A stretch of 64,000 nucleotides of DNA. Source: an uncultured archaeon (lineage in GTDB: Archaea; Asgardarchaeota; Lokiarchaeia; Sigyniarchaeales; SOKP01). Under the pieces are notes generated by a model, which saw only the letters and a program-made list of their open reading frames with translations, was not told where the DNA came from and did not search any database. The translations under genes were made by a program, and so were the position numbers. This document shows, in pieces, positions 1 through 64,000 of this stretch (positions within the stretch are counted from its first letter, which is position 1; each line of letters begins with the position of its first letter). Location: assembly GCA_964388035.1 (NCBI GenBank), contig CAYLZE010000005.1, forward strand, positions 3,742 through 67,741, read 5' to 3'.

Positions 1-323
1 GAATCATCCTTTTAATCCTTATACCTAAACATCAAAAACTCATTCTAATTTTTCTTCTTCAAGAAAAATCTATTTAATGAATATCTTTTATATTTCTGAA
101 ATAAGAAATTACATTTAATCTTTTATATTTTTTAACAGTTTTTTACGGGAACGTCAAAGAATCGATATGGTACATTGCATTTGGAGTGAAAGAGAAAGTT
201 GAGGAATTTCTATTTCTTTTTAGATATCATTAGATAGAATATAAGATAATTTTATGAATAATGTCTCATGTAAATACCAAATAAAACAAAGGAATTACTT
301 GCATATCCTCTTTTGTAATAAAA

Positions 324-1154
324 ATGCTAGCATTATATGTTACCGATATTCACGGAGACATGAACAAATATGAAAAGATTTTTCAAATTGCAATTGAATA
401 TAATGTAGAGATGATAATTAATGGGGGGGACATGTTGCCTACTCAGACAAATTTCTTCAAGCAAGGAGAATTCATTGAAAATTATCTCGATAGCTATTTT
501 AACGAATTTAATAAGAAGCATATTTATTATTTAACACAACTGGGAAATGATGATTTACGCATATTTGATGAATTATTTGAAGCAATTTGCGACAAATATC
601 CTTACATATTTTCTATCGCCCAAGCAAAAGTAGAATTAGCGGGATTTGAGTTTATTGGAATGAATTACGTGCCTGATCTCCCCTTTGGCTTGAAGGATAG
701 AGCACGAAAGGATACACCAAATTTTACTTTTCCAAGGCAAATAGGAAAAGCATATTTTTCTACTCCGGAGGGATTAGAAAGAATAGAAGATTGGTTCAGT
801 CAGGCAAGTTCGCTTCCCACGATCGAACAGGAGATGAAGAATTTAATTGAACCCCGAGATTATCGTAAATCAATATATATCATTCATACTCCCCCTTCTA
901 ACTTGGACTTGGATGTTTGCTATGATAGAAGCAAGGCGGGTTCCGAAGCGATTTTCAATTTTTTGAAGCAAAGACAACCTTTATTAGCCCTTCACGGACA
1001 CATCCATGAGAGTCATGACGTATCAAATATATGGATGGCATCTTTAGATAATACCATTTGTATTCAACCCGGTCAAACACGATATGGGAATGAACAAGTA
1101 ATTTATGTATTACTTGATTTAAATAAGATGAGTTTTGAAAGGTTAATATATTAG
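324..1154 (+). CDS. Calcineurin-like metallophosphoesterase (Icc-related)
   Basis: Motifs TDIHG, GGD, GNDD, HTPP, HGHIHE. Confidence 0.85.
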   Translation: MLALYVTDIHGDMNKYEKIFQIAIEYNVEMIINGGDMLPTQTNFFKQGEFIENYLDSYFNEFNKKHIYYLTQLGNDDLRIFDELFEAICDKYPYIFSIAQAKVELAGFEFIGMNYVPDLPFGLKDRARKDTPNFTFPRQIGKAYFSTPEGLERIEDWFSQASSLPTIEQEMKNLIEPRDYRKSIYIIHTPPSNLDLDVCYDRSKAGSEAIFNFLKQRQPLLALHGHIHESHDVSNIWMASLDNTICIQPGQTRYGNEQVIYVLLDLNKMSFERLIY

Positions 1155-1233
1155 AAATAATGAGTATTTATAAAAAAGAATCATATATTTTATTGTCTAA
1201 ATTATAATAATCACTTAAAACGTTTAAATAACC

Positions 1234-1713
1234 ATGAAAGATTTTTTACATTTTTATTCTGGTAAACTCTATAATAAGGAAAGTTTGAAAAATTGGGAGC
1301 TACCCGAAGGAATAAAGGAACAGATGGAATACGAAAATCACGAGTATTTCTTTATATCAGCAGCCCGAGAGCAAGATAAAGGGAAACCTCACGGTCAAAT
1401 GCCCCATGTTCATTTAAGCATTTATCCCGTTGACTCTGAGATCGTTTATATTCTTGAAGTCCAAACCGCCCGAATTGAGCCTGAATTATTATATAGCGTG
1501 TTAAATCTATTAAGAAATGAAGAGTATATGATTATAAGTTCATCAGGTTATTGCACGAATGGAGATAAGTGTTATTTCGGGATTTGGTTTAATACGGAAA
1601 AAGAAAACATTGAGTTAGACAAATTAGTATTAAAAATCAAAGATATTCCTAATGTAGACGATGCTAAAGCTGCAAAGTTTACCTGTGATGGTTTTATTGA
1701 CGTAAAATCCTAA
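1234..1713 (+). CDS. Hypothetical protein, C-terminal ACT-like domain
   Basis: 159-aa ORF; C-terminal alternating beta/alpha pattern ending IKDIPNVDDAK resembles ACT folds. Confidence 0.45.
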   Translation: MKDFLHFYSGKLYNKESLKNWELPEGIKEQMEYENHEYFFISAAREQDKGKPHGQMPHVHLSIYPVDSEIVYILEVQTARIEPELLYSVLNLLRNEEYMIISSSGYCTNGDKCYFGIWFNTEKENIELDKLVLKIKDIPNVDDAKAAKFTCDGFIDVKS

Positions 1714-1739
1714 AAATTTAAGGAGATATTCGGGTTCTA

Positions 1740-2156
1740 CTATTCCCAGAAAGCTTTTTTAAACTTTTCGATAATATCTTCTAAAGAATCTTCGATCTTT
1801 GCTTCAAAGTCTGAAAAAACTTCAATATCATTATCCCAATCCTTTAAAATATCGCTATATGTATCGTAGAATTTTTGAGAAATAAGTTTGAGTTCAGTAA
1901 TCACTTTTTTATCTTTAATTTTGGCATCCGAGCTGGCAATAAATAAAAGCTCTCCAACTTTTAAAATATTAAATTTTTTATTGCTCAATTCAAAGCTCGT
2001 TAATCCTTCTCTAGCTAATTCTTCTGAGAAGCTATTGAGAGCACTCATAAATCCACCAAAGAGTTGAGTATCCAATTTTTGATCAAATACTCGAGAGAAA
2101 ACGACTATGCCAGAGTCATTATTTAAGATCCATAGATCTTGTATAGTCTTTGCCAT
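1740..2156 (-). CDS. Longin-like domain protein (Asgard ESP family)
   Basis: IQDLWIL..SGIVVFSR..QLFGGFMSALNSFSEEL pattern typical of Asgard longin/roadblock-fold proteins. Confidence 0.7.
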   Translation of the reverse strand: MAKTIQDLWILNNDSGIVVFSRVFDQKLDTQLFGGFMSALNSFSEELAREGLTSFELSNKKFNILKVGELLFIASSDAKIKDKKVITELKLISQKFYDTYSDILKDWDNDIEVFSDFEAKIEDSLEDIIEKFKKAFWE

Positions 2157-2188
2157 GCATGCTTCACTCTTTAGCTTTTAATTAATTT

Positions 2189-2623
2189 TTATATATTATC
2201 CAGAAAACCTTGTACTTTTTCTTCCACGCTTTCATCGATCTTGTTGATAAAATCAGCGAAAATACGTGTATCTTCCTTTAAATCTTCTATAAGAAAATTA
2301 CCATAAAGTTCAAAAAACTTATTCGCAATAACTTCTAATTCCTTCAAAACTTTTTTTTCATTTACTTTTTTCGGATTTGAATTGGTTATGAAAATTAACT
2401 TGTTTTTTTTAAAAATACTAAATCTTTTCTTACTTAATTGGAAATTTGAAAGAGCTCCTTGATCTAATTCATTTGCAAATGAATTTAAAGCGCTCATTAT
2501 GGCTCCAAACATTGTGTTCTTGAGTTTTTCATCATACGTGTGATTAAAAAGAACAAATCCTTGTTCTGTCAATATCCAGATATCTTGCAGTATTTTGGGC
2601 AAATAAAGATCACATAAAATCAA
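2189..2623 (-). CDS. Longin-like domain protein, tandem paralog of 1740-2156
   Basis: ILQDIWILTEQGFVLF..MFGAIMSALNSFANEL; clear similarity to its neighbour. Confidence 0.7.
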   Translation of the reverse strand: MILCDLYLPKILQDIWILTEQGFVLFNHTYDEKLKNTMFGAIMSALNSFANELDQGALSNFQLSKKRFSIFKKNKLIFITNSNPKKVNEKKVLKELEVIANKFFELYGNFLIEDLKEDTRIFADFINKIDESVEEKVQGFLDNI

Positions 2624-2946
2624 TAAGTATCTTTAATATATAGAAAAATTCATGCCTTATTTTTTTTTTGTATAGTCCAATTTTTGTTTAATTTTTAATC
2701 TTTTTAAGTAAACAATTTACATGTTCCCTTGTAAAATGAAGTTTCGAATTTTATAATGAAAGTTGCCGAATTCAGCAAAAAAACTGCACGTGATTTGAAA
2801 TCATTTAATTAATTTTAAACCAACGCCATAATAGATTAAAAAAAATATTTTTTAAATCTGATTTCCCAACATTCTGTGTTATATCTCTCAAAAAGAATAG
2901 ATAATAAGCGAAGCGGAGTGAATGCGTGCAATCGAGTGAAATAAAA

Positions 2947-4410
2947 TTAAAGATCTTTTGTAACTCTTTTGGCATCATTGATTTTTAAAACTTCAGGCAT
3001 GAATAATCGAACCAGTGTTTTATAGATTTTAGCGTTTCCCTTTTCTGGAGTAAATTCTCTTTCAAATCGCACCATTGTTTGAATTGCATCTTCCACGTTA
3101 TTATAACGATTTGTACCACAGAAACCTAAGATTGCAGCTCCCAAGGCAGCACCGTCTTTATTTTCCGGAACAATAATTTTTTTGCCAATTACATCTGCAA
3201 AGATTTGAGCCCAAAAAGCGGAATTCATAGCGCCTCCATCGGATTTTATCTCATCCAATTTAACCCGTCCCATTGCTTCTAACATTTGCAAGTACATCTG
3301 AGCACTTAGTGCGGCACTTTCCATAATTGCCCGCGCAAAATGAGGTCGCCCGTGATGCCATCCTAATCCATGGATGGTTCCTTTGCGAAAAACGTAAAGA
3401 GGTATAAATAATAACCCATTACTTCCCGGTGGAGCTTGTTTTGCTTCTTCTGTTAGAATATCATACACATTGGAACTTCCTTCTAGAGATTCTTTAATTT
3501 GAAGTTGAGAAAAATTTTTCGCGTACGTTTGGAACATAGTTCCCGTTCCAGGCATGGTTCCTTCAATGACCCACTTTCCTTTAAGAACATGAGGTAAGGA
3601 AAAGATGGGAATATCTCCCACTTGTTTTATAGGTCCTTCCACTACTAAATCCACGAACGTACCAGTTCCTGTTGTCACCTTAGCTTGGCCTTTATTAATT
3701 ACTCCCATACCGAGTGCAGCACATTGTTGATCTCCTCCTCCCAAAACTACAGGTATGCCTTTCTTCAAACCAAGTTCGATAGCAGCTTTACTGATTAGTT
3801 CACCAATTATTTCACCCGGAGTGTGTAATTCAGGCCAGAGATCAACTGGAATTCCATATTCTTCAGCAAGATTTTCATCCCACTTCAAGGTGTCCTTATT
3901 TATTATTCCATAAATTCCATTAGTCGGTTCTGTCACGCATGTTTCTTGTCCGCATAATTTCATATAGGTATAGGTATCGGGAAAAACAATTTTATGAGCT
4001 TTTTCGAAAAGTTCAGGTTTATTTTTTTTTAACCAGAGAATTTTAGGTATTGAGCGTCTTGAACCCCCTTCTTCTTGAAAAGCTTTCATATCTGATACTT
4101 CCCGTTCATCCATCCACGTCAAGGCAGGATGCAAGATTTCTGCCTTATTGTCCATGATCGTGCACGTAGCCCGGTGAAAATCCGCACAAATTCCTATCAC
4201 ATCCTCGGGATTCACCTTCTTGATGGCTAAATTACAAGTATTCTTAATAGCATTCCACCAAATCTTGGGATCTTGTTCAGAAATGCCGACGGGCTGAGGA
4301 GGGATCTGATATTCCTCATAAGCTCTTGAAATCTCTTTTCCATTTAAATCAAATATGATAGTGCGAGTTCCGGTTGTTCCACAATCAAAAATACATATTA
4401 AATCAGTCAT
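2947..4410 (-). CDS. FGGY-family carbohydrate kinase (xylulo/glycerol kinase-like)
   Basis: DCGTTGTR, GGGDQQCAALG, TGTGTF, GGAMNSAFWAQIFADV motifs. Confidence 0.9.
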   Translation of the reverse strand: MTDLICIFDCGTTGTRTIIFDLNGKEISRAYEEYQIPPQPVGISEQDPKIWWNAIKNTCNLAIKKVNPEDVIGICADFHRATCTIMDNKAEILHPALTWMDEREVSDMKAFQEEGGSRRSIPKILWLKKNKPELFEKAHKIVFPDTYTYMKLCGQETCVTEPTNGIYGIINKDTLKWDENLAEEYGIPVDLWPELHTPGEIIGELISKAAIELGLKKGIPVVLGGGDQQCAALGMGVINKGQAKVTTGTGTFVDLVVEGPIKQVGDIPIFSLPHVLKGKWVIEGTMPGTGTMFQTYAKNFSQLQIKESLEGSSNVYDILTEEAKQAPPGSNGLLFIPLYVFRKGTIHGLGWHHGRPHFARAIMESAALSAQMYLQMLEAMGRVKLDEIKSDGGAMNSAFWAQIFADVIGKKIIVPENKDGAALGAAILGFCGTNRYNNVEDAIQTMVRFEREFTPEKGNAKIYKTLVRLFMPEVLKINDAKRVTKDL

Positions 4411-4629
4411 GATTTCACTTCGTAATTTTTTTACAATTTTAATCTTGAATTTTATTTATTAAGTTAATTAATGTTTAGAACATTCTTAATATTTTAATAT
4501 TATCTTCTTCACTTACTCAAAATTTGTTTAATGATTCATTAATGATATTGCTACTTAGTATAATAAAAAGGGAAAGAAAAAAGAGTAAAAGGTGGAAAGA
4601 TAAAGATAAATAAATGCTATTAATGTAGA

Positions 4630-5886
4630 TTATTTAAGGCATCTTGCGATTAGTTGACTAAGATCTTCAATCTTGAGTACATTTTTATCTTCTTCAGTTA
4701 ATCCGTGGGATAATCCTAATTCACACAATGGGCATGAAGATAAAATCACTTTTGCACCTGTTTCTTTTAATTCTTCAATCCTATTCTTCGCTTCTGTTAT
4801 TGCCAATTCTCTATCAGCTAAATGTAGAGTCCCACTCCATCCACAGCAGTGAGAAGATTCTTTATTATAGAGAGGTTCAATCAAGTTAATGCCTTGCATT
4901 TTTTGAAGTATTTTTCTCATGGACGTAGTATCGTTCAAATTCCGAGCAAGAAGACAAGGATCATGGATTGTTACTTTTTTGAATTCATCGGGAATGACAT
5001 CATTAAATACTAATTTACCCTCATCAACTAATTGATTGATATAGCTTACAATATGGATTACCTTAATATCAAGATTAGCTCCCATGCTTTGATATCGCTT
5101 TGTTAAAGTTTCTACGCAACCGGGACAATCAGAAACAATTAGTTTTGCACCCGTGCTTTTTACCAACTCTTGATTCTTATTCACTAATTCTTTTACCACA
5201 TTCATATCCCGTATATTAAATGCAGGAGCACCACAACAGGCCCTCTTGTCTAAATTCGTAGAAAATTTTATGCTTGCTTTTTTCAAGATCTGGATATTAG
5301 CTTTTACAACGTCTGGAAATTTCATCATCTCACAGCCAATATAGTAAACTACTTCGTCATTTCCATCTGTTTCTATATCTTCAATGCCCTTCTCTTTATA
5401 CGTCAAAAAAATGTTGTGATCTTCGATGGTATTAGTTGTCTTTAATTTTTCGATTTGCTGCCTGCAAAAATCGGGCATGAATCCTTTTTCGTTTATATCA
5501 TCTCTAACTGTTTCAAGTAGAGAAACAACTGAAAATTCAAAAGGACACCAAATCTTGCAGTTTTCCTCATTCGTGCATTTATACATTAAATTTAAAAACT
5601 CTGGATCGTTATACTCTATTTTTCCTATCGAAAGATAATATCCAATTCTCGATTTATATGCAGGGCTCATCGTCTCTTTCTGTGCTGCTTTAAGTGTACC
5701 ACAATCAAATCTACACATATTCGGGCATAGCATGCAGTTAATTAAATTCTTAACATCTGCCTTATACTCTCCCTCGGGGTAAAAGTTTTTCTTTGTTAAG
5801 CGCATATTCTTAAATAAGACTCTTTTTACCTTTGGTAACTTATTGAGCAAGGGAAGCATCCATTTATATTTCTCTAAGATTTCCAT
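4630..5886 (-). CDS. Fe-S oxidoreductase with CCG domains (GlpC/HdrD-like)
   Basis: CxxCPNMC ferredoxin-like motif; two CCG domains (ACCG..CPGC; HDPC..HCCG..CPLC). Confidence 0.85.
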   Translation of the reverse strand: MEILEKYKWMLPLLNKLPKVKRVLFKNMRLTKKNFYPEGEYKADVKNLINCMLCPNMCRFDCGTLKAAQKETMSPAYKSRIGYYLSIGKIEYNDPEFLNLMYKCTNEENCKIWCPFEFSVVSLLETVRDDINEKGFMPDFCRQQIEKLKTTNTIEDHNIFLTYKEKGIEDIETDGNDEVVYYIGCEMMKFPDVVKANIQILKKASIKFSTNLDKRACCGAPAFNIRDMNVVKELVNKNQELVKSTGAKLIVSDCPGCVETLTKRYQSMGANLDIKVIHIVSYINQLVDEGKLVFNDVIPDEFKKVTIHDPCLLARNLNDTTSMRKILQKMQGINLIEPLYNKESSHCCGWSGTLHLADRELAITEAKNRIEELKETGAKVILSSCPLCELGLSHGLTEEDKNVLKIEDLSQLIARCLK

Positions 5887-7368
5887 CTATTTTTCACCTC
5901 CATCCTTCCATATAGCTTCATATACCTTACCGGGATTGAAGATATTATTGGGATCGAGTATTCTTTTTAATTCACGCGTTATTTTCATGCTCTTTCCCCA
6001 TTCTTCATCCATCCATTCAGCTCTATTAATGCCAATACCGTGATGATGAGCGATGGACCCACCCACTTCTAAAACAGTCTTCATGGTTGTTCTCCAAGCT
6101 TCTTTATACATTTCAAAATCGGATTTATCCTCCATTTCTACTCCCGCGAAAGAGAAGTAAATTCCCACGCCATTAGGATAGAAATGAGAAACGTGAGCGG
6201 TAATCAAAAAAATTCCTTCGATATTCTTAACTGCCTCAACCACCCTATGGTATAGTTTAGCCGCATTACTCCATGCAACAGCCACTTCTATCGTGTCTGC
6301 CAGCATTTTATTGGGTGGAATGGTACTGGTTTCTGTTACGCTAAATCTTGTTTCAAACCAATGCTCAACAGGTTCCCGCCCACAATCTACTCCTGAATTT
6401 TTTTCGCACCTGTCTCGCGTAATAGCAGCTTCAACATCAACAACTTGTTCATTTCCTTCGCAAACAAAAACCACCATTACCTTATCCTTGGCCTTTTCCA
6501 CATGTTCAAAATGCCGGGTGGTTTCATCCGCATCATAAATTCTTACAACGGCAGGATATGCTTGCTCCCTCAAGATTTGGCGAATGGCTTCCAGTGAATC
6601 TTCAAATGTCGGAAAGGCATAGGAAATCAACGCTCTCTTCTCGGGATAAGGCCATATTCGTAATGTCGCTTTAGTTACAATGCCTAAAGTTCCTTCATTT
6701 CCAATGAATAGTTTATCCAACTGAGGTCCTGTAGCAGCCCGAATAATTGGTTTAAACTTAATGAGTTCCCCTTGAGGTAGGAGTATTTCCATGCCAATTA
6801 CCATGTCTTCTATCTTCCCATATTTAGTAGAAAATTGACCTGCAGCCCGGTGAGCGATCCAACCCCCTACAGAAGATGTATAGAGGGATTGAGGGATATG
6901 ACCTCCCGTATATCCTTTTGCATTTAAATATCGTTCTAAGTTCATCCCATTAATACCCGGCTCAACGGTGACTGTTAAATCTTTGTCATTAATTTCAATG
7001 ATTTTGGTGAATTTTTTCATGTCGACGATGATACCTCCTCGAACGGGAATTGCCCCACCCACTACACCTGAACCCTCGCCATAAGGAATGACGGGAATTT
7101 TTTCTCGATTTGCCAATTTAAGGATGTTGCTAATTTGATCCGTGCTTTCTGGCCAAGTAATGAAATCCGCCCATCCCCCAATTTGGCTCTTTAATGTCCA
7201 ATTATAAGAGATTAATGACGCATCTTTAGAATAGGCTAAAAGGTCAATTTCATTGGTTGAAACATTTTTTTCTCCTAAAATGTCAATCAATTCTGCTTTT
7301 ATCTTGTCTTTATCTTTAATAACAACTCGATCTTCCTTATAAATCAATTCAAAATTTGATAATTTCAT
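5887..7368 (-). CDS. FAD-linked oxidase, alkyl-dihydroxyacetonephosphate synthase/GlcD family
   Basis: PYGEGSGVVGG, GHIPQSLYTSSVGGW, GNEGTLG, HHHGIG, LDPNNIFNPGK. Confidence 0.85.
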   Translation of the reverse strand: MKLSNFELIYKEDRVVIKDKDKIKAELIDILGEKNVSTNEIDLLAYSKDASLISYNWTLKSQIGGWADFITWPESTDQISNILKLANREKIPVIPYGEGSGVVGGAIPVRGGIIVDMKKFTKIIEINDKDLTVTVEPGINGMNLERYLNAKGYTGGHIPQSLYTSSVGGWIAHRAAGQFSTKYGKIEDMVIGMEILLPQGELIKFKPIIRAATGPQLDKLFIGNEGTLGIVTKATLRIWPYPEKRALISYAFPTFEDSLEAIRQILREQAYPAVVRIYDADETTRHFEHVEKAKDKVMVVFVCEGNEQVVDVEAAITRDRCEKNSGVDCGREPVEHWFETRFSVTETSTIPPNKMLADTIEVAVAWSNAAKLYHRVVEAVKNIEGIFLITAHVSHFYPNGVGIYFSFAGVEMEDKSDFEMYKEAWRTTMKTVLEVGGSIAHHHGIGINRAEWMDEEWGKSMKITRELKRILDPNNIFNPGKVYEAIWKDGGEK

Positions 7369-7578
7369 GAATTCTCCTCAATAATTAACACGTTTTAATT
7401 CTTTATTACTCAACTTAAAATGAATTCTTAATTAATATCTATTTAGTTAAATATTTTCTTTTTAATTAATTTTTGATTCCTTTTTTTTATTTATTCATTA
7501 GACTTCATGGTTCTGGAAATAAGAAAGCGGAAATAATAAAAGATTTTATAAAAAAAATTTAAATTTAAAAGTGAAATT

Positions 7579-8325
7579 TCATTTTTCTGTTTTCATTTTT
7601 GGTCGCACGAATTTTGGCAAGATAAAACCGAGATAAAACTCGTATCCACTGGAAATTATTATGATCCTTCCAATGACGATTAAAAATAATGCCAAAGCAC
7701 TGATCACGTCGAATAGTGCTCCGATTGTAAAGGAAATAAATGCAATAATGAGAAATTTCCCTCTTATCTGATGCTCCACCCGTTCACTTTTTAAAGAAAT
7801 GCTTCCAAATTTATATCCCGTTATAATTACTATCAAGAGCGAGAGCACTTGAACAATTGTCATGAACATTCCGTAATTTGCATCAAAAGGACTTATAATC
7901 GTTCCAATTATTGAAGGATCTGTAATTAAATAAAACCAGAGAACAATCTCGTAAATTAAAGCAACGAGGGCAGAAATGATTAATATCAAATTTTGCTTTT
8001 CTATTTTAAGCAATTCAAATAACGCCCTAAACCATAAAATAATAGGAACCGGGAGCAGTACTGTTCCTAAGCCAAAAAAAATCGAAGGCATATATTGAAG
8101 TCCCATTCCATTATTGTACAAGGAAACTAAAAAAGAAGTCGTGCTCGGATACCATGGTACCGCCATGAGCACCCATGCGATTCCTACATATAAATAAAGT
8201 TTGTCTTTTAGAGAGACATATCTAAAAGCAATTCTCAATCCAACGATTAGGAATAAAGTCACCAGAATCAAGCTAAAGATTCCATTGATAATTTCTATAC
8301 CTTGTAGAGCCATGAAGCATAACAC
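7579..8325 (-). CDS. Polytopic (~7 TM) membrane protein
   Basis: About seven hydrophobic segments in 248 aa. Confidence 0.6.
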   Translation of the reverse strand: MLCFMALQGIEIINGIFSLILVTLFLIVGLRIAFRYVSLKDKLYLYVGIAWVLMAVPWYPSTTSFLVSLYNNGMGLQYMPSIFFGLGTVLLPVPIILWFRALFELLKIEKQNLILIISALVALIYEIVLWFYLITDPSIIGTIISPFDANYGMFMTIVQVLSLLIVIITGYKFGSISLKSERVEHQIRGKFLIIAFISFTIGALFDVISALALFLIVIGRIIIISSGYEFYLGFILPKFVRPKMKTEK

Positions 8326-8540
8326 ATCCTTTATATTATTCAGATCGATTTATGAAATAAAAGCATTTTTAATTCATAAGTTTTCTTAGTGAAACAATGG
8401 ACTTATTTATCCTCTTTTCTTAGTGTAAACAATGGATTTATTTTTCCAAGCAATAATGTAATAATTTCATGATTTCATTTGATGGTTGATAAGAATAAAA
8501 AATTATCTCTTAAGCTAAATTTTGTTTCATTTTCTTCACA

Positions 8541-9464
8541 GTGATTATAATGGTTAATTTTCAAGATGAAAAATCCTTTATCATTAAAATTGTAAAAAAA
8601 GCTTCCGAAATTACAGAATGGTTTCGAATGGAAGGATATAGGTCCTATACAAAACAAGATCATACCCCCGTAACACTCGCAGATTATGCTTCTCAAATGT
8701 ATGTTGTTTCCCAGTTAAATGAAGTATTTCCAGATGACATGATTGTAGCTGAAGAAAATATTCGAAATTTAAAAGGTTCAGAAGCCTTGGCAGCGATAAG
8801 AACTTGTTATAAAGAATTAAACATCCAAAAAGAAATAGATTTAAACCCTATCTCTAATAAGGGATTAAAACAATCCAGAAGGGTGTGGACGATTGATCCA
8901 ATTGATGGCACAATAGGCTTCCAAAAAAATCTTTGGTATGCTATAGGAATAGGATTAATCGAAGAGGAAACCAGCCAATTAGGTGTCATTTCCATACCAA
9001 ATCATGACGAAAAAGGGAATGCCATATTTATCGCTGAAAATCAAAAAGGAGCAAAAGTTTCTCATGGAAATACTGATTTCAAGTCGATACATGTCAGCAA
9101 GACCTCAATATTAAAAGAAGCCCTCATGTGCCAATCTCTACATTATAATGAAGAATGGGTGAAGAATCTTGGTAAGAATGCAGGAATTTCTAAAGTAATC
9201 GAAATGGATAGCATGGCAAAATTCTGCAAGATAGCGGAAGGTACTGCGGATTTCTATATCAAACCCTTGCATCCTGATTTTTCTTCTTCATGGGATTTTG
9301 TTCCTGGAGACTTGTTAGTAAGGGAAGCAGGAGGAAAGGTGACCAATTTAAACAACGAGAAGTTAATATTCAAGGAAAGTAGATTGATAAATAGTCCCGG
9401 GGGTTTGATAGCCAGCAATGCGTTACTTCATGAACAAATATTAAGTCTCATTAATAATAGATAA
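8541..9464 (+). CDS. Inositol monophosphatase family / 3'(2'),5'-bisphosphate nucleotidase (CysQ/HAL2-like)
   Basis: TPVTLADY, AEE, WTIDPIDGT, WDFVPG motifs. Confidence 0.85.
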   Translation: MIIMVNFQDEKSFIIKIVKKASEITEWFRMEGYRSYTKQDHTPVTLADYASQMYVVSQLNEVFPDDMIVAEENIRNLKGSEALAAIRTCYKELNIQKEIDLNPISNKGLKQSRRVWTIDPIDGTIGFQKNLWYAIGIGLIEEETSQLGVISIPNHDEKGNAIFIAENQKGAKVSHGNTDFKSIHVSKTSILKEALMCQSLHYNEEWVKNLGKNAGISKVIEMDSMAKFCKIAEGTADFYIKPLHPDFSSSWDFVPGDLLVREAGGKVTNLNNEKLIFKESRLINSPGGLIASNALLHEQILSLINNR

Positions 9465-9478
9465 GAAGCTCTTATATT

Positions 9479-10561
9479 TCATGAACAAGCAAATTTCATT
9501 AAACTAGTTTGTTTGATTGATGAAGTGTCAAAAATATTGCTCAATCGAATCCCTACCAGCCGAACTTTCTTATGATAACTGGAAAATTCCTTAAACAATT
9601 CTAAAATTGTTTTAATGATAATGCTTTTATCTTGAATAGGAAAAGAATAAGTTTTTGACCTCGTATATGTTTCAAATCCTTCAAACCTTATTTTTAATGT
9701 TATTGTTCGGTAAAATAATTTTTCTTTTTTGATTTTTTTATCCAGCTTACTCGCAATTTCTTCAAACTTGGACAGGATTTCTTTAAAATCCTTAGTATCT
9801 TGATAAAAAGTCCTTTCCTTACTGATCGATTTTCTTATTTCGTGATAAGTTTTAACTTCTCTCTCATCTTTCCCGTGAACTACATTCCAAGCCCATTTAC
9901 CATGTTTTCCAAACAGTTCCACCATTCGATATTGAGGAAGGTTAAATATATCTCCTATGGTTTTAATTCCCTTTTCGTAATAATGATTTTTAGTTTTTTT
10001 TCCAATTCCAGGAATCCGGGTAATGTCAAGATCTTTCAGGGTTGTATAAACTTCTTCAGGTTTGATCATGGTAATCCCATTGGGTTTATTCATGTCGGAT
10101 GCAATTTTAGCCAGAGATTTAGTTTCAGCACATCCTATTGAGATCGTGATCCCGACAGTATTGGATATTTCCCTTTGTATTTTTTCTCCCAAGGAATGTA
10201 CTTCTTCATACGAGCATGAAGATAATGATAAATAGGCTTCATCAGAACCAACTTGTTGGAAATTCTGGGAATATTTTTTTAAGATAGACATTACTTTTTC
10301 AGAAGCTTCATGATATTTGGAGAAATTGGGTCTTAAAAATATTCCCTTTGGACATAATCGATATGCTTGAGAAATGGGCATGGCGGAATGTAAACCGAAC
10401 TTTCTTGCTTCATACGAGCAAGTACTTACCACCCCCCGTCCTTTTCCTCCTTTTGGATCAGCTCCGATAATTACTGGTTTATTTCTATATTCAGGATTAT
10501 CTCTAATTTCAACGGAGGCAAAAAAACAATCAAGATCACAGTGTAAAATTAAGGAACTCAT
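9479..10561 (-). CDS. dinB: DNA polymerase IV (Y family)
   Basis: DLDCFFASVE, CSYEARKFG, SDEAY, AKIASDMNKPNG. Confidence 0.93.
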   Translation of the reverse strand: MSSLILHCDLDCFFASVEIRDNPEYRNKPVIIGADPKGGKGRGVVSTCSYEARKFGLHSAMPISQAYRLCPKGIFLRPNFSKYHEASEKVMSILKKYSQNFQQVGSDEAYLSLSSCSYEEVHSLGEKIQREISNTVGITISIGCAETKSLAKIASDMNKPNGITMIKPEEVYTTLKDLDITRIPGIGKKTKNHYYEKGIKTIGDIFNLPQYRMVELFGKHGKWAWNVVHGKDEREVKTYHEIRKSISKERTFYQDTKDFKEILSKFEEIASKLDKKIKKEKLFYRTITLKIRFEGFETYTRSKTYSFPIQDKSIIIKTILELFKEFSSYHKKVRLVGIRLSNIFDTSSIKQTSLMKFACS

Positions 10562-10757
10562 GATAATACCTTCAAATACTCATTTAAAAGGGAACTGAAT
10601 TGATTACATGTATTTTATATTTTCCTCAATTCTTTTTATTTTTTTAAATTTTTTAAATAGAAGGACTCCCATAATTTATGATTTTTACTCAGAATTTGAA
10701 AAAAGCTAATGTTCTATCATGTTTAACTTTAAATCTTAACATTCCTTATTCGAATGC

Positions 10758-11453
10758 ATGGAAGAGTTAAATAACCATTTATTTAGAGCAGAAATTGTAA
10801 ATGCATCTAAAGAAATTTATGACAAGCAACTCGTACAAGCTGGAGAGGGAAACATAAGTATTCGAGTTCCAGGAAAAAATGAAATGTATATTACTCCCAC
10901 GTTTAATAAATATTATAACCTTCGGAAAAATGAGGTTGTTCACATGAAATTTGATGGTACTGTACTTAATGGGGGCAGAAAACCCTCATCGGAATATAGA
11001 TTACATGTTGCGGTTTATGAGGCGAGACCATTGGTAAATGCCGTTATTCACACGCACTCCCCTCATGCCACGATATTATCGGTTGCCCGAAAAAAAATTC
11101 CCGTATTGTTAGAAGAACAAACCATTTTTTTGGGAGGTTTTGTGAATCTTTCAGAATTTAGTCCTGCGCATACAGAAGGATTTAGTAAAAACGTGATTGA
11201 AGCATTGGGTACCAGGAATGGAACCCTAATGGCGAATCACGGGGTTTTGGTTTGCGGGAGAACCATTCAGCATGCCATAAAAATGGCAGAGCTGGTAGAA
11301 AAGTTAGCATGGATTTACCACGGTGCTAGCCAGATGGGAGGGGCGATTTCTATTGGTGAAAGTTCGTGCGCCATGTTTCTTGACGAGTTCGAAAAAAATT
11401 TTGCAACCCATACCCAAAATATCCCAGAATGTGAAGATCCCTTGTCCGATTAG
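10758..11453 (+). CDS. Class II aldolase/adducin (L-fuculose-phosphate aldolase-like)
   Basis: GEGNISIR, PSSEYRLH, HTHS, NHG. Confidence 0.88.
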   Translation: MEELNNHLFRAEIVNASKEIYDKQLVQAGEGNISIRVPGKNEMYITPTFNKYYNLRKNEVVHMKFDGTVLNGGRKPSSEYRLHVAVYEARPLVNAVIHTHSPHATILSVARKKIPVLLEEQTIFLGGFVNLSEFSPAHTEGFSKNVIEALGTRNGTLMANHGVLVCGRTIQHAIKMAELVEKLAWIYHGASQMGGAISIGESSCAMFLDEFEKNFATHTQNIPECEDPLSD

Positions 11454-11483
11454 ATTTTTTATAAATCTTAAATTCATATCATT

Positions 11484-12173
11484 ATGTCAGATGAAAATGA
11501 AATGCTAGATCAGCTTCGCATGGAAGTTGTAGATATAGCCAAGAAAGTCTTTGCCCGAGGTTTAAATGAAAATAATGAGGGAAACGTTAGTGTTCGGGTA
11601 GGTAAAAAAGAGGAAATTTTAATCACCCCGTCTGCAAACATTTATGAAACTTTAACGAAAGATCAAATCGTCCATTTGGATTTTAATGAAAAAGCATTAA
11701 GTTCGGGAAAACTCCCTTCCACGGAGGTAAAACTCCATTTAGCAATATATAAAGCACGTCCTAAAGTACAGAGTGTGATTCATACGCATTCGCAATTTGC
11801 AAGTATTCTTTCAATCGTGCGCAAAAAGATTCCGATTATAATGGAGGAACAAATAATCTACTTAGGAGGCGCTATTGACATATCAGCCTATGGAGAAGCA
11901 CATACCGATGATTTGGGGCAAGTAGCTTTGGAAGCATTGGGTTATAAAAATGGTGCATTATTAGCAAGTCATGGCGCTATTGCATGTGGAAAATCTTCCA
12001 TGAATGCCCTAAAAAATGCGGAGTTGGTAGAAAAATTTGCAAAAGTCTATTGGGGGGCCCTACAAGTAGGAGAACCTCATGAAATAACCGGTAATCTCAG
12101 TAAATTTTATACTATGTTCAAGCAACTTTTCGCTAATTGTCCAAGAGATTTATTAAAGCAATTACCGCTATAA
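11484..12173 (+). CDS. Class II aldolase/adducin, tandem paralog
   Basis: NEGNVSVR, PSTEVKLH, HTHS, SHG. Confidence 0.88.
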   Translation: MSDENEMLDQLRMEVVDIAKKVFARGLNENNEGNVSVRVGKKEEILITPSANIYETLTKDQIVHLDFNEKALSSGKLPSTEVKLHLAIYKARPKVQSVIHTHSQFASILSIVRKKIPIIMEEQIIYLGGAIDISAYGEAHTDDLGQVALEALGYKNGALLASHGAIACGKSSMNALKNAELVEKFAKVYWGALQVGEPHEITGNLSKFYTMFKQLFANCPRDLLKQLPL

Positions 12174-12232
12174 TTTATTTCATTATTTTTTTTCTAGTAG
12201 TGATTTTTAATTATAGTTTCATTTTATAACGC

Positions 12233-12625
12233 ATGCCAATAATTTCACTCCAGATAACTGATGATTTACTCGAGAGATTTGAAACCTTGCGTACATTTTT
12301 GGGATATACTTCAAAAAGCGAAGCGTTAAGGGATGCTATCGTGAATTTTATTGAAAATCGAGAAAAGTTTGATAAATTACACGGGTATAAAATGTTTGCG
12401 GTTCATTTAGTTTATCCCTTCAAGGAATCTCTCATCAATTTAATCTCCGAGCTCTACATGAAATATAAACACATAATTAAGACTACGACCGATTGGAGAA
12501 TTGCAGAAAAAAAGATCGAAATGATTTTAACCGTTGGAGAATTTAGCATCATCAAGGACTTTTATCAAGATATCACGAAAATCAAGGAAATTATAAGTTC
12601 CATTCAAGAAATCGTAATTGATTAA
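12233..12625 (+). CDS. CopG/NikR-family ribbon-helix-helix regulator
   Basis: N-terminal IISLQI..GYTSKSEALRDAI RHH plus NikR-like C-domain; the His metal ligands are not evident. Confidence 0.75.
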   Translation: MPIISLQITDDLLERFETLRTFLGYTSKSEALRDAIVNFIENREKFDKLHGYKMFAVHLVYPFKESLINLISELYMKYKHIIKTTTDWRIAEKKIEMILTVGEFSIIKDFYQDITKIKEIISSIQEIVID

Positions 12626-12648
12626 CTTGACTTTACTTCTTTTTTCCT

Positions 12649-13500
12649 TCAATCAAATCGCAGGGATAAGTCTACTTTTTCCGATGGAAATTGTGTTATA
12701 TGACCCATGCTTATGATGTCGGGTTCACTTTCTAAATATCGCTTTAAGCTTTCCTCATCTATCCCTCCCGACACTTCAATTAAGATTTGATTTCTCACCC
12801 CTCGTTCTTTTAATAGACTGATTGCTTCATTCACCTCGTTAGGAGTCATGTTATCGAGCATGATGATATCTGCTCCATTTTCTACTGCGATGATGACATC
12901 TTCTACTTTTTCTAGTTCAATTTCAATTTTTTTGGTAAAGCTAGCTTTTTTTTTCGTCTCTTCTAAAAGTAGCTTGAGATCTCCTTTATAAATCTTCAAA
13001 TGCCTGTCCTTTAAAAGAATCATATCATCCAAAGAAAACCGATGAGGATCTCCTCCTCCTAATTCCACTGCTCGCTTTTCAAAAATTCTGAGTCCCGGTA
13101 AGGTTTTTCTAGTACAGGCAATCTTTGTTTTTTTTTTAGCCTTTTTGACGATTTCCACATATTTTTTCGTTGTTGAGGTAATCGCACTCATGTGGGTCAT
13201 TAAATTCAATCCCACGCGTTCCCCTAATAATATTGCATTTGCCGGACCTTTCAAAACGGAAATGATATCTCCTTTTGAAATCTTCTCTCCATCTTTCTTT
13301 TTTCCTTCGATTTCTACTCCTAACAAATTGTAGAGGATTTGAAGTTCCACAAGACCAGAAATATAGCCTGAACTTTTTGCTATTATAAGTGCACTTTTAA
13401 TAACTTCTTCTGGAAGCCCGATGGAAGTAATGTCCTTAAAATTACAGTCTTCCATTAGAAACTCCTTTATTTTCTTTTCCATTACGATTCGATTATACAT
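12649..13500 (-). CDS. nadC: Nicotinate-nucleotide pyrophosphorylase (carboxylating)
   Basis: TRKTLPGLR, HRFSLDDMILLKD, IMLDNM, EVSGGI. Confidence 0.93.
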   Translation of the reverse strand: MYNRIVMEKKIKEFLMEDCNFKDITSIGLPEEVIKSALIIAKSSGYISGLVELQILYNLLGVEIEGKKKDGEKISKGDIISVLKGPANAILLGERVGLNLMTHMSAITSTTKKYVEIVKKAKKKTKIACTRKTLPGLRIFEKRAVELGGGDPHRFSLDDMILLKDRHLKIYKGDLKLLLEETKKKASFTKKIEIELEKVEDVIIAVENGADIIMLDNMTPNEVNEAISLLKERGVRNQILIEVSGGIDEESLKRYLESEPDIISMGHITQFPSEKVDLSLRFD

Positions 13501-13564
13501 GCTAAGACATGAAAGATTATAAAGATAGTATTATTTTAAATAAGTCCGACATTTAAATAAAATT

Positions 13565-14197
13565 ATGGTCATGTCTGAAATGATATTAATCGATAATCGG
13601 AACATAAAATTAGAAGCAGAATGGTTCGAATCCGAGGATGTTTCCCTTCCTACTGCATTAATCGCCCATCCTCATCCCCAGTTTGGAGGAAACATGCATA
13701 ATAACGTGGTTAGCGCAATTTTTAACAAGTTTATTAAAGAGGGTATATCTTGTCTTAGATTTAACTTTCGAGGAGTGGGAAATTCCACGGAAGCACATTC
13801 TAATGGGAAAGGAGAGCTGGAAGATGTCAAAGCTTGCATCGACTTTTTGATAAAGAATAAAGGAAAAGAAAAAATAGGTATTATAGGATATTCCTATGGG
13901 GCTGCGATTGCTTGCTCTGTAGTTAACTATTCAGCTTCAATCGTGGGTTTTGTTGCAATTTCCTTTCCATGGGACTTTATGGGAGAAGAATACAAGCAAT
14001 CATCCAAGACTTCCAAGCCAAAATTCTTCATTCAAGGAAATCAAGACACTGTTGCATCTTTTAATAAATTTTTCTCTCATTATGCTGAATACTCAGAACC
14101 CAAACAACATGCCATTATTGAAGGTGCAGATCATTTTTATTGGGGGCATGAGAATGCTCTTTCAGAAATTGCATTGAAATTCTTTAAGTCCTTATGA
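13565..14197 (+). CDS. Alpha/beta hydrolase
   Basis: HPHPQFGGNMHN, RFNFRGVG, GYSYG nucleophile elbow, GADHF. Confidence 0.88.
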   Translation: MVMSEMILIDNRNIKLEAEWFESEDVSLPTALIAHPHPQFGGNMHNNVVSAIFNKFIKEGISCLRFNFRGVGNSTEAHSNGKGELEDVKACIDFLIKNKGKEKIGIIGYSYGAAIACSVVNYSASIVGFVAISFPWDFMGEEYKQSSKTSKPKFFIQGNQDTVASFNKFFSHYAEYSEPKQHAIIEGADHFYWGHENALSEIALKFFKSL

Positions 14198-15235
14198 AGG
14201 TATCTTTAATAAGACTTTTCCAAATTGGTTTGCTTCACTTAGATGGCGTTCTGATTCGATGACTTTGTCTAATGGAAAAATCTTATCAATCAAGGGATCG
14301 AGAGTGCCGTTGAAAACTAATGTCATGACCTCTCGAAATTCTTGTTGATTAGACATAGTAGAACCCACTATTTTAAGTTGCTTCCAAAACAAATATCTCA
14401 AATCCATTTCTGTATTTGGTCCCGTCGTAGCACCACATACAATTAAGCGACCACCCGCCTTCAGCAATCTAACGCTCTCTTTAAAGGTAGCTTGTCCCAC
14501 GCTATCAATCACGATATCAACACCTTTGCGATTTGTGAATTCCGCATAGACTTTCTTTCCATAATCAGGTGTTTCTTTATAGTTAATAACTTCATCCGCA
14601 CCTATCTTTTTTGCTTTCTCCACTTTTTCGGGACTACTAGTAGTAGTAATTACTTTTGCTTTAAAGTACTTAGCAATTTGAATGCTTGCAGAAGAAACAC
14701 CCCCGCTTGCCCCATGGATGAATACGGTCTCATTTACCTTTATTTTCGCTTGAGTCACTAACATTCTCCATGCGGTTAAAAAAGTCAAAGGAGCTGCTGC
14801 TGCTTTATCTAAAGGATAACTTTTTGGAACTTTAATGACATTTATTTCCGGCATTTTTAAATATTCTGCAAATGATCCCCACTGATTCTCTCCTAATATG
14901 GAAAAATGCTCGCAAAAATTTTGTCTCCCGGATAAGCAAGCCAAGCACTTACCGCAACTAATTCCTGGGTTGAAGGTAACTCGATCACCTTCATTTAATG
15001 TAGTTACAGCAGATCCCACTTTCTCAATTATGCCGCTTCCATCACTTCCTATCACGTGAGGGAGGGATAATTTCAGTCCCGGCCATCCCTTTACAATGAA
15101 AAGATCAATATGATTTAGGGCGGCGTATTCAAGTTTAATCAATACCTCATTAGGTCCAATTTTAGGTTTTTCTTCTATAGAGCCCACCTGAAGTTGGTTA
15201 AGATCTCCGTGATTATTAATAAAAGCTGCTTTCAT
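14192..15235 (-). CDS. Zinc-binding dehydrogenase (MDR family)
   Basis: Structural Zn CGKCLAC..C, GASGGV, FGKVLL. Confidence 0.88.
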   Translation of the reverse strand: MKAAFINNHGDLNQLQVGSIEEKPKIGPNEVLIKLEYAALNHIDLFIVKGWPGLKLSLPHVIGSDGSGIIEKVGSAVTTLNEGDRVTFNPGISCGKCLACLSGRQNFCEHFSILGENQWGSFAEYLKMPEINVIKVPKSYPLDKAAAAPLTFLTAWRMLVTQAKIKVNETVFIHGASGGVSSASIQIAKYFKAKVITTTSSPEKVEKAKKIGADEVINYKETPDYGKKVYAEFTNRKGVDIVIDSVGQATFKESVRLLKAGGRLIVCGATTGPNTEMDLRYLFWKQLKIVGSTMSNQQEFREVMTLVFNGTLDPLIDKIFPLDKVIESERHLSEANQFGKVLLKIPS

Positions 15236-15481
15236 ACAATTTTTGATTTTAATCCCACATTTAAATTTTATATTTAAGAATTATAATTCCTTATCATAAT
15301 GTGATGGAGAAAAAAACACTTCCTTGAAAGGATAGTATAATTGGGCACACTCGAGCACGATTTTAGAAAAAATGAAGGAATATGCCTTTCTTTATAAAAA
15401 GAGAAAAGATAAAATGAGAATATTAGATATTAATATACATTCTTTGAAGCATTTCTTTTAAAAATAAAATGCTTTTTAGGA

Positions 15482-15874
15482 TCAAATACTAGTTAACTTG
15501 CGCAAATCTGGTATACTATTTTCCACTGCCCAATCGAGTAACTGGTCATAATAACGTTCTATATCTTGTGATTCGGGCGGATTTCCGAATACAGCTAATA
15601 AGAATTGTGTTTCACCTAGAGTTATATTACTACAAACTATGTAATCACTCTGATATCGTAGCTTTAAATTTTGGAAAGTAGAAAGACTCATTTCTTCTGC
15701 AGCTTTATAAGCAGCATCGCTTAATAAAGAAACCATTGCAGCAACTATTGCTTCATCAACTTTTTCACTCTTTTGGGAAGCTAAAACTAAGCCCGTTGAA
15801 GTCGCAAATAAGGATAATTTGAAATTACCGTTTTCGTTCAATTCTTTGAGGACTAATTCTAATTTCGAAACCAT
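15482..15874 (-). CDS. Roadblock/LC7 domain protein
   Basis: ATSTGLVLAS..AIVAAMVSLLSDAAYKAAEEM roadblock pattern. Confidence 0.75.
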   Translation of the reverse strand: MVSKLELVLKELNENGNFKLSLFATSTGLVLASQKSEKVDEAIVAAMVSLLSDAAYKAAEEMSLSTFQNLKLRYQSDYIVCSNITLGETQFLLAVFGNPPESQDIERYYDQLLDWAVENSIPDLRKLTSI

Positions 15875-15945
15875 GAACCATCACCAAAAAAAATAACTCG
15901 TATGATAATAATAAACTAAGTACTATTTATTTTTTTCTTACAAGA

Positions 15946-16476
15946 TTAATTAATTTTGGTTTTCAAAGTAACAATATAAGTGGAAAGAATATCTTCTTCA
16001 TCGATATTTAAAATTAATACCGTCGGTCTTGCTGCCAGTTTCATAAAACCTTTCTTCTGTGGTGGGGTGGAAGGGCTAGTGGGACTACCAGGATTTAAAA
16101 TCAGGGTTTCATATTTCGTTGTTTTGATCAGAGGGTAATGAGAATGTCCGTGAATGAGGATATTCAACTTCTCTTGCTCAAAAAAAGTTTTCATATCCTG
16201 AGGAGGCTCGTGGATCACACCAACATGATATGCTCCAATCTTAAATTTTATAAATTTTTCCAAGTTCGGGATCCTATCATTTTTACTCTTTACAGCCCTC
16301 GTGAGAGCGATTTTTTCTAATTCCATTAAAAACCATTCTTCATATATGTCCCCGGCATGGATTATCTCGTCTACATCGATAAATATCTTATTTAAGTGTG
16401 TCATTAATCCAGAATAATCACTCTTATTATCTTCTTTTTTATAATGCGTATCAGAAATGATACCTAATTTTACCAT
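15946..16476 (-). CDS. YfcE-family phosphodiesterase
   Basis: ISDTH, HAGD, HGHSH, NPGS. Confidence 0.85.
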   Translation of the reverse strand: MVKLGIISDTHYKKEDNKSDYSGLMTHLNKIFIDVDEIIHAGDIYEEWFLMELEKIALTRAVKSKNDRIPNLEKFIKFKIGAYHVGVIHEPPQDMKTFFEQEKLNILIHGHSHYPLIKTTKYETLILNPGSPTSPSTPPQKKGFMKLAARPTVLILNIDEEDILSTYIVTLKTKIN

Positions 16477-16493
16477 TAACTTTCCCCATCATT

Positions 16494-17540
16494 TTAAAGG
16501 ATGAGATTTAAACCAAAAATGATTAAGGCCAAGATAATATCTAATAAGATTTTTATGAATAAATTACTACGTGTTGCTCCTATTGTCCTATCCACATAAA
16601 AATAGGGTATAAATTCTTTGTAAAGAGATTGTAAATAGGATTTAATTTTCTTAAACTGAAAGAGTATTAACAAGATACTTACAGACAACAGGGGGGCGTA
16701 CATGAGGAGTGCCACGACCTCAAAACTATTTCCTTGAAAATAATTCCATAACGCATGGGCGGAAATGATATTGTTACAGGCATGGGCAAAAATAAGGGGA
16801 AAAATCCAACCTTTTTTACAAATGTATGCAGAAAGAATGATGCCTATTGCGGTGGCTTGAATAAACCAGATAATTGGATACCAGGCGGGAAATTCCCTGC
16901 TAATTGGGCTAAGATAATAAGCAAAATGCCCAAAACCAAAAGATAAAGCAGAAATCATTATCGCGGATGTTTTTTTCACATGATCGGCACCTCTTGCCGT
17001 TATAAAACCTCTATTAAAAGCTTCCTCATATAGTGCCACCGAAATCTGAATGATGATTACCGAGAAAAGGAAGGAAAGATAATTATTTGAAAGGAGATAG
17101 ATATCCGTTGTATTGGAACTCAAAACCCGGCCAACATATTCTGTCATTTGAGGTAAAACCAGGTAGGTAAAAAAATCTAAAGGGATGAACATAAGGAATA
17201 ATAATAGAATTCCATGATATAATTGTTGGGGATAATTTTTATGTGAAATAAGGAATAATTCCCCGAATTTCTTATAAGGGGGAATTTCCATTGGCTTTTT
17301 TGACTCAACTAATAGTTGAGAGAAAAAAAGGGCTAAAGGAATGCTAATAATTAATAAAATAGCGCGGAAAAGATAAAAAGAGATTCCATAATATAATGAA
17401 TCTATAGATATAAAAAGTGGAATCACGAAATAAGGAATTAAGCTAAGAAGAAAAGCAACAATAAATACAATAAATACCTCGATGAAAAAACTCAATCTTG
17501 TGGAGAGCATTTCCTTGGTATTTAGCTTTTTGGTAGACAT
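16494..17540 (-). CDS. CPBP/Abi-family intramembrane glutamic protease
   Basis: EEAFNRG, FGFGH, HACNN motifs; multi-TM. Confidence 0.85.
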   Translation of the reverse strand: MSTKKLNTKEMLSTRLSFFIEVFIVFIVAFLLSLIPYFVIPLFISIDSLYYGISFYLFRAILLIISIPLALFFSQLLVESKKPMEIPPYKKFGELFLISHKNYPQQLYHGILLLFLMFIPLDFFTYLVLPQMTEYVGRVLSSNTTDIYLLSNNYLSFLFSVIIIQISVALYEEAFNRGFITARGADHVKKTSAIMISALSFGFGHFAYYLSPISREFPAWYPIIWFIQATAIGIILSAYICKKGWIFPLIFAHACNNIISAHALWNYFQGNSFEVVALLMYAPLLSVSILLILFQFKKIKSYLQSLYKEFIPYFYVDRTIGATRSNLFIKILLDIILALIIFGLNLIL

Positions 17541-17615
17541 GGTTAGAGTTCTGCGGTTTTAATTATTATAATTAACAACGCATATTTTAAAAAGTTATAA
17601 GATCTGGAATTTTTC

Positions 17616-18566
17616 TTATAACTCTGAGAGATCTAAATCCCTTTCAAAAGGCAGCCCATTACGCGCTCCGACCTCTTGAATGCATTTTGATGCTACCAAA
17701 TTCCCAAGGGTTACACACTTCAAAATGAAGTCAAAACTGAAATTCGGTTCTTTACAGAAGTAATAAATAAATCCCGCAGAGAATGCATCTCCCGCTCCCG
17801 TTGTATCTACCACTTTAGCAACTTTAAAAGCAGGAATCAACTTGACCATGGCATGATTTATCACGCAAGCTCCTTTTTCTCCCATAGTAATAATGACATT
17901 ACGAATACCCAACGATAATAATGGCTCTACCTGGCTTTTTAATTCAGATTCCGTAAACTCTTGGATTTCTGCTTGTAATAAAGTTTTAAACTCTCTGAAT
18001 GAAAAAATTAAAATATCGATCTTTTCCAATAGCTTCTTGATATTGGTAAATCCTTGCTCAATGATCAACATTCCTGGATTCAATATCACCGGGATACTAC
18101 GTTTTTTTCCTATCGTTGCAGCAGCAATGAAGGGTTCAATGTTTTTTAAACTACTTAGATACAAGATTTTTGATGTAATTAATTCCTTTTCCACCATGTC
18201 ACTTGCTGAAAGTAGATTTGCAGCTCCACTATGGGCATAAATTCTTCTATCTCCCGCCTTCCCTAAGGCAATATAGGCTGACCCCGTTCCAACTTCTTGA
18301 GAGTACTTTATAAATTCAATATTTACCTTAGATTCTTTAAAATCATCTAATATCCTTTTACTGAAAGTATCGTTCCACCCAATTTTCCCGGCAAAAGCCG
18401 TTTTTAATCCTAATTTAGCACATGCGACCGCCGTGTTTGCTGCAGCACCTCCTGAAAAAAGTTTTAAATCCGATACAAATACTTCATCATCTTCGCCTGG
18501 ATGGCGCTCTACATGAGCTACCATATCAATTAAAGCCGCACCTATAGAAATCACATCAAATTGCAT
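17616..18566 (-). CDS. PfkB-family carbohydrate kinase (ribokinase/adenosine kinase-like)
   Basis: GGAAANTA, DTTGAGDAF; start placed at MQFDVIS (ATG 18566), which avoids overlap with purM. Confidence 0.88.
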   Translation of the reverse strand: MQFDVISIGAALIDMVAHVERHPGEDDEVFVSDLKLFSGGAAANTAVACAKLGLKTAFAGKIGWNDTFSKRILDDFKESKVNIEFIKYSQEVGTGSAYIALGKAGDRRIYAHSGAANLLSASDMVEKELITSKILYLSSLKNIEPFIAAATIGKKRSIPVILNPGMLIIEQGFTNIKKLLEKIDILIFSFREFKTLLQAEIQEFTESELKSQVEPLLSLGIRNVIITMGEKGACVINHAMVKLIPAFKVAKVVDTTGAGDAFSAGFIYYFCKEPNFSFDFILKCVTLGNLVASKCIQEVGARNGLPFERDLDLSEL

Positions 18567-18579
18567 TGTTTTCCCACCA

Positions 18580-19773
18580 TTAATGTATTTTTTCATAATT
18601 AAAAGTATCAAATTCAGTACTTAACTGAAGTGAATTTCTTTTTCCTTGCTCTCCCTTTTCACAATGTCCAATTATTTTTGTTTCAATGTTGAATTTCTTG
18701 GCTATTGCTTTTATCTCGCTCGTTATCGATTCATCACATATGATCTCCATTCTGTGACCCATATTGAATATCTGATACATTTCCTTCCATGGCGTTTTGG
18801 ATGATTCTTGAATGATCTCGAATATTGTTGGAATCTTGAACATGTTATTTTTGATAAATTTAATACCCTTTCCAAAATTTAAAAGTTTAGTTTGACCCCC
18901 TCCTGTGGCGTGGATAATTGCATGAATTTGTGATCTGAAATGCTTTAAGACATCTCGGAGTAATGGAGCGTAAGATCGAGTAGGAGAGAGTAAGGCTTCT
19001 CCCATGGTAAGATTTAGTTTATTGATTTTATCCGTTAACTTCCATTTCCCAAAAAACGATAAATTATCTTCTCTATTTTGATCATAACATTCGGGATATT
19101 TATCATAATAGTCGTGAGACAGGGTACCGTGACGTGCTAAAGTAAGTCCATTACTCCCGATTCCACTATTAAAGGATTCCTCATAAGATGCTTTCCCCTC
19201 GCTTGCCAATCCAATTATCACATCAGAGGGTTGTATTTGGGTGGTATCAATTACCTCATTTTTTTTCATGGTGGCAAACACTGATGCATCTACAACTAAC
19301 GTTTTGACCAAATCAGGAAGATCGGCAGTCTCACCACCGCAAAAAGTGATATCTATTCCCAGAGAGGTCAATCGTTTGCAAAATTCCTCATATTCTTTTA
19401 TAATTACAGATATAATTTTGCCAGAAATAAACCTACTATTTCTTCCCAAAGTATTGGACAAATATAAGCCATCCAATGCCCCCACGCAGATAATATCATC
19501 AATATTCATGACACTAGCATCTTGGGCCAATCCTTTAAAAACAGAAACATTTCCCGTTTCCTTATAATACATGTAAGCCAAACTCGCTTTTGTTCCCGCC
19601 CCATCGGAGTGGAAAATGGAACAATAATCGTTTCTATTTGCCACGTCCTTGACTATTTTGCAAAAAGCTTCGGGAAATAAGCCTTTATCCAATTGTCTTA
19701 TTGCATCATGCACGTCTTCTTTTTGCGATGATACTCCTAATCTAGAATAAAGGCTCTTTTCATTTTCTTTCAT
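18580..19773 (-). CDS. purM: Phosphoribosylformylglycinamidine cyclo-ligase (AIR synthase)
   Basis: DGAGTK, GGETADLP, GIGSNGLTLARH, LLSPTR, FNMGHRME; adjacent to purB. Confidence 0.9.
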   Translation of the reverse strand: MKENEKSLYSRLGVSSQKEDVHDAIRQLDKGLFPEAFCKIVKDVANRNDYCSIFHSDGAGTKASLAYMYYKETGNVSVFKGLAQDASVMNIDDIICVGALDGLYLSNTLGRNSRFISGKIISVIIKEYEEFCKRLTSLGIDITFCGGETADLPDLVKTLVVDASVFATMKKNEVIDTTQIQPSDVIIGLASEGKASYEESFNSGIGSNGLTLARHGTLSHDYYDKYPECYDQNREDNLSFFGKWKLTDKINKLNLTMGEALLSPTRSYAPLLRDVLKHFRSQIHAIIHATGGGQTKLLNFGKGIKFIKNNMFKIPTIFEIIQESSKTPWKEMYQIFNMGHRMEIICDESITSEIKAIAKKFNIETKIIGHCEKGEQGKRNSLQLSTEFDTFNYEKIH

Positions 19774-19781
19774 TATATAAT

Positions 19782-21140
19782 TTATAGCATGTATTTCTTT
19801 TTTAAATATGAATGTAAATTCTCAACTTGGGAAATAGCCGTACCTATATATTGGTGAGGATCAAAAAGTGCTTCTAATTCTTCGGGTTTATATTTTTGTT
19901 TAATTATCTCATTTTCATACAATATCTCCTTCATGTATCTATCTTCCTCGCGAGCTTGAATGGCTGTTTTTCTTAAAAGTTCATGAGCTTCTTGTCTCCC
20001 AATCCCTTTTTCGACCAAGGAAATCATCACGCGTTCGGCTAAAATGGCACCTTTAGTGAGATTAAGATTTTTTTCAATGTTACTTTTATTTAATTCGATA
20101 TTCTTGAAATTATTCTTCAATTCATTAATCATGAAATCCAGGAATATGAAATTTTCCGCAAAAATCACCCGTTCAGATGCAGAATTGGTGAGATCTCTTT
20201 CATCCTCCAAGATGATGTTATCTAAAGCAACGATCACGTTAGATTTAAGAAGTCTCGCTAAACTACAGACTCTTTCAGACTTGTGAGGATTTCTCTTATG
20301 AGGCATGGTAGAACTTCCTACTTGATCCTTTGCAAAGGACTCGAACATCTCCCCAATTTCATTTCTTTGTAGGATTCGATTTTCTCGAGCAATCTTGGAC
20401 AGGGTTTGAGCAATTAAAGCCGTCAAGCATATGACTTCCGCATGGCGATCTCTTTGAACAATTTGATTGGCGATTAATACGGGATTTAGGTTCAAGATAT
20501 TCATTACGAGATCTTGAACTTTGCTTCCTTCTTCCCCAAAACTGGCCATGGTGCCCACCGCGCCAGACATCTTGCCATAGGAGACACGTTGAATGGTTTC
20601 TTCTATTCTTTCTACATGACGATCTAATTCATAAGCCCATACTCCAAATCTCATGCCATAAGTTGTCGGAATTGCGTGTTGCCCATGAGTCCTTCCAATA
20701 CATACGAGATTCTTATGTTCCATCATCAAATCCATTAAGATAGAGATGAAAACAATGATATTATCCTTTATTTGCGATAATGCGTCTCTTATTATCAGAG
20801 CAAGGGCAGTATCTTCAATATCATAGCTGGTTGCTCCTAAATGCACGTATTTAGCTGCATCTCCTTGACATTGTTCTGTTAGGGCTTTAACCATCGCCAT
20901 GAGATCGTGATGAATTTGACTATCAATTTCCTTTACCCTTTCGAGTTTCACATGCTTCAATGTTGCTTTCTCCTTTATTTCCCTTGCTGCTTGTTCGGGA
21001 ATTTGTCCTAGAGTTGCATGAGCAGTTGCTAGTGCTGCTTCTACTTTTAACCATTTTTCCAGCTTGTGGCTTTCCGTAAACAATTCAGCTATTTTAGTCC
21101 TATATCTCGTCTCGATAGGATGAATAAATTCATGTGACAT
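19782..21140 (-). CDS. purB: Adenylosuccinate lyase
   Basis: HLGATSYD, GRTHGQHA, GSSTMPHKRNP signature. Confidence 0.95.
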   Translation of the reverse strand: MSHEFIHPIETRYRTKIAELFTESHKLEKWLKVEAALATAHATLGQIPEQAAREIKEKATLKHVKLERVKEIDSQIHHDLMAMVKALTEQCQGDAAKYVHLGATSYDIEDTALALIIRDALSQIKDNIIVFISILMDLMMEHKNLVCIGRTHGQHAIPTTYGMRFGVWAYELDRHVERIEETIQRVSYGKMSGAVGTMASFGEEGSKVQDLVMNILNLNPVLIANQIVQRDRHAEVICLTALIAQTLSKIARENRILQRNEIGEMFESFAKDQVGSSTMPHKRNPHKSERVCSLARLLKSNVIVALDNIILEDERDLTNSASERVIFAENFIFLDFMINELKNNFKNIELNKSNIEKNLNLTKGAILAERVMISLVEKGIGRQEAHELLRKTAIQAREEDRYMKEILYENEIIKQKYKPEELEALFDPHQYIGTAISQVENLHSYLKKKYML

Positions 21141-21385
21141 TTTTCGGATTACTTTCTAACGTGTAGTTTCCTAATAAAAGATAAAGGTAAAAACGTTATT
21201 ATATTTTTTATTTACGAGTTATTATCAATTCAACATGAAGGGTCGAATTCCCAAGGCCATAAATTAGAAATTTTGAGGTCTCAATATGATTTTATTCCAA
21301 AAGATATTCATAAATTAAGGAGCCCTTAAGAATGGCTCTTATTCAGTAGTTAAATAAATGTTATATCAAAATATAGAAGGATCAC

Positions 21386-21619
21386 ATGAAATCAATATAT
21401 TATTTTTATAAATGTTACCATTGCGGAAGTTGGTTTTATTCCAAGGGTAGAATAAAACAAAAAAAATGCTTTTTCTGCAATAAAACGTTTCAATTTACCA
21501 AGTCCACTAAATTTTCCAAAACGTGTTCTCCCCAAGAAGCCATCGCTATTCTTAAAAAGCTTAAAGAAAAGGAAATGGATAAAGATATATCAAAATTTAA
21601 AAATGTAAATTATCTATAA
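21386..21619 (+). CDS. Small Zn-ribbon protein (DUF1922-like)
   Basis: CYHC...CFFC. Confidence 0.65.
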   Translation: MKSIYYFYKCYHCGSWFYSKGRIKQKKCFFCNKTFQFTKSTKFSKTCSPQEAIAILKKLKEKEMDKDISKFKNVNYL

Positions 21620-21765
21620 AGAGTAATAAGTAATAGATTAAAAAACAAAACTATTTATTGGAGTTTTCAAAAATTATTTTTAAGAGAACAAGAATTTTCA
21701 TTCTTTTTTCTTTTTATAAAGAATTTGAAATAATTTATTATTGCGAAATTTCCGTGAAATAGCAA

Positions 21766-31672: not shown

Positions 31673-32767
31673 CTAATCCAAAGAAAGATAGACAATTTCG
31701 GCAAATTTGAACGTCTTCTCCTTAGCCTTTTGCCTCATACTGGTTCGCAAATCATAAATTCCAATCCTTTCGTCTTTATCCAATAAACTCTCAATTATAG
31801 GACCATAAGTATCATCACGACGCAATTTAGTCGCTAAATAACGGAAATACGCATCAAAGTCAATGTCTCTATTTTTATTCATACAAGTTACAATAAAGAA
31901 AGGCAATACGCCATCAGCATAAATCTTATTATAATCAGCTATTAACTTTTTAAATTTTGGATCATTTTGGTATAATAATTCTGGGTTTCTGCCACCAAGT
32001 CTATTAGAGGGCTTGTAACCATCATGGAATATAGGTTCGGATAAGAATCTATTGAATGTGGCTTGAAATAGAAATTGACTACTGTGGCAACCTTCCCCTT
32101 GAACAGCAATTAGGTTACCTTGGTCTGCTTGCAGAAATCCCAAAATACTGAAAATTGCTCTGGAACGATCTACAGGATCATTCACATTAAAAGTAATAAA
32201 TGAGTCTGGACCGTATCTGGCATTAACTCCTAACGTGCCAACAGTATAGAAACTAACTGTAAACATCCTATCATTTTTTTTTCCTTTATCAATATCTTCT
32301 AATTTTGCTAAATGTGTGAAAATCTCCTCGTACTTTTTAGCAGCAGCTATAAATTTGAGCATATACTTCTCATCCCACAAGTTATTTAGATCTCCATAAG
32401 GCAATAATGTCTCATATGTATATGACATAGAAGTAAAAATGGAAGCACAATCTTTAGATTCATATAATATTTTCCGGATGTCTTGTAATTCGAATTTTAT
32501 AGAGATCTTTTCTGATTCAGCTGGTTTAAATCCAGTTATTGCATTTATTTTCGGAGTAATCTCAAGCTCCAATGGTATTCTATAATTAAGAGCATCAAAA
32601 ATATCTTTCACATAATCATTAACTAAGGTAGGCGAATAACAATAATCAGAGAAGCCGTACATGTTCGGCTTTCCGTAATGCACGACATCCAGTACCCGCT
32701 TCTTTTTGAGTCGCTCTAAATAATTCCATGCCAGAGTTCTATTATATCGCGAAATTAAAGAAATCAT
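31673..32767 (-). CDS. Hypothetical protein (islet cargo)
   Basis: 364-aa ORF, no motif recognised. Confidence 0.6.
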   Translation of the reverse strand: MISLISRYNRTLAWNYLERLKKKRVLDVVHYGKPNMYGFSDYCYSPTLVNDYVKDIFDALNYRIPLELEITPKINAITGFKPAESEKISIKFELQDIRKILYESKDCASIFTSMSYTYETLLPYGDLNNLWDEKYMLKFIAAAKKYEEIFTHLAKLEDIDKGKKNDRMFTVSFYTVGTLGVNARYGPDSFITFNVNDPVDRSRAIFSILGFLQADQGNLIAVQGEGCHSSQFLFQATFNRFLSEPIFHDGYKPSNRLGGRNPELLYQNDPKFKKLIADYNKIYADGVLPFFIVTCMNKNRDIDFDAYFRYLATKLRRDDTYGPIIESLLDKDERIGIYDLRTSMRQKAKEKTFKFAEIVYLSLD

Positions 32768-32823
32768 CGCGATTTTAAGGGTTTTTTCTTAATTTTTTTT
32801 ATATTTTTTTTGGTTGAAAATTT

Positions 32824-34488
32824 TCAACTTGAAATTTTAACTTTTGAATATTTTTTCTTGAGATTTTCAACTTGTTTTAGAGGCACGTTACATTCATTTA
32901 TGTCCAAGAATTTTAAATTCATTTCCGTGAAAATCCATTCAGGTATCTTTTCCAGAGGATTTCTCCATAACCATAGTGATTTGAGCATAGGAAGAGTTCT
33001 AATTCCAAGCGGGATCTCCGTAAAATGATTATCATGTAAATCAAAAATTGCTAATTTGTTAAATCCACTTAAATCGGAAGGTAAGGAATCAAGATTATTA
33101 TAACTGAGGTTAAGTCTTTCTAATGAGGCAATCCCCTTGAAATTTGGATCAATTTTTTCTATGCAATTACGATCTACATTTAAAAGATCAAGTGCCTTGA
33201 ATTCTTCGATTTTGGCGGGCAAAAATTTAATTCTATTTTTAGAAAGATCCAATTCTTTCAACGGTCTTATGCAAGTCAATTCCACGGGAAATTCAACTAA
33301 TTCATTTCCGCTTATGTTGACATTTATGAGGGATTCCAATCCCTTCAATGATTTGGGAAGATGCTTCAGTTTACAATCCCGTAGTTCCAGCCATTCTAGA
33401 TTTTTCAAATTTCCAAACGATGCGGGTAAAAATTCCAAGGAGCATTGATCTATTATCACTTTTTTAAGATTTACCAGCATCCCTACTGATTCTGGCAACG
33501 TAATTATCCCGCTCCTATCGATCTCGAGGTTATAGAGACCTAAAAGTTCCCCGAGAGAGTCGGGAAGAGTGATTTCGGAACAATCCAGAACGGTAAGATA
33601 CTTCAACCTTTTGAGATATTTAAAGGTGGTAGGCATCCATTCTTTAGGGAGTTGCAGCAAAAATAACTGCTCCAAAGAAGGAAATTGATTGGGTCGGTCA
33701 AACAATTGTGAAAGGTCAATATGAGTCGCAGAAAAAATCTTAAGCTGGGGCAAGGGACTCAATCGGGCAACTATTTGGTTATTGGTCTGATCATGAATGC
33801 CAAGAATTTCCAAGGAAGTGAGCTTGGAGATGGCCGCTTGAAGAGTCTCGATTTGCTTCGCATCAAGGGGGTTATCTATTATTAGACGCAATTTCTCCAC
33901 GAGACCTTCTTGATTGATCCCTATATCATGGGTGGGCAAATAGAGATTAGCGGGAACCAATTTCCTTATTATAACGACAGCATCACGTTGCGTCTCAGAA
34001 ACATTCGAAAAGATTTCCTCGAGCGAAAAATATTCATGGAATTGACCTATCAGCCAAGTGCGAACGTCCTCGTTCCTGCCTTTGAGGCGTTCCAGAAGCT
34101 CCTCTTTAAACTTCATTTTAACGCACGGTATACCTTGGTTCGCCAATTCTTTGAGTAAAACGAAAGATAGATGAGAATCCAGCAATCGGGTATCATAATC
34201 ATGCATTACCCATGTCTCGAGATTGGAACAGTGGACCCAAAACGCCTCATTGGGAGCGATTAAATCTTCAAGGTCGCGTTCTTCGTATTGATAGAGGATA
34301 TCGTCGATAGACTCGATATTCTTTAGAGCGGGAAAATCATCCTCAGAAAATTCCAAAGCAACAGTCATACATGTCATTATCTCCTTTTCACCAATGAAAA
34401 TGCGAGTCTTTTCATCAATAAGCTTGAGAGTGAGGACTAGTCGTCCTTCATTATCCTTGATCGAATATTCGGAAGGTGATTTGCTCAT
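32824..34488 (-). CDS. Leucine-rich repeat protein with Lokiarchaeal N-terminal FWxHCSNL domain
   Basis: AFWVHCSNLETW..YDTRLL N-domain; about 12 LxxLxLxxN repeats. Confidence 0.85.
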   Translation of the reverse strand: MSKSPSEYSIKDNEGRLVLTLKLIDEKTRIFIGEKEIMTCMTVALEFSEDDFPALKNIESIDDILYQYEERDLEDLIAPNEAFWVHCSNLETWVMHDYDTRLLDSHLSFVLLKELANQGIPCVKMKFKEELLERLKGRNEDVRTWLIGQFHEYFSLEEIFSNVSETQRDAVVIIRKLVPANLYLPTHDIGINQEGLVEKLRLIIDNPLDAKQIETLQAAISKLTSLEILGIHDQTNNQIVARLSPLPQLKIFSATHIDLSQLFDRPNQFPSLEQLFLLQLPKEWMPTTFKYLKRLKYLTVLDCSEITLPDSLGELLGLYNLEIDRSGIITLPESVGMLVNLKKVIIDQCSLEFLPASFGNLKNLEWLELRDCKLKHLPKSLKGLESLINVNISGNELVEFPVELTCIRPLKELDLSKNRIKFLPAKIEEFKALDLLNVDRNCIEKIDPNFKGIASLERLNLSYNNLDSLPSDLSGFNKLAIFDLHDNHFTEIPLGIRTLPMLKSLWLWRNPLEKIPEWIFTEMNLKFLDINECNVPLKQVENLKKKYSKVKISS

Positions 34489-34590
34489 GGTTTGGTCTAT
34501 AATTAAGAAGAAGCGAACGCTTAAAAAATTAGCGTCTTGATAAAATTTCTAATTTCTAAATTCTACTTTTATCGCTAATAAAAATAAAGA

Positions 34591-34686
34591 AAATTCTTCC
34601 CTTGACAATTCGACGAGAGAATCCCGATGGGGAATATCAAGATGTTCCCATCTCCAAGCTCATTCTAAAAAAAGAATAATTTTTTA
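34591..34686 (+). repeat. 96-bp direct repeat, copy 2 (orphan rpo6 3' end; attR-like)
   Basis: Encodes [28 protein letters not shown] with no 5' part of the gene. Confidence 0.9.
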
Positions 34687-34693
34687 CTACGTC

Positions 34694-35140
34694 TTATTGT
34701 ACTCTATTTTTTCCCCTTTCTGTTAAATAATAAACCCGATTTTCTCCCACAATTTCGGAAGCTACGTACCCTTTTGCAATTAGATTCGCAAGAATTTCTT
34801 CTAATTCTGCTTTCTTCATTGGTTCCAGTCCTAATGGCATCCTACTCTGATTCATTACGATAGCAATGCGTGTTAAGAACAATCGTTTGCCTATGAAACA
34901 TTCCAGCATGGTCCTTTCATCGTTGGTTAAGGTTTCAAATGAATCATGAGTTAGAATTTGAGTTTTCAAGGTGGTAGCTAAATTAATCGCTTCTTGACTC
35001 GGTTCTTGCTTTTTCGTGGTGACATGCTTGAGTTTAACTTTATCTTTAGCCACTTTTCCTTTTTTCTCTTCATTTTCTTTTCCCTCTTCTACTTCATTTT
35101 CTTCTACTTTTTCTTTATCATCCATGGAGAGTATCCTCAA
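34694..35140 (-). CDS. Hypothetical protein with C-terminal winged helix
   Basis: Acidic/basic N-terminus; LIAKGYV..RVYYLTERG wHTH wing. Confidence 0.65.
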   Translation of the reverse strand: MRILSMDDKEKVEENEVEEGKENEEKKGKVAKDKVKLKHVTTKKQEPSQEAINLATTLKTQILTHDSFETLTNDERTMLECFIGKRLFLTRIAIVMNQSRMPLGLEPMKKAELEEILANLIAKGYVASEIVGENRVYYLTERGKNRVQ

Positions 35141-35335
35141 GTAATATTATTTTGTTTTAAAATTATTATCATTATAATCATTTAGACACTTCATATAAAA
35201 AAGTTTATTCGTTTAAAGATATTTATTTTTTCACGTGACTTAATATAATTATGCATGGTGCTTCATTGCCGAGCTTCTACGTTTAGAAGGTGTAGATATA
35301 AATTAATTCCTTAATTACAATAATCTGTTTATATC

Positions 35336-35899
35336 ATGAAAAAAACCATCCATTTGAAAGACACGCAAGAAAAAGTCGTGCTTAGGCATGTAAAGAAAAC
35401 CGATGTGGATGGAATTTGGAATAACTTCAATCAAGTGGTTGAGGAAGGAATATATCTTCCCGTGTTTCTTCCCGTGCTTTCAGATTATGAAAAAAAAACG
35501 TGGTATGACAATATAAAAAAAGATAATGAAGTATGTATCGTGGCAGAACTCCTGTCTCTCAAAAATCCTTATAATATCGTGGGGCAATGCGAGATTTCTA
35601 ATTCTGAATGGGAAGCGGCATCTCATGTCGGAATTTTAGGAATAATAGTCAATAGTCATTATCGCAACATGGGAATAGGGAAAGCTTTAATTGATTTTGC
35701 CATCAGTGAATCCAAAAGAATTAATAATAAAAAAAAGATTGTTCTCAGCTGTTTTTCGAGTAATAGAAGGGCTATCCATCTCTACAAAAAGCTGGGATTT
35801 AAGAAAGTGGGGATGAGAAAAAAGCAATTTTTTCTGAATTCTGTCTATTATGATGAAGTGATGATGGAATTGTGGATTGATGATTATTTAAAATTATAA
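35336..35899 (+). CDS. GNAT-family N-acetyltransferase
   Basis: YRNMGIGKAL, NRRAIHLYKKLGF. Confidence 0.9.
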   Translation: MKKTIHLKDTQEKVVLRHVKKTDVDGIWNNFNQVVEEGIYLPVFLPVLSDYEKKTWYDNIKKDNEVCIVAELLSLKNPYNIVGQCEISNSEWEAASHVGILGIIVNSHYRNMGIGKALIDFAISESKRINNKKKIVLSCFSSNRRAIHLYKKLGFKKVGMRKKQFFLNSVYYDEVMMELWIDDYLKL

Positions 35900-35960
35900 A
35901 TGCTTGAAACAAATTATTTCCTAAAAAGACGTTAAATGAATTCCTATCCATTACGTAAAG

Positions 35961-37418
35961 TTAAGGATATCTATTTTTTCGACGATACAATTCCCAACTA
36001 TGCTTGGTGAGCGGATTTTGATTTAAGAAGATAAAATTAAGATTTCTTAATTTTTCTATTCCCTTAAATTGGGTAATGTTATTTCTTTCAAGAAAGAGAA
36101 TTATCAGGCTTTCTAAATTATCAAATCCTTCCATTTCTTTAATGGCATTTTTATCTAAGAAGAGTTCTTGTAATTTGTGGAGGCTATCCAAGCCTTCAAT
36201 TTTTTCTATTTGATTCCCCGAAAGTTCTAGCTTCCGAAGATTAGTTAATGCATCTAAATTTTCAATTTTTAAAATGAAATTATTGGAGAGATACAATCCT
36301 TTTAAGGAATGGCTTTCAGTCAATCCATCGATATGAGAGATACAATTGTCATTAAGATGGAGCCAGAGTAAATCTTTAAGCATTTCTAATCCTTCTATCC
36401 GGGTAATTTTATTTAAGGCAAGATTCAGATTTTTTAATCGGGTTAATTCCTGGAAATTCTGAATTTGGGAAAGATTATTATTGCTCATGCTTAACGTTTC
36501 GAGTCGATTCAATCGTTCTAATCCGTTAATTTCCGTAATTTGATTATTGTCTAATATTAGTGTCTTTAAATTCCTCAAAGGAGAGAGATTTTCTATTTTT
36601 TTTATGAGATTATGAGACATGTCCAAGAGCTCTAAATTAGAAAGTTGCTCGAGATGTTCGATAGTCTGGATGAGATTATTACTTAAATTCAGTGTCTTTA
36701 ATAATTTTAAATGTTCTAATCCGGATACACAAGAAATCTGGTTTTTTTGTAGCAAGAGATGCTCCAAATTGGGGAGTAATTCTAGATATTTTATATCCGA
36801 TATTTGCCTTAGATTGGAACCCTCACAGTTCAATAAGATGATATCCGCATCTTTTAGGGTTACACTATATCCACATCCATTCACGTAATAATCCTTTAAA
36901 GTCAAATTATAAGAAAGAGTGGTTAATTCGGGGGTGATGCTCGTCCATTCTGAAAGTTTTGGAAAAATCCATTCTAATTTTTCTATTTCGCTTCTTTTAT
37001 GAGTTAGTATTAAATAGTTCATGTATTTTTTTAATAAGTTTAGGGACTCTTGATCATTAATAGTGCTAAGGGCATTAATAGTTAATAATTTTTGATCAAT
37101 AGTTCCACTCTTAAGTAATATATACTGAAAGAGAGAAGGCAATTCGGGATGATGGCAGTAACTTTCTTTCAATACCTGCCCCGCTAATTGCTTTATGGGT
37201 TCGGACTCATCCGAGAGAAAAAGCTGCACGTAAAATGAAAAATCATCTCCCATTTCCCTTGTTCTAAGTATTTCTAAGGCTTTAACTCTCCGTGGTAACT
37301 CATTTGAATTAGAAATGATTTCTTTTAAAAAGGTAACTCCTTCTTTATCACTAATTTTTGTCAGATATGATTCGAAATCATCAGAATTACTATTCATGGG
37401 ATCTGATAACGTTCTCAA
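35961..37418 (-). CDS. HEAT-like N-terminus plus SDS22-type leucine-rich repeat protein
   Basis: About 12 22-aa repeats LxxLxLxxNxIxxIEGL. Confidence 0.85.
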   Translation of the reverse strand: MRTLSDPMNSNSDDFESYLTKISDKEGVTFLKEIISNSNELPRRVKALEILRTREMGDDFSFYVQLFLSDESEPIKQLAGQVLKESYCHHPELPSLFQYILLKSGTIDQKLLTINALSTINDQESLNLLKKYMNYLILTHKRSEIEKLEWIFPKLSEWTSITPELTTLSYNLTLKDYYVNGCGYSVTLKDADIILLNCEGSNLRQISDIKYLELLPNLEHLLLQKNQISCVSGLEHLKLLKTLNLSNNLIQTIEHLEQLSNLELLDMSHNLIKKIENLSPLRNLKTLILDNNQITEINGLERLNRLETLSMSNNNLSQIQNFQELTRLKNLNLALNKITRIEGLEMLKDLLWLHLNDNCISHIDGLTESHSLKGLYLSNNFILKIENLDALTNLRKLELSGNQIEKIEGLDSLHKLQELFLDKNAIKEMEGFDNLESLIILFLERNNITQFKGIEKLRNLNFIFLNQNPLTKHSWELYRRKNRYP

Positions 37419-37513
37419 ATGCTTAATTATCCTTATAATGATTATACCTTGTTATTCTACACTTTTAATTGTATATTACAAGGATGAGAAGTAATAATTA
37501 AATAATATTCGTT

Positions 37514-38599
37514 TCATGAATAAATGTATTCTTTAACGCTATGATCCTTATCCATGATATCAGCTAAGGCACTATCAAAATGTTTTTGGGTAATCTTTTT
37601 GTTCCTTTCTCTTAAACACTTTATTCCCGCTTCGGTGCACAAAGCTTTAATGTGGGCTCCACTAAATCCATCTGTCACTTTTGCAAGTCGGTTAAAATCC
37701 ACATTGTCTAAATTCATCTTTCTGGTGTGTATTTTTAAAATGCTCAATCGAGCTTCTTCATTAGGTAACCCGAATCGTATTATCCTGTCAAATCGCCCCG
37801 GTCTCAAAATCGCAGGATCAAGCACATCTTCGCGATTAGTAGCCGCTAAAAACATTATACCTTCCGTGTTGGCAAATCCATCCAATTCACTCAACAATTG
37901 CATGAAAGTCCTCTGTACCTCCCGGTCGCCCTTATATACCTCGCTTGTACGCTTTACTGCTATGGCGTCGATCTCATCTATGAAAATTATGGCAGGAATG
38001 TTGATTTTTGCCAGGGTAAAAACTTCTCTGACCATCCTCGAACCCTCCCCGATAAATTTCTGTACTAAATCAGATCCTACTAAATGAATGAATCTCGCAT
38101 TTGTTGAATTTGCAATGGCTTTTGCTAAGAGAGTCTTTCCCGTTCCGGGAGGACCGGATAATAGCGCTCCTGAGGGAGCTTCAATCCCTATCTCTTCAAA
38201 AATCTCAGGATGCAATAAGGGTAATTCTATGACTTCTCGAATGGCCTGTATTTGGTCGTCCAATCCCCCAATATCTTCAAAAGTCACGTTCGGATTCTCC
38301 ATTAATTCCATGGCCGCCACGTGCCCTCGAATGTTTTTTGATAAGATTTCTATAATTTGAAAACTACTTCCATGGAGACTGACCAGATCCCCCGGTGATA
38401 AATTCTCCAAATCGGGTCTGGGCGGTATTAGAATGCGATTACCGGGAGCATGAGAAATAACTACACGCCCATCTTTTAATACCTTCTCAACCGTCCCAAT
38501 GATGAGAGGGTTTTCTTTCATTCGATTTAAGATGGTTCTAAGTTGCTCATTCTCTCGCTCTAATACGCGAATTCTTTTTATATAATCTGATTCAGTCAT
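37514..38599 (-). CDS. pan: Proteasome-activating nucleotidase (AAA+)
   Basis: N-terminal coiled coil and OB fold, GPPGTGKT, FIDEID, LDPAILRPGRFDR, C-terminal HbYX (IYS). Confidence 0.9.
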   Translation of the reverse strand: MTESDYIKRIRVLERENEQLRTILNRMKENPLIIGTVEKVLKDGRVVISHAPGNRILIPPRPDLENLSPGDLVSLHGSSFQIIEILSKNIRGHVAAMELMENPNVTFEDIGGLDDQIQAIREVIELPLLHPEIFEEIGIEAPSGALLSGPPGTGKTLLAKAIANSTNARFIHLVGSDLVQKFIGEGSRMVREVFTLAKINIPAIIFIDEIDAIAVKRTSEVYKGDREVQRTFMQLLSELDGFANTEGIMFLAATNREDVLDPAILRPGRFDRIIRFGLPNEEARLSILKIHTRKMNLDNVDFNRLAKVTDGFSGAHIKALCTEAGIKCLRERNKKITQKHFDSALADIMDKDHSVKEYIYS

Positions 38600-39044
38600 G
38601 ATATAATCTCTATGCTAAGAAAAGATTTATTGCAAAAATAATTTTTTACTTATTTTTTACTTATTTCTCCTCAAAATTAAACGAAAAAAAAAAATCCACT
38701 GAATTTAAATTCTCATGTCTATAATAAATACATATTTCTAAATATTCTCGTGAAAAAAATGATTTTACCTTCAACTCCATCGCAAAAACAGTTAGAACTT
38801 CAAAAATTTGTGCTCAAATCTGGAAATCTCGACGTTTTATTTTCATTCAAGAACTTCGATTTTTTATTCAAATATACATCGATTTGAGTTTTTGAATAGA
38901 AAAAATTTAAATATCAAATCAAATATCAAATTTATAAGCATTTATAATTTCCACACAAAAAATAATATTATTGTAAAAGTAAAAAATATCTAATCTATTA
39001 TTAAATAATAAAAAATATAAAAAACCACGAGCTGAAAATAGAAT

Positions 39045-40254
39045 ATGGCTGAAGAAGAAAGCTTTTTAAGTGCAAAAGCATTAGTGGTTGACAACGGTAC
39101 AGGAATCTCTAAAAACGGATTTGCTGGTGAGGACCAACCCCGTTCCGTGTTTCCAACTTTAATCGGGTACCCCAAATATGAAAGTATAATGACTGATGTC
39201 GAGCATTATACGAGAGAATACTATATCGGGGAAGAAGCAATGCAACTCAAGGGTGTATTGAAATTAATGTTCCCCGTAGAACACGGAATCATAGAAGATT
39301 GGACTGCCATGGAAAAAATATGGCACTACACCTTTTATACGGATTTGAGAATTGATCCCAGCGAACATCCCGTTCTCTTAACCGAAGCCCCCTTAAATCC
39401 ACGACCAAACAGAGAGAAAATGGCAGAAATCATGTTCGAAACTTTCAACGTGCCCGCGCTTTATGTTGCCATGCAAGCAGTTCTTTCCCTTTACGCGTCT
39501 GGTAGAACCACCGGATGTGTTATTGATATTGGCGACGGAGTGTCTCACGTTGTACCTATTTTTGAAGGTTTTGCGTTGAGCCATGCAATTCAGAGAATTG
39601 ATTTAGCCGGCAGAGATATTACCACTTATCTCCAACGTCTTTTACGACAAAAAGGTCATTCCTTTACGACTTCTGCGGAAAAAGAAATTGTTCGAGATAT
39701 CAAGGAAAAACTCTGCTACGTGGCCATCGATCCTGAAAAAGAAATGATGCTCTCCAAAAAAGTGGCGGGCATGGAAAAGAGCTACATGCTTCCTGACGGT
39801 GAAACCATTAATGTAGGTGTCGAACGATTTTTAGCTCCTGAATGCTTCTTTAATCCTTCCGTCATTGGAAAGGAATTGGAACCATTAGACGATGTCGTCG
39901 TAGGAGCAATTTCCGAGTGCGATGTTGACTTGAGAAGAGATTTATACAGCAACATTGTACTCTCTGGTGGATCTACCATGTTCCCCGGAATAAAGGAACG
40001 TTTGACTAAAGAAATAAAAGAACAGATCCCCGAATCAGTAGATGTAAAAATAATCGCACCTCCCGAAAGAATGTATTCCGTTTGGATCGGCGGCTCAATC
40101 TTGTCGTCTCTTAAAACCTTCCACCGAATGTGGGTCACTAGACGCGAAACCGAAAGAGATCAAAGAATCTCTCGGCGCGAGTACAAAGAAATGGGCCCAC
40201 AAGTAAAGAGAATCGAAAGAGATTCGATTTCGCTTAATTCATCGCTGCTTTTAA
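39045..40254 (+). CDS. Lokiactin (Asgard actin), three exons: 39045-40148, 40182-40206, 40238-40254; spliced product 381 aa
   Basis: Actin motifs throughout ([35 protein letters not shown]). Removing the two inserts yields ...[19 protein letters not shown], aligning with the eukaryotic actin C-terminus. Confidence 0.93.
40149..40181 (+). other. Predicted BHB/BHL mRNA intron 1 of actin (33 nt, in frame)
   Basis: CGCG/CGCG helix, bulge AA|A, intron stem CCGA..GAGAU/AUCUC.UCGG, 3' site AG|U. Confidence 0.8.
40207..40237 (+). other. Predicted BHB-like mRNA intron 2 of actin (31 nt, frameshifting)
   Basis: AAGU/GCUU helix, bulge AA|A, intron stem AAUCGAA/UUCGAUU, 3' site AA|U. Confidence 0.82.
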
Positions 40255-40285
40255 GCACGATGCGGGCCCTTCAAATCGCGAATTA

Positions 40286-40330
40286 ATTTTTTTTTAATTA
40301 TTTAAATTTTTTTTATATTTTTATATTTTA
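40286..40330 (+). terminator. Oligo-T archaeal terminator after actin
   Basis: Several T runs (up to 9 nt) immediately downstream. Confidence 0.55.
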
Positions 40331-40852
40331 CCCATAAATTAATTGATCAAATCAAGTTCAGTCTATTTTTCAATAGCAATTAAGAATAAATTATTTTATG
40401 TACGAAAATTTCTAAAAAAAATATTATTATTTAGATTGAGGATAGTTTTTTTGTTATCAAAAAAAGGTTTTTTGTGCTAATAATCTATGAAAAAATTCAA
40501 TAAGAAGCTTGCTTTTGTCCTTTTTTTTTATAAAAAATGGTTATTGTAGAGCGCTTGAATAAGTATCAATTAATCTTAACACTTTAGGATTTAATATTTT
40601 TATTATGAAAATTGAATTCTTGAGGTACATTCGCATAATATTCTCAATTTATGAAGTTTAAAATTCAAAATAAGAAGTATATGGTGTCTTTTAGCAAGAT
40701 CAAGTTCAAGGGCACATATAGTATTACCCAAAAGAAAAATTCCCAATGAAGTACCAAATTACTATTCCGATCCTAAAAAAAGTCGGAAAGAAGTCAAAAA
40801 AATAGGAGAAAAAAAAAAGGAGAATGACGGAACCATTTTTTCTGTTAGCAGT

Positions 40853-41157
40853 GAAGAGCAGGGCAAAGAACTTCCCAAGCAGAAGGAAAAGAACTTAAAA
40901 TTCCTGACGAAAGAACAGGGCAAAGAACTTCTCAAGCAGAAGGAGAAAAACTTAAAATTCCTAACGGAAGAGCAGGGCAAAGAACTTCTCAAGCAGAAAA
41001 GGGAGATTTTAAAATTCCTAACGGAAGAGCAGGGCAAAGAACTTCTCAGGCAGAAGAGGGAGATTTTAAAATTCTTGACGGAAGAGCAGGGCAAAGAACT
41101 TCTCAAGCAGAAAAGGGAGATTTTAAAATTCTTGACGGAAGAGCAAGGAAAGGAACC
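40853..41157 (+). repeat. 57-bp coding tandem repeat, 5 full units plus a partial (EEQGKELLKQKREILKFLT)
   Basis: GAAGAGCAGGGCAAAGAACTT (or variant) recurs at 40853, 40910, 40967, 41024, 41081, 41138. Confidence 0.92.
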
Positions 41158-42835
41158 CATCGAGCAGAAAAAGGAAGTAAGAAAAAAAGAGTTTGATTTT
41201 CCTATGAAAGAGCAAGTAGAAAAACGAATGAAAGAGAAAAAAGCATCCATTTTACCAGCTAAAGAAAGCGAGATCAAAAGACAAAACAATTTGGATATTT
41301 TTGAAACGGAAAATAGGAAGATTATACTTAAAGAAAAAGCTCGAGAGCTAGAAAACTCAGTAGGGATTGGCAAAGACTTGAAAGAACGAGATCGGTTAAA
41401 AAGAGAGCAAAATTTAGATGAGCTTTCAAAAGGAAAGATTAATGAAAAAGATATAAAACAAAATAAAAAAGAAGTAATTAAAAACCACAAAGAAGGATAT
41501 TATTATGAAAAAGAGTCGATCCTAAAAGTAAAAGAGAATCCATCTAAGCTTAAACCTAAAGAGCAGATAGAGATTCAACATAATCAAAAAAATACACTTG
41601 AATTTAATACTAAAGAGAAAGGACAGGAAAAGCAAAAGAAGGTGATTAAAGAGCAAGAAAAAGAAGAGACCGAAAATAATGCAATTAAATTATTTGAGGA
41701 TTTACGAAAGGAACTCGGCATTTTAAAGGGAGAGCCTAAAACAATATCTGATCCCAATTTAAGTAAAAGTTTGGGACGGGCTCCCAGCTATGTAATGACG
41801 AAAAAGGCACAAATTAAAGAAAATCCTAAATTTCAACTTTCCTTAAAGGAACTATCAGGATTTCAAGAACACTTGAATTTGAAGTATGGAAAGTTAGCCA
41901 GTCGATGTTCTGAGATAATCGAAAAGTATAAAGTAGCTAATCCAGACTTAAAAGAATATGCTCATGAGCAACATGAGGTTAGTAAGCCCCATTTTTTTTC
42001 TAAAGAAAACATGTTATCTAATACACCAGAAGGGAATAATGCATGCTATTTTTACGGATTTCTCCATGCAGATGGTTATAGAAAAGGTAGGTACGTAATA
42101 GGCAGTAGGATTCATCCGCATGATAAATTAGTTTTAGAAAAAATATGTGACGCGATTGGTATTGATCGAGAGAAAATAAAAGTTAGTGAAAACGTAGCGC
42201 AGTTAGAGTTCAAGTGTAAACCAATGCACGCCGACTTAAAAGAGGTTAAGGAGTATTGCATTCCTAACTTTTTAAGACCAAATAGAAAGAAAGTGCTGCG
42301 TTGGCTTCATGGTTTCTATGATGGAGATGGTACACAAGGTCGGACAAATTTTGGATCAGCACATAAAGAAATCTTGATTGATGTTAAGAAGTATTTCGGA
42401 ATAGAAAATGAAGTTTTAAAAACTCTGGAGAAATATACTTATGTCGATAAAGCTGGAAAAACACATGTTAGAAATGAATATTGGACATTAAGCATTGGTC
42501 CAAAGATATTTAATGAAATGCTGCTTTCTAATCCTTCTGGTGGATTACCTAGAAAATATTCTTTCAAGCAGGAGAAAGATGAATCATATAAAAGGTTAAA
42601 AAGAAATGTTGTTATTTTTGAGAAAAGACTCGGAATGCCACTTCAAGAAGCCCTATATAAATATCGGGTTAGCCAATTTAGGGAAATGTTAGGATCGAGG
42701 TCTACATCATTGCATAGGTTAATTACAGAACGAAAGTTAGAACTACCCCCTAAATCATATTGGAAGGATAAACCTACAATTTGGCCAAACAATGAAGTTT
42801 ATAAAGATTTAAAGGATAAACCATTACATGAATAA
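41075..42835 (+). CDS. Free-standing double-motif LAGLIDADG homing-endonuclease-like protein with low-complexity K/E-rich N-terminus (true start probably upstream, ~40680)
   Basis: YFYGFLHADG and WLHGFYDGDG motifs about 85 aa apart; frame open from 40655. Confidence 0.75.
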   Translation: MTEEQGKELLKQKREILKFLTEEQGKEPIEQKKEVRKKEFDFPMKEQVEKRMKEKKASILPAKESEIKRQNNLDIFETENRKIILKEKARELENSVGIGKDLKERDRLKREQNLDELSKGKINEKDIKQNKKEVIKNHKEGYYYEKESILKVKENPSKLKPKEQIEIQHNQKNTLEFNTKEKGQEKQKKVIKEQEKEETENNAIKLFEDLRKELGILKGEPKTISDPNLSKSLGRAPSYVMTKKAQIKENPKFQLSLKELSGFQEHLNLKYGKLASRCSEIIEKYKVANPDLKEYAHEQHEVSKPHFFSKENMLSNTPEGNNACYFYGFLHADGYRKGRYVIGSRIHPHDKLVLEKICDAIGIDREKIKVSENVAQLEFKCKPMHADLKEVKEYCIPNFLRPNRKKVLRWLHGFYDGDGTQGRTNFGSAHKEILIDVKKYFGIENEVLKTLEKYTYVDKAGKTHVRNEYWTLSIGPKIFNEMLLSNPSGGLPRKYSFKQEKDESYKRLKRNVVIFEKRLGMPLQEALYKYRVSQFREMLGSRSTSLHRLITERKLELPPKSYWKDKPTIWPNNEVYKDLKDKPLHE

Positions 42836-43093
42836 CTATTTTCTCATTAACCTGGGTTCCAATTAAGATTTTCTCTTTTCGAACAACCTTTTATACGATT
42901 CTTTATTCTTTCTAAGATATTGGAGGCGGATGTTCATTTAATGTTAAAATCATAAAAGGATTTCTGGCATTTGTACATGGTTTTACATTCTATCATATAT
43001 AATAAAAAAAACAAGCAGTTTATTTTTAATAGTTTTTATAGGATTAATCCATACTACTATTAGACATCAATTAATATATACTAAATATTTAAG

Positions 43094-44170
43094 ATGTGTT
43101 TACGATTAACTGACGAGAATCCCCTCATAATTGTCGGGGAGAAGACAAACAAATCCAAGTATGATTTCTTGCGGGGCTTTTATCCCAGCTGGAATAAAAT
43201 TGTGAAGACAAGGGAGCGCGTGATTATTGATACCCATGCGGGAACCGGGATGGTGGAACTCCAAAGTTCCAAAGACATTTTAGGCGTTCAAAGCAAGAGA
43301 AAGATGTATGGCTCACCATTGCTTGCGATAATAAAGACGCTTACGATTTCCAATAGATTGACAATAATACTCAATGAAGCAAATCTGGATATCTTTTCGA
43401 CATTAAAGAGTCATGTGGATACTTTTGTACAAGAGGGAGTTCCAGTTTTTCGTAAGATAGAAAGCGATTTTAAATATAGATCTCTCGAGACTAAAAGACA
43501 AAGACGTCAAAAGAAGAAAGCAAAATATACTTTTCCCGATTTTCCAGATTGCAAACCAGAGTCAGGATATGAAACCTATTATCTTTTTACAAAAGCTAAC
43601 GTCCAATGTATTAATAATAAAATTGAGAGGAGTATTGATCACATTTTATCTGAATTCTTGAAAGAAGGGGGAAAAGAATCTTCACAATTAAAACCTATTG
43701 CATTATTTTTTGTAGATCCATGTGGCGCTGTGGGCTGGAATAAAGTGATCCATAAAATATGTATGCGTTCTAATAATTCAGAAGGAACTGAACTTATATT
43801 GAATTGGTCTTGGGAGGCAATTCATAGAAATCTTACCACCCAATCAAAAGAAAAAGTGTTAAACAAAATCTATGGAATTCCACGTGAAAAAATTGCGGAA
43901 GAATTTAAAGGCATTAATACAATGGAAGATTATCTTAAGAAATATATAACCCAACTCATGCAGTATTTTAAATATGTCAAGGAGATTGGTGTACCAAAGG
44001 ATAGAAAAGTAAAGCCTAAGCCTTCAAAGCATAAGAAGTATTATTTGCTAATTTGTACAAACAACAAGAGTGCTCTTTCTCTAGCAGGATATCGTATTAA
44101 CAAAGTTAAAGAGGCGCTGAGAAGTCCATTCGTAGATATTGTTAAATTTGCCAAATCTTTGAAAAATTGA
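43094..44170 (+). CDS. Three-Cys-motif partner protein TcmP (SAM-methyltransferase-like)
   Basis: K..FL..FY..W, IDTHAGTG, GSPLLAI, FFVDPCG, YYLL motifs. Confidence 0.7.
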   Translation: MCLRLTDENPLIIVGEKTNKSKYDFLRGFYPSWNKIVKTRERVIIDTHAGTGMVELQSSKDILGVQSKRKMYGSPLLAIIKTLTISNRLTIILNEANLDIFSTLKSHVDTFVQEGVPVFRKIESDFKYRSLETKRQRRQKKKAKYTFPDFPDCKPESGYETYYLFTKANVQCINNKIERSIDHILSEFLKEGGKESSQLKPIALFFVDPCGAVGWNKVIHKICMRSNNSEGTELILNWSWEAIHRNLTTQSKEKVLNKIYGIPREKIAEEFKGINTMEDYLKKYITQLMQYFKYVKEIGVPKDRKVKPKPSKHKKYYLLICTNNKSALSLAGYRINKVKEALRSPFVDIVKFAKSLKN

Positions 44171-44197
44171 GTAATTAACTATTATGAAAAACCAAGC

Positions 44198-44965
44198 TTA
44201 TTTTCGATAAACATAATTGATTATACTATCTTTAATTCGAATATTTTCGCCTTGCTCCCGAGCTTTTTCCAAGATGGAAATTAAATTCATCTTGGTATTA
44301 ATTTCTTTAATCGCATTGTAATAAGGTCTTTCATTAGATAATATCCCTTGAGAACGAATATAATTCATCTTCCCGATCCAAATTGATTCTGTAACATAGC
44401 TTTGTAGTTTTTCAACTAATTGAAATGGATTTTTATCTAAAAATGGCTCTATAGAAATACTTGTCTTAAAACCATTATTAAACGCAATTTGAAGGGCATT
44501 GAGTCTATCTTCGAAAGACGGAGCTCCTGGTTCCCAAAATTTTAAAAGATCATTCTGGTATGAGGTTATGGTGAATCGGAATTGAATAAATTTCTTAAAA
44601 GACGTAAAAGTTTCGCATATAGTTTTAATACATTGAGGGTGTGGTTTAGAAGTAATAAGAGCTTCATTTCCTGCAGTTAGTAATTTTTTTATAACGAAGA
44701 CGCATTGATCTAAAGTTTCTTCCGTAATGTCGTGAGATGTGGGGAACATCACCCTACCTTTGCGCTTACCATACCCTTTATTGATTTGTTGTATGTTAGG
44801 TTCCATTATCTTCCAAGTGTCCTCAGTTTTTCGCTTGAACCTAAGGGCCATCTTTTTCGCATAACAATAACGGCAATTGTTTGAACATCCATAATAAATA
44901 TTAACGTTGCTATCCGCCCATTCTTTCGTGCCTAACGTGATTTTTTGGGATTTGCTTTCAGTCAT
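44198..44965 (-). CDS. Radical SAM protein (DUF5131/SplB-like three-Cys motif)
   Basis: GCSNNCRYCYA, EPGAPS, SIEP; adjacent to TcmP. Confidence 0.75.
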   Translation of the reverse strand: MTESKSQKITLGTKEWADSNVNIYYGCSNNCRYCYAKKMALRFKRKTEDTWKIMEPNIQQINKGYGKRKGRVMFPTSHDITEETLDQCVFVIKKLLTAGNEALITSKPHPQCIKTICETFTSFKKFIQFRFTITSYQNDLLKFWEPGAPSFEDRLNALQIAFNNGFKTSISIEPFLDKNPFQLVEKLQSYVTESIWIGKMNYIRSQGILSNERPYYNAIKEINTKMNLISILEKAREQGENIRIKDSIINYVYRK

Positions 44966-45313
44966 TATAAATCATTTTTATTTATTCTTTCTTTATAATT
45001 ATAGCCTTAATATACTTAACATGAAAAATCGAGTACTATCTGAATATCACTTTTTTTATGAATTCTTCTTTTTCTGAGTCTATATAAATAAAAAATGGTT
45101 TGGAAGATTAATTCTTTTGCTAATTTTCATATTCTTTATAGAGTAATTTAGGATCTTTCGTACTCATTTGAAATTTAAATAAAAATATTGCACTAAAAGC
45201 TATTTGAATATTTATTATTTCGTAGATAATAAGAAGTCATTTGGTTAAGTTTAAATCCTTAAATAGCCAATTTTATAATAACAGGACAAGAATAATAGAA
45301 AGATACTCATAAA

Positions 45314-46045
45314 ATGAAGGAATTTAAAATCAACGAATATCTTTTGCTCCGGTTAGAGGAGGGAAAGACTAATATTTACGTGAAGGGAGAGCTATTTAAG
45401 CAATGTAAATTTCTCTTACTCAATATTCCCGTGGAAAAGATTAGCACATTTGATGAAATCGAATCTATAGATGAAGCTATTGAAAATTTAGATCATTCTT
45501 TTGAGAGGAAGAGAGATGATTATGATATTCCCCCTGAGACAGAATTTTGGGGGCATTGTTCTAACCTGCAGGTATGGGCAGAGAATGAATACGATACACG
45601 ACTCTTGCACCGAAATCTTGCCTTTCCTTTACTCAAAAAATTAGCGGATGCTGGGGAAATAATTGCTAAAAAGACATTCAAGGAAGAAATCGTGAATAGA
45701 CTGCTCAGCAATAATGAAACGGTAATTACCTATCTTCTTGAATTAGGATACCTTGATTCCTTTAGTACTGATGAGTGGGAAATCATTCTGGAGGACGCTC
45801 TCTCTAAAGATAAGATTGTTTTGGTAAAACACTTATTAGATTTTGCAGCTGAGAAATTAAATTTATATTATATTAATTATCTATTAAAAGAAAATACTCA
45901 GCTCTCTAATTTTATACATGCGGTATTGCAATCAAAAAATGTCAGTGAAATTTCTTATGTTTTTGCTTTACTTAAGAAATTAACAATTACCGAAGAGTGC
46001 ATGGCTAAAACGCTTCTCAAGGAAGGAATAATGAATTGTCTGTAA
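45314..46045 (+). CDS. Lokiarchaeal FWGHCSNL-domain protein (no LRRs; possible premature stop)
   Basis: KEFKINEYLLLRLE..EFWGHCSNLQVW..YDTRLLHRNLAFPLLKKL; homologous to the N-domain of 32824-34488. Confidence 0.75.
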   Translation: MKEFKINEYLLLRLEEGKTNIYVKGELFKQCKFLLLNIPVEKISTFDEIESIDEAIENLDHSFERKRDDYDIPPETEFWGHCSNLQVWAENEYDTRLLHRNLAFPLLKKLADAGEIIAKKTFKEEIVNRLLSNNETVITYLLELGYLDSFSTDEWEIILEDALSKDKIVLVKHLLDFAAEKLNLYYINYLLKENTQLSNFIHAVLQSKNVSEISYVFALLKKLTITEECMAKTLLKEGIMNCL

Positions 46046-46162
46046 GACAATGATAGTATAGTGAAAAAATATGTAATTGAAAGGGGATATTTAAAATTCT
46101 TCGGTAGAGAGGATTGGAATGGAAAGAGCGATTGGTGATTAAGGAATTATATGACTAAATTT

Positions 46163-46199
46163 TAGTAATTATAATTACTATAATAATTATAGTGATTAT
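46163..46199. promoter_or_regulatory. Overlapping palindromes, candidate antitoxin operator
   Basis: Perfect 18-bp palindrome TAGTAATTATAATTACTA (46163-46180) plus a near-perfect inverted repeat 46171-46199, just upstream of the TA operon. Confidence 0.55.
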
Positions 46200-46218
46200 A
46201 ATAAAGAATAAAATCAAA

Positions 46219-46488
46219 ATGGCAAATACTACAATACAGATTTCAGAAGAAACCAAAAACAAGCTTTTTGAAGTTATAAATAATTTAGAAAAAAAATGGG
46301 GCAGGAGAATTACTTATGATGAAGCAATCGCCTATTTAATTCAACAAAAACATGGGATTGTATCCAAAGAAGAATTTATTAACAATCTTAAACAATTCAA
46401 GGGAATTCTAAAACCTGGTGAAGGTCAATCTTTATTAAAAGAAATGCGAAGGGAAGAGCTTGAGCGAGAAGAAAGGTTCACAAAATAA
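46219..46488 (+). CDS. VapB-like antitoxin
   Basis: TTIQISEETKNKL..TYDEAI RHH-like motif; overlaps the PIN gene. Confidence 0.75.
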   Translation: MANTTIQISEETKNKLFEVINNLEKKWGRRITYDEAIAYLIQQKHGIVSKEEFINNLKQFKGILKPGEGQSLLKEMRREELEREERFTK

Positions 46489-46897
46489 TTCAATTATAGC
46501 AGATACTTCCGTTTTAATTGAATATCTTGAAGATACAGAGTTAGGGAGGAAATTCTTTGACCAAGTATTATCAAATCCTCAGATAGAGAAATACTTTATT
46601 GCGCCCATTGTTGACACAGAATTAAAATATATTCTTTGTAGAAAAACTAGTTATGATGAGGCGGTTAAATCGGTTAATAAGTTTTTAAAAGATTTTATAT
46701 TGTATCCGGAGGAAAATCTACGAGATGAAGCTGCAAAATTAAAATGCAACTTCGCGATTTCACTTGCAGTTTGTTATAGTATTGCTACTGCTATAGTATT
46801 AGATGGTCCCTTATATATTAAGAGACAAAGAGAAATTGAGAAAATTTTAGATGAATTAACTGAAATTGTTGATTTAAACTTTATTAATGATTTATAA
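46460..46897 (+). CDS. PIN-domain (VapC-like) toxin
   Basis: IIADTSVLIEYL, TELKYILCR, ISLAVCYSIATA. Confidence 0.8.
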   Translation: MSEKKGSQNNSIIADTSVLIEYLEDTELGRKFFDQVLSNPQIEKYFIAPIVDTELKYILCRKTSYDEAVKSVNKFLKDFILYPEENLRDEAAKLKCNFAISLAVCYSIATAIVLDGPLYIKRQREIEKILDELTEIVDLNFINDL

Positions 46898-47212
46898 TTT
46901 AAATGAATAGATATTTTAAATCAGAGATTTTATTCTAATATTTTTAGGTTTTTGACAATTTTCCCAAATATTTAATCCTTAATTCCTCATAGAGACAAGA
47001 TACTATTATATACGCTGGATACCTCGAAGAAATGAAAGGGGTATAAAAAAATTGAAGTGAGGAGGACATTACATTAAAATTAATCTCTATAACTATTTCA
47101 TTGCTGAAGTTGATCTTTACATTGAAATAAAGTTATCATATAAAAATAGAAAGGTCAAAAAGAATTTAAAAAAATGGTTATAGATCATAAGAAAAAGAAT
47201 ATTTGAATAATA

Positions 47213-47941
47213 ATGAAGTATCGAATAGGAGTGGACAGTTGTCCTTCAGGGTGGATTTCTATTGCAAATGCATTGAGTCATGAAAAAGAGGTTCGGAATT
47301 TCAAAACTATCCAGCATTTGTGGGAGTTTTACAAGGACAAACCTCCAGAGCTCATTCTGATTGATATTCCAATAGGATTTGTTGAGCAAGGTTCCGAGCC
47401 AAGAACGTGCGACAAATTGGCGCGAAAGTATCTTACCCGTGCAAGATCCTCTTCGATCTTTCCCGTCCCTTGCAGAGCTGCGATTTATGCAGATTCATAT
47501 GAGCAAGCAAACGAAATAAATAGGCGGAAGACCGGAAAAGGTGTATCAAAGCAGTCATGGAATATAACGGCAAAAATTCGGGAAATGGATAAATTATTAC
47601 AGAATGAGCCCGAAGCGAGGGAAATTTTCATGGAAAGCATGCCCGAAGTTTGCTTTACCGCTTTAAATAACGATAATCCCATGGTTTTTTATAAGAAGAA
47701 GAAAGAAGGCATTCAAGAACGATTAAAGGTTTTAGAAATGAAAGGGAGCCTCCATAATTCTTTATTTCCTAAGATCATGAATCAATTTGAATCATCTCAC
47801 GTGCAAGAAGATGATGTAGTAGATGCTTTAGTATTAAGTTTATCAGCGTCTCGAGGAGAAACAAGTTTGCGATTTTTACCTCCAAATTATGAAAAAGATG
47901 CTACTGGGCTTCCCATGCGTATTGCGTATCCCTCATTTTAA
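47213..47941 (+). CDS. DUF429 (RNase H-like fold) protein
   Basis: IGVDSCPSGW, IDIPIG, R.CD..AR, E..PE, DDVVDA. Confidence 0.8.
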   Translation: MKYRIGVDSCPSGWISIANALSHEKEVRNFKTIQHLWEFYKDKPPELILIDIPIGFVEQGSEPRTCDKLARKYLTRARSSSIFPVPCRAAIYADSYEQANEINRRKTGKGVSKQSWNITAKIREMDKLLQNEPEAREIFMESMPEVCFTALNNDNPMVFYKKKKEGIQERLKVLEMKGSLHNSLFPKIMNQFESSHVQEDDVVDALVLSLSASRGETSLRFLPPNYEKDATGLPMRIAYPSF

Positions 47942-48162
47942 CATTCACTTTTGAATTCTTTAGTAGAAACTCATTCCAAAAAATCTTTTCTTGAATTGAA
48001 CATGAAACATTAATATTAAAATAGAGTAGATTGGGAAACGAACACTAAACCATTTTGATATCGCACATTTAGAAATTTGTGAAGAGAAAAAGATTAATAT
48101 AGGAGTTCTTCTAAAACATAAATTAATAAAAATTTGATTATAGGAAATAAAAAATCAAGGTA

Positions 48163-49542
48163 GTGAATTATCCCATCATGGAAACTAAAAACGATAAAAT
48201 CCATTCTTTTAAGGGGCATTTTTTCTATTCCTTAGGGGCGATACCGAGTTCTCTCCCATACAACATGATACAATCATTTTTTGTTTTTTTTTATACTATT
48301 CATGCGGGACTATCCTTGGAACTGGCGGGTTTAATATTAATATTCTATGGTATTTGGAATGCGATCAATGATCCGATATTTGGTTATTACATGGATAAGA
48401 AGAAATTTAAAAAATGGGGTCGTCGGGTTCCTTATATCGTGATTGGAACGATTCCAATGACGGGAGGGTTCATTTTTATCTGGTTCGCATCATTATTGAC
48501 AAATGAGGTTGAAATTTTCTTCTTAGGATTAATCTCACTATTCTTTTTCGACCTAGGGTTTACTTTAGCCATGACTGCTTGGTCAGCACTCTATACGGAG
48601 ATGTATGAGACAGCAAAAGAACGTGCCAGCGTGGTAGCACTAAAAGATTTTATTGCATTTCTTTCCGGGATGTTAGGCTTGCTTTTTCCTCCATTATTTG
48701 CGGCAGTGATGGGATGGCCTCTTGTAGGCGTTCTATTTGGCCTAATGATCCCCGTGACCATGCTACTTTCCTTACTTGGCACGAAAGAAAAAAAGGAATA
48801 CCAAATAGATGAGCCCTTGCCCGTTGTTAAAGCTTTCATGGAAACAGTTAAAAATAAACCCTTCATGAACATCACGTTTACCTACGCCATGATTGATTTT
48901 TTTACGGGGTTAACTCTTACCGTCCTCCCTCTCTATGCTAAATTTATTCTCCAAATGGATGAGAGTTTGGTGGGTTTTTCAGCGATAGGAATTGCATTAG
49001 CCTTATTGGTGAGCATTCCTTTTTGGAGATGGGTATATTCCAAAAAAGGTCCTAAATATGGACTATTATTAGCCTTTGGCATTTTTATTATCGGAATTTG
49101 GCCCATATCCCTTGCTCCCGATTTCATTACTTTCTTCTTGTTAACTTTAATTCCAGGAGTAGGAGCAGGTGGTCTCATCATGACCGAACCTGCAATGTCC
49201 TGTGCAATTGATTATGATGAGTTAAGGATAGGAAAGAGACGGGAAGCGACTTATAACGGCATTTTAACCCTAATTGCCCGCTTATCGATAGTATTTTCAG
49301 GAGTGGCGTTGATTTCCGTGCAACTTTTAACGGGTTTTGATTCAAGTACCCCGATTCAGACCGAACAAACGTTATTTGGTTTAAGAGTGTTAGTCTCCTT
49401 AGTACCTCTCTTGGGAGCAGTCATTGGATTTTTGATATTCAGTAGATTTCCAATCAATTATAAAGTATTCATGGAACAGCAAGCTAAATTAGAAGCTCTC
49501 CATGAAAAACGCTTGAAGGATTTAAAAAATCTTGATTCTTAA
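48163..49542 (+). CDS. MFS/GPH-family sugar:cation symporter
   Basis: WNAINDPIFG, WGRRVPY, DYDELRIGKRREA; about 12 TM. Confidence 0.88.
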   Translation: MNYPIMETKNDKIHSFKGHFFYSLGAIPSSLPYNMIQSFFVFFYTIHAGLSLELAGLILIFYGIWNAINDPIFGYYMDKKKFKKWGRRVPYIVIGTIPMTGGFIFIWFASLLTNEVEIFFLGLISLFFFDLGFTLAMTAWSALYTEMYETAKERASVVALKDFIAFLSGMLGLLFPPLFAAVMGWPLVGVLFGLMIPVTMLLSLLGTKEKKEYQIDEPLPVVKAFMETVKNKPFMNITFTYAMIDFFTGLTLTVLPLYAKFILQMDESLVGFSAIGIALALLVSIPFWRWVYSKKGPKYGLLLAFGIFIIGIWPISLAPDFITFFLLTLIPGVGAGGLIMTEPAMSCAIDYDELRIGKRREATYNGILTLIARLSIVFSGVALISVQLLTGFDSSTPIQTEQTLFGLRVLVSLVPLLGAVIGFLIFSRFPINYKVFMEQQAKLEALHEKRLKDLKNLDS

Positions 49543-50058
49543 AATTAACTTTTTTTTTATTTATAAAGCATGGAAGTTGATTAAACACTAAAAATTACAT
49601 TAAAAATTTCCATTCCGAGTTAGTAGAAGCAAATTTTAGTCGAGCACTTTTTTTGATTTCCTTACTTAGTTTTGATTTTCGTAAGAGTATTTCTGACAAA
49701 ATCAGACCTATACCCGCATGAGAAATGAAAGAGGAGATTTTCTTATCCCTTCAATTGAGTATGATTTAGAAAGTTAAGAATTCGTTATTCAAAGATTTGT
49801 TGTTTATTATAATTAGGTATTTGTTATAAGGAAAGAATATTATCTTCCAATTCCTTCTATTTTACATGATGTTTATGTACCTCAACTATAACATCCATAT
49901 TATCTCTTGCAGATTATCCTTTCTTTCTACATCGCAATTTTGATTATTCTTCCAAATTTTTGTATATCAATTAGGATAATTGCCAAGATTATTTTAAATA
50001 ATGAAAAGATTTTTTTTCCTTTGGTTATTTAAGAACTAAAATTTACTAATCTTTCCTC

Positions 50059-52014
50059 TTGATCATAATGGTTAAAAAAGACACCCGGTTTTTAAGTGAA
50101 ACGGGTAAGGTTTTAATGTTAGGAAATGAAGCTTTAGTAAGGGGAAGCCTCGAAGCGGGTGTTTCCTATGTTTCTCAATATCCGGGAACCCCCACGAGCG
50201 ATATAGGTGAGTATTTTCATCAAATATTGCGGGACCAACCCGAAGTAAAAGAATACATAGTTCATCAATGGGCAGTTAACGAAGCTGTAGCAACATCTTC
50301 TTGTGCGGGTGCAGCGTGGACGGGATGTCGCAGTTTGAATCCCATGAAACACGTGGGACTAAACGTTGCCAGCGATGCATTGAGTGTAATTGCTCTCAAT
50401 GGACCTAATCCTGGCGGAATGGTAATCGTAGTTGGAAGTGATCCCGGTTCTTTAGGGTCCCATCAAGAACAGAATGAGCGTTTTTATGGTTGGATGCTTC
50501 ATCTTCCCAAAATTGAACCCCACACGCCCCAAGAATGCAAAGATTGGATTAAATTAGCTTTTGATCTTTCTGAAAAGCATGATTTGGTCATTGATTTTCG
50601 AACATCCACGAGAAGTGCCCATTCCAGGGGCTTCGTGGAACTTGGTCCTTTGAAAAGAGGCAAATCAAAAGGAGAATTTGTTCGAAACATCCCTAAGTAT
50701 AATTCCTTGCCCCCTCATGCCATTAACAATCATAAAAGGTTATATGAACGAATAGAAAAGTTAAGAAACGAAATTCCTTCTCTCAATCTCAATAAGATCC
50801 TTCCCGGAGATAATAGGACGGGTATTATCACCAGCGGAATACCGTATGGATACACTTTAGAAGCTCTTAATCAATTATCATTAGATGATGTACCGGTCTT
50901 AAAATTAGGAATGATTTATCCCTTGAATTATAAAGAAATTTTGGATTTCATGCAGGATTTGGACCGAGTCATAATAATCGAAGAATTGGAACCTTTTTTG
51001 GAAGTGAAGCTTGCTGAAATTGCTCAAAAAGAAAGGATTAACTTGAAAATAATAGGAAAAGAATTTTTTCCATCATATGATGAATTTTCCACGGGATTAG
51101 TCGCTTCTTGCTTAGCAAAGATATTTGAGAAAAAACCCAATGAACAAATGCGCATTGCCACGGAATTATTTGATGAATATAAGAAAATTATACCCAGTCG
51201 CTTTCCTACCTTCTGTGCTGGGTGCCCAGAACGGGCTACCCTTTATTCCATACTTAAAGCCACGGACAATTTAACCAATACCGTGGTATGTGGGGACATC
51301 GGATGTTATGTCATGTCCTTTTTTCCGCCTCAAGAATGCTCAGATTTAATCATCTGCATGTCGGGGGGATTAAGTGCTGCGATTGGAATGTCTACCAAGA
51401 CAGATCAAAAAGTTCTCGCCATGATCGGTGATTCTACCTTTTTTCACACCGGAATGAGTCCTCTGGCAGAAGCCGTTGGATACAATTCCAACGTTCTCTT
51501 GATCATTTTTGAAAATTCTTGGACCGCTATGACGGGACATCAAAACGATGTACTCCGCTATTTAAATACCCAAGGATTTTCAATTGAAAAAATCTGTAAA
51601 GCAATTGGAGTACAATGGTTAAAAGTAGAAGACTCCTATAATCCAAAGAGGTTAACCAAGACGATTGAAAGTGCTTTAGAATCAAAGGGGCTTAAGGTTA
51701 TAATAATAAAAAGAGAATGCGGTTTACAAGCCCATAGATGGCGCATGAGCCAGATTCGTGAATTAGAATCCCAAAATAAGAAATATCAAGAAGTAATATA
51801 TCAAATATATGGATGCCAAGTCTGCCATGAATGCAGCAGAATCCTTAGCTGTCCTGCAATTAGACGAGTTACGGTAGACGGGAGAGAAACCATGCAAATT
51901 GACCAAGACAGATGCATTAAATGTGGCGTTTGCTATGAGATCTGCCCCAATAAAGCCATTCATAAATCTACTATCAATGCATTGGAAGAAGAGGTGCCTT
52001 TTCGTGAAATTTAA
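50059..52014 (+). CDS. iorA: Indolepyruvate:ferredoxin oxidoreductase subunit alpha
   Basis: LGNEA, YPGTP, KHVGLNVASD, FCAGCP, GDIGC, GDSTFFH, C-terminal ferredoxin. Confidence 0.92.
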   Translation: MIIMVKKDTRFLSETGKVLMLGNEALVRGSLEAGVSYVSQYPGTPTSDIGEYFHQILRDQPEVKEYIVHQWAVNEAVATSSCAGAAWTGCRSLNPMKHVGLNVASDALSVIALNGPNPGGMVIVVGSDPGSLGSHQEQNERFYGWMLHLPKIEPHTPQECKDWIKLAFDLSEKHDLVIDFRTSTRSAHSRGFVELGPLKRGKSKGEFVRNIPKYNSLPPHAINNHKRLYERIEKLRNEIPSLNLNKILPGDNRTGIITSGIPYGYTLEALNQLSLDDVPVLKLGMIYPLNYKEILDFMQDLDRVIIIEELEPFLEVKLAEIAQKERINLKIIGKEFFPSYDEFSTGLVASCLAKIFEKKPNEQMRIATELFDEYKKIIPSRFPTFCAGCPERATLYSILKATDNLTNTVVCGDIGCYVMSFFPPQECSDLIICMSGGLSAAIGMSTKTDQKVLAMIGDSTFFHTGMSPLAEAVGYNSNVLLIIFENSWTAMTGHQNDVLRYLNTQGFSIEKICKAIGVQWLKVEDSYNPKRLTKTIESALESKGLKVIIIKRECGLQAHRWRMSQIRELESQNKKYQEVIYQIYGCQVCHECSRILSCPAIRRVTVDGRETMQIDQDRCIKCGVCYEICPNKAIHKSTINALEEEVPFREI

Positions 52015-52072
52015 GGAAAATAAAATATTATTAAACATGGTGTCTGGCTTGTCGAAGGTGAGTAGTTAATTC

Positions 52073-52723
52073 ATGACGTCTAATCAAAATGATATTGTAA
52101 ATTTAGTTATCGCTGGTACTGCAGGTCAAGGGGTCATTACCCTTAAACGATTAATAGAATTTGCTGCTCAGAAGGCGGGCGTGGATCGAATCTTCGGCAG
52201 TGAGATGCATGGGTTAGCGCAACGCGAAGGCTCCATTACCAGCCATACCAGGTATCAGATGAAAATTTTTGCTAATGAGAGAAAAAATCTACAATCGCCC
52301 TTGATCAGTTATGGAGATGCTGATTTATTCATATGCCTTGAGCCCGTGGAAGCCTTGAGAAGAGGAATATATGCTTCCCATAAAACCATGTTTGTATTGA
52401 ATGAACGCACCATCCCTCCCATCTTGATCACGGCAGATTTGGAAGAATATCCTCCGTTAGAAAAAATAGGTTCGATTCTGGGCAAGTATTCATCCCAAGT
52501 TTATTTCATGAATGCCACGGATTTAGCTTTAAAATTTTTCAGTTCGAATCAAATGGTCAATATCATCATGTTAGGGTTTGCAATTGCGACGGATAAACTG
52601 CCCTTCATAAAAATTGAACATTACGAACAAGTTATTGAAGAATGGCTCCGAGATCCCGATGATAACATTAAAGCATTGCACATGGGGATTGAAAAAGGAA
52701 AGGAAATCGTTAATTCTTTTTAA
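52073..52723 (+). CDS. iorB: Indolepyruvate oxidoreductase subunit beta
   Basis: GTAGQG, EMHGLAQREG, NIIMLG. Confidence 0.9.
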   Translation: MTSNQNDIVNLVIAGTAGQGVITLKRLIEFAAQKAGVDRIFGSEMHGLAQREGSITSHTRYQMKIFANERKNLQSPLISYGDADLFICLEPVEALRRGIYASHKTMFVLNERTIPPILITADLEEYPPLEKIGSILGKYSSQVYFMNATDLALKFFSSNQMVNIIMLGFAIATDKLPFIKIEHYEQVIEEWLRDPDDNIKALHMGIEKGKEIVNSF

Positions 52724-52829
52724 TCTCTCGATTTAAAAGAGAATAAATTGCGATAATAGAAAAAAAGAGAGGTTTTCTTCTAGTAATTTTACTGTGAATT
52801 ATTTAGTAATTATTGATTAGTAATCTTCT

Positions 52830-53354
52830 TCATGCTCTTTTGATAACTTTCACTAAACCCTTATCCCGTAATTTATCCATCATTTTTTCGATTTCTTCCA
52901 GGCTTTTTTTAGCAATTTCCGCCACTTGCTCTATGGTATTCATGCCATCACATATTTTTAACACGACATATTCATCTTGGGTTATCATGCCTAAATTTAC
53001 GCTCATGACGGGGATATCTTTAACTACAATAGGGATGCGCACTTCTCCACTGGGAGTGGCGGCTTCAAATTCTTCCATGCTGGGGGATTCACCAAAAAAA
53101 CTCTTCACTCCCGTCACGTTAAAATCTTGATTAATATATACGTACAAGGTATGCTCCTTAACCGAGGGATCATCAGGATCCTCAAGATCAGGATACGGAT
53201 TCACGTGAGAATATTCCTTGGTGTAAATGCCTGTTTCTAATCCGTTAAGGATCTCGTCCTTATCAACCCTAATCTCAATATGCTCCTTGCAAATATCGCA
53301 CCATGTCCATATTTGTACAAATCGGAAATAATTTTTTACTTTATTCTCTGGCAT
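52830..53354 (-). CDS. Conserved Asgard protein with C-terminal winged helix
   Basis: CDIC..H..H candidate Zn site; CDGMNTIEQVAEI..LRDKGLVKV. Confidence 0.6.
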   Translation of the reverse strand: MPENKVKNYFRFVQIWTWCDICKEHIEIRVDKDEILNGLETGIYTKEYSHVNPYPDLEDPDDPSVKEHTLYVYINQDFNVTGVKSFFGESPSMEEFEAATPSGEVRIPIVVKDIPVMSVNLGMITQDEYVVLKICDGMNTIEQVAEIAKKSLEEIEKMMDKLRDKGLVKVIKRA

Positions 53355-53595
53355 TAAAAAGACCTACTTTATAATTAAATATTTTCCCTTAAAGACTGAG
53401 GAAATGTTAAATAAATTTAAAATGAATATTACAACCTATATACAACATATGATACTTTAGAATTTAAAGATTTGTTGAAAATGGAAAGAATGGTCATGAA
53501 AATGGAACTATCTCTTGAATTTTTGGTAGACGAAAAAAATTAAAGTCATCAAAAATTAGAATCACTAATATTATCATTTAGTAATAGCTGAAATA

Positions 53596-53769
53596 ATGTC
53601 AGTAAAAAAGAACACGTGCTTATCTTGTGGTCATCCGATCGCCCCATATGAAAATGCTGTTCATTTTCCCTGTCCAAATTGTGGAGATGTTACTATATGG
53701 CGTTGTGAGCGCTGTAGGATCATGGGGAAAACGTATAAATGTTTGAAATGCGATTTTGAAGGACCATAA
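53596..53769 (+). CDS. Zn-ribbon RNA-binding protein (DUF1610/HVO_2753-like), not in the ORF track
   Basis: [38 protein letters not shown]; sits upstream of EF-1beta, as is usual in archaea. Confidence 0.9.
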
Positions 53770-53807
53770 TTGCGTGAAAGTCACAATAATAAAAGGAGTT
53801 GCAAGTA

Positions 53808-54074
53808 ATGGGAGAATATATGGCTTTAATCGATATGATCCCCGAGGATATTGATACCGATTTCGATGTGCTTATCGAAGAGGTGAAAAAAGTGATTCCC
53901 GAGTCTTGCACGCTCGAGCGCCATGATATCATGCCAGTGGCGTTTGGCTTGAAGAAAGTAAGGCTCCGGATACGCTATCCCGAAGAATGGGGAGGAACCG
54001 AAAAATTAGAAGAATATTTGAACACTATAGAAGGGTTACAGGGAGTAGAAGCTATTGCTTTTTCGAAAGCTTGA
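53808..54074 (+). CDS. ef1b: Translation elongation factor 1-beta
   Basis: PVAFGLKKV, GGTEKLEE; AGGAG SD upstream of ATG 53808. Confidence 0.9.
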   Translation: MGEYMALIDMIPEDIDTDFDVLIEEVKKVIPESCTLERHDIMPVAFGLKKVRLRIRYPEEWGGTEKLEEYLNTIEGLQGVEAIAFSKA

Positions 54075-54338
54075 ATGATTGAGGGCTTTCTTATTCCCAA
54101 TTTAGTTGCTAAATTTTTATGGAATTAAAAATGAACGCTTTTCTTTTTCCTTTTTCAATATCATGTATTTTTAGACCTTTTTAAAAGAAGAATCTTTTTA
54201 TTAAGGGTTAGAGATTTTATTTCGGATGAATAAATAGATTTTAAAATTCATGCTGTTTAATAGCTAAAAATTACAAGAATTCTGGAGCAAAATGAAGGTA
54301 AAAGCAAAGAAATAATATAATATTAAATATTCAAATGT

Positions 54339-55130
54339 TTACAGTCTCTTTTTAAGTGTCTTTTTATGGATGAAGAAGGATAAGAAGAGAAATCCCAGCC
54401 CAAATCCAATCATCACTAGAAAATCAATTAAAAGTCCGTAAATACCAAATGCACTGGAATCACCTAATCCCACGTTAATCATATCAATGAAGTAAGAGAG
54501 AGGTGAAAGGAGAGTCACGGGAGTGATTGTAATCGGCTCAAAGAGAGGACTAATAAAAATGAGAGGAAATTTAATGACAGTAGTTAATATATTCACATAT
54601 CCCGGATTTTCCGTTGGAGGAGTGGAAAGAATGAGACTAAAGCTTGAAAAAGCAAGTGCTCCAATAAACATTCCGATTAGAACAATTATAAAACCTAAAG
54701 AAAAGGAAAGGGAGAAAATAATCATTCCTAAGAACAAGGGAACGAAAGAGAACATGAATCCATAGCTAAATGAACTCCAAACACATCCCAATAGAATAGT
54801 TTTAATTGAGATAGGACAGGTAATTAATCTCTCCAGCGTTTTTCTCATGGTTTCCCAGGGAAAAATTACGGGTCCTATGGAGGTGGAAGTCAAGAACAAG
54901 ACCATGGTTATTAGTCCAGAGATCATGTGGATCGGTTGAACTACTCGTCCGATGACAAAAGCAAAAAATAAGATCACGGGAAAAATTATTCCCTGCATCA
55001 GCACGGGGGGTTTATTGTAATAAATTCTGGTGTAAAGCCCTGAAATATAGAAGGATTTCCTAAATTGCGTCCAGAAATTTTGAATTTTTGAAATGTTTTC
55101 AAACATTGATTCTTCTTTAATCTTTTCCAC
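54339..55130 (-). CDS. ABC-2 type permease (copy 1)
   Basis: Multi-TM; TLERLITCPIS motif. Confidence 0.85.
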   Translation of the reverse strand: MEKIKEESMFENISKIQNFWTQFRKSFYISGLYTRIYYNKPPVLMQGIIFPVILFFAFVIGRVVQPIHMISGLITMVLFLTSTSIGPVIFPWETMRKTLERLITCPISIKTILLGCVWSSFSYGFMFSFVPLFLGMIIFSLSFSLGFIIVLIGMFIGALAFSSFSLILSTPPTENPGYVNILTTVIKFPLIFISPLFEPITITPVTLLSPLSYFIDMINVGLGDSSAFGIYGLLIDFLVMIGFGLGFLFLSFFIHKKTLKKRL

Positions 55131-56106
55131 CTCTTTCTATGATGGTTAAAAAAACTTCCTCTAGTTTTGGAATGTGGTTATTTATTTGTTTTATCTTTAA
55201 CTGGTTTCGAGTTGCAAATTCAACGATATTACACACGGCAATATCAATTTCTTTAACTATAACCTGATAACTATCTTCATCTTTTTGGATTTTTATCACC
55301 GAAGGCATGTTTTTTAATTCTTCTTCGTTAACCCTCCCTTCGAAATTTAGAATAATAGCTTGATATTCTTGGGTTAATCTGCGCAAGTTTGCAGGAGTAT
55401 CCAAGCTAATGATCTTGCCGTGATCGATGATGGCGATTCTATCACAGAGCTCATTGGCAACCTCCATGTCGTGCGTGGTTATAAAAATAGTCATTCCTTC
55501 ACTATTATATTCCTTTATTAATTGCTTTATAATTTTAGCACTTTGAACATCCAAGCCCGAAGTGGGTTCATCCAGAAATAAAATTTTCGGCCCGCTCATT
55601 AAGGCCATGCAAAGCAATAACCTCTGTTTCATCCCTTTTGAGTATTTTTTTGCCGTGAGGTTTTTTTTCTCGAACAATTCAAACTTTTTTAATAATTCTT
55701 CCGCTTTTTTATTCCTCTCTTTCTTTTCCATTCCATACAATGAACCTATGAATGTCAGATTTTGGATTCCCGACAATTCTAAATATACATTTGCCATTTC
55801 GGGAACGTTACCCGTGATTTGCTTTACCTGTATGGGATGTTGCCACATATCATTGCCAAATACATTAATTTTGCCCTTAGTAGGTTCTAAAACCCCCGTC
55901 AACATTCGAATCGTGGTGGTCTTTCCCGCTCCATTCGGACCCAGAAATCCAAATATCTCTCCCGTTTTTACTTCAAAATTAATATCATCCACAGCTCGAA
56001 TTGCCATTTTTGTGCCATCTGAAGGTTTTCCCCACTTCAATCCTTTTCTTTCTCGTTTTGGGGTATCAAAATACTTGCATAGACCGCTTACTTCAATCGC
56101 ATTCAC
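55117..56106 (-). CDS. ABC transporter ATP-binding protein (copy 1)
   Basis: GPNGAGKTT, YSKGMKQR, LDEPT. Confidence 0.92.
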   Translation of the reverse strand: MNAIEVSGLCKYFDTPKRERKGLKWGKPSDGTKMAIRAVDDINFEVKTGEIFGFLGPNGAGKTTTIRMLTGVLEPTKGKINVFGNDMWQHPIQVKQITGNVPEMANVYLELSGIQNLTFIGSLYGMEKKERNKKAEELLKKFELFEKKNLTAKKYSKGMKQRLLLCMALMSGPKILFLDEPTSGLDVQSAKIIKQLIKEYNSEGMTIFITTHDMEVANELCDRIAIIDHGKIISLDTPANLRRLTQEYQAIILNFEGRVNEEELKNMPSVIKIQKDEDSYQVIVKEIDIAVCNIVEFATRNQLKIKQINNHIPKLEEVFLTIIERGGKD

Positions 56107-56325
56107 TTAATTCACCAAGTAAATAAATGAAATTTTTTTATATATAATTTTAATATTTAATATACGATTATTCTTACTAGACATAACGCTAGATCAAGTT
56201 TATTCTTTTCTCAAAACATGTCTTTACAGAAATGTAGAATACATTTATAAAGTGATTACATTGAAATTAAGAGAATAAGATTTAATAAAATATAGAAAAA
56301 AAAAAGATATTTAAAATACCACTAG

Positions 56326-57117
56326 TTATAATCTTCTTTTAATTGTTATTTTATGGATGAAGAAGGATAAGAAAAGGAATCCAAAGCCAAATGCGATTAC
56401 TACCGCAAAATCGATTAATAAACCGAAATTACCAAATGCGCTAACCTCTCCAAATCCCACGTTAATGATATCAATGAAATAAGTTAAGGGCGAAAGTAAA
56501 GTAGCGGGAGTAATCGTTATTGGAGTGAAGAGAGGACTAATAAATATTAGGGGAAATTTAATTAGAACTGTTAAGAGCATGGTATTTCCGGGAGTGTCCG
56601 TTGGAGGAGTAGAGAGAATTAGACTGAAGCTTGAAAAGGCTAATGCACCGATAAACATTCCTATAATAATAATTACGAAACTGGGAGGAAAAGGAATAGA
56701 GAAAAAAATCATTCCTAAGAACAATGGTATAAAAGAGAAAGCAAATCCATAAACAAAAGAACTCCAAACGCATCCCATTAGGATTGTCTTTATCGAGATA
56801 GGACAGGTGATTAATCTCTCCAGCGTTTTTCTTCCGGTTTCCCAGGGGAAAATTACGGGTCCTATGGAGGTGGAAGTCAAGAACAGGACCATGGTTATTA
56901 ATCCAGAAACTATGTGAACTGGTTGAATCACTCTCCCAATAATGAAGGCAAAGAACAACATTATTGGGAATAATATTCCTTGGATCAGCACGGGAGGTTT
57001 ATTATAATAAATTCGAACATAAGTCATTGAAATATAGAACGACCTTTTTAATTGCATCCATAAACCTCGTAATTTTGAAATATTTTCAAACATTGATTCT
57101 TCTTTAATCTTTTCCAC
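56326..57117 (-). CDS. ABC-2 type permease (copy 2)
   Basis: Paralog of copy 1. Confidence 0.85.
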   Translation of the reverse strand: MEKIKEESMFENISKLRGLWMQLKRSFYISMTYVRIYYNKPPVLIQGILFPIMLFFAFIIGRVIQPVHIVSGLITMVLFLTSTSIGPVIFPWETGRKTLERLITCPISIKTILMGCVWSSFVYGFAFSFIPLFLGMIFFSIPFPPSFVIIIIGMFIGALAFSSFSLILSTPPTDTPGNTMLLTVLIKFPLIFISPLFTPITITPATLLSPLTYFIDIINVGFGEVSAFGNFGLLIDFAVVIAFGFGFLFLSFFIHKITIKRRL

Positions 57118-58093
57118 CTCTTTCTATGATGGTTAAAAAAACTTCCTCTAGTTTTGGAATGTGGTTATTTATTTGTTTTATCTTTAACTGGTTTCGAGTT
57201 GCAAATTCAACGATATTACACACGGCAATATCAATTTCTTTAACTATAACCTGATAACTATCTTCATCTTTTTGGATTTTTATCACCGAAGGCATGTTTT
57301 TTAATTCTTCTTCGTTAACCCTCCCTTCGAAATTTAGAATAATAGCTTGATATTCTTGGGTTAATCTGCGCAAGTTTGCAGGAGTATCCAAGCTAATGAT
57401 CTTGCCGTGATCGATGATGGCGATTCTATCACAGAGCTCATTGGCAACCTCCATGTCGTGCGTGGTTATAAAAATAGTCATTCCTTCACTATTATATTCC
57501 TTTATTAATTGCTTTATAATTTTAGCACTTTGAACATCCAAGCCCGAAGTGGGTTCATCCAGAAATAAAATTTTCGGCCCGCTCATTAAGGCCATGCAAA
57601 GCAATAACCTCTGTTTCATCCCTTTTGAGTATTTTTTTGCCGTGAGGTTTTTTTTCTCGAACAATTCAAACTTTTTTAATAATTCTTCCGCTTTTTTATT
57701 CCTCTCTTTCTTTTCCATTCCATACAATGAACCTATGAATGTCAGATTTTGGATTCCCGACAATTCTAAATATACATTTGCCATTTCGGGAACGTTACCC
57801 GTGATTTGCTTTACCTGTATGGGATGTTGCCACATATCATTGCCAAATACATTAATTTTGCCCTTAGTAGGTTCTAAAACCCCCGTCAACATTCGAATCG
57901 TGGTGGTCTTTCCCGCTCCATTCGGACCCAGAAATCCAAATATCTCTCCCGTTTTTACTTCAAAATTAATATCATCCACAGCTCGAATTGCCATTTTTGT
58001 ACCATCTGAAGCTTTTCCCCTCTTCAATCCTTTTCTTTCTCGTTTTGGGGTATCAAAATATTTGCATAAACTGCTTACTTCAATTGCATTCAC
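57104..58093 (-). CDS. ABC transporter ATP-binding protein (copy 2)
   Basis: Protein identical to copy 1 except 3 N-terminal residues. Confidence 0.92.
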   Translation of the reverse strand: MNAIEVSSLCKYFDTPKRERKGLKRGKASDGTKMAIRAVDDINFEVKTGEIFGFLGPNGAGKTTTIRMLTGVLEPTKGKINVFGNDMWQHPIQVKQITGNVPEMANVYLELSGIQNLTFIGSLYGMEKKERNKKAEELLKKFELFEKKNLTAKKYSKGMKQRLLLCMALMSGPKILFLDEPTSGLDVQSAKIIKQLIKEYNSEGMTIFITTHDMEVANELCDRIAIIDHGKIISLDTPANLRRLTQEYQAIILNFEGRVNEEELKNMPSVIKIQKDEDSYQVIVKEIDIAVCNIVEFATRNQLKIKQINNHIPKLEEVFLTIIERGGKD

Positions 58094-58307
58094 TCAATTC
58101 ACCAAAAACGTATAATAAAAATATATTAATAAGCTTAATGCTTAATTTCAGAATATATTTACTAAAAATATAATTTGGGAAATTTACTTTTTATCAATAC
58201 GTTGCTATATAAAAATTGCACAACTTGTTGTATTAGGGGTCTAAAAATCAATAAGAATAAGATTTGTTAAAATTTAAAAAAAAAATTAAGGAATCATAAA
58301 GATTTGG

Positions 58308-59096
58308 TTAATCCTTGAATCTCCTTTCTAATGTTTTTGCGTGAAGAAAAAAAGCCAGAAAAAGGAAAAATAGTCCAAAGGCACCTAAAATTGCTAAGTC
58401 AATCAAGATACCATGCATTCCAAAGATACTCGCATCTCCAAATCCTACATTAATTACATCGATAAAATAGGTTAATGGCGAAATAAATGCAGTAGGGGAT
58501 AGCATAATCGGCACGAATAGGGGACTAATGAAGATCAAGGGAAATTTAATGAGGATGGTCAACACCATGGTATTCCCGGGAGCATCCGTGGAAGGGACGG
58601 AAAAAAGAAGCCCAAAACTTGCAAACATCAATCCCGCTATCACCATTCCAATGAGAATTATGAACAAATTCATCGTTAAATATAAAGAACCAAAAATTAT
58701 CCCCAAGATGAGCGGAATGGATGAAAAAATGAGCCCGTGGATAAAAGAGCTCCACATGCTTCCTAACAAGATCGTCCTGATGGAAATAGGACATGTAATT
58801 AACCTTTCAAAGCTCTTGCTCATCGTCTCCCAGGGAAAGACAATCGGTCCTATGGCGGTGGAAGTTAAAAAGATAATCATTGCCATCATTCCAGAAACTA
58901 AATATCGCACTTGCACGCTTCTTCCGATGGTTAATGCTATGAAAAGGATGATGGGAAAGAGAATACCTTGAATCAGGACCGGGGGTTTATTGTAATATAT
59001 TTTAAGATCCTTTTTTGTAATTGCAAACGAGCGTTTTATTTGAGTAAAGAAACCTATTCCCTTTAATGGATCCATGCTCATTCTTTTTTCATCCAT
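58308..59096 (-). CDS. ABC-2 type permease (copy 3)
   Basis: More diverged paralog. Confidence 0.85.
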   Translation of the reverse strand: MDEKRMSMDPLKGIGFFTQIKRSFAITKKDLKIYYNKPPVLIQGILFPIILFIALTIGRSVQVRYLVSGMMAMIIFLTSTAIGPIVFPWETMSKSFERLITCPISIRTILLGSMWSSFIHGLIFSSIPLILGIIFGSLYLTMNLFIILIGMVIAGLMFASFGLLFSVPSTDAPGNTMVLTILIKFPLIFISPLFVPIMLSPTAFISPLTYFIDVINVGFGDASIFGMHGILIDLAILGAFGLFFLFLAFFLHAKTLERRFKD

Positions 59097-60087
59097 TTAC
59101 AACACCTCTTTCAAGAATTGTTAAAAATGCTTCTTCTAATTTCGGTTGGTGAGTGTTCAATTGTTTGATAATAATATTTTTTGACTTAACATAGTCAATA
59201 ATCTGGCATATAGATTCGGTGAGATTATCAACAATTACGCGAAATCCTTCGGGTATTACTTGCACTTCTTTCACGGCCGGGATATTTTTGACATCTTCTT
59301 CTTTCACACCATTCGCAAAGTAGACGTCGATAGCTTGAAATTCCTGTGTTAATCTTTTAATGTTTGCCGGGGTATCTAAACTGATTATCTTACCGTGACT
59401 GATGATAGCGATTCTATCACAGAGCTCATTAGCCACTTCCATGTCATGTGTGGTTATAAAAATGGTCATTCCACGTTCATTATATTGCTTTAATAATTGT
59501 TTTATTATTTTCGCGCTTTGAACATCCAATCCCGAGGTGGGTTCATCCAGAAATAGAATTTCCGGCTCGCTCATTAGTGCCATGCAGAGTAATAATCTTT
59601 GCTTCATTCCTTTTGAATACTTTTTAGTCTTGAGATGGCGTTTTTCATATAAGTCAAATTTTTTCAATAATTCTTCCCCCCTTTCCATTCTCCTTTTCTT
59701 CGGAATCCCATATAGTTCTCCCATGAATAAGAGATTCTCCCATCCCGTAAAGGAAATATATGCATTTGCCATTTCTGGGACATTACCCGTGATCTGTTTC
59801 ACTTGAAGTGGCTGTTTCCATGCATCCATTCCAAATATCTCTATTTTACCATGAGTCGGACGCAACACCCCCGTCATCATTCGAATGGTGGTAGTTTTTC
59901 CAGCCCCATTAGGTCCGAGGAACCCAAATATTTCCCCTCGTTCCACTTGAAAATTAATCCCATCTACAGCACGAATGATGTAATTTTCTCCATTTAAGGT
60001 ATTATTTGCTTTATTCCCCTTTTTTCGATTTATCTTCGATTTAAAATGCTTGGATAAATCTTTTACCATAATAGCCGTAGTGTTCAC
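59089..60087 (-). CDS. ABC transporter ATP-binding protein (copy 3)
   Basis: Walker A/B and signature motifs; diverged paralog. Confidence 0.92.
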   Translation of the reverse strand: MNTTAIMVKDLSKHFKSKINRKKGNKANNTLNGENYIIRAVDGINFQVERGEIFGFLGPNGAGKTTTIRMMTGVLRPTHGKIEIFGMDAWKQPLQVKQITGNVPEMANAYISFTGWENLLFMGELYGIPKKRRMERGEELLKKFDLYEKRHLKTKKYSKGMKQRLLLCMALMSEPEILFLDEPTSGLDVQSAKIIKQLLKQYNERGMTIFITTHDMEVANELCDRIAIISHGKIISLDTPANIKRLTQEFQAIDVYFANGVKEEDVKNIPAVKEVQVIPEGFRVIVDNLTESICQIIDYVKSKNIIIKQLNTHQPKLEEAFLTILERGVVNG

Positions 60088-60128
60088 TTTAATTACCTCT
60101 TGAGAATATTTTATTATTTACTTTATAT

Positions 60129-60290
60129 TCATTCCTCTTCCTTTTCTAGATGGACATGCTTGAATAGTTCATCAATAGATTGTTCACCGTGGCATTTTAT
60201 AATTTGATTTATCGAACATCCATTAGGATGTTTTTCCAAGATGTCAGGATGACTGCAGTCACATTCTTCCTTTTTAATTTTCATTTTCAT
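60129..60290 (-). CDS. Small Cys/His-rich protein (53 aa), not in the ORF track
   Basis: MKMKIKKEECDCSHPDILEKHPNGCSINQIIKCHGEQSIDELFKHVHLEKEEE*; AGGAG SD upstream. Confidence 0.7.
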   Translation of the reverse strand: MKMKIKKEECDCSHPDILEKHPNGCSINQIIKCHGEQSIDELFKHVHLEKEEE

Positions 60291-60342
60291 GTACTCTACA
60301 CTCCTTTTAATTTATTTTTTCCATTAATTTAATTATATTTAT

Positions 60343-60371
60343 CATTAGTTGAATATTAGGTTTAACCAATG
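60343..60371. promoter_or_regulatory. Imperfect palindrome, candidate ArsR operator in a divergent promoter
   Basis: CATTAGTTGAA-N7-TTTAACCAATG. Confidence 0.4.
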
Positions 60372-60482
60372 AAACTGCATATTTAAATATAACGAAAATT
60401 CTTTTCAATAGTTAAAAATAAAACCTAAAAATTTATTTACCAGAAGTAAATATACTAATTTGAATAGGAAAGGAATTAGACC

Positions 60483-60845
60483 ATGCCTCAAAAAATGAAA
60501 GAAATTAACCTCTCTGAAATTGATATATTTGTAAAAGCCCTGCATTGTCCCATTCGATGGGATATCATTGAAATTTTAAAAAACGGACCAAAAAGTTCAA
60601 AAGAAATATATGATATTCTTAAGGAAAAACCAACTGCTGAAAATTCTAATGATCCTAACTGTAAAGGAAAGTGTCACGATAATATATATCCTAATTTGAA
60701 GAAGCATTCTCTCTATTATCATTTACGGGAATTGGAAGCGGTAAAGATCATCGCATTGGATGAATTTAAGCCCAGTGAGGAGGGAAGGGCTCCTGAAAAG
60801 GTATGGAAATTGAACATGGATAAGATAGTGATTAATTTGAAATAA
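60483..60845 (+). CDS. ArsR-family transcriptional regulator
   Basis: KALHCPIRWDIIEIL, LYYHLRELE; Cys-rich insert CKGKCH. Confidence 0.8.
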   Translation: MPQKMKEINLSEIDIFVKALHCPIRWDIIEILKNGPKSSKEIYDILKEKPTAENSNDPNCKGKCHDNIYPNLKKHSLYYHLRELEAVKIIALDEFKPSEEGRAPEKVWKLNMDKIVINLK

Positions 60846-60920
60846 AGAGAGAGCTGGATACCCTTCTCCTTTCTGTCAAGAATCTCTTTTTAAATTTATT
60901 TGATTTGAAACGGAGGGATC

Positions 60921-62819
60921 TTAGCCAGTTCTTTTGAAAAGCTTATCTAACTCCTTATAGGAAAAAAATTTCATGACCGGTCTTCCATGAGCACAATGAA
61001 AGGGGTCCTTGCAAGTGGATAATTGAATCAATAAATTCCTAATATCTTTTAAAGACAAATCATCACCTCCCCGAATGCTCCGATGACAGGACAAGTAATT
61101 GATGATTTCTTCCTTGACTTCGGAAAAGGAACGTTCCTTTCCAATCTCCGTGATATCGCTGACAATTTCCTTGATTATCGCAGTATCCACGGATTTTCCC
61201 ATAATGACGGGAATTTCTCTTAAAATAAAAGTATTTCCCCCAAAGTGTTCGAAATTAAAACCCAATTTCTTGAACTGAGCAAGATTTTCCATCAAGAAGA
61301 ATTTTTCACTGGGGGATACTTCTAGATGTAAAGGAGAGATCAGCACTTGTTTACTTTTCACGGAATTTTCATACACGTCCAAGAAATATTCCTTGTTAAT
61401 TCGCTCGGATGCAGCATGTTGATCCAAGATAAACATTCCTTCCTCCCCCTCTTGGCTGAATCCTTCTAATAGGATGTAGATTTTATTGCTTAATTGTCCC
61501 GTTGGAGGAAGGAGTTTAATACGAGGAAAATTCTTCTCGGTAATATATTTATCTCGAATCAAGGAATCCAATACTTTTTTTTGCGAAGATCCTTGCATTT
61601 CCTCGTGTTCAATTAACAAGGTTTGTACGGGCTCTGATAGGAATTCGGAATTCATATCGGCATTTTCTTCCGTCGGGACTTGACTTACTGCCATCTTTTC
61701 TTGATCATCTAATACGGCTTGCTCATCAAGATTGAGTGAACTTACGTGTTGAGTCGTGGTTTTATTTCCTTTAATACCAGTATAATCCGTGATCTCCATG
61801 GGGATAGTTGCACTCTCTTCCTTCATGAAGTTCTCTTCCACTACCTTGCGAATGATAGTATAGACTTTATTATACATGTAATTATCATCTTCAAATCGCA
61901 CGTGGAGTTTCTTGGGATGCACGTTAAAATCCACAGTAGAAGGGCTTATATCTAAAAAGAGGATGAAAAAGGGAAACTTATTTATCATTAAAGTACCTTT
62001 ATAGGCATCCTTAACTGCTCTGAACAAGACATCACTGATGATGTAGCGCTTGTTTAAAAACACGCTCGAATCTTTCCGATTTCTACTCGAAATTGCCGGT
62101 TTTCCTATTAATCCCCATGCTTTAAAGTCTTCATCTTCGGAATACTCAAAGGAAATCAACTGGCTTGCTATTTGCTTGCCATACACGTGGAACACTGTGG
62201 TTCGCAAATCATTTGATAAAGGACAATTTAGAATGGTTAGCTCATCATGTGCATAATAAAAATGCAACTCGGGATATGCCAACGCATATCGTTGCAAGAT
62301 ATCCGTGATGTGCCCCAGTTCCGTGGCATCGGATTTTAAAAACTTTTTTCGAGCGGGAAGGTTATAAAAGAGGTTTAATATTTTTATATCCGTGCCAATG
62401 GGACAAGAAATACTCTTTTTTCCTTTTACCTTTCCTTCCTCCAGGATTAATTCCTCGCCTAAATCAATCCCTTTAATTCTCGAACGGATCTGGACCTTGC
62501 TCACCACTGCCATGCTGGCCAGCGCTTCTCCCCGAAAGCCCAGGGTTTGCAGGTTTTCTAAATCCTCCACGCTTCTTATCTTGCTACTGGTATGCCGTTC
62601 GAAAGCAATCTCCATTTCATCGGAGGGAATGCCAATCCCATCATCTATCACTTGAATTAAAGTTTTCCCCGCATTTTTCACCAGCACTTTTATTTCTTTC
62701 GCTCCCGCATCGATACTATTTTCAACCAGCTCTTTAATCACGTTAGAAGGGCGCTCTACCACCTCACCTGCCGCAATTTTTTCGGCGTGAATAATTTTTT
62801 CGATCTTCTTGCGTTCCAT
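60921..62819 (-). CDS. mutL: DNA mismatch repair endonuclease MutL
   Basis: IAAGEVVERP, GFRGEALAS, DQHAASER, CAHGRP. Confidence 0.95.
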   Translation of the reverse strand: MERKKIEKIIHAEKIAAGEVVERPSNVIKELVENSIDAGAKEIKVLVKNAGKTLIQVIDDGIGIPSDEMEIAFERHTSSKIRSVEDLENLQTLGFRGEALASMAVVSKVQIRSRIKGIDLGEELILEEGKVKGKKSISCPIGTDIKILNLFYNLPARKKFLKSDATELGHITDILQRYALAYPELHFYYAHDELTILNCPLSNDLRTTVFHVYGKQIASQLISFEYSEDEDFKAWGLIGKPAISSRNRKDSSVFLNKRYIISDVLFRAVKDAYKGTLMINKFPFFILFLDISPSTVDFNVHPKKLHVRFEDDNYMYNKVYTIIRKVVEENFMKEESATIPMEITDYTGIKGNKTTTQHVSSLNLDEQAVLDDQEKMAVSQVPTEENADMNSEFLSEPVQTLLIEHEEMQGSSQKKVLDSLIRDKYITEKNFPRIKLLPPTGQLSNKIYILLEGFSQEGEEGMFILDQHAASERINKEYFLDVYENSVKSKQVLISPLHLEVSPSEKFFLMENLAQFKKLGFNFEHFGGNTFILREIPVIMGKSVDTAIIKEIVSDITEIGKERSFSEVKEEIINYLSCHRSIRGGDDLSLKDIRNLLIQLSTCKDPFHCAHGRPVMKFFSYKELDKLFKRTG

Positions 62820-62906
62820 TAAATTATTACCCGGATTAATACATTATCTTTTTTCTTTTAATGTAAAAGGAATTTTATTAAATTAATCTTCTCAATATAA
62901 AATGCT

Positions 62907-63016
62907 GTTTCCATCTTCTACTTGAAGCTTTTTCTCCGTAACTGTAAAATCAGCAGACTCCTTATTAATTTATTAACATGTTTCAATCTTCTACTTGAAG
63001 CGTTTTTCTCCGCAAC
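62907..63016 (-). CRISPR. Orphan CRISPR mini-array (2 repeats, 1 spacer)
   Basis: 37-nt repeat GTTGCGGAGAAAAACGCTTCAAGTAGAAGATTGAAAC (63016-62980), 37-nt spacer, degenerate 36-nt repeat (62942-62907); AT-rich leader-like region at >63017. Confidence 0.7.
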
Positions 63017-63158
63017 TATTATATATATAATACAATATAAAAACAACCCTATTATAATTTTATGTAAATCAGAGAACATTTCCGAATTTAGAAAAGTTAT
63101 CTAAGGTATTGTGACGATTTTGCAGGATTGGCCTTATTAATTTTCCTTTATATGGAAG

Positions 63159-63457
63159 TTAATTTAAAATATTAGTAGATAAGAAATTTCTTAGTAACAT
63201 ATTTGTAGCATCTGGATGTGGTGAAAAGACGTGAAGTATTATTATAGTGGGAGACTCTGAAGCGGAAAAATGGTAGAGTGTTCCAAAGCCTTTATCATAT
63301 GTGATTATTGGTACTTGATGTTCAAAGCATAATCAAAAATGATTTGATCACTTATTCCTGGCTTTAATTCTTTCTCAACAAAAAGTAGATTAAGTCCTGA
63401 TTTTTTTAAAATTAAAATAGTAGATTTAGCAAGGCATTCGTCTACGAGGAGCTTCAT
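63159..63457 (-). pseudogene. DUF5615/Mut7-C PIN-like toxin, frameshifted
   Basis: MKLLVDECL..GISDQIIFDYAL then a frameshift near 63321 to HQVPIITYDKGFG; downstream of DUF433. Confidence 0.75.
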
Positions 63458-63495
63458 GTGAACATAAATGATCAAATTATTATGATAAAGGCCTA

Positions 63496-63729
63496 TTAAA
63501 GATTAATTAATTCTTCTTCGGGGTGATCGACAACAAAAATCGAATATTCAAGAGCTGCTTTTATATCTTCCCTAGAAAGACGAGGGTATTCCTCTATTAT
63601 CTTTTCAAAGCTTGCTCCGTCGCTTAACATTTTTAATACTAGAGAGATCGGTATTCTTGTACCTTTAAATACAGGTTTTCCAGATAGTATAGCTGGATCA
63701 TTTCGAATTCTTTCAAAGAATTCATTCAT
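63496..63729 (-). CDS. DUF433 antitoxin
   Basis: DPAILSGKPVFKGTRIP..EEYPRLSREDIKAALEY. Confidence 0.9.
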   Translation of the reverse strand: MNEFFERIRNDPAILSGKPVFKGTRIPISLVLKMLSDGASFEKIIEEYPRLSREDIKAALEYSIFVVDHPEEELINL

Positions 63730-63850
63730 TTATATTCTTCTCTTGTAATAATTTACTAATGAATTTAATATTCTCAGTAAAAATAAAACTTTTATATTTC
63801 AATTTTTATATGGCTAATTTTCACTTTAAGAGAAATTATAGTGTAAACAT

Positions 63851-64000
63851 TCATTCTTTACTGCTTAAATTTGCTCCATTAAAACTTTCTTTTAAAACAA
63901 ACTTTACTTCATAATTTTTTAAAAGAAATTGATTTAAGGATATTAATTCCCTTATTTGGAAATAAGGAAGTTTCTCATAATAAGGAGGCAGAATCTTCAT
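63851..64000 (-). CDS. Possible 3' end of a gene extending past the window
   Basis: Open frame of 49 codons to the window edge; no motif. Confidence 0.3.
   Translation of the reverse strand: MKILPPYYEKLPYFQIRELISLNQFLLKNYEVKFVLKESFNGANLSSKE

Follow-up and report, generated by a model that had tools for sequence, protein, structure and literature searches.

Two short inserts around a 25-nt micro-exon in the Lokiactin gene of an Asgard archaeon are very probably tRNA-type introns

In Crenarchaeota, the pre-mRNA of cbf5 carries a tRNA-type (BHB) intron within its coding sequence (Watanabe 2002; Yoshinari 2006; Yokobori 2009, PMC2738675), often with a relaxed motif that is cut by a hetero-oligomeric tRNA splicing endonuclease (EndA; PMC2738675). 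Introns predicted in other protein genes were unconfirmed as of 2009 (PMC2738675), and a 2020 paper counts no archaeal coding sequence besides cbf5 as carrying a BHB intron, while describing a circular 46-nt BHB intron in the 5' UTR of HVO_1309 of Haloferax volcanii (PMC7714728). Asgard archaea are known for non-canonical introns in their tRNAs, with a median length of 22-23 nt (PMC11291895; bioRxiv 10.64898/2026.10.13.758758), and the 2026 preprint on these introns never mentions mRNA (bioRxiv 10.64898/2026.10.13.758758).

Here we describe a Lokiactin gene, located in a 64,000-nt stretch of Lokiarchaeia DNA (the window), whose 3' end contains two inserts shaped like such introns. Its resemblance to cbf5 lies in short introns within the coding sequence, in relaxed BHB motifs with cuts between the second and third bulge bases, in a hetero-oligomeric EndA, and in gain and loss among relatives. 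The single intron of cbf5 occupies a conserved position in the gene for an RNA-modifying enzyme, and its splicing has been demonstrated by experiment. The actin gene, which is cytoskeletal and from a different phylum, has two introns flanking a 25-nt exon; we infer their splicing from the sequence, and similar inserts are found at about ten positions across Asgard actins and in several other genes of the same genome. As in HVO_1309, a small BHB intron would make an mRNA a substrate of the tRNA splicing endonuclease; the HVO_1309 intron, however, lies outside the coding sequence and leaves the reading frame independent of splicing, whereas the actin introns lie inside it. The Asgard tRNA introns have the phylum, a similar size, repeated independent gains, BHB boundaries and two EndA paralogs in common with the actin inserts, but interrupt tRNA genes; the actin inserts measure 28-34 nt. 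In the literature searched, with subscription journals mostly outside its coverage, the Asgard introns described are tRNA or group II introns, and neither Asgard mRNA introns nor a Lokiactin with an intron is reported. The mechanism is already known; new relative to the papers searched are its occurrence in this phylum and in a cytoskeletal gene, the arrangement of two introns around a micro-exon, and how many genes are affected.

The ORF starting at 39045 matches Pfam Actin (E=1.7e-127), and residues 1-366 of its product are 98-99% identical to those of 80 Promethearchaeota loci. Read straight through, the frame stays open to 40286 and yields 413 aa with a foreign tail, the form in which the protein has been entered in the protein collection. 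When all pairs of 20-44-nt deletions in the window actin were scored by recovery of the conserved tail, 33 + 31 nt was the sole pair of lengths that gave it back. An identical protein results from twelve registers of intron 1 and from four of intron 2, the BHB registers among them, and it is the BHB cut rule that selects the coordinates in Table 1 from these equivalents. The resulting 381-aa protein shares 377 of its 381 residues with that of the intron-less relative L006 and has the marks of a Lokiactin, being full-length after splicing, near-identical to Lokiarchaeia orthologs and terminated by HRCF. Both the split of the gene by two inserts and the 381-aa product after BHB-rule removal of 33 and 31 nt had been proposed in an initial annotation of this DNA, as had the micro-exon between them, and all three are borne out. 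The alignment to intron-less alleles that it had suggested as a check finds the restored tail, ending in HRCF, to be exact in 77 of the 81 loci examined; one of the remaining four has a single-residue change in its tail and the other three are insert carriers (the window, L005 and L023).

Within the genome assembly to which the window belongs (G000; metagenome-derived, 96.7% complete, 7% contamination), this gene is the sole Lokiactin, the three other actin-family genes being 29-38% identical, and a search for a second copy of the actin tail throughout the assembly found none. Over 39045-40148, the protein is 98-100% identical family-wide and the DNA only ~82% identical to its nearest relatives, which indicates extreme purifying selection on Lokiactin. 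The closest solved structure to the intron-less relative P0001 is that of the Asgard HC1 actin (9wc4). Elsewhere in the family, G235 has a tandem actin pair (C48:2620-3762 and 5381-6490) that is 99% and 94% identical to the reference, and G022 has a second, broken actin-like gene (L157, C205:1661-2719), whose 3' part is gapped and interrupted by several stops.

Table 1. Coordinates of the interrupted actin gene and its predicted RNA elements in the window, of the downstream ORF, and of candidate introns elsewhere in G000 (contig:positions). Arrows mark predicted cuts.
Feature	Location	Strand	Remark
Lokiactin exon 1, codons 1-368	39045-40148	+	Pfam Actin; similarity to Promethearchaeota actins
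Intron 1 central helix, exon strand CGCG (40143-40146), and 5' bulge AA↓A (40147-40149)	40143-40149	+	Helix pairs covary over 7 site-1 alleles
Intron 1, 33 nt, in frame, stop-free	40149-40181	+	Other 30-32-nt inserts at same junction
Intron 1 inner hairpin	40150-40175	+	
Intron 1 central helix, intron strand	40176-40179	+	
Intron 1 3' bulge AG↓U	40180-40182	+	
Exon 2, 25-nt micro-exon	40182-40206	+	Peptide invariant among relatives
GGGCCC in exon 2	40193-40198	+	
Intron 2 central helix, exon strand AAGU, in exon 2	40201-40204	+	
Intron 2, 31 nt, frameshifting	40207-40237	+	Homologous-looking 31-nt insert at same junction in L023 (G013)
Intron 2 inner hairpin	40208-40231	+	
Intron 2 central helix, intron strand GCUU	40232-40235	+	
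Intron 2 3' bulge AA↓U	40236-40238	+	
Exon 3, finishes Ile, then HRCF and stop	40238-40254	+	Only copy in assembly
3' UTR predicted to pair back	40255-40280	+	Predicted by folding; compared to 86 intron-less alleles
3' UTR segment predicted to pair with exon 3	40255-40262	+	
3' UTR GGGCCC, predicted to pair with exon 2	40264-40269	+	Distal closing helix, intron 2
3' UTR UCGCG, predicted to pair with intron 1 helix CGCG	40276-40280	+	
586-aa ORF, N-terminal repeats, two LAGLIDADG-like motifs	41075-42835	+	Open frame from ~40655
Candidate BHB mRNA intron	C149:3761-3790	-	
Candidate BHB mRNA intron	C32:9825-9854	-	
Candidate BHB mRNA intron	C45:19136-19165		
Candidate BHB mRNA intron	C47:27882-27911	-	
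Candidate BHB mRNA intron	C50:19070-19098		
Candidate BHB mRNA intron	C55:21570-21601		
Candidate BHB mRNA intron	C63:5704-5733		
Candidate BHB mRNA intron	C66:9415-9446		

Both inserts have the features expected of EndA introns, namely a 4-bp central helix, a 3-nt 5' bulge followed by an intron stem (h'), and predicted cuts after the second bulge base that restore the product. The central helix of intron 1 (CGCG/CGCG) consists of four Watson-Crick pairs and that of intron 2 (AAGU/GCUU) of three plus one GU pair; in each, the 5' bulge AA↓A leads into a four-pair h', and the 3' bulges read AG↓U and AA↓U, respectively. In intron-less actin genes, a test for BHB-type geometry was passed by 62 of 97,006 position/length pairs (0.064%), and by none of 20,000 shuffled versions of intron 1 and five of 20,000 of intron 2. 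Directly closing the 3' bulge, not one adjacent pair of an exon-exon helix was found for either intron, and the motifs are therefore of the relaxed HBh'/BHL type rather than canonical hBHBh'. The 4-bp helices and 3-nt bulges claimed at the outset stand, as relaxed motifs. The 10-nt word CGAAAGAGAT is common to both intron hairpins (window 40150-40160 and 40214-40223), and 10-nt sharing between shuffled introns arose in 0.045% of trials; one intron may have served as a partial template for the other. Elsewhere in G000 neither intron has a copy, so no recent spread within the genome is visible.

A gapped pattern search combined with genome searches recovered further inserts in relatives. Exactly at the junction of intron 1 (site 1) there are six other distinct inserts of 30-32 nt (L005, L085/L089, L086, L087, L088 and L150), and at the junction of intron 2 (site 2) there is one of 31 nt, in L023 from another genus. 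Over the seven distinct site-1 inserts, 82.6% of cells are paired, versus 66.8% after shuffling (0/500) and 33-49% with slid partners. Compensatory changes occur at seven of ten pairs, including all six stem pairs, and within the central helix, where 92.9% of cells are paired across the seven alleles, the pair holding the Arg wobble base changes on both sides; as these are only seven sequences and the structure was read from the same set, the covariation is supportive rather than proof. In L005, L023 and L150 the central helix has only three of its four pairs. At other actin positions, eight more inserts that share this geometry and measure 28-34 nt occur across Asgard archaea, at codons ~87 (G022, with in-frame stops) and ~361 (G182) and at codons 48, 54, 341, 345, 348 and 362 in other Asgard families, which brings the total to 17 inserts of 28-34 nt with BHB-like geometry at ~10 positions. 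All 17 begin with A and have an A two bases before their end, a feature that was not used in choosing the registers. For non-palindromic exon 4-mers, the end of the intron is the reverse complement and not a repeat of the 4-mer (CGUG/CACG, AAGU/GCUU), which argues for RNA pairing and against target-site duplication or ribosomal bypass.

Several observations on individual relatives accompany this survey. The G182 actin (L150/L178, C2 ~177000-177100) has two introns of 31 and 30 nt flanking a 22-nt exon, and a near-repeat of its last codons and stop follows right after its stop codon; its sisters G006 and G181 have neither introns nor near-repeat. In G303, a closed 1.42-Mb Asgard genome (one contig of 1,418,269 bp), actin codon ~345 is the site of a canonical BHB intron of 34 nt that includes a 5-bp exon helix (L123:2546-2600), and the called ORF is 386 aa long and ends in a foreign tail. 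In relatives, actin matches that break off early mostly reflected contig ends and not introns, and two further pattern matches at site 2 (G116 and G359) look like chance.

The genome also encodes the proteins that such introns would need. G000 has a full-length RtcB on C23 (E=9e-166) and two EndA paralogs on C146 and C33, one of which has the catalytic Tyr, His and Lys, finds its best match in Aeropyrum EndA (E=1e-35), and contains a KPR-bearing loop that aligns to the Crenarchaea-specific loop (CSL) of that enzyme; the second paralog is without the catalytic His. The CSL has been tied to the cutting of relaxed motifs (PMC12397907), and from these sequences we infer that a two-subunit EndA of G000 could cut them as well. 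ARAGORN reported 22 tRNAs in G000, 15 of them intron-bearing and several with implausible anticodons (Pyl, Stop), a set that would fit hidden tRNAs with several introns, which are on record for Asgard archaea; the program performs poorly on such tRNAs, several were mis-assigned, and tRNA intron numbers are left out here.

Taken together, different sequences at the same junctions, covarying helices, an invariant protein, a single tail, and a genome that encodes EndA and RtcB make us highly confident that the two inserts are real EndA/RtcB-type introns in the actin mRNA, as the initial annotation had it. The missing exon helix, the three-pair central helices of L005, L023 and L150 and the low predicted probability of the intron 1 helix in the full precursor speak against it. 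That EndA would cut each motif after the second bulge base, with RtcB joining the three exons, is very likely too. In the proposed pathway, folding of the transcript would bring the 3' end of each insert into a helix with four exon bases, on top of the intron hairpin. The two-subunit EndA would cleave after the second base of each bulge, and RtcB would ligate exon 1 to the 25-nt exon 2 and the latter to exon 3, probably also circularising the released 33- and 31-nt pieces. Splicing had further been called obligatory. This holds for intron 2, whose retention would leave 402 or 413 aa with IHRCF replaced by a foreign tail, but removal of intron 1 is likely rather than strictly required, as this intron is in frame and stop-free and its retention alone would give 392 aa with an in-frame 11-residue insertion.

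Pairing between distant segments (exon 1 with exon 2, and exon 2 with the 3' UTR) probably takes the place of the missing exon helix. In site-1 carriers, folding predicts that exons 1 and 2 pair with each other around the intron. In the two site-2 carriers it predicts pairing of exon 2 with the 3' UTR at -16.5 and -10.5 kcal/mol; the median for 86 intron-less alleles is -5.3. A preference of carriers for codons that complete the exon 1/exon 2 helix is suggested by counts of 4/7 versus 13/87, a small sample. Among the 86 intron-less alleles, the strongest exon-2/3' UTR pairing is that of the G001 actin (L180:4243-4640), from the same genus, which also keeps the exon-3 hairpin.

On a DNA tree of 102 actin genes the carriers are scattered, and several have well-supported intron-less sisters, the same-genus G001 among them. 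Site 1 requires seven changes on this tree (mean 7.8 for shuffled labels), or one gain and 12 losses, and since third codon positions are near saturation, gain and loss are not separable. Because most relatives, including the same-genus genome, are without introns and the products of intron retention are unconserved, the introns are most likely tolerated parasites that have been repeatedly gained and lost at few sites, rather than a conserved control device.

How such parasites might spread is suggested by the 586-aa ORF downstream. Two LAGLIDADG-like motifs were recognised in it by eye; the ORF itself has no Pfam or NCBIfam match, three of its homologs match PF14528 above cut-off, and by sequence it is possibly a free-standing homing endonuclease. 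Tandem 18-residue repeats mark its start (window 40840-41140), with the frame open for ~140 codons upstream of the listed TTG start. In collaborative homing, a free-standing nuclease, F-CphI, acts with an ORF-less psbA intron of cyanophage S-PM2, and there too a nuclease gene lies beside an intron-interrupted host gene. The psbA intron is, however, a self-splicing group I intron whose homing has been shown, whereas the actin case concerns a ~30-nt protein-spliced intron, two genomes and one remnant.

It is possible, though on balance doubtful, that the actin introns spread in this way, with the LAGLIDADG-like nuclease cutting intron-less actin 3' ends, the mini-intron protecting the allele and both being copied. 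The nuclease family is present in 68 of 135 family genomes and, among the copies listed for these, adjoins actin in no genomes but G000 and G013, which are also the only carriers at site 2. In G013 it lies just behind actin, a piece of it being 75% identical in DNA over 87 nt, and the two site-2 introns are alike over 67% of their interior despite hosts that are distant on the tree. Behind the intron-less actin of G001 there is a decayed LAGLIDADG-like remnant, which fits intron loss after decay of the nuclease, the exon-2/3' UTR pairing having been retained, and the many changes or losses needed at site 1 would also suit spread by homing. Yet the association counts two cases with opposite gene orientations, tblastn and tblastx beside six other carriers found no such gene, and the four best homologs lie in unrelated places. 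No displaced actin tail was found behind the nuclease-like gene, leaving a 3'-end-replacement model unsupported here, and third codon positions give no clear co-conversion signal. Beyond the nuclease-like ORF, window 43094-44965 holds a convergent gene pair, made up of a 358-aa ORF with methyltransferase-like motifs and no Pfam match, and a radical-SAM/DUF5131 gene; gene order in G001 differs at the matching region.

The predicted folds also bear on whether removal of the introns is ordered or regulated, with the 3' UTR competing for the intron 1 helix and retention yielding the alternative actins described above. In the full-length precursor the central helix of intron 1 has a predicted probability of only ~0.09, because the 3' UTR competes for it, while folding of the local region by itself does produce the helix; this is a caveat for the intron reading and, in this model, possibly an ordering device, which the in-frame character of intron 1 in the window would suit. 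The 31-32-nt site-1 inserts of relatives, however, all shift the frame into unrelated tails, the 30-nt insert of L150 alone being in frame as well, the competing UTR segment is not seen in the folds of other carriers, most relatives are free of introns, and the energy differences are small. We consider ordered or regulated removal very unlikely.

Plain read-through, with the 413-aa product being made, or a decaying pseudogene would agree with what gene callers have deposited and with the open unspliced frame. The actin body is nevertheless 99% identical to its relatives, exon 3, although out of frame, encodes HRCF and a stop in every carrier examined, the read-through tails of the carriers are entirely dissimilar, and the gene is the only Lokiactin in a nearly complete assembly, which makes either of these very improbable.

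Translational bypass, in which the ribosome would skip the inserts as in T4 gene 60 or the yeast mitochondrial byps, is an extremely unlikely account. Bypass elements have matching take-off and landing codons and a stop or unused codon after take-off. The actin inserts are hairpins of similar size, and Glu codons flank site 1 on both sides in the window and most relatives, but site 2 has no matching landing codon (GTA versus TTA in the window, GTA versus TGA in L023), in L005 and L087 the landing codon would be one for Asp, and take-off at site 1 is followed by a sense codon; the inserts thus do not have the marks of a programmed bypass element, which would also leave the reverse-complement 4-bp helices with their 3-nt bulges unexplained.

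Parts of the stretch occur in 21 sequencing runs, of which one is an RNA run (share 0.06); its contigs are relatives' fragments only and contain no spliced joint. Contigs of four runs together likewise gave no joint and left the intron region almost uncovered, which speaks neither for nor against splicing. A DNA contig of run X1, possibly the source sample, equals 40230-40400 without difference, which confirms the last 8 nt of intron 2 as joined to exon 3. The chance of an assembly artefact appears negligible: the assembly is metagenomic and 7% contaminated and none of the contigs of four runs spans the whole intron region, but independent assemblies have different inserts at the same junctions and the X1 contig is an exact match.

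Similar elements were sought throughout G000. A loose motif scan returned 69 loci against 65-76 in slid controls, and with no excess over controls no genome-wide intron count is given. A strict filter, defined after the actin introns were known and compared with controls that may contain real introns, returned nine frame-breaking loci of 29-32 nt versus 1-6 in the controls. One of the nine, C76, looks false; the other eight (L169-L176; Table 1), each 29-32 nt long and stop-carrying or frameshifting, look like real mRNA introns. For six of the eight, paralogs align across the junction, in four cases gap-free, and several of the candidates break recognisable motifs, in genes that by these motifs are nadE, lsrF, a zinc dehydrogenase, a CinA-like gene and a roadblock gene. 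With several interrupted genes in G000, actin would not be the only interrupted mRNA. Tentatively, and we hold this to be well short of probable, Asgard archaea could practise genome-wide protein-catalysed mRNA splicing of mobile ~30-nt BHB introns, carried at the actin 3' end by a LAGLIDADG nuclease that cuts intron-less alleles, such that selfish spread would have made a core cytoskeletal gene multi-exonic and dependent on EndA and RtcB.

Databases carry the wrong protein for such genes, as with the deposited 413-aa read-through form, and structural or cell-biological work on affected Asgard genomes may therefore use wrong C-termini or miss genes. The actin case recalls non-spliceosomal mRNA splicing in eukaryotes, that of HAC1/XBP1. 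If the introns are real, the closest prokaryotic relatives of eukaryotes would routinely splice mRNAs with their tRNA machinery, which is relevant to how early, ahead of the spliceosome, protein genes could tolerate introns.

Follow-up and report, generated by a model that had tools for sequence, protein, structure and literature searches.

Results

Two candidate introns interrupt the 3′ end of a lokiactin gene

We analyzed a 64,000-nucleotide stretch of DNA from an Asgard archaeon (hereafter, the window), in which the open reading frame starting at position 39045 of the forward (+) strand is lokiactin. The encoded protein was 95–99% identical to orthologues across the family, and its assignment to the actin family agreed with PDB sequences; the source genome contained two further actin-like matches. 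As observed, the tail of the gene was interrupted twice. Exon 1 (39045–40148, codons 1–368) was followed by intron 1 (40149–40181, 33 nt), a 25-nt micro-exon (40182–40206), intron 2 (40207–40237, 31 nt), and a 17-nt exon 3 (40238–40254) with the true stop codon at 40252–40254, all on the + strand. Excision of the two inserts at the bulge-helix-bulge (BHB) positions gave a 381-aa protein with the conserved C-terminus IHRCF. The 20-residue C-terminal tail was almost invariant in the lokiactin of relatives, being near-invariant in more than 200 sequences.

The 5′ strand of the intron 1 central helix, CGCG, lies with its bulge AA^A (the caret marks the cut) at 40143–40149, and the 3′ strand occupies 40176–40179 of the 33-nt hairpin, next to the bulge AG^U. 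The central helix of intron 2 joins 40201–40204 to 40232–40235, with bulges AA^A and AA^U. In both introns, the central helix between the exon and the intron 3′ end had four of four pairs, two 3-nt bulges were present, and a cut after the second bulge base restored the gene. The inner stems had energies of −7.6 and −6.2 kcal/mol. As a reading made earlier from the sequence only had noted, neither intron has the adjacent exon–exon helix of the canonical hBHBh′ motif; an internal loop or junction separates the nearest stable one from the bulge, and both introns are thus relaxed motifs. Two paralogues of EndA (PF01974) in the source genome fit the two-subunit enzyme that has been tied to relaxed motifs (PMC4090602). 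We infer that both inserts are relaxed-BHB introns, which would be cut by a two-subunit tRNA splicing endonuclease and rejoined.

A run of nine T (40287–40295, + strand) lies downstream of the gene. Transcription terminates at oligo-U in archaea, and with this run as the likely terminator, the entire 3′UTR is predicted to lie within the transcript. A terminator scan was empty, and Rfam gave nothing above the gathering threshold; the single match below it was to an unrelated family. Protein searches for intron-retaining lokiactin forms returned intron-less representatives only. No record of the read-through protein of the window was found, and a look-up of the form in another intron-2 carrier, the genome G042, returned one near-identical strain.

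Other features of the window were also recorded. A 445-nt AT-rich gap separates lokiactin from a proteasome-ATPase-like ORF, recognized by eye (37514–38599), in head-to-head orientation. A 57-nt tandem repeat (40853–41175; 5.7 copies, 89% matches) enters a 586-aa ORF (41075–42835), the later part of which is a LAGLIDADG-type candidate by eye. Successive ORF pairs at 54339–56106 and 56326–58093 have identical lengths (263 and 329 aa) and likely reflect tandem duplication; a pair of 262 and 332 aa follows.

Distribution of the introns among lokiactin alleles

The comparative set comprised 116 distinct lokiactin 3′ ends, 105 of which were intron-less and came mostly from two genera. Introns were found at site 1 in seven alleles, at site 2 in two lineages (the window and G042), and at a third site in three alleles; only the window allele carried introns at both sites 1 and 2. 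The BHB register was identical in 11 alleles across the three sites, including six other alleles with intron 1, and stem changes between homologous introns were compensatory. The intron-less sister G040 was nested among intron-1 alleles with a support of 98/99, so that intron loss in G040 is the simplest history. Independent origins of the intron-1 alleles were also considered and were not established; a single origin was not rejected (AU p = 0.073).

Predicted competing helices in the actin pre-mRNA

Helix A pairs UGUGGGUC in exon 1 (40129–40136) with GGCCCACA in the micro-exon (40194–40201) through eight of eight pairs, one of them G–U. Three further helices use the 3′UTR. Hairpin C spans the stop codon, its UTR strand (40255–40262) pairing with exon 3, GCA (40255–40257) with UGC (40246–40248) and CGAUG (40258–40262) with CAUCG (40240–40244); it had a probability (P) of 0.98 in the models. 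Helix B (UTR strand 40264–40272) splints the micro-exon, GGGCCC (40264–40269) pairing with GGGCCC (40193–40198) and UUC (40270–40272) with GAA (40188–40190). The outermost pairing, helix D, joins UCGCG (40276–40280) to CGCGA (40176–40180) and is able to invade the intron 1 central helix; it is missing in relatives. This UTR fold was the minimum-energy fold of 40120–40295 (z = −2.85), and 3 of 200 shuffles were equally good.

A sequence check located every pairing that the sequence-only reading had named. It had described GGGCCC as shared by two exclusive folds; the models agreed on exclusivity, and the bases common to helices A and B within the contested segment (40193–40201) were GGCCC (40194–40198), five rather than six. 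Its view that the UTR could splint the flanks of intron 2 fits helices B and C, but CGCGA (40176–40180) does not belong to the exon sequence flanking intron 2; it is the 3′ central-helix strand of intron 1 itself. Base 40201 doubles as the first base of the intron 2 central helix.

Folding was modeled at equilibrium, without ribosomes or enzyme, under 27 settings that varied the 5′ context and the pairing span. When the UTR was added, helix B replaced helix A in every context modeled, with P of 0.84–1.0 for helix B and 0–0.15 for helix A. The modeled P of the intron 2 central helix was 0.13–0.44 without the UTR and approximately 0.68 with it. That of the intron 1 central helix in the presence of the UTR ranged from 0.01 to 0.95 by context; in the short 5′ context, it dropped from 0.99 to 0.01–0.08 on adding the UTR, and mutation of UCGCG restored it. 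Shutting off intron 1 was not a robust outcome of the models; it hinged on context and on helix D, which is not conserved. A fold presenting both intron motifs was only 2.1 kcal/mol above the ensemble.

Association of helices A and B with the introns

Duplex energies of helix A in six of the seven intron-1 alleles (−14.6 to −17.1 kcal/mol, versus an intron-less median of −8.4) were in the top 4% of the 105 intron-less alleles, and a fuller folding test placed the same six in the top 3–10%. Helix-forming codon sets were likewise present in six of the seven (four with one set, two with another) versus 2 of 90 intron-less alleles. The closest intron-1 relative of the window carries the other codon set, and exon 1 of the first set placed on the micro-exon of the second lost ~7 kcal/mol. 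The intron-1 allele L074 was without a strong helix A. Four-fold sites were 26–50% identical among intron-1 lineages, near saturation. Well-supported branches offered only two independent contrasts, both in the expected direction, and the sign test was not significant. Intron-carrying alleles were slightly richer in GC in the helix A region.

For helix B, a UTR hexamer fully pairing with the micro-exon, with at least five Watson–Crick pairs, was found in both intron-2 lineages and in 0 of the 105 intron-less alleles. The C–G pair of the window is a U–A pair in G042, a compensatory change. Because the hexamer test was defined from the window sequence, G042 is its sole real test. The splint of G042 added just −3.8 kcal/mol, which equals the control median, yet had a P of 1.0 in local folding. 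Since intron 2 of G042 is homologous to that of the window (22 of 31 positions identical), the two intron-2 alleles probably represent one origin with one compensatory change. Judged from these comparisons, helices A and B look selected, each tied to the intron that it encloses. The overlap between them has no conservation evidence, because the window allele alone has both introns.

Hairpin C alone was also considered as evidence and was rejected; stop-spanning hairpins were at the chance level, occurring in 58 of the 105 intron-less alleles versus 55 ± 2.5.

Enclosing helices at other introns

The third-site introns (L079, L080, and L082) are 30 nt long and in frame, follow Tyr-Lys codons, and are enclosed by a long exon–exon helix; these enclosing helices were strong, reached by 0–2% of controls. 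Further upstream inserts were present in L074, L080, and L082, and apparently also in L079.

An ab initio intron scan of the source genome was noisy (103 and 135 candidates). From it, 17 other candidate mRNA introns with restored motifs and clean stems were picked by hand, six of which were compared with relatives. Of the 17, 8 had an enclosing helix that ranked within the top 13% of their local controls (binomial p = 0.0007); the set, hand-picked from a noisy scan, may include false introns. Approximately half of the other introns were without an enclosing helix within 25 nt, including the E2 intron that the source genome has in common with G040. Judging from these candidates, enclosure by a helix is favored but not obligatory.

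G040 (L175 and L180) has the E2 and dnaG introns in common with the source genome and is without those in nadE, the ferredoxin-oxidoreductase beta subunit, Roadblock, and iolM. Inserts of their own were present in other genomes at the same or nearby E2, dnaG, and iolM sites: L177 and L182 (G029), L196 (G042), and L181 (G046). More candidate BHB introns of 28–33 nt from the ab initio scan, in coding genes of the source genome (G000), lie at C1:39351, C35:20908, C65:26310, C125:1712, C149(−):5466, C187:686, C191(−):1515, and C89(−):2833; among these eight, C1 alone was compared with relatives. ARAGORN reported only 22 tRNA genes in the whole source genome, 15 of them intron-bearing and several miscalled, a shortfall suggesting that many multi-intron tRNAs were missed.

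Discussion

We consider the best explanation, with a probability of about 0.5, to be that displaced outer helices clamp relaxed BHB introns, that any order of splicing is at most passive, and that the overlap of the helices is not regulatory. Each intron is without the usual adjacent exon–exon helix, and a displaced helix would hold the exon ends in place while they are cut and ligated. The clamp of intron 1 would be helix A, formed by exon 1 and the micro-exon and maintained by synonymous codon choice. That of intron 2 would be helices B and C, in which a three-way junction forms as the 3′UTR pairs with the flank on either side; this clamp would be drawn from the UTR because exon 3 is merely 17 nt. 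Because the two clamps draw on shared micro-exon bases in this allele, helix A would form first in the nascent RNA and be replaced by helix B as the UTR emerges. The most that such a replacement would produce is a passive bias toward splicing intron 1 first; the models make this bias plausible and do not support an obligatory splicing order. The overlap would then be a by-product of introns lying 25 nt apart rather than a regulatory device, and the clamps probably help splicing without being strictly required.

A less probable explanation is that the UTR helix is a lineage-specific 3′-end structure for stability or termination, independent of splicing. The introns would be minimal helix-bulge-helix motifs in no need of an outer helix, and their association with the UTR helix would reflect kinship. 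Archaea with two-subunit EndA are known to process HBh′ and hBH motifs (PMC4090602), and in 24 of the 105 intron-less alleles, the same segment was modeled as paired to one or another part of the UTR. The sequence-only reading had named the same UTR in intron-less alleles as a finding that would count against it, and this was partly what we observed. G040 carries a homologous UTR, in which helix B has six of seven pairs with a G–A mismatch at the C–G/U–A position and a C–G pair stands at a position mismatched in the window. Its fold was kept at a P of 0.90, with only 39% of four-fold sites common to G040 and the window. This UTR is possibly a pre-existing 3′-end structure. However, the nesting of G040 between intron-1 alleles makes intron loss the simplest history, and with two other mRNA introns common to the source genome and four absent, the UTR is somewhat better read as a relic of that loss. 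Among 135 family genomes, G040 was the sole such intron-less case, and no other carried the UTR motif. Furthermore, a splicing-independent 3′-end structure leaves helix A, the third-site helix, and the genome-wide excess of enclosing helices unexplained.

A more far-reaching reading treats the 3′UTR as a cis-guide that builds a tRNA-type intron substrate in an Asgard actin mRNA and displaces an earlier exon–exon helix, thereby enforcing or tuning the order in which the two introns are removed. As a whole, we regard it as unlikely. What is supported of the original proposal is that the helices look linked to the introns and that the UTR helix displaces helix A in all folding contexts modeled; an obligatory or regulated order does not follow, since the motif of intron 1 can coexist with the UTR fold.

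More doubtful still is a true switch, in which intron 1 would be spliced in the fold with helix A, either ahead of UTR synthesis or once ribosomes have unwound the UTR, and the fold with helix B would license intron 2 while UCGCG shuts intron 1, thus ordering or tuning lokiactin output. The loss of the intron 1 central helix in the short 5′ context and its rescue by the UCGCG mutation are consistent with this. The unspliced reading frame, moreover, continues through the UTR as far as 40286, so that a ribosome could reset the fold. However, the wide range of intron 1 helix probabilities across contexts, the low cost of the fold presenting both motifs, the lack of conservation of helix D, the occurrence of both introns in a single allele, and the ~68 nt of transcription that separate the two folds all argue against it. 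A regulated switch is therefore possible but unsupported.

It is very unlikely that the inserts stay unspliced, the gene being damaged or the hairpins bypassed by ribosomes. The two further actin-like matches in the genome fit this reading, and no spliced joints were seen in the single RNA run, although that run is of other organisms (7% of words, contigs mostly <90% alike) and is evidence in neither direction. The constant BHB register in 11 alleles at three sites, the 99% conservation of the remainder of the lokiactin protein, and the compensatory stem changes between homologous introns all speak against it. Least credible are functional alternative actin C-termini through intron retention: intron 1 is, as had been stated, 33 nt, stop-free, and in frame when retained (+11 aa), but five of the seven site-1 introns shift the frame, the two in-frame ones match the chance level and encode unrelated peptides, and the native C-terminus is near-invariant, so that the +11-aa form is most likely incidental.

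In multi-intron pre-tRNAs, the introns are removed stepwise. Relaxed HBh′, hBH, and BHL motifs and multi-intron pre-tRNAs (PMC4090602, PMC12397907; for Asgard tRNAs, PMC11291895 and bioRxiv 10.64898/2026.10.13.758758) are similar to lokiactin in having a central 4-bp helix, two 3-nt bulges, an inner stem, a missing outer helix, and several introns per RNA. However, the cloverleaf holds the exons in pre-tRNAs, whereas the coding sequence and 3′UTR would do so in lokiactin. In split and permuted tRNAs, the non-coding leader and trailer similarly pair to build the endonuclease substrate (PMC4090602); those flanks lie on the intron side and are removed by cleavage, whereas the lokiactin UTR lies on the exon side and would be kept in the mature mRNA.

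Among mRNAs, the lokiactin introns would work like the cbf5 pre-mRNA intron of Crenarchaeota (PMC2738675), given as the sole coding-gene example by PMC7714728, as well as like relaxed tRNA introns. The cbf5 case is one cDNA-verified intron at one site, with no UTR-supplied helix or micro-exon found in the portions of text available, whereas lokiactin, known here from its sequence, has two introns, a 25-nt micro-exon, and displaced outer helices. In the literature searched, which mostly excluded subscription journals, we found no publication on introns in lokiactin or other Asgard mRNAs, and no description of multi-intron mRNA splicing, micro-exons, or exon pairing in Asgard archaea. The new element is the proposed displaced clamp, supplied by synonymous codons and the 3′UTR. 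Such a clamp provides a rule by which tRNA-type introns may be maintained within coding sequence, which does not leave the customary exon–exon stem free to evolve, and the gene concerned is the conserved actin of the archaeal group nearest to eukaryotes.
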